Source: a virus | Taxonomy: Duplodnaviria; Caudoviricetes | Virus record (IMG/VR): IMGVR_UViG_3300025872_000280 | Span: 1 to 25,274 of that record | DNA length: 25,274 nucleotides | Strand: one strand, 5' to 3' | Shown here: piece by piece, positions 1 through 25,274 of the stretch | Layout of the letters: every line of letters begins with the position of its first letter | Position numbering within the stretch: position 1 is the stretch's first letter | Translations under genes and position numbers: made by a program | Notes under the pieces: generated by a model | What the model was told of the DNA's origin: nothing | Database searches by the model: none | What the model saw: the letters and a program-made list of their open reading frames with translations, nothing else

Positions 1-8
1 ATCGTTCA

Positions 9-50
9 GCGACCCCCGGCCCAACTGGAGCCGACCCCGCCCCAAGTGGA
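9..50. repeat. Two imperfect tandem 21-nt units (GCGACCCCCGGCCCAACTGGA / GCCGACCCCGCCCCAAGTGGA)
   Basis: Read directly at 9-29 and 30-50. The core CCCCGSCCCA recurs at 61-70 in the terminator stem. The array may continue beyond the window edge. Confidence 0.55.
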
Positions 51-53
51 AAC

Positions 54-87
54 AAAAAAACCCCGGCCCACTTTCGTGGGCGCGGGG
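54..87 (-). terminator. Rho-independent terminator downstream of the 124..867 gene
   Basis: Minus strand reads CCCCG(C)GCCCAC-GAAA-GTGGGCCGGGG followed by T7: an 11-bp GC stem with one bulge, a GNRA loop and a U-tract. Confidence 0.9.
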
Positions 88-103
88 CGTGTTGCGGATT
101 GTC

Positions 104-123
104 GAGTCTCAGTACTGAGACTG
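104..123. repeat. Palindromic direct repeat, copy 1 (GAGTCTCAGTACTGAGACTG)
   Basis: Contains the perfect 18-bp palindrome AGTCTCAGTACTGAGACT (105-122) and abuts the stop codon at 124-126. Matches 998-1017 at 19/20 positions. Confidence 0.9.
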
Positions 124-867
124 TCAAGTCCCCTTCGCGGCGCGAATCGCTGCTGCTTCCAACGCCTTCAGTCGGTCGATGGCACTGTGCAGAATCTTGA
201 CGGCTTCCGCAGTCGATTGGCCGCTGAGCGACCACGCCAAGTCCGCGCACTTCTTCGCCCGCCCCTCAGCATCCAAGTCCGCGCTGGGATCGGTGGGCGA
301 CTTCTTCGTGCGGATCCCGGCGTCCGCCATGGCCGCTTCCGAAGACTTCCCCGCAGCGCGTGCCGCATTGTAGTTCTTGGAGCGAGTGCGCAGAATCGAC
401 CCGATGGCATCCGGGTTCTTCTTGTCCTTGCGAAGTGCGCCAATGTTCGCTGCGAGAGCGTCCATAGGAATCCGGCACTCCTCCGCCGCCGCCGTTCCCA
501 TGGCGTCCAGTGCCGCCCCTGCGGCGATGGAACGGTAAACCGTCTTCGCATTCGGCGCGGCGCCGTTCGCAGCACTGGCCGCGATGAACCAGTCCGCGAA
601 GTTCGACCATCCGGCGACGGTGTGGTGACCGATCCGATACAGGCGATGCATGGCCATCGCGGCGCTCTTCGCGGAAGCCTCGATCCCGTCGAGCGCCTTG
701 CAAACGGTCAGGACGCCGCCGATGGCATCGTCACGCATCTTGCCGAGGTTGGAATCCCACGACTTGGGCGCAGTCTTCTCCGTCTTCGTCGGAACGACTG
801 CGGCGACTGCGGCGACTGCGGTGGCAGTTGCGGTCTCTGACTTCGTGTTGCGGTTCTTAGCCTTCAT
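124..867 (-). CDS. Basic, Ala-rich hypothetical protein (247 aa); probable first early gene and possible helix-turn-helix DNA-binding protein
   Basis: ATG at 867 is preceded by GAAAGG; the TTG at 963 used in the ORF track falls in the predicted -35 box. The segment LYRIGHHTVAGWSNFADWF...NAKTVYRSIAAG resembles the GY.TFE.Y...SR..AYRLI.A helical motif of DUF3102-like phage proteins (recalled, not searched). Confidence 0.75.
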   Translation of the reverse strand: MKAKNRNTKSETATATAVAAVAAVVPTKTEKTAPKSWDSNLGKMRDDAIGGVLTVCKALDGIEASAKSAAMAMHRLYRIGHHTVAGWSNFADWFIAASAANGAAPNAKTVYRSIAAGAALDAMGTAAAEECRIPMDALAANIGALRKDKKNPDAIGSILRTRSKNYNAARAAGKSSEAAMADAGIRTKKSPTDPSADLDAEGRAKKCADLAWSLSGQSTAEAVKILHSAIDRLKALEAAAIRAAKGT

Positions 868-935
868 GTTCTCTTGCCTTTCGCTTTGATCGATCCGGGC
901 CCTGCGGAGTTGCGGGGTTGCCGTCCGATGGATGC

Positions 936-963
936 ATCTTGCCAGTGAATCGGCGCGGTGCAA
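936..963 (-). promoter_or_regulatory. Putative host sigma70-type promoter
   Basis: TTGCAC-N16-CAAGAT with an extended -10 TG (TGgCAAGAT), about 70 nt upstream of the ATG at 867. This is where T7-like phages carry host-RNAP early promoters. Confidence 0.5.
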
Positions 964-997
964 GTAGTTCCCGCAGAATTTGACGAAGATTGTTTCA

Positions 998-1017
998 GAG
1001 TCTCAGTGCTGAGACTG
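998..1017. repeat. Palindromic direct repeat, copy 2 (GAGTCTCAGTGCTGAGACTG)
   Basis: AGTCTCAG-TG-CTGAGACT at 999-1016, about 35 nt upstream of the predicted -35 box. One mismatch to 104-123. Confidence 0.9.
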
Positions 1018-1079
1018 AGGGCCGATAACAAACGGGGAGGGAGAGACGGAGCGACTCCAATATTCGCGCGCCCGCGCAT

Positions 1080-1103
1080 CACGCGCACGCACGCGCACGC
1101 GCG
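1080..1103. repeat. 24-nt alternating purine/pyrimidine tract containing (ACGCGCACGC)x2
   Basis: CACGCGCACGCACGCGCACGCG-type run read directly in a non-coding region. Confidence 0.7.
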
Positions 1104-1172
1104 GGAAAGCAGGAGTGCCGCATGGTCCGATAACCAACAACCGGCCAGAGGCTCGCCACGCGCAACGCACAG

Positions 1173-1229
1173 GCCCCCACCGGGGGGCGCGGCGCGCGCT
1201 ACGCTATATCAAACCCTCTCAGATTTTTT
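1173..1229 (-). other. T7-like genome terminus / packaging signature (start of the direct terminal repeat predicted near 1211)
   Basis: Minus strand reads AAAAAATCTGAG, 30 nt, then GCCCCC-CGGT-GGGGGC. As recalled, T7 has AAAAATCTGAGTGACTA just before its terminal repeat, followed by CCCCCATAGGGGG at nearly the same spacing. It lies between the last late gene and the first early-type promoter. Confidence 0.65.
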
Positions 1230-1247
1230 CACCAAACATTCCAGACC

Positions 1248-1379
1248 CTACTTCTTCTTCTTGATCTTCATTTTCTCAGGGAGCTTGGAAATGCTTGGAG
1301 TCTCTTTGGCCCACCGCTTGGCCATCTCTGGCTTGGTAGCGAACATGAACCGCTGTTGAGCTTTGGACTTGAACGGCAT
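1248..1379 (-). CDS. Small basic phage protein, 43 aa (MPFKSKAQQRFMFATKPEMAKRWAKETPSISKLPEKMKIKKKK); absent from the ORF track
   Basis: Translated by hand. A GGGAG RBS precedes the ATG at 1379 and the stop is TAG at 1248-1250. The MPFKSKAQ.R.M....P..AKRW pattern is one I recognise from small proteins of uncultured phages. Confidence 0.8.
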   Translation of the reverse strand: MPFKSKAQQRFMFATKPEMAKRWAKETPSISKLPEKMKIKKKK

Positions 1380-1408
1380 GGCTTGTCTCCCAATGGCTCT
1401 AGAATGGC

Positions 1409-1762
1409 CTACAAGGCTTCCGGTGCATCCGGCAGGGTCTGGCTAGGGGGCCAGTCTGGAAGGTCTGTAATGGCATTCTCCGGGCCTTTGCGAAGACGCT
1501 CCAAGAACCAAGGATTCTGGAAGAAGATCGCCATCAGGGAGACCTCCAAGGTTCGGATCTGAGACTCATCGAGGTTCAGCCCGTAGATCTCGGAGATCAT
1601 CTCCATGGTCTCATGAAGGATGGTACTGGTAAGAACTTCTTGGTTCAGCTTATTACTGACCTGTATCTCTGGATAAGGGTAGAAGGAGAACTGTCCAAAG
1701 TCACCTTCAGGCATCTCTGTAACAACAACAGGGATCTTGTAGGTGTTGAACAACAGCTGCAT
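1409..1762 (-). CDS. Zincin/ImmA-like metallopeptidase-fold protein with a degenerate HExxE motif (117 aa)
   Basis: The pattern G.F.....I.V...L......STILHETME...YGL.L.E.QI..LE is typical of small phage HExxH proteins. The start is coupled to the upstream stop as TGATG at 1760-1764. Confidence 0.65.
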   Translation of the reverse strand: MQLLFNTYKIPVVVTEMPEGDFGQFSFYPYPEIQVSNKLNQEVLTSTILHETMEMISEIYGLNLDESQIRTLEVSLMAIFFQNPWFLERLRKGPENAITDLPDWPPSQTLPDAPEAL

Positions 1763-2001
1763 CAACGGTCGCCCTTCTGTCGGTTCTTCTTCCGAGACAT
1801 GATCTTCAGGTTGCTGGGGTGGTTGTTCCGTGGATTGCCATCATGATGGTCCACTTCCTTGCCGTCTCCCTTGCGTACCTTTCCCTTCTTGATCATCATC
1901 CGGCGGGCCTTGTCCCGGCTTACCCGGTTCTTGATCTGCTCCGGCTTGCCGTGGTACTCGCGGTACTCTTCCTTGTAGTTTCGGGGTTCCTTGCGGGGCA
2001 T
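1762..2001 (-). CDS. Small HNH-motif protein (79 aa)
   Basis: GDGKEVDHHDGNPRNNHPSNLKIMSRKKNR fits the DH-x-N-x-NL-x-NR HNH pattern. The N-terminus RNYKEEY is common in podovirus terminase-adjacent HNH proteins. Confidence 0.8.
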   Translation of the reverse strand: MPRKEPRNYKEEYREYHGKPEQIKNRVSRDKARRMMIKKGKVRKGDGKEVDHHDGNPRNNHPSNLKIMSRKKNRQKGDR

Positions 2002-2004
2002 AGT

Positions 2005-2244
2005 TCACCAAGCCTTGCATGACCAGTACCGTGCCTTGGTCTTTGGTCCGGGGTTGTCGCAGTTGTGTCGTGCACGGAAGTTCTTCCGGCGACCGGGGAT
2101 GTGCTTCTTGATCTTCATGTTGGGATCACCGAAGCGGACGATCTTGGTCTTGTCTCCGTCCTTGACGCACACGGCTGACTTCTTCGGTCCACCGGGGGTC
2201 TTCCACGGGACATTCAGCTTCTTGCCTTCGCAGGGGCTTGGCAT
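2005..2244 (-). CDS. Conserved small basic phage protein of unknown function (79 aa)
   Basis: AAGGAG RBS 5 nt before the ATG at 2244. The motif KIVRFGDPNMKIKK...RRKNFRARHNC....KTKARYWSCK.W is one I recognise from aquatic phages. Confidence 0.8.
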   Translation of the reverse strand: MPSPCEGKKLNVPWKTPGGPKKSAVCVKDGDKTKIVRFGDPNMKIKKHIPGRRKNFRARHNCDNPGPKTKARYWSCKAW

Positions 2245-2411
2245 TTGAACTCCTTGCACATTTCCATGACTTCGGGAGATACGGTTTCCCGCATCATCCT
2301 CATGCCCCTAGCTAGGGCGGTGGCAGACACGATGTCTCCCTTGCCTCGGAGATGGTCCTCGTACAGCAGGATGACGGACGCAGCGAGGATCTCAAGATCG
2401 TCTACATCCAT
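2214..2411 (-). CDS. Hypothetical protein (65 aa)
   Basis: Fills the gap between terL and the next gene. The ATG overlaps the end of terL and has a G-rich RBS. Confidence 0.6.
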   Translation of the reverse strand: MDVDDLEILAASVILLYEDHLRGKGDIVSATALARGMRMMRETVSPEVMEMCKEFKCQAPAKARS

Positions 2412-4051
2412 GTGTCCCCCTTGGGCTTGTAACCGATGGCGTGTTCCATAAACCGCTCCAGCTCAAGATCCAGCATCTGCTCCTTGTGGATGGCCATCTT
2501 GCGGTCTGCATCCTGAGCCATCTTGTCTGCCCAGAATCCAACGGCCATGCTGAGGGCGTCCAGACGGTCATCGTGAGCTAGCGATCCCTTGGCCCTGCTG
2601 ATTCGACTGAGCTGCCAGATAAGGGAAAATTGGAGAGCCTTCTCGCTGGCATATGATTTGGTGGATTCGTAATCGTTTTTGATGACTCCGACATCGATGA
2701 CCAGCCTGTGCTGGCACATGACTGGCTCAAGGGTGTCGATGATCCGGCGTTCCTTCTGGATGTTGTGCCGAACCTCCTCGGTCGTGCAGGGGTAGTCCCT
2801 GAGCAGATACGGCTTCAGCAGCTCAGTGAACATACCGTCACCGAAGTTCGACTCCACTAGGATCAGGTTGACCTTGTTGACCTTGGCCACGGATGTCAGC
2901 TTTTTCATGACATCCTCCCCATAGCCTCCTGCAAGGCCGCCACAGGCGGTCACATACAGGAAGCCGTTCAGCATCTTGACCACGCAATAGGAGGTCTCGT
3001 CGCCTCCACGGCCCGCAGGATCGATGGCCATGATTCCGCCCTCGTATGGAATCCACTTGCCTTGGATCTCCATGGGGGCGTAGAAGCGGTCTCCGTTGAA
3101 CCCAACGCACGGCACATCCTTCACGATGTTGTTGGGATTCATCGCCCAGACAGGCTTTTCCGGGGCGTTCTCCGGGTTCAACCCGAACACCATCAGGTCG
3201 TTGATCTTCAGCGGGTAGCGGTCTGCATCGCTGAGGGTCGAGTCCAGCATGAACTGGAGGGCGAAGCCTGTCCTTCCATAGGACGCCTCGCGTTCCATCA
3301 GGTCGATGGCGTCGAACCGCTTTGGATCGGTGGGATCTCCAGCCTTTCCGTTCCTAAGCATGGGAGCCAGACGGTCTCCAAAGGCCACCCTGAGGCGTTC
3401 CTCCGGGAACCTAGCTGGCCACACCCTGATCTCGTACCCCTTCTCCGTCAGTCCGTGGTAGATGCTCTGCTCGGTCTGGGGCGTACCTAGGTAGATGATC
3501 TCCCCACCGGGCTTCAGGACCGCCTCGAACTCGGCAGTGCTTGCAAGCAGCTTGTCTCGCATCACGGCGGTAGCCGAGTTATTCAGAGACTCGACATCGT
3601 CAGCAATGATCAGGTCGCCACGGCTTCCGGTGATCTGGCTGGTGATTCCCTTGGAGACAACGCTTGGGGCCTGACTTGGCGGTGCGGGACCGACATCAAA
3701 GGCGATCTTGCTGTTTCGCTGGCTGTCCTTGGGCTTCAGATGCTGGCAGAACGGGATCTCATGAATCAAGCGCAGGGTGAATGTGCTGAAGTCATCTGCC
3801 CGCTGCTTCGATGCAGAGACCACCAGAACATTGAGGGTCGGGTCGTGCAGAAGGCGCCAGACCACATAGGCGCTGGTCAGCCAGCTCTTACCCACTCCAC
3901 GGAACGCCTCGATGACACGCCTACGCGGACCCTTCTGTAGGTAGCGGGCGATGTCCAGCTGAACCGGAGTCGGCTCAGGAAGCCCAAGGTGATCCCACGC
4001 AAGACATACGAAGTTGCGGAAGTCCTTGAGCTTGTCCTGAGCCTCGCTCAT
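2402..4051 (-). CDS. terL: Terminase large subunit (T7 gp19-like)
   Basis: Walker A AFRGVGKS, Walker B LIIADDVE, coupling motif YLGTPQ, and nuclease motifs MAIDPAGRGGDE, VESNFGDGM and HDDRLDAL. Confidence 0.97.
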   Translation of the reverse strand: MSEAQDKLKDFRNFVCLAWDHLGLPEPTPVQLDIARYLQKGPRRRVIEAFRGVGKSWLTSAYVVWRLLHDPTLNVLVVSASKQRADDFSTFTLRLIHEIPFCQHLKPKDSQRNSKIAFDVGPAPPSQAPSVVSKGITSQITGSRGDLIIADDVESLNNSATAVMRDKLLASTAEFEAVLKPGGEIIYLGTPQTEQSIYHGLTEKGYEIRVWPARFPEERLRVAFGDRLAPMLRNGKAGDPTDPKRFDAIDLMEREASYGRTGFALQFMLDSTLSDADRYPLKINDLMVFGLNPENAPEKPVWAMNPNNIVKDVPCVGFNGDRFYAPMEIQGKWIPYEGGIMAIDPAGRGGDETSYCVVKMLNGFLYVTACGGLAGGYGEDVMKKLTSVAKVNKVNLILVESNFGDGMFTELLKPYLLRDYPCTTEEVRHNIQKERRIIDTLEPVMCQHRLVIDVGVIKNDYESTKSYASEKALQFSLIWQLSRISRAKGSLAHDDRLDALSMAVGFWADKMAQDADRKMAIHKEQMLDLELERFMEHAIGYKPKGDTWM

Positions 4052-4257
4052 GCGGCTTCCTCCTCGTCGGGATCAAAAGGCATGACCTTGGCAAGGTTCA
4101 GCAGTGGCTCGCTGTTCTTGATGGATCCGTCGATGCCGTTGTCCTTCAGGAACTGGCGGGCCACATTGAGGTCTGCGGCGTTGGCTTCACCTGACTGGAT
4201 GCGCTCCAGCAGGGCTCGACCTACCCCTTCATGCAGAAGCTTGAGTATTTCGTCCAT
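4048..4257 (-). CDS. terS: Terminase small subunit (T7 gp18-like)
   Basis: LH......LLERIQSGEA.AADLNVARQFLKDNGI motif; ATGA overlap with terL. Confidence 0.9.
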   Translation of the reverse strand: MDEILKLLHEGVGRALLERIQSGEANAADLNVARQFLKDNGIDGSIKNSEPLLNLAKVMPFDPDEEEAA

Positions 4258-4295
4258 TGTTCTACCGCCAAAAATAAGGACTCAGGTTCAGTGCG

Positions 4296-5168
4296 TTACG
4301 AAGAGAATGAATAGTTGAATGTATCCAATGTAGAGTTCGAGTTAGACACATTCACGACCGTGACCGTGAAGCTTGCTCCAGATTCCGAAGCAAAGCACAC
4401 ATAGTCGTTGTTGGACACGGTAAATGTTCCGTTGTGGCCAATCTGAGTCATCCCTTGTCCCGATGGTGAAGCAGAATCAGAGAAGTCTGTTTCAAAGTCT
4501 TGTCCTTGAAATCCACTTGCACCCTTGTGGTAGTAGATCGTCTGCGATGTATTGCTGAGGCTGATGCGAAGAGTGATCGTCTGACTGATTCCCGTGACCT
4601 GACGCTGGGTGAATCCCCAAAGGTCGATTGAGGACAGGTAGTTGATGTCAGACCAATTCAGCGCATTCGGTACGACATCGCCGCCAGCCGCTGCACTCTT
4701 CAGTGCGGTAAACGAACCTATTACCGCATTCCCTCCGCTCACATTCTGAACCTGATATGTGTTGGTGTTTCCGTTGGTTGTAGGGACAACGGCAAATCCA
4801 ATGTATCGATTTGGGGCGACATTGATGCTTGCGCTGTTTGAACCCGTGAATGACAAAGCGGTCCACGCCCCGGAATTCGTTGAGTAGTCGGTGCTTGTGA
4901 AAGAGCTGGATGAGGATCTGTAGTAAACAGTTCCGCCGTTTCCACCAGTCAGCACAAGACGGATGTTTATGCTGGTGCTGATTCCGGCAACTTGCGCGAC
5001 ATTGTTCGGAACCGCATCTCCATCCGTATAGGACAGGTTGCTCAGGTTCAACCCGGCGGGCTCAATGTCTTCGGTGAGCCCGAGCGATGCATTTGGAATG
5101 CTGTTCAGCTGAAAGCTCATCGGACCCTTTAGAAGGCTTCCTATGGCTTTATATGTAATCAGGTTCAT
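4296..5168 (-). CDS. Ser/Thr/Asn/Gly-rich beta protein with two tandem ~125-aa domains; probable virion adhesin or decoration protein
   Basis: An internal duplication is visible: EDIEPAGLNLSNLSY..QVAGISTSINIR..TVYY..QNVSGGNAVIGSF versus GDVVPNALNWSDINY..QVTGISQTITLR..TIYY..VNVSNSNSTLDTF. RBS GGAAAGGA. Confidence 0.7.
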   Translation of the reverse strand: MNLITYKAIGSLLKGPMSFQLNSIPNASLGLTEDIEPAGLNLSNLSYTDGDAVPNNVAQVAGISTSINIRLVLTGGNGGTVYYRSSSSSFTSTDYSTNSGAWTALSFTGSNSASINVAPNRYIGFAVVPTTNGNTNTYQVQNVSGGNAVIGSFTALKSAAAGGDVVPNALNWSDINYLSSIDLWGFTQRQVTGISQTITLRISLSNTSQTIYYHKGASGFQGQDFETDFSDSASPSGQGMTQIGHNGTFTVSNNDYVCFASESGASFTVTVVNVSNSNSTLDTFNYSFSS

Positions 5169-5190
5169 GGAATCCTTTCCCTAAGACCAA

Positions 5191-6528
5191 TCATCCGGTG
5201 ACTTCCGCAAGTTCAAGGCGACCGACCCACCTGATGGTCTTCCCAGCTTCTCCAACACAGGAAATCTCAAGGAATCCGCTGTTGTTGGCCGCGACGGTGA
5301 CATTCCACGCAGCGACATCCTCGGCAATGACGGTGACGGTCGGAGTTCCAACGAGGGCGGTGGCTCCTCCAACCGCTCGGTCGATGCAGCCTGTAACTTC
5401 ATATGCCGCGCTTTCCGTATCCACAGCCGTGTTCCTTGCGGCAATCAGGCACTTGAACGCCCATGTCGTGTCGTTCGGGATGTAGAGTTGGGAACCCATG
5501 CTCGCCATGATCACGGGAGTCGCGCTGGTCGTGACCGCCTTGATGACATACATGGTCGATTGGGCATCACCGACATTTACGAACGGCGCACCGCCGAACA
5601 CAAATCCGCCGTTCGTGAACGGGACATATCCGCCATGTCCAGCCGCAAACGATGCCTGAGATTCGATTCGGTTGTCGCGTCCTCCCGCGATTGCGCTGAA
5701 GACGGCGTAGGTGGTGCTGCCGATCTTGTTCTGAAAGCCTCCCGAGATGGTCGAATACGACCCGAAGTCAACCGCAGGGTTGCTTCCGCCGATCTGATTG
5801 CTCAGACCGCCGGAGATGACGGCTTGTCCCGAGCATCTGATGGTGTTTGTAGATCCGCTCAGGATTCCGGCGGCGTTCTTTGCATTCGCGCCTTCGACCG
5901 GGCCTTCGATGGTGTTGTTGTTCCCACCGCCGATTGCTCCTCCCGAACACTCGATCCTGTTCGTGTTTCCTCCGGCGATGGTCGAGTTGTTGCCGCTCGC
6001 GATATGGCCGAACCCGCCGCCGATGGTGGCGTAGTTGCCCTGAGCGGCGGTCGCATTCGTCTCGTAGATCGTGTTGGTGTTTCCACCCGAGATCGTCGCG
6101 TAGTCGCCGTTGGCGATGAGGTTGTACGAGCCTCCCGAGATCGTTCCGTGATCCGGGTTGGTCGTGCCATTCGGAGTCACATTGTTCTGACCGTTGTCGA
6201 GATTCAGGCCGATGCGGTGATGCGCTCCTCCTGCAATCGTGCTGGCGATGGTGTCCGTATTTCCGGTGGTCCCTTGGATACCAATGATGTTGTTGTATCC
6301 ACCGCTGATGGTTCGGAGAGATGTGTTTCCGTAGATGATGTTTCGGTTTACCGAGTTACCTCCACCAGCAATCACATTTCCGTAGCAGTCTGAACTTACT
6401 CCAGCGAATTCAATAAGGTTTGAGCCTGTGTTGAATGCGTAGTTCAGCTGCCCAGTATCCCCAGCAGCAGAAACACCCTTGACTCCACCTCCACCCAAGA
6501 GATCAAGCGGAACAGAAAAGTTTGACAT
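5191..6528 (-). CDS. Second tail fibre/spike-like protein with Gly-rich beta-solenoid repeats (445 aa)
   Basis: About 11 repeats of [STA]-T-I-[SAG]-G-G-x-x-[NH]-x-I. The C-terminal domain reads GDAQ...TTSATP...WAFK.LI.AR...TIRWVG.LE..EV. AAGGAG RBS; lies in the tail module. Confidence 0.75.
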   Translation of the reverse strand: MSNFSVPLDLLGGGGVKGVSAAGDTGQLNYAFNTGSNLIEFAGVSSDCYGNVIAGGGNSVNRNIIYGNTSLRTISGGYNNIIGIQGTTGNTDTIASTIAGGAHHRIGLNLDNGQNNVTPNGTTNPDHGTISGGSYNLIANGDYATISGGNTNTIYETNATAAQGNYATIGGGFGHIASGNNSTIAGGNTNRIECSGGAIGGGNNNTIEGPVEGANAKNAAGILSGSTNTIRCSGQAVISGGLSNQIGGSNPAVDFGSYSTISGGFQNKIGSTTYAVFSAIAGGRDNRIESQASFAAGHGGYVPFTNGGFVFGGAPFVNVGDAQSTMYVIKAVTTSATPVIMASMGSQLYIPNDTTWAFKCLIAARNTAVDTESAAYEVTGCIDRAVGGATALVGTPTVTVIAEDVAAWNVTVAANNSGFLEISCVGEAGKTIRWVGRLELAEVTG

Positions 6529-6541
6529 CGAATCTCCTTGG

Positions 6542-6850
6542 TTAGATGATCAGGAACACATCGATGTTGGTCGAAGCGCCAACAGTCGTGATGTTGGTCC
6601 GCATATGGGGAAACACGGCGATGTGGAATCCAGTGGCACTGTTGACTCCGGTCGCAATGTCGATCCAACTGGTTCCGTTTGCGCTTCCCTCGATCTTGAC
6701 TGCCGGAGTTCCTGTCCCACTAGTCACAACCATTTGAACATGACCAGTGTTGTTTCGGTTGTTCTTATCCACCATCGTGTTTGGAATGAACACCGAAGCC
6801 TGTGCTCCACCAACTCCCGCACTTCCGCTGTAAAGTCTGATTGCTTCCAT
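6542..6850 (-). CDS. Small beta-rich hypothetical protein (102 aa), probably virion-associated
   Basis: ATG at 6850 follows the upstream TAG (GAAAGG RBS); the ORF-track extension to 6928 overlaps the upstream gene. Contains a V.IEGS.NGT.W..I beta-sandwich-like pattern. Confidence 0.7.
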   Translation of the reverse strand: MEAIRLYSGSAGVGGAQASVFIPNTMVDKNNRNNTGHVQMVVTSGTGTPAVKIEGSANGTSWIDIATGVNSATGFHIAVFPHMRTNITTVGASTNIDVFLII

Positions 6851-6852
6851 TT

Positions 6853-7062
6853 CTAGCCTTTCATTGGGATTACTTTGACGATGAACCCGGCGATGATGGA
6901 GATGATCGCGGCAGCGCCGAGCATCCAAGCCCTGCTCTGCTCAAGATCCCTGATCCGGTTCTCCAGAATTCTCAGCTCTTCCTCTTGGATGCGGAGCGAT
7001 GTCATCATCGCGTCCACCTTGCCCTCAAGCCGTCCTAGGGCAATCAGGACTTCCTCGGTCAC
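6853..7062 (-). CDS. Coiled-coil plus single C-terminal TM protein (69 aa); holin/XhlA-like
   Basis: A LGRLEGKVD...LENRIRDLEQ heptad region is followed by the hydrophobic WMLGAAAIISIIAGFIV. GTGA coupling to the upstream gene; position is near that of T7 holin 17.5. Confidence 0.65.
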   Translation of the reverse strand: MTEEVLIALGRLEGKVDAMMTSLRIQEEELRILENRIRDLEQSRAWMLGAAAIISIIAGFIVKVIPMKG

Positions 7063-7343
7063 GGGTCGTACCTCAGCGCCTTGATCATGTAGCGCAACCG
7101 GGCGTTTCCACCAAGATCGGAGATCGTGGGAACATTGAAGGTTCCAGCACCACCGGATCCAAAGTGAGTCCCCAGCACGGCGAACAGGGCCGCATAGGTC
7201 ACTTGGCTATAGCTGGAGCCGTTGCACCAGAGCCATCCCTTGGGCGGATTGGTCGATCCTGTGTAAACGACGATGGATCCGATGGGCGTCTGCTGTTCGT
7301 TAAAGGCAGCCACCGTCATGTCTGGATTCAGGAGGTTTGGCAT
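7059..7343 (-). CDS. Stand-alone phage tail collar domain protein (94 aa)
   Basis: PIGSIVVYTG...PKGWLWCNG..YSQ..YAALFAVLG..FG......FNVP plus a terminal YMIKA match the tail-collar consensus. Confidence 0.88.
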   Translation of the reverse strand: MPNLLNPDMTVAAFNEQQTPIGSIVVYTGSTNPPKGWLWCNGSSYSQVTYAALFAVLGTHFGSGGAGTFNVPTISDLGGNARLRYMIKALRYDP

Positions 7344-7358
7344 GAGTGGCTGTCCTTA

Positions 7359-9041
7359 TCAGGAAACCCTGAAGCAAAGGTAAGTTCTAGCATCTACCGT
7401 TGCCGAGCTGCTAGATCCAGTTACGGTATGGAGATCCATCAAATCACCGAAAGCATCTCCACCATTTACTGGGGTTGTTGCAGATGTCATTGGAGCTTTT
7501 AGCCGACCAATAATGAGACCGTTGGGAGATCCTTGGCCTGCATTGGAAGCAATTACAATCATCATCCAAGTTCCTTGTCCAGATTTTGGCCTAGGCATAA
7601 ATCGATTGACACTTGGGAAACCAGTTGTAAAAGACACAAGATCAAACAACTCTTCATTGAATGATGATGCAGTCGTAAATGAGGAGGTAGTGTAGTTGTG
7701 GACAAGAAGGGCAACGCTGTTGAATACAAGAGCCTCAAGATAAAACTTGTTTACGGCATCTCTAGCGTTTGTCGGATTCCTCAAGTTCGTTGCGGTAAAT
7801 CCATTGCTTCCGGTGGTGCTCTGGAAATCAACATCCTGCGTAGGGGTTCCTACAGGAAGAGTCGTGAGGTTGGCAAGGCTCATCGCTCCGCTGGCTGCGA
7901 TCTTCATGAAGCGGTCGGCGGCAGCGGAGTCTGCAAACAGATTTGCACCAGAGCTTGCGGAATTCAGGTTGGCAAAGTTGACGCCGTTGGACGCGATCTT
8001 TCCAGAGGTAACGGCATTGTTCGCAAGGACGGCATTTGTCACCGACAGAAGGCCAAGCTTCTCGGTTGTCACTGCGTTGTTGGCAAGCTTCGCCGTAATG
8101 ACATTCAAGTCTTGGATGTTTCCCGACTGAATGGCATTCGATGCGATTTTGCCTGAAGTAACGGCTCCACCTTGCAGCGCGTTTGAATCGACGGAGTTGT
8201 CCGCAAGCTTGTCGGCAGTGACGGCATTGCTCTGGATGTTTGCCGTGGCGACCGCATCTGCGGCGAGATACTGGTTGGTGACCGAGCTGTTTGGAAGCAC
8301 GGACAGAACGCTTCGGGACACTCCGAAGTTCCGAACGCGGATTCCGACTCCGTTTGCCGGAGCAGCGGGGCTTCCACCAGACACAAAGCTGATCTTGGAT
8401 GCCGAGACCGTGTAGTCGGTGGTTGGGATCTGGAGGATTCCTCCAACCTCGACAATGAACATATTGGCATCGGTGTTCAGGGCTTCAGGGGACAGCGTGA
8501 AGTCGCTGGATGACCCGTTTCCAGTGAATGCCCAAGCCTGAGGAACAATGGGAGCGTTTCCAAAGACCTGAGCGGCATCGAGCTGCGCCTTGGTGACGGC
8601 ATCCTGAGCCGATTCCCCGTTGGCAAGGTTTCGGAGCTTCTTGTTTCCAGCGTCCCAGCTCAGTCCATCGATGGTCTTTGGAAGGGCTCCGCTTCCGGTG
8701 TCGTTGGCCTCCTGCACGATGTGCAGCATCCCCTTGAATCCCTTGTCGAGATCGGACGCCGTCAGGACGGATCCATCGGAGAAATCAACGACATTCGCTG
8801 CAAACCCCGCCGAAGTGCTGGGAGTCTCCCGGACGATCTTGATGATCTTGCCGGATGCCGGAGCAGTGGTGAAGACAACATTCTCATTGGCCCCTGCGGT
8901 GTCCAGCGTATATCCCGTTGTCTGTAGGGCGTTGTCGATGTAGACCTTGATGTACCCCGTACTGAGGTAATCATCGATTCCCGCAAACGAATAGGTCGTT
9001 GTGGACCCGTTCGCTGTGTAGGAGACATAGCTGTTTGGCAT
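7359..9041 (-). CDS. gp17: Tail fibre (T7 gp17-like N-terminal anchor)
   Basis: N-terminal YTANGSTTTYSF....YL....IKVY...FTTAPASG..I.I.RETP...VDFSDGSVLTASDLD......HIVQEA motif, two NL..P....DAV.K..L neck motifs and 10-aa shaft repeats. Follows gp16. Confidence 0.92.
   Translation of the reverse strand: MPNSYVSYTANGSTTTYSFAGIDDYLSTGYIKVYIDNALQTTGYTLDTAGANENVVFTTAPASGKIIKIVRETPSTSAGFAANVVDFSDGSVLTASDLDKGFKGMLHIVQEANDTGSGALPKTIDGLSWDAGNKKLRNLANGESAQDAVTKAQLDAAQVFGNAPIVPQAWAFTGNGSSSDFTLSPEALNTDANMFIVEVGGILQIPTTDYTVSASKISFVSGGSPAAPANGVGIRVRNFGVSRSVLSVLPNSSVTNQYLAADAVATANIQSNAVTADKLADNSVDSNALQGGAVTSGKIASNAIQSGNIQDLNVITAKLANNAVTTEKLGLLSVTNAVLANNAVTSGKIASNGVNFANLNSASSGANLFADSAAADRFMKIAASGAMSLANLTTLPVGTPTQDVDFQSTTGSNGFTATNLRNPTNARDAVNKFYLEALVFNSVALLVHNYTTSSFTTASSFNEELFDLVSFTTGFPSVNRFMPRPKSGQGTWMMIVIASNAGQGSPNGLIIGRLKAPMTSATTPVNGGDAFGDLMDLHTVTGSSSSATVDARTYLCFRVS
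7965..8291 (-). repeat. About 11 coding repeats of 10 aa (consensus N-A-V-T-x-x-K-[LI]-A-x) in the fibre shaft
   Basis: NAVTADKLAD, GAVTSGKIAS, LNVITAKLAN, NAVTTEKLGL and NAVTSGKIAS are visible in the translation. Confidence 0.85.
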
Positions 9042-9060
9042 GGTTTAGAGCTCCTTAGAT

Positions 9061-12000
9061 TCAGTTGTCGAAGATCGACTTTTTCTTCCGTGTCTGCTTC
9101 TTGAGTAGGTTGAATTCCTCGGCAATCTCGGCTTCCGTGACATTCAGGAAATGCTTCATCGCCGGGAAGTTCTGGAAGGGAAGAAGAAGTCGGAACTTAT
9201 GGACAGTGGACTGGGTGATGTCTCTTTCCTTATCCTCGTTTCCAATTGCCCTCTGCACGGTTGCTCCGGCGACATCCTTGGTGATGTCCCAAGTCTTTGA
9301 AAGGAACGACTGCGCCGGGAACCCGTACCAGTTCAGACCGCTGTACCTGTAGGCCGAGAACAAGGGATCATCATCCACAGCGGCAGCCCATGCGGCATCA
9401 ACGGCCATGATCGGAAGGAAGAACTCGCTGGGTCCAGTGAAGGCTCCACGGACAAATCCCGCCGTAGTCAGCATTCTCTGCTCGATGTCCCTAGCCTTCT
9501 CATCGTCTCCTGTAGCACGGGCGCTGGCTGCATCACCAATCTGCCTAGCGTACTGGATGAGTCCAGCGAACAGCATGGTGGCCGTGATCTCCTGAGCCAC
9601 CCTAAGCCTTCCGGCGTTTCCTCCACGCTTGGCTCTGGTGATGTTCTGGAACAGGAAGTTGTCCACGCCCTTCAGGTTGAATCCACGGAACTGGGTGAGG
9701 AGACGCCCGTACCAAGTGAAGCCGATGCGGTGGAAGTCTCCACGGGTAGGCATATCCTGAATTCGAGTCCTGACCGCACGGTCAACGAACGCCCTCAGGT
9801 TGTCCATGCGCACATCGTTGATGTTGCGAAGGTCAACGATGCGTTCTCCGGCCAGACCGTTTCGAGTGACTGCATTGGCGCCGACGAACTGCACGATCTC
9901 GTCGTACTGAGCTGGCTCCAGTCCAAGGGTCCTGATGGTCGCGTCATCGAACCTGTTGGCAGCGTTGCGGGAGACATCGTACAGGTGCTGAATAGTCGAG
10001 GCGGCCATCAGGTTCTGCGTGAACGATGTGACCGGAGCAAGCAGTGTGATGTCCGAGAAGAAGTTGGACACCGAGTTCAGGCCACGAATGAACGGGTTTG
10101 TCTCGTCTCCTGCCTGATTCGAGATGTCCTGCATCAGGGCCCGCCTCAGGCGATCCGTGGACGGATGGAACCAGTGGTCCATCATTCCAGCGAAGTTTCT
10201 GGCGCCCTCGTCCATGTTGTTCCAGTTGCCGACCATCTCGGAGAGGATCGGCATCTGGCGAAGCATCGATCCCATTCCCACCGTACCGATGATTCGTGAG
10301 GTCTCTCCGGCTGCGACAAGGCCGAACATACCTCCGGTGGACAGGTATCCGAGCGGAAGCATCGTGCCAAGGGTCGCTGATCCCCAACGCTCGAATCCAG
10401 CAAGCTCCCTGTTGCTCCTGTGCAGAGGCTCGTACCGGAGAGCAGAGACGATTTCGCGGAACGCAGCCGTGGCCTCTTCGTTCATCGAGCCGCCCATGGT
10501 CGCATCTAGGTTGCCGATCCTGTTGATGGTTCCGATCATCGCCTCGATGCTGTCGATCTGCACGGGATTCCCGTTGACATCCAAGATCCCGTAGTGGGCC
10601 AGCTGTTCGTTGAACGAGTCGATGAACCTACGCTCGTTGATCGCCCCGTACACCGATACCGAGTACTTCTTCAGGATCGTCGGGATGTCGGTCACGGTGA
10701 GATCGGCAAGACTCAGGTTGCTTCGACCGATGTTCAGGAAGTCCTGAGCAGTCGCCATCGACGCACCTTCATCCATCATGATTCGCGCACGACCGAATGG
10801 AGTAGGCGAGGTTCCTCCGGGAGACACCGGACCCTGTAGGTTGTCGATGGCCCGTGCGATCTCGTCATCGATGTCGAGCAAAGGAGCTGCATCGGAATCG
10901 TTCGAGAGGCTGATGAGCCTGTTTGTCAGGACTCTGGCGGCCTCACGAACATCGGTGAGGTTGACCACCGCTCCCGTTTCGGTGACGATCTGCCTAGTTC
11001 CCGTTGCTCCTCCAAGCGCGGTAAACAGCAGATCCTCAAGAGCCTGACGGCCTTCAACGGTGGTGCCAAGCCGACCGATTCGATCCCATCGCCAGAGACG
11101 GGGGAAATAGTTCGCCACGGCGCTGGTCTGGAATCCACGGACTCCAGCTCCATTGGCCGCAGTGTGGATGTCGTTGAAGATCTGCCTGAGAGACCGTGCA
11201 GTCTGGTTCACGGCTTCACTGGGATGATTGAAAGTCCCGCTTCGGAGCTGCTGCACTACTGCGTTGTCAAACTCCTCCATCATCTGCCGCCTGTTCCGGC
11301 TGAATGCAGTCCGAAGGCTGTCCATCATGGTGATGCGGTCGCTTGCCCCACGGTTCAAGGCATAGCGGGTGTATCCGTTCCTCCAAGCAAGGAGACCAGT
11401 GGCCAGATGTCCGGTCATCTCGTAGGAGCCTTCCTCGAACACCGTGCGGCCCTGTGCGACATTCACGCCGGATTCGGTGGCAAGGGCCCTGCGGGCGTTG
11501 AAAGCCTCCCAGACGGCCATACGGGCTGCCGGATTACGGATACGGAGCACAACGGCTGCTTGGTTGAAGAACCTCTGAATGGGCCCGAAGGTGTCCGATC
11601 CACGGGCAATCGGGACTTCCTCCTGCATACGGCGGGCACCGTCGATTGAGGTTCCTCCGGGAGGAGCGTTCGGCGGAACTACCGCAGATCCGGCTGCTCC
11701 ACCAGTTCCCGCTGCACCACCACCTCCAGCAGCTGGTGGAACGGGCTGCGCTGCGGCAACACGGGTTCCGGGAACAGCAGGAGCTCCAGCATTGACCCGT
11801 GCTTGCTCCCTAGCCCTTGCTGCTGCACGGAGAGCTGCGAGACGCTGCCCGGTGTTCCGCACGGTCGTTCCAAGGGCCCGTGGGACATAGATGCGCCTAC
11901 CCTGATTACCGACACGGGAATTGATCACCCCGGCGACCTGAGCAAGCCGAGCACGGGAATCAAGGACTCGCTGTCCTCTGGAGTTCACCCTCATCGGAGG

Positions 12001-14310
12001 ATCCTGCATGATCGCCCGAAGGTCCTCGATGATCTCCTCGAACATATCCCGAGTGACCACCGTTCCACGGTTGCGGATCTCGTTGGCCACCTGAAGGATC
12101 AGTGAAACTCCGTCAGGATCGTCAAGTCCGTATACGGCTGATGTTCCAAGTCCCGGAAGGGCTTCTCCAGCCTCGTCAAGCCCGGTGTCGAACTGAGACC
12201 ACAGTCCATCGATGGTGTTGCTCCGCTGGACAAGATCATCGAACGACTGATCCAGTGTTCCGATGGAGACGGCGTTGCCGCTTCTTCGGACATCTCGGAT
12301 CCGCTGAACAACATCCTCTCCTAGGAACCTCTCGATGGTCCTGTAGACGCTGGATTCAAGCGATGCTCCACGAAGACCAGCGGCATGGCCAGCGAACAAG
12401 GCCCGCGCAATGGTCCGGGTCATCTCCTGATCGACCGTACCGCCTCGCCTTGAGATTTCAGCCGCAATGGTGAGGACGGCAGACCGGATTCCGTTGACGG
12501 CGTTGATGTTCTGCTGGGCCGCCGCTGCATATCCAGTCCTCCTAGGAGGCGTGTACACGGTGGTGCCGTCAGCAAGAGTCCTGCGGCTCCATCCACGGCC
12601 CTGAAGCATCTCCCGGACACGGCCAACCTCGGTCGGATCTGCGTCTGCCCTAACCGAGATCGCCCTGATGTTCTCTCGAAGCTGCCTCCATTGTCCCCTG
12701 TACTGGAACGCCACATCGCCCTGCTCTGCGGCGGCAAACAGACGATCCGACTGAACGAAGTCTCCTCGAAGATTCCGAGAGTCAAGCTCAATCTCGATTC
12801 CGGTTCCGCGACCCTGACCTCCCGGATACAGATTGCGGTCGATTGCCACATCGTCGCCAAGGCCAGCAGCAAGCTCCCTAGCGCCCCTACGGTTCGTCAT
12901 GAAGACGCCGGAAGGACGGAGCTCCTCGGGAATCCCTGCACCCCTTCGGATGCTTCTGGCAAGCTCTCCACGCGGCCTAAGGCGATTTGCAGCCGCAGCG
13001 ATGACTCCACGCCATCCGCCACGGTTTCCACCAAGGATCTGCCTGATCAGGTTTTCGTTACCCGGCGTGTACATCGCTTCGCCAAAGCTGGCTGGACGGA
13101 CATCTCCTGCAAGCATGGATGCACCGACTTCGTCGGCACGGTTGGCGACATTCTCCCCCTGAAGGATCGGAAGACCAACGCTCTCCGTTCCGGGAACATT
13201 CTCGCGCCCGGTCCTTGAGAAAGCCTCGTAGGCATCGTCAGCGATGTTGTCGATGGTTTCCCCGACAGGAGCGACGGTCTGCCCAAGCAAGGTGCGGTCT
13301 GCGGCTGCCGCCGTGACGAATGCAAGCGGGCTCCTGTAGTGGATGACCCGGTTTCCAGCCCTGATCTGATGGAGATATCTGTTGGCGTAGCTCTCAACGG
13401 CATCGCTGTAATAGGCGCGGGCCGCGAACGATCCAATGGCCCCTCCAAGACCAGCGGCAAGGACGCCGTCAAAAGCCAGCGTAGACGCATCCGGGTCGTA
13501 GGTGGGATCGACTCCGCTTCTGGCGATCTTGATCGCGATTTCCTCAGCGACTCCCAGAGCCGCATACTTCCGCATACCCGCAAGACGGGAGACCGTTTCC
13601 GCAGCCTGTGCGGCTTCCTCGGACACGCGAACCATGTTTCCCCAACGCTCGGCTGAGGACCTCAAGGCGATCCGTCCTCCAGCAAGGGACATCGCCCTTC
13701 CTTCGGAAAGGAACGCAAGCGGCTCAAGAGCCATGCTCATGTTCACGATTGCTGCGGTATCCCCAACGAATCCAGCGATCTTTCCCGCTGTGCTTCCCTG
13801 AGCGGCAAATTCCGGCGTTGCAACACGGACCTGATCGAGCTTGTCCTGAAACTCTCCGTAGCTCTTGGATCCAAGAAGCCACGGCCAGTTCTCCGAAGAG
13901 ACCGACATCAGGTCGCTGGTGATGCCCTCAAGGTTGTTCAACCCTTCTTCTCGATGCGGGGCAAACGCCTCAAGTCCACGGTTGTCAGCCACTGGGTTGA
14001 ACGGATCGTACTGCTTGGTCTTCTTCTGGTTGAAGTTGAGCGGAGCTAGGTACGCCTCATCGTCGCTCGTAAGCTGGTTGAACTGCCTCTCTAGGTAGTA
14101 GGTGGCCTTTCCGGTCCAAGACGAGACAAGACCGCTCATGAACGGACCAAGGGTGTCCGTCATCGCCTTGATGTTGCTCTCTACAGGAGGATTGAGCTGA
14201 AGCTCCTGCTCGTAGCTGTATCTCTCCGCAGCCGACATCAGATCGACTGGGCTTTGGGTCTTGAGGATCCGCGTGTCGAACAGCGGTCTGCTTGAGCTTG
14301 TCTGGTCCAT
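9061..14310 (-). CDS. Large internal virion/ejection protein (T7 gp16-like, 1749 aa)
   Basis: Largest ORF, located between the gp15-like gene and the tail fibre. Cys-free and helical, with NYFPRLW and GRLLTQFRGF motifs as in gp16-type C-terminal regions. Confidence 0.85.
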   Translation of the reverse strand: MDQTSSSRPLFDTRILKTQSPVDLMSAAERYSYEQELQLNPPVESNIKAMTDTLGPFMSGLVSSWTGKATYYLERQFNQLTSDDEAYLAPLNFNQKKTKQYDPFNPVADNRGLEAFAPHREEGLNNLEGITSDLMSVSSENWPWLLGSKSYGEFQDKLDQVRVATPEFAAQGSTAGKIAGFVGDTAAIVNMSMALEPLAFLSEGRAMSLAGGRIALRSSAERWGNMVRVSEEAAQAAETVSRLAGMRKYAALGVAEEIAIKIARSGVDPTYDPDASTLAFDGVLAAGLGGAIGSFAARAYYSDAVESYANRYLHQIRAGNRVIHYRSPLAFVTAAAADRTLLGQTVAPVGETIDNIADDAYEAFSRTGRENVPGTESVGLPILQGENVANRADEVGASMLAGDVRPASFGEAMYTPGNENLIRQILGGNRGGWRGVIAAAANRLRPRGELARSIRRGAGIPEELRPSGVFMTNRRGARELAAGLGDDVAIDRNLYPGGQGRGTGIEIELDSRNLRGDFVQSDRLFAAAEQGDVAFQYRGQWRQLRENIRAISVRADADPTEVGRVREMLQGRGWSRRTLADGTTVYTPPRRTGYAAAAQQNINAVNGIRSAVLTIAAEISRRGGTVDQEMTRTIARALFAGHAAGLRGASLESSVYRTIERFLGEDVVQRIRDVRRSGNAVSIGTLDQSFDDLVQRSNTIDGLWSQFDTGLDEAGEALPGLGTSAVYGLDDPDGVSLILQVANEIRNRGTVVTRDMFEEIIEDLRAIMQDPPMRVNSRGQRVLDSRARLAQVAGVINSRVGNQGRRIYVPRALGTTVRNTGQRLAALRAAARAREQARVNAGAPAVPGTRVAAAQPVPPAAGGGGAAGTGGAAGSAVVPPNAPPGGTSIDGARRMQEEVPIARGSDTFGPIQRFFNQAAVVLRIRNPAARMAVWEAFNARRALATESGVNVAQGRTVFEEGSYEMTGHLATGLLAWRNGYTRYALNRGASDRITMMDSLRTAFSRNRRQMMEEFDNAVVQQLRSGTFNHPSEAVNQTARSLRQIFNDIHTAANGAGVRGFQTSAVANYFPRLWRWDRIGRLGTTVEGRQALEDLLFTALGGATGTRQIVTETGAVVNLTDVREAARVLTNRLISLSNDSDAAPLLDIDDEIARAIDNLQGPVSPGGTSPTPFGRARIMMDEGASMATAQDFLNIGRSNLSLADLTVTDIPTILKKYSVSVYGAINERRFIDSFNEQLAHYGILDVNGNPVQIDSIEAMIGTINRIGNLDATMGGSMNEEATAAFREIVSALRYEPLHRSNRELAGFERWGSATLGTMLPLGYLSTGGMFGLVAAGETSRIIGTVGMGSMLRQMPILSEMVGNWNNMDEGARNFAGMMDHWFHPSTDRLRRALMQDISNQAGDETNPFIRGLNSVSNFFSDITLLAPVTSFTQNLMAASTIQHLYDVSRNAANRFDDATIRTLGLEPAQYDEIVQFVGANAVTRNGLAGERIVDLRNINDVRMDNLRAFVDRAVRTRIQDMPTRGDFHRIGFTWYGRLLTQFRGFNLKGVDNFLFQNITRAKRGGNAGRLRVAQEITATMLFAGLIQYARQIGDAASARATGDDEKARDIEQRMLTTAGFVRGAFTGPSEFFLPIMAVDAAWAAAVDDDPLFSAYRYSGLNWYGFPAQSFLSKTWDITKDVAGATVQRAIGNEDKERDITQSTVHKFRLLLPFQNFPAMKHFLNVTEAEIAEEFNLLKKQTRKKKSIFDN

Positions 14311-14325
14311 GTTTTTAGGGGCCTC

Positions 14326-17064
14326 TTAGAACTTGGGCTGGATCGGACTGAGCGACTTGCGGCGGAATGTTTCGGTCTTCTTTGCCTTCGCCCGCTTCTC
14401 AAGATCAACCATGAAGGAAACAACCTTCTCACGGGGACTCTGAGCATCACGGATGATGTTTCCATCCGCATCTCGCGGCTTTTCCCGGCTGACGATGTCC
14501 TGAATGGTGTAGTAGCCGTCCTTCATGGCGTTTCCTGCGGAATCGCGGAACGCGAACACGGGTTCTCCGTTCGGAGCGTTGTCAACCCAGACAAGCGTGG
14601 CTCCCTTCTCAAGGGCATCGGTGCCGAGCTCGACTCCGATGAATGCCGCGATGTAGCTCTCGGTCACTCCATGGGGAGCAAACGCATCCTTCGGAAGGAC
14701 CGCTCCGTTGACGATCATCGAGTTATCTAGGACATATTGCCTAGCGTTCTTCATCGAGGTCTGAAGAGCACCGCTTGTAGACGCCATTTCCTCAACGAAC
14801 TTTCGAGTGAACATCGATGCAGCCGACTTCCGGGCATCTGGGTTCAGTTCGATTGCCGGATCAACGAACGGAATCCAATCAGCCCAGCCACGCCATCCCT
14901 TGAGGGCCAGATCCTTCAACGTTTCATCGACCTTCAGCCGATACGCTTGCATATCCGTCCCGTTCTTGTTGATGTCAGTCAAGGACAGGATGTCGGCTTC
15001 CGCGTCCATGTTGAGGGACTGAGCTGCATCGCGCACGGCGTCTGGAAGAGACATGACTCCGCTGCTCCACTTGACGGAAGCAAGCTGTAGGAACTTGAGT
15101 GTGCGGGCTCCACGGTCTCCCATCTTCGGAAGAAGGATGTCGAGCGGAGAGCGTCCTCCAGCCGAGTTCTTGTAGAGAATCACAAGATCAGCAAGTTCCG
15201 GCCTGAGTCCGCGCTCGACATCCACGCTGATTCCATTCAAGGCGATCCGGCGGATGGACTCAAGCCTGTCCTCAAGGTCGAAGTGAAGGGCTGCCTGAAT
15301 CTCGTTCATCTTCAGGCTCATTCGGATCTGGTCCTTCAGCTGCCTGACATCGGCGGAATCCTGAGAAGACGGAGTAAGGTCTGAAAGTCCGTACTTAGCC
15401 ATGGCCGCCTCGGGTGCGGAATTGAGCCAGTTGTTGACCTCGACCTTCACAGCGTCGCGGATGTCCTTCTTCTTCGCATCCTCCGAAACGCGAAAGGATT
15501 CAAGCTGGGATTCAAGCTTGTTTCGCAGCGATCCAAAGTCCACGATCTCCTGCCCATTCCATTCGGAGGACTTCGGAATATTCCTGCCCTCAAGAGGATC
15601 GAAAAGGTTCCTGATGATCAGCGTCTTCGTGTTCCGGTCAGCCATTTCCCGGCCTTCGCGAGTGGCGTTGTTCCAACGCTCGTTGAACTGATCCCACATC
15701 TTCGCCTGATCCTCGATGCTCAGGTACTTGAATGCAGGGGTCAGCTGGGTTCGCCATTCATCTAGGTACTTTCCATACGAAGCATCTGCGTTTCCAGCGG
15801 CTGAATCGTTCATCGCGTCCTTGTACGCATTGGCCGCCCACGCAGAGACAATCTGGGTTTCACGCGACTTACCAAGCTCGAACCTGTTCTTCTGAACATC
15901 TTCGCGAGCCGCAAGGAGCATGGACTTCACTTCGGAGACATCGATGAGCTTTCCGGTTCCAGCCTTCAGCTCCGAAAGAATCGCCTCGGCTTCGTATGTA
16001 AGTCCGCTGCTCTTCATCGCCTCGATGAGATGGCTGGCCGTGGCGAGGTTTGCGACCCGTGGGAGACCAAGGCTCTGACCGAGTTCATCAAGGTATCCCT
16101 GAAGGTCCGGGACGATCTTGTCCTTCAAGGTGCTGTAGAACGGGCTCTTCCCCTCCCTCATGCGCTTCATCGCATGGTCGAAGATGAGTTCCCGATCCAC
16201 CGGATCAAGCTGGTCAAGGATGGACTCGGGCGTAGCGTCAGGCGGGGCATAGACAATCGCCTCGCGAGCTTCAAGAGAAAGTCCCGGAACAAGAAGCGGA
16301 ATCTGAGTCTCGACGCCGTCGAACTGGACCCCAATAGAGCGTTCAGTGACCAGCGATCCGTCTGGGCCGTACTGAGCCCCGTAGAATCCAATGTCCTTGG
16401 GAGTCTTGTCCTCGCGAAGACCAAAGTCTGGAACCTTTCCAAACGCGGTCACTGCCTCATCGACCTTCAGCCTCAGAGAATCGATGATCTTCTTCTGGTT
16501 GTACTGTCCAACGGCATCGGCGTGTTTCGCGCTCTGCTCGATGAGGAATGGGTTGAACTCCTTGTAGAAGGATCGGCTGAGATACTGGGAAGTGCCGAAC
16601 TCGGCGTTCTTCTGCTCCGCGAATGAAGCCGCCAGAGCGTCGAAGAACTGGTTGTCCTTCAGCAGCTCGGGGTTGTTCAGCACAGCGTTGTCGTAGGCCG
16701 TCTTGAAGTCGTTGCGGGCCTTTGCAGCCTCAAGGACACCGGAAGCCTGTTGCGCTCCCACGGCAAGCCACGGATTCTCGGAAGGCTTGATCTGCCCGCT
16801 TCCCACAAGATTCGCGTATGTCTTCCTGTTCTGGTTGACGAGGTCCTGACCAGCTAGGAAATCCTGCTCGTTCTGCTGCGTCTTGATCGTAGTGGCGAAC
16901 TTCGCGGCAGTCTGGGACAGGTTGCTGAATGCGTCAGCGAACTCGTATGCGTTCCTGATCGCCCCTTCGTCAATCGGCTCGACGGTCTTCCGTGGGTCGA
17001 TTGGAGCCACAAAGGTGCTGACCGGGCTGGCCGCTACTCCGAGAGATGGTCGTTGCTTTGCCAT
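14326..17064 (-). CDS. Internal virion/ejection protein (T7 gp15-like, 912 aa)
   Basis: Synteny and size; N-terminal P.A.PVSTFVAP and G.I.PSENPW motifs; Cys-free and helical. Confidence 0.8.
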   Translation of the reverse strand: MAKQRPSLGVAASPVSTFVAPIDPRKTVEPIDEGAIRNAYEFADAFSNLSQTAAKFATTIKTQQNEQDFLAGQDLVNQNRKTYANLVGSGQIKPSENPWLAVGAQQASGVLEAAKARNDFKTAYDNAVLNNPELLKDNQFFDALAASFAEQKNAEFGTSQYLSRSFYKEFNPFLIEQSAKHADAVGQYNQKKIIDSLRLKVDEAVTAFGKVPDFGLREDKTPKDIGFYGAQYGPDGSLVTERSIGVQFDGVETQIPLLVPGLSLEAREAIVYAPPDATPESILDQLDPVDRELIFDHAMKRMREGKSPFYSTLKDKIVPDLQGYLDELGQSLGLPRVANLATASHLIEAMKSSGLTYEAEAILSELKAGTGKLIDVSEVKSMLLAAREDVQKNRFELGKSRETQIVSAWAANAYKDAMNDSAAGNADASYGKYLDEWRTQLTPAFKYLSIEDQAKMWDQFNERWNNATREGREMADRNTKTLIIRNLFDPLEGRNIPKSSEWNGQEIVDFGSLRNKLESQLESFRVSEDAKKKDIRDAVKVEVNNWLNSAPEAAMAKYGLSDLTPSSQDSADVRQLKDQIRMSLKMNEIQAALHFDLEDRLESIRRIALNGISVDVERGLRPELADLVILYKNSAGGRSPLDILLPKMGDRGARTLKFLQLASVKWSSGVMSLPDAVRDAAQSLNMDAEADILSLTDINKNGTDMQAYRLKVDETLKDLALKGWRGWADWIPFVDPAIELNPDARKSAASMFTRKFVEEMASTSGALQTSMKNARQYVLDNSMIVNGAVLPKDAFAPHGVTESYIAAFIGVELGTDALEKGATLVWVDNAPNGEPVFAFRDSAGNAMKDGYYTIQDIVSREKPRDADGNIIRDAQSPREKVVSFMVDLEKRAKAKKTETFRRKSLSPIQPKF

Positions 17065-17079
17065 TGTGTTGTTCCATTA

Positions 17080-17760
17080 TCAGAAGGTCGGCATACCTCG
17101 GACCCAGCTCCCACCGCTAGTGCCGCCAGCAAGACCACCCACACTCGATCCCGTCTGCCTTACTCCAAGAGATCCGGGATTTGGGCTTCCGAAGGCCGAG
17201 TTCATCATCATTCCGACCTGAAGTCCGCTGCTGATTCCATTCATCAGGATTGCGCCCATGCTGACATTCGCAGGAGGCGGCAGAGGAGACGGATACCCGG
17301 AGTTGATGATGCTCTGCCCACGGCTGTAGATGGCCTGAGCCTCACGGTTTACCTGTGCGGTCAGGTTGCTGATATTCCTGATCGCAGCAGACTCGAAGTC
17401 GAGCACATCGCGTTCAAACTGATTGTGAATCATGTCCACGGTGCGTCCTTCGATCCCGGTCTCGGCGGTGATTGCCGCATAGCTGGCCGAAGCCTGACGA
17501 GAGTCTCGGGTGATGTTCTGAAGTTCCTGCTTCTGCGCGTCGATCTGCTGGATCCTCTGGGAGAACAGCGCATCCGTCTGCAAGCCCACATCGCGCCGAA
17601 CGCCTTCCACGGTCTGGATGTAGGCTTCATTCTGGGCTCGCGCAAGATCTCCCCTATAGCGGTTCTGCGCCCTTGCTGCGGAACTGGCGGCCTGACCTTG
17701 GGCCACAGTCTGTCCCACGCCGACGAGAACGCCGACTGTTGCGCTTACTGGGTCACACAT
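17080..17760 (-). CDS. Internal virion protein (T7 gp14-like, 226 aa)
   Basis: The true start is MCDPVS at 17760, a typical gp14 MC.P start followed by a hydrophobic Gly/Ala segment. Has a Gln/Ala-rich coil and an AETGIEGRTVD motif. Confidence 0.85.
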   Translation of the reverse strand: MCDPVSATVGVLVGVGQTVAQGQAASSAARAQNRYRGDLARAQNEAYIQTVEGVRRDVGLQTDALFSQRIQQIDAQKQELQNITRDSRQASASYAAITAETGIEGRTVDMIHNQFERDVLDFESAAIRNISNLTAQVNREAQAIYSRGQSIINSGYPSPLPPPANVSMGAILMNGISSGLQVGMMMNSAFGSPNPGSLGVRQTGSSVGGLAGGTSGGSWVRGMPTF

Positions 17761-18217
17761 TGTTTTGGATCCTGATGAACTGGTAGAAGAGACGCCGCTC
17801 GAAACCGTAGTCCGGGTGTTCGGAGATGAAGGTGAACCCAAGCCAGTTGAGCCACCTGATGTGCACGGTGTTCCGTGCGTCAATGAAGTTGTAGAGGATC
17901 GGGTAGGTCTTCTGAAAGCTGGCTACCCACTCCTTGGAGATCCTTAGAAATTCAAACTTATGGCTGTGGATATGGCTGCTTCCCAACATCCATATCCGTC
18001 CAATTGAAGGGTTCTCCTCCTGCACGATGCCGAACATACACAGGATCTTTCCTTCAGCGGACATCGTGTAGCATTCGTCTGAAACCTCTATTCCGGTAAG
18101 CAAGGCTTCCGTAGGAAACTTGCCTCCTGCTGCCATGACTTCTGAAGCATCCTCTGGACGCAGATCAGGAGCGAGGATGAAGGCGTCCTCTTTGACCGAT
18201 TGCCTGATTTCAATCAT
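17753..18217 (-). CDS. T7 gp13-like protein with a GNAT acetyltransferase-like fold (154 aa)
   Basis: LRPED..EV.A, G.IWMLGS, and L.NFIDARNTVHIRWL.WLGF.F motifs; position directly after tail tubular B. Confidence 0.85.
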   Translation of the reverse strand: MIEIRQSVKEDAFILAPDLRPEDASEVMAAGGKFPTEALLTGIEVSDECYTMSAEGKILCMFGIVQEENPSIGRIWMLGSSHIHSHKFEFLRISKEWVASFQKTYPILYNFIDARNTVHIRWLNWLGFTFISEHPDYGFERRLFYQFIRIQNNV

Positions 18218-20742
18218 GAGTATCTCTGGGCACGGTCAACATAGTCTCCCTCGATTTCCGCGCTCAGGATCTTGCAGGGAAACGCCGTGTCGTTCAGGAT
18301 TGTAACAACGACACCTGTGTTTCTTCCGTAGATGGGCGCCCTGAATACGCCTCGGTTGAGGTAGACCTTGTTGATGAGCGACGATCCCGGAATGAGGCCG
18401 CTGTAGTCGTACTCGTAGACTGACTCGTTCTCATTCTGCACTTGGATCTTGAAGTAGGCAGTATCCTCGTAGAGGACAGAGATGTTCCTGAGCTGGTAAC
18501 GACCGCTCTGAAGAGCCGATTCGCTTTGATTCAGGCCACGGATACCGGATCGTCCCTGAAGCCAGAACTGGGAGAACTGGTACTTCATCTCGTACTTGAT
18601 GCCGATAAAGACCTTGACTCCGCTGTAGTCTCCACGGACGGAGATCGTTCCTGCGGTATCGGAACCAGAGTTGTACGAGGTTCCCGAAATGACAGAAAGA
18701 GAAGCACCTTCAATCGTGTACACCGCGCTCTTACCAGCGATGTATGAGTACGGCTTTGAGAGGTTCCAAGTAGTCAGTCCGGTTGTAGAGTTGTATGTCC
18801 CATCCCCGATCTCCATGGTGGCTCTTTGATCGAGATGAGTGACCCAGTTGGAGTTCTTCAGGCTTGGGGTGATGTCCGTCAGTTCCGTTCCAAGCTTGAT
18901 CTTCTCCAGCACTGGAATAGCCGATTCGGTTCTCAGAAGTAGAACATAAAGTTCCATATCCACGAACTCTGCCCAGATGACCCTTGCAAATCCAGCGGTA
19001 TTGCTGTCAGGAAAGCTGTACTTGAACCATGCCGCTTGAATCGACTCTCCTGAAGAAGCCTTGGTGTACTTGTACAGGTACAAGTTTCCATCCGAGACAA
19101 CGGCAGCCATGTCATCCTGAGCCGTTGCGGAGATGTGCACGGGTTTTCCAGCGATGTAGCTCGGGACAACCTCGGACACCGTGTTGACCACATAGGAACC
19201 GTCGATGTTCTGCTGAGGGACAAGTTCCCTGATTCCGGTGAACCCGTTTCCACGGTTGTATCCGAAGTAGACAGACAATCCCGAAGAGACTGGCTGGATG
19301 TCGGAATAGGTCTCATAGTCACCGACAGGCAGCAGAGCCACCGACTTCGGACTGAGGATCTCGCCTCCCCGCAGGACTAGCTGGCTGCTGTCGGTGAACA
19401 GGATGAGCTCGGTGTTGAACACCGTTCCAGACTTCAGCTTTCCAACCTTTGGACTGCTGGACGAGACATCGATGGGGTCTGAGTCAGGAACATCAAGGAC
19501 CGTGGTCCTCCAGAAGTTGAAGAACTCAGACACCTCGCTCAGGATGATGTTCTCGTCGCTTAGGAAGCCTAGGCGGTTCTTGAACAGCACGATGTTGTTG
19601 ATCGGTACTCCGACAAAGCTCGGGGCGCTGTTCGTCAGATCGTCTCCGACAATCCTGTCCTCCCACTTGTATCCCGAATAGTCGGAACCAGCTGGGGCAG
19701 TTGGCGACGAAGGAGTCGTTCCATCGGCCTTCTTGAACAGGAACGAGCCATCCGACTGCCTGATCAGGATGTGAGGCATCGTGGCATAGTCGTACTTGTA
19801 CTTCAGGCTGGGAGCGATGGACTCGGCCCAGATTCCCCTAGCGAATGTCTGGTCGTTCTCAGCGACGAACTTCACATAGTAGTCATCTAGCTGGCTTTCA
19901 GGAGCGCCGAGAACCTTCACCACATAGTTGTCTGGAGCGGTGCTGGGAAGATCCTCGAAACGCTGGACCGTGTCGCGGATCAAGATCATTCCCTGACCAC
20001 CAAGATCATCTTCAGCAGTGATCTTGAAGTCTGCCGAACGAGTGATGTGGATCACGCTGTCCTTGGCCGTTGCGGTGTACGCAGGAGACCCCTGACCGCT
20101 CAACGCCGTCGCAAGAGCATTGGCGACATGGTCCGTTCCAATGTTGTTGCTTGCGGTCTTATGACTTACGGTGATGGATCCAGTTCCATCCGCATTCGTC
20201 ACGGTGATGGAGAAATCCCGGTCAACATTGCTCTGCTTGACATAGACAATGGCGTTCCTCAGGTAGTTGATCGCCGTTGTCGTGTCGTTCGCAATAGTCG
20301 GCTTCATCGTTGACTTGGAGTTCACCACGAAGGTGACATCGGCCACGGTGAGGAGCTTGAGCATCGACCTGTCGGTGTTCGCTAGGTAAGCCTGAGCGCC
20401 CGATCCATAGTGAACGGTCTGCTTCGTTCCGTCCAGCTTGTACACCTCGATGAGATTGTTCGCCTCGGTGGCTGACGGCCTGATGAAGACGAAGTACTTC
20501 TCGCTGGTGTCGCGCAGGATGATGTGCGGCTTCACCGAGCTTTCTGTGATGGTGGTGTAGATCGAGCTTGAGGCGTTCCTGATCTCGGTCACCTTGGTGG
20601 TCGGATGCCTCTTCACCAGACCTTCGATTGGGCTGGGGAATGCGTTCACCATGTCCTCGCACTGGTTCACGCTGCGGATTGCCGGAGCTTGCTGACTGAC
20701 TCCTCCGATGAGGTTCGGAATCGACTGCGTGATCAGGGGCAT
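18214..20742 (-). CDS. gp12: Tail tubular protein B / nozzle (T7 gp12-like)
   Basis: Starts MPLITQSIPNLIGGVSQQ; contains GLVKR, TVADVTFVVN, TMPHILIR, W.DR.VGDD.TN..PSFVG, FKNRLGFLS.ENIILS and DSDPIDV. Confidence 0.95.
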   Translation of the reverse strand: MPLITQSIPNLIGGVSQQAPAIRSVNQCEDMVNAFPSPIEGLVKRHPTTKVTEIRNASSSIYTTITESSVKPHIILRDTSEKYFVFIRPSATEANNLIEVYKLDGTKQTVHYGSGAQAYLANTDRSMLKLLTVADVTFVVNSKSTMKPTIANDTTTAINYLRNAIVYVKQSNVDRDFSITVTNADGTGSITVSHKTASNNIGTDHVANALATALSGQGSPAYTATAKDSVIHITRSADFKITAEDDLGGQGMILIRDTVQRFEDLPSTAPDNYVVKVLGAPESQLDDYYVKFVAENDQTFARGIWAESIAPSLKYKYDYATMPHILIRQSDGSFLFKKADGTTPSSPTAPAGSDYSGYKWEDRIVGDDLTNSAPSFVGVPINNIVLFKNRLGFLSDENIILSEVSEFFNFWRTTVLDVPDSDPIDVSSSSPKVGKLKSGTVFNTELILFTDSSQLVLRGGEILSPKSVALLPVGDYETYSDIQPVSSGLSVYFGYNRGNGFTGIRELVPQQNIDGSYVVNTVSEVVPSYIAGKPVHISATAQDDMAAVVSDGNLYLYKYTKASSGESIQAAWFKYSFPDSNTAGFARVIWAEFVDMELYVLLLRTESAIPVLEKIKLGTELTDITPSLKNSNWVTHLDQRATMEIGDGTYNSTTGLTTWNLSKPYSYIAGKSAVYTIEGASLSVISGTSYNSGSDTAGTISVRGDYSGVKVFIGIKYEMKYQFSQFWLQGRSGIRGLNQSESALQSGRYQLRNISVLYEDTAYFKIQVQNENESVYEYDYSGLIPGSSLINKVYLNRGVFRAPIYGRNTGVVVTILNDTAFPCKILSAEIEGDYVDRAQRYS

Positions 20743-21335
20743 CAGTAGGTCCTGTAGGAGGCGTTCCGGTTGACCGCGCTCAGGGTGCTGTATTCATCGA
20801 AGATGCTGTAGTCGGCGGTGTCGTTCTCGTAGGAACGCATACGGACCAGCGCCATCATCTCGTCCTGATTGTTGAACACATGGTGCTTCTCCGACCCAAG
20901 CATACGGTCGCAGAAGATCCGTGCGGCCCTGATCGTGATGTAGTTCCGGGCTGCCTCCGGCATCTCAGTGAAGTCGAGAAGGACTACCCGGCTGACAACG
21001 ATGGGGCCCGAGAAGATGTAGCTGTTGGAGACCCGGTCGTACAGCTTGTCTCCCCGGAGAACAAGATCCATGTCGGTGTACTTGTACGGATCGGAATCGA
21101 TCCTTACCGTGTTCTCCGTGACCACGATGTATCCCGTGCTGTCTGGAGCCAGCGTGATGTTCTCCTCGGTGTTGAAGTGCCATCCGTATCCCTGAACATC
21201 TCGGGAAACCTCGTCAAGGATCTGCTCCGCGATGTTGCTGTCTGCCCTCTTGGAGCTGAGTGTGTTGATCGGGGGTTCCCCGATTGCCGACAGCATCGTG
21301 TTCACTGCCTGTAGCTTGGTCGTGGTGGAGAGCAT
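20742..21335 (-). CDS. gp11: Tail tubular protein A / adaptor (T7 gp11-like, 197 aa)
   Basis: L.AVNTMLSAIGEPPI, VQ..GWHFNTE and F.EMPE.AR.YIT.RAAR.F motifs. GAGGT RBS before the ATG at 21335; TGATG coupling to gp12. Confidence 0.95.
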   Translation of the reverse strand: MLSTTTKLQAVNTMLSAIGEPPINTLSSKRADSNIAEQILDEVSRDVQGYGWHFNTEENITLAPDSTGYIVVTENTVRIDSDPYKYTDMDLVLRGDKLYDRVSNSYIFSGPIVVSRVVLLDFTEMPEAARNYITIRAARIFCDRMLGSEKHHVFNNQDEMMALVRMRSYENDTADYSIFDEYSTLSAVNRNASYRTY

Positions 21336-21345
21336 GATGGACCTC

Positions 21346-21382
21346 AAGAAACAGGAGGTGGGCTCCAGAGGAACCCACCTCC
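21346..21382 (-). terminator. T-phi-like intrinsic terminator after the capsid gene
   Basis: Minus strand reads GGAGGTGGGTTCC-TCT-GGAGCCCACCTCC then TGTTTCTT: a 13-bp stem with one G-U and an imperfect U-tract. Same position as T7 T-phi. Confidence 0.85.
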
Positions 21383-21418
21383 CTTAGGTTGTGGCGTCAG
21401 CCTTTCGGCTGGTTTTGA

Positions 21419-22522
21419 TTACGCGGTGACGAACTCGATGCAAGCCTCCTCGCGAAGGACATTGTGGCCCATCGCGTACTTCGCCAGCATGAGGGTGCCG
21501 AGACGCTCCATGATGTACTCGCTCTCGACCGAGAGATCCATGAGCTTGACCGTGCCGACCGCATCCGAATGGAACGCAATGCCGATGGTGTTGGCGTAGT
21601 TGTAGCCCGAGTAACCATCATTAGCGGTTCCACTGACATCGTTCTTGACGCCAGAAGCGCCCGCAAGAGCATCTGGGGTCGAGCTCTCGTCGGTGCTCGG
21701 AATGTGGTTCGACTTCAGGACCTTGATTCCAGCGACTTCCACGACCGTACCGGACGCAAGGCTTCCAGCGCCACCGTAGTCCTTGTTGATGGCAATACCA
21801 ACCGCAGTGCCATCGCCCTGAACAAGACGGTAGTAGTTGGCCGGGTTGAAGATCGCAACGCGACCGTCAGCCGGGACATTCTTCTCATCCATCTTCTGAG
21901 CGGCTTGGAAGAGGCCAGCGATGAGCTCGGCGGAAGTTGCGGCGGTCGATGCGGCAATATCCAGCTTGGAGCCAAGGAAGGTGGCCGAAGTGCCGCCAAA
22001 GCGATCAGTAGCCCGACGAGCACCAGCGATGACCGTGCGGATCAGGTTCTTGTCAGCCGCGTAGGCAAGAGCACGACCAATCTCCTTCGAGTAGGTCGAG
22101 CGGACATCGTAGTGGTTCTTCAGCTCATCGATGTCGGCAACGAAGCAGGAGCTGATGAGGACATCATCGATGAAGATGACCTTCTCGTTGTGCCTCATGC
22201 GGGACAGGTACTTGGCCGAGCCAGTGTCGGTTGCCGTACCAGTTGCAAAGGTTGCCGCCGATGCTCCGAGGTAGCCAGTGCTAGCACCCGTGGTGAGAAC
22301 GGATTCGCCGGGGGTGTGGTAGGCCGCGCTGGCAACGCCAGTGACTGCGAAAGTCGCGGACTTTCCGCTGCTGATGGTGCGGACCTTGGTCAGCGGGAGC
22401 ATGAGGTTTGCTTCCTCGAAGACCGAGATGATCTCGCCGCTGAAGACCTTGAGGAAGAGGGAGTCTGCGTCACCAGCCAGATTGACCTGACCAAGACGAG
22501 ACGGAGTAGTCTGAATGGGCAT
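21419..22522 (-). CDS. gp10: Major capsid protein (T7 gp10-like)
   Basis: LFLKVFSGE, RTISSGKSA.F...G, EKVI.IDD.LI, DIDE..NHYDVRS.YS.EIG.ALA..AD, AVGTVKLMDL and AKYAMGH.VLR.E motifs. Confidence 0.97.
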   Translation of the reverse strand: MPIQTTPSRLGQVNLAGDADSLFLKVFSGEIISVFEEANLMLPLTKVRTISSGKSATFAVTGVASAAYHTPGESVLTTGASTGYLGASAATFATGTATDTGSAKYLSRMRHNEKVIFIDDVLISSCFVADIDELKNHYDVRSTYSKEIGRALAYAADKNLIRTVIAGARRATDRFGGTSATFLGSKLDIAASTAATSAELIAGLFQAAQKMDEKNVPADGRVAIFNPANYYRLVQGDGTAVGIAINKDYGGAGSLASGTVVEVAGIKVLKSNHIPSTDESSTPDALAGASGVKNDVSGTANDGYSGYNYANTIGIAFHSDAVGTVKLMDLSVESEYIMERLGTLMLAKYAMGHNVLREEACIEFVTA

Positions 22523-22544
22523 TGTGTTGGGTTCCTAGAAAGAG

Positions 22545-22619
22545 AGTTGCGTGTACAAGTCTTGACCTGTAGGCGCTACTCTTGAGGTTATCCCACGCAT
22601 GGGGCCACAACTCGCAACC
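22545..22619 (-). promoter_or_regulatory. Putative structured RNA leader upstream of the capsid gene
   Basis: Outer stem GGTTGCG...CGCAACT encloses GGC-CCCA-TGCG-TGGG-ATAACC and GTAG-CGC-CTAC hairpins, and ends just 5' of the capsid RBS (AGGA). Confidence 0.5.
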
Positions 22620-22630
22620 TGTTCCACCCG

Positions 22631-22957
22631 TCAAGAAGGTGAAACTTCCTTAGACTCGTCTTCATCAACGAAGCGGGGAGGTACGCAGTACCAGCCTTCG
22701 GGAATGACCACACTGTTGTCACTGAGTGTCCACTCGCCGTTGATCAGGAGGTAGACCTTGGTCTTGCAGTTCGGGCCCACCCTGATCGGGCTTGCCTCCG
22801 GGATGAACACGGCTCTGCTGCACCCACTTGCGGATCCGAGAACCAGCACGACGAAGCAGAACAGGATCCCGATCAGCAGAAAGTGCAGTGCGTGAGAACT
22901 GGTAAGCCCGTACAAGCGACTCAAGAATCCCAAGGATGATCGCCTTGAGGATCCCAT
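22631..22957 (-). CDS. Lipoprotein, o-spanin (Rz1)-like; start uncertain (ATG 22957, or TTG 22924/22915)
   Basis: Hydrophobic FLLIGILFCFVVLVLG followed by lipobox-like ASG|C, then a Pro-containing 63-aa mature part. Overlaps 22719..22961 in another frame. Confidence 0.7.
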   Translation of the reverse strand: MGSSRRSSLGFLSRLYGLTSSHALHFLLIGILFCFVVLVLGSASGCSRAVFIPEASPIRVGPNCKTKVYLLINGEWTLSDNSVVIPEGWYCVPPRFVDEDESKEVSPS

Positions 22958-22961
22958 TCAC
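22719..22961 (-). CDS. 80-aa protein overlapping the lipoprotein gene; i-spanin (Rz)-like (MNGILKAIILGILESLVRAYQFSRTALSADRDPVLLRRAGSRIRKW...)
   Basis: GTG at 22961 overlaps the holin stop as GTGA and has a G-rich RBS. It is the C-terminal part of ORF-track frame 22719..23468 and starts with a hydrophobic/amphipathic helix. Confidence 0.55.
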   Translation of the reverse strand: MNGILKAIILGILESLVRAYQFSRTALSADRDPVLLRRAGSRIRKWVQQSRVHPGGKPDQGGPELQDQGLPPDQRRVDTQ

Positions 22962-23155
22962 TTGGCCCCCGCGTCCTCGCTGGAGACATTGTTGTCCCGA
23001 GCGAAGATCAAGCCGATTCCCGCCATGATTGCGCTTGCCGTCACGGCGACATCGAGCGTGGTATTCGGGTCGTTGTCGAAGAGTGCGGTGAGAGCGGCCC
23101 CGACTGCGGTCAGGACTGCCGCGATTCCTGTCACTGTGGTCTTCCAAGACTTCAT
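22958..23155 (-). CDS. Two-TM small membrane protein, putative class II holin (65 aa)
   Basis: MKSWKTT..G start, two hydrophobic segments separated by DNDPNT, charged C-terminus, and a strong TAAGGAG RBS. Confidence 0.75.
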   Translation of the reverse strand: MKSWKTTVTGIAAVLTAVGAALTALFDNDPNTTLDVAVTASAIMAGIGLIFARDNNVSSEDAGAK

Positions 23156-23164
23156 CTGTGCTCC

Positions 23165-23923
23165 TTATCGGGAAGTGGTGGTGAGGATGTTGCTGTTCTT
23201 GAGACGGTTCTCGACATCGCGTCGATACGCCGGATCCTTGTGGTAACGGGGATCCTTCATGGCTGCGGTGAGCTCCGCTACGCTTCGGAACGCTCCACCG
23301 GAAGGCCCGATGGTGTCTCCTTGGATGAGCTTGGCCGGGGATCCAGAGCTTTGGGAGAAGCGGGCCTGAAGTCCACGGACGGCCATCTGCATGGCTGCTG
23401 GATTTCCCTGCTCCATGATGTTGTTGAAAGCCTCGATCTCGTTCTCCTCCAGAGACTCTGAAGCCCACTCCAGCATGGAGTTGTACTTGTCCTCTCCTCC
23501 GGCAATCGAGTAGATCTGCTGGGTCTGCTTCTCCGTGATGGCGTTGAGTCCATCGAGGTAGTTGCGGACCACATTCTCCGGGATGCCGTTGGCGGAAAGC
23601 TTGGCGATGCTCTCCTCACTCAGGGTTCCATTCTCGGAATACTCCTTGGAGAACTCGTCAAAGTTCAGGGTCCCCTGAGGAGCCGCTTCGGCTTGAGGGA
23701 TCGTCTTGGGCTTCTCCGCAGGGGTAGAGAAACGCTTTTCCAGCTCGGAGTATGCCTTGGCTAGATCCTCAGGGGACTTGAACTTCTCGGGAAGCCAGTT
23801 AGGACGCTCATCGGATGCCTGAGCGGGATCCTGAACTTCCTGCTGCTCTGCCTGAATCGCCTGTTCCATGGCGGTATCGGGAGGATTTTCCTTCGTGATG
23901 GTGATTGACTGGTGGTTGCTCAT
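23165..23923 (-). CDS. gp9: Capsid assembly scaffold protein (T7 gp9-like)
   Basis: Acidic; RP.WLPEKFKSPEDLAKAYSELEK, AGGE..Y..M.EWA, and C-terminal AMKDPRY.KDPAYR..VE.RL motifs. Confidence 0.95.
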   Translation of the reverse strand: MSNHQSITITKENPPDTAMEQAIQAEQQEVQDPAQASDERPNWLPEKFKSPEDLAKAYSELEKRFSTPAEKPKTIPQAEAAPQGTLNFDEFSKEYSENGTLSEESIAKLSANGIPENVVRNYLDGLNAITEKQTQQIYSIAGGEDKYNSMLEWASESLEENEIEAFNNIMEQGNPAAMQMAVRGLQARFSQSSGSPAKLIQGDTIGPSGGAFRSVAELTAAMKDPRYHKDPAYRRDVENRLKNSNILTTTSR

Positions 23924-25274
23924 CGTGCGTTCTTCATGTTGGCCTGTAGGATCTTACCTCCCTCGGCCATGGCTTGGTTTCCATGCTGTGCAAGAAGCTG
24001 CATCTGCATGGCTTGCTGCTGCTCGATCTGGAGCTGCTCTTCGGACTTTACCAGACCCGCCGTTTCGATTCCAAGAGAAGCAGCGCGTCTGTTGAGATAT
24101 TCGCGGACATCGATGTACTGCTGGATCATCTGAGGACCAAGGATCTGACCGATGCCCTGAAGGTAGATGTCGAGCCTGTTGAGGTCGTTGCCTCGTCCAA
24201 GGGCGTCGATTCCCGTCACAATCGTAGGCGTGACGAAGTCCTTGGGAAGCTTCGGCATCCTCTTGCTCTTGGTCAGGCGGTCGATGACACGGCCAACGAG
24301 CGGAAGCTGGAACTCCTGAGAGAGGATGGAGTAGATGCCTCCCAGCTGGCGCTCGATGCTTTGGGTGACCAGACGGACTTCCTCGGCGGTGACGCGGTCT
24401 GCGTTCCTGATGGTCGCCTCGGTCAGCAGGAAGGCGTAGCTCAGGCGCTCCGAGATCCCCTGAGCCGTGGCTAGGGCGACCTGAAGATCGGCTCCCTTGT
24501 TGGCCTGAAGCACGGTCACATCGGCTGCATTGCCCTCCCGGATGGCTCCATTGGGCGCCTGAGCCAAAGTCTTGGCACGGGTGGTTCCGGTCGGGTTGAC
24601 GAGGAAGAGAAGCTTGGCGGAAGCCGCAGCGGCCTCCACGATGCTCTTGGACAGACTCTCCAGAGAGATCAGGTCGCCAAGGTATTGCTCGACATAGGAA
24701 CGACCGTAGTCCTCCCCGTCGATGCGGTTCATCCGCAGGGCTAGGAACGGACTCTGCTCAATCGGGTAGGTCCCGTAGGAGTCTGGGATGATCTCTCCCT
24801 CGACCTCTTGGTAGATCTCGACACGGTCGCCCATGCGATGACAACAGGTGTAGATGTCCACCGTGTTGTCATGGTTGCACATACAGGACTTGACGAAGGG
24901 CTGGATCTCCTCGGGAAGAACGGCTGGAGCAACCGTCTCCTTGATGATGATCTTCTTCGCGTTGCCCATCGGGTCACGCTTGACCACGAAGCGGTCCAGC
25001 TTGATCACCCGCATGGGGCCATCGTCGGGGAAGTACAGGACAACCGAGCCGCAGACGATCAGCTGCTTGATGGCCTCGAACAAGTTGCTGCGGATTCCCT
25101 GAGACTCGATCTCCCGCTGAACACGGCGCTCAAGCTCCGACAGGCTGGCGTCAACCTCAGCCTTGGCGTTTGGAGACATGGCCATGAGCCTGTTCTGAGC
25201 CTTCGCATCAAGAACGAAGCGAAAGAACGGGGCGTTCGGTGGAAGGAGTGACAGGAGAAGGGCAGAAGCCAGAT
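23920..25274 (-). CDS. gp8: Portal / head-tail connector (T7 gp8-like), 5'-truncated by the window edge
   Basis: The frame stays open beyond the ORF-track start to the edge (LASALLLSLLPPNAPFFRF). Contains GEDYGRSYVEQYLGDL.SLE.L, RVTAEEVR, LGGIYSILSQEFQLP and TG.DALGRG.DL. Confidence 0.96.
   Translation of the reverse strand, partial: LASALLLSLLPPNAPFFRFVLDAKAQNRLMAMSPNAKAEVDASLSELERRVQREIESQGIRSNLFEAIKQLIVCGSVVLYFPDDGPMRVIKLDRFVVKRDPMGNAKKIIIKETVAPAVLPEEIQPFVKSCMCNHDNTVDIYTCCHRMGDRVEIYQEVEGEIIPDSYGTYPIEQSPFLALRMNRIDGEDYGRSYVEQYLGDLISLESLSKSIVEAAAASAKLLFLVNPTGTTRAKTLAQAPNGAIREGNAADVTVLQANKGADLQVALATAQGISERLSYAFLLTEATIRNADRVTAEEVRLVTQSIERQLGGIYSILSQEFQLPLVGRVIDRLTKSKRMPKLPKDFVTPTIVTGIDALGRGNDLNRLDIYLQGIGQILGPQMIQQYIDVREYLNRRAASLGIETAGLVKSEEQLQIEQQQAMQMQLLAQHGNQAMAEGGKILQANMKNAR

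Follow-up and report, generated by a model that had tools for sequence, protein, structure and literature searches.

Why would a giant phage protein be almost free of lysine throughout its middle and carry normal lysine at both ends? The question is raised by one open reading frame (ORF) in a 25,274-nt stretch of DNA from a tailed virus (Caudoviricetes), here called the window, the whole of which was analysed. An initial annotation had recognised the product as a gp16-like ejection protein and proposed that its cytoplasm-exposed part had exchanged lysine for arginine to escape a host defence directed at lysines.

Lysine content of the gp16-like protein

The ORF encodes 1749 amino acids, among them 26 lysines and no cysteine. 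Counted in the translated ORF, residues 262–1546 contain two lysines versus 24 in the 464 flanking residues, so that two lysine-free gaps of 952 aa (residues 262–1213) and 331 aa (residues 1216–1546) are formed. The desert, its boundaries and its coordinates had been given exactly by the initial annotation, with lysines confined to residues 17–261, 1214–1215 and 1547–1744. The protein is laid out as follows.

9061..14310, minus strand: gp16-like ejection protein (internal virion protein D), named from its position in the module and from fold matches
13528..14310, minus strand: residues 1–261, lysine-normal N-terminal part with 11 lysines between residues 17 and 261 (K261 at 13528–13530), containing a family-wide hydrophobic segment at residues 185–203
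10672..13527, minus strand: first desert, residues 262–1213, with no lysine and 109 arginines, beginning just ahead of a hydrophobic segment at residues 278–296
12511..13110, minus strand: accessory alpha/beta domain, about residues 400–600
11611..11820, minus strand: Gly/Ala/Pro linker, residues 831–900, the insertion site of cargo domains in relatives
10666..10671, minus strand: K1214–K1215, the sole lysines of the desert, adjoining the invariant Y1216
9673..10665, minus strand: second desert, residues 1216–1546 (331 aa), with no lysine and 30 arginines, making up the helical core together with residues 905–1213
9061..9672, minus strand: residues 1547–1749, lysine-normal tail with 13 lysines between residues 1547 and 1744, starting at the invariant K1547 (9670–9672) and ending in a basic C-terminus

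When 26 lysines were placed at random 20,000 times, the largest gap was 658 residues, and a gap of at least 952 never occurred. The Lys/(Lys+Arg) ratio was 2/141 in the desert versus 24/52 in the flanks (Fisher p-value 4e-14). Arginine made up 11.4% of the first gap and 9.1% of the second; GC content was 0.60 and 0.58 in the gaps, and 0.57 and 0.55 in the flanks. A lysine codon is one base away for 288 of the 1285 desert codons. Szulc et al. define a lysine desert as a continuous lysine-free stretch of at least 150 aa, or of at least 50% of the protein; the 952-aa gap is 54% of the 1749 residues.

Assembly error was ruled out, as contigs of runs X2 and X3 carry a nearly identical gene, reproducing it almost letter for letter (29 of 30 and 30 of 30 bins, respectively). 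The main X2 and X3 pieces, among those listed, differed from the window by zero or one letter. Part of the region was present in 20 runs of 13 studies, most of them with a freshwater or aquatic label, and one of these runs may be the source of the window. No RNA data set containing the region was found among the runs listed.

Identity, fold and predicted topology

The structural genes of the window form a T7-like module that comprises portal, scaffold, capsid, gp11, gp12, gp13, gp14, a pair of large genes with no family match, tail fibre and terminase. The gp16-like gene stands where a T7-type gp16 gene is expected, after gp13, gp14 and a gp15-sized gene and before the tail fibre. Its neighbours are the following.

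17080..18217, minus strand: gp14 (PF24072) and gp13 (PF11090) genes, which fix the T7-type ejection module
14326..17064, minus strand: gp15-like protein of 912 aa with 7.0% lysine evenly spread, named by position only and used as an internal control

No Pfam or PHROG match was obtained for the gp15-like protein. Near-complete relatives encode a T7-type RNA polymerase, a DNA polymerase and a primase-helicase. The gp15-like and gp16-like proteins (window 9061–17064) lack cysteine altogether, and most gp16 homologues have none or one.

The predicted model of residues 895–1749 had a pLDDT of 72.8. Its best PDB match in Foldseek was the T7 core chain 9jyy_I (E-value 6.7e-6, but TM 0.24), which we take from its chain length to be T7 gp16. 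The BFVD matches were models of internal virion protein D (TM 0.55–0.65), and residues 915–1522 aligned to residues 515–1206 of the T7 chain (VIA Z 10.7, rmsd 4.9, 305 aligned). A sequence search of solved structures returned nothing under E 0.1. Gene order and the gp16-C fold matches agree on the identity given by the initial annotation, and together they predict a T7 gp16-type ejection protein. Like T7 gp16, the protein is the last of a gp13–gp14–gp15–gp16 module before the tail fibre, shares the helical C-terminal core fold and has basic residues near its C-terminus. It differs in its length (1749 aa versus 1318 aa), in having no sequence match to the solved chains and in bearing accessory domains with no transglycosylase detected. 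The N-terminal lytic transglycosylase of gp16 is present in T7 and absent in P22-like phages. In the gp16-like protein it had no Pfam or PHROG match; the model of the N-terminal half is weak (pTM 0.34), and fold searches with it were uninformative.

According to the available text of PMC8954989, residues 1–228 of T7 gp16 are modelled as periplasmic, 243–410 and 1119–1290 as putative membrane regions, and 411–1118 as the cytoplasmic DNA-binding part (gp16-C), with only the N-terminal part observed. By analogy, residues 1–261 of the gp16-like protein are likely periplasmic or membrane-entering, and the desert would span T7's modelled cytoplasmic domain plus about 100 residues of the putative second membrane region. 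The idea that the desert boundaries follow cytoplasmic exposure is thus supported by the overlap with this modelled domain and has to be corrected at the rear boundary, which lies inside, not before, the putative second membrane region. The hydrophobic segments at residues 185–203, 278–296, 1569–1587 and 1619–1637 are only moderate or weak (family mean 0.8–1.5), the latter two being moderately hydrophobic tail helices, and another weak segment (1328–1346) lies inside the desert. Given these segments and the weak model of the N-terminal half, the topology is a prediction by analogy with T7.

A predicted topology leaves room for an agent that acts elsewhere or later: a periplasmic lysine-specific protease met in transit, or conjugation to new gp16 at head assembly of the type performed by Bil (bacterial ISG15-like). 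In either case gp15 or the tetramer would shield the two ends of the protein. In the available text of PMC10557695, Bil modifies a virion structural protein during assembly and conjugates to lysine. However, gp15 likewise passes through the periplasm after synthesis in that cytoplasm, and its lysine content in desert phages is 4.7–7.3%; the N-terminal 260 residues of the gp16-like protein keep their lysines. We consider such an agent distinctly unlikely.

Lysine loss compared with homologues

We compared 46 homologues of the gp16-like protein, of which 17 sequences (including the query) formed the desert set and 20 others the comparison. The Lys/(Lys+Arg) ratio was 0.03 in the desert set versus 0.39 in the others for residues 601–830, and 0.05 versus 0.36 for residues 901–1546. 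In the flanks it was 0.38 and 0.46 in the desert set versus 0.29 and 0.49 in the others. Total Lys+Arg was lower in the desert set (10.5% versus 12.8%; 13.5% versus 16.4%). K1214 is kept in 16 and K1215 in 12 of the 17 desert proteins; retained so widely beside an invariant tyrosine, the pair is likely to be functionally required.

At 13 core columns with lysine in at least half of the 20 others, the desert cells held arginine in 134 of 221 cases and lysine in 24, while four matching tail columns retained lysine in 62 of 68 desert cells. The lysine-to-arginine changes at aligned sites that the initial annotation expected were therefore found. So was the enrichment of AGA/AGG, present in 62 of 212 cells at former lysine sites versus 40 of 262 at conserved arginine sites, in nine related loci that are not independent. 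In nine comparisons with the lysine-normal sisters P0015 and P0019, lysine was replaced by arginine 13–20 times versus 16–21 times by other residues, and the latter were at least as frequent in eight of the nine pairs. As lost lysines turned into other residues as often as into arginine, the pressure acts mainly against lysine. An excess of other-to-Arg over Arg-to-other changes in seven of the nine pairs implies that some arginine was gained too. Arginine thus prevails at conserved-lysine columns as had been claimed, but the replacement is no pure swap.

Could base composition or decoding account for the pattern? In the available text of PMC13696103, lysine deserts are usually explained, if not by selection, by GC bias. 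AGG is frequent in the gp16-like gene. However, locus GC overlaps between 13 desert loci (0.50–0.59) and normal loci (0.46–0.62), both flanks and the neighbouring genes are normal, and the adjacent gp15-like gene has its 7.0% lysine at a GC content of 0.56, which upholds the earlier statement that the desert is independent of GC. Lysine is also at normal levels in gp15, capsid, nozzle and terminase of desert phages, and makes up 5–12% of their RNA polymerase, DNA polymerase, helicase, exonuclease and SSB. A code change with AGG read as lysine was rejected: AGG occupies 26 of 262 conserved-arginine cells, and the gp15 gene contains 63 AAG codons. A neutral origin by GC bias, chance or recoding has, in our judgement, a negligible probability. 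Lysine codons in the window are nearly all AAG (221 versus 10 AAA in six non-gp16 genes); this preference is shared by most lysine-normal relatives and is thus a family trait unrelated to the desert.

Repeated switching across the family

A total of 72 family members of at least 820 aa, including distant ones from a profile search and leaving out the near-duplicates P0002 and P0004, were bimodal: 32 were desert proteins (core Lys/(Lys+Arg) 0.02–0.19) and 40 were normal (0.26–0.54). Equal deserts in all homologues, which would have spoken against the reading of the initial annotation, were accordingly not seen. The tail (C-terminal 200 residues) contains 9–16 lysines in the desert members and 5–15 in the rest of the 72. 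On a Lys/Arg-masked tree (a quick tree with two long-branch warnings), the desert state changes at least nine times.

The lysine-normal P0015 and P0019 were each sister to a desert clade on another tree with lysine and arginine masked, and also in regional trees. A single clade of the 17 desert proteins was rejected (p-AU 7e-67), the group having been defined by lysine counts and tested after the first tree. Recombination was likewise rejected as the origin of the lysine-normal sisters or half-deserts, since their placement agrees among four regional trees, except that the tree of the short tail deviates with weak support. P0015 and P0019 have 15 lysine positions in common, a fraction of 0.41 versus 0.35 expected for their distance; the overlap fits retention, though parallel regain may also have occurred. 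No DNA loci for P0015, P0019, P0024 or P0026 were present in the viral contigs searched.

Among 103 remote gp16-like proteins, two had a ratio below 0.15, both being lysine-poor in the head as well, and a regional purge was not seen. Judged from these proteins, a regional purge is not general to gp16.

The main rival explanation is a biophysical preference, dependent on host or habitat and needing no enzyme, for arginine over lysine in crossing the inner membrane of a particular host or in gripping and moving DNA. Arginine-rich peptides cross membranes better. The desert roughly matches the part of T7 gp16 that crosses the inner membrane and binds DNA in the model, and both the arginine at conserved-lysine columns and the arginine gain in sister pairs point the same way. 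However, accessory domains and linkers are also almost devoid of lysine, roughly half of the lost lysines became something other than arginine while total Lys+Arg dropped, and the distribution is bimodal with an empty interval between 0.19 and 0.26, 40 of the 72 relatives working with normal lysine. We regard this preference as unlikely, though as a serious contender.

Maintenance by selection

Substitutions were counted in diverged pairs, the normal ones being four of eight chosen pairs. Between the window and L005, both with deserts, one of 265 changes involved lysine, and 545 of 1020 identical residues were recoded. The other diverged desert pairs gave 0/203, 1/462 and 2/68 lysine-involving changes, and the normal pairs 28/319, 3/50, 22/141 and 48/346. 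Desert pairs with 200–460 differences and zero or one involving lysine show that the desert is maintained by selection against lysine.

Lysine does return between close relatives: it accounts for 4 of the 18 differences that separate P0001 from P0002, 10 of 111 between L078 and L007, and 7 of 97 between L007 and L085, and is often encoded by the rare AAA. In runs X6 and X8, R1007K is a segregating variant. Six relatives (P0022–P0027) show the purge in residues 901–1546 only, with normal lysine in 262–830. The constant target of the purge is the helical core (905–1546), which is purged in every desert lineage. Lysine-rich cargo, half-deserts and the return of lysine in close strains suggest that selection per site is modest, or relaxed in some lineages.

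Accessory and cargo domains

The 400–600 domain is lysine-free in the window's protein and absent from most lysine-normal relatives; the wider matching region holds 11 and 16 lysines in P0015 and P0019, respectively. An ADP-ribosyltransferase fold was rejected for this domain (0.3% probability by profile comparison with ART-PolyVal inserts), and its match to Tpt1 was weak (Z 4.2, rank 35).

ART-PolyVal (PF18760) inserts occur in P0022–P0025 and weakly in P0046, with about 40 lysines in the ART-bearing inserts. P0020 and P0022 carry cargo with an HExxH motif, which along with ART-PolyVal resembles a polyvalent-protein style cargo site in gp16. No cargo family was recognised in the window's own gp16-like protein. 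Six-base in-frame insertions at window positions 11719–11720, in the Gly-rich linker, were seen in runs X6 and X8, so that the length of the cargo site varies among members of the species.

A GNAT-like insert at the 831–900 linker was found in three desert proteins, P0004, P0007 and P0012 (atlas score 0.94; PF00583 in 27% of the cluster), with 12, 19 and 3 lysines in the three copies. Lysine-rich inserts (11–19 lysines) sit inside three desert proteins. The GNAT-like insert is carried by near-identical phage strains, L003 (P0081) included, and the 3-lysine copy may reflect amelioration toward the desert. These inserts raise the alternative of self-protection: an enzyme of the phage itself, for example a GNAT acetyltransferase that travels as cargo in gp16 or in another part of the virion, would otherwise modify lysines of the core. 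However, the window's protein and most desert proteins have no such insert, and two of the three copies are themselves rich in lysine. A scan of 51 early-region ORFs and 45 accessory representatives, many of which have no family, revealed neither E1, E2 or Ubl proteins nor any other recognisable lysine modifier. We consider self-protection very unlikely.

Search for the host and possible lysine modifiers

T7-like phages of the desert family probably infect diderm hosts. The nearest phage records (61% TerL and 34% RNA polymerase identity) did not yield a host, and protein cluster names were uninformative on the host. PF03136 had no match in G006, the only bacterial assembly holding a relative; this relative is a lysine-normal phage contig and probably a binning passenger. 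One assembly match, L068, was obtained, and its 40 relatives had no TerL match. UBact occurs in Planctomycetes, Verrucomicrobia and Nitrospirae. A Planctomycetota marker test gave no signal anywhere, controls included.

Among the scanned ORFs of the window, G003, G004 and G005 (L009, L065, L027, L069–L071), none was recognisable as an endolysin or another peptidoglycan hydrolase. The host might contain little peptidoglycan, or a lysin may have escaped recognition. Between the scaffold and capsid genes lie a holin-like 65-aa membrane protein (22958–23155) and a lipoprotein-like 108-aa ORF (22631–22957). A 279-aa Ala/Lys-rich ORF without a family match (124–963, minus strand) ends the window's genome, and similar ORFs end related genomes. 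In L070, a 209-aa ORF between helicase and DNA polymerase (9233–9862, minus strand) looks cohesin-like by eye, with no Pfam match and four homologues.

Discussion

The desert is real, selected and repeatedly evolved, with nine or more gains or losses in the family, and we infer its cause. A fixed structural need would not switch and a genome-wide cause would hit other genes, so a host-dependent external agent is the best fit; we lean, by a little, towards an attack, present in certain hosts only, on lysines of the gp16-like protein just after its injection. Such hosts would modify incoming phage proteins at lysine, by a covalent tag or by acylation, or cleave them there. The central region would be the cytoplasm-exposed DNA-handling domain after injection, kept lysine-free by selection that switches between lineages; its cytoplasmic placement is suggested by the T7 model and by the inserted cargo, whose domains would depend on NAD+ or acetyl-CoA. 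At injection, the attack would meet few, irreplaceable, refolding copies with only the central region exposed, which would explain why lysine is kept in the ends of the protein, in gp15 and in abundant later proteins. As the core (905–1546) is always purged, and cargo and sometimes the front half are not, the modification probably stops the DNA-moving core itself and does not act by delivering the whole chain to a proteasome. Candidate agents may include Pup-type ligation (PMC13696103), E1/E2/Ubl conjugation as in Bil (PMC10557695), acylation and a lysine-specific protease.

Known systems offer partial parallels. In the parts of PMC13696103 available, the catalytic A chains of AB toxins follow a like logic, in that lysine is scarce solely in the portion that enters the cytoplasm of the target cell and GC is no explanation; however, they evade the eukaryotic ubiquitin/proteasome system with experimental support, whereas the target here is bacterial and there is no homology. 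Lysine deserts are enriched in Mycobacterium phages (available text of PMC10665810). Deserts of Actinobacteria and Mycobacterium phages fall under the same definition and have prompted the same hypothesis of evading a bacterial lysine tag (PMC10665810, PMC13696103, as far as their available text goes), but that enrichment is proteome-wide and confounded by GC, whereas ours concerns one gene region, is GC-independent and has near-matched normal sisters. The 2026 review, in its available part, describes phage lysine loss as defence evasion as untested and as confounded by GC and shared ancestry (PMC13696103). Polyvalent proteins, in the available text of PMC5512222, are virion-delivered giants with ART, GNAT and metallopeptidase cargo; relatives of the window's protein carry ART-PolyVal and the GNAT-like insert, but the protein itself has no recognised cargo family. 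Bil ubiquitination is an anti-phage conjugation to lysines of a virion protein, but the target described in the available text of PMC10557695 is no ejected protein: Bil acts on the central tail fibre while the virion is assembled. No report of a lysine desert in an ejection protein was found in the full-text literature searched, mostly without subscription papers. Lysine deserts in themselves are already known; what is new is a bimodal, switching trait across a family.

The family removes both confounders, GC and shared ancestry, by offering one gene region with normal flanks and neighbours, lysine-normal sisters and at least nine changes. It suggests a defence that operates during injection, and P0017 versus P0019 is a ready test pair. 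The broader proposal, which we advance tentatively as falling somewhat short of probable, is that in some aquatic hosts a bacterial defence marks or cuts phage-protein lysines at DNA injection, and that phages escape by erasing lysine from the exposed ejection machine, repeatedly and reversibly. If this is true, the Lys/Arg profile of gp16 would read out ejectosome topology and host defence state from sequence alone, and regional lysine loss in ejection or tape-measure proteins could flag such hosts.
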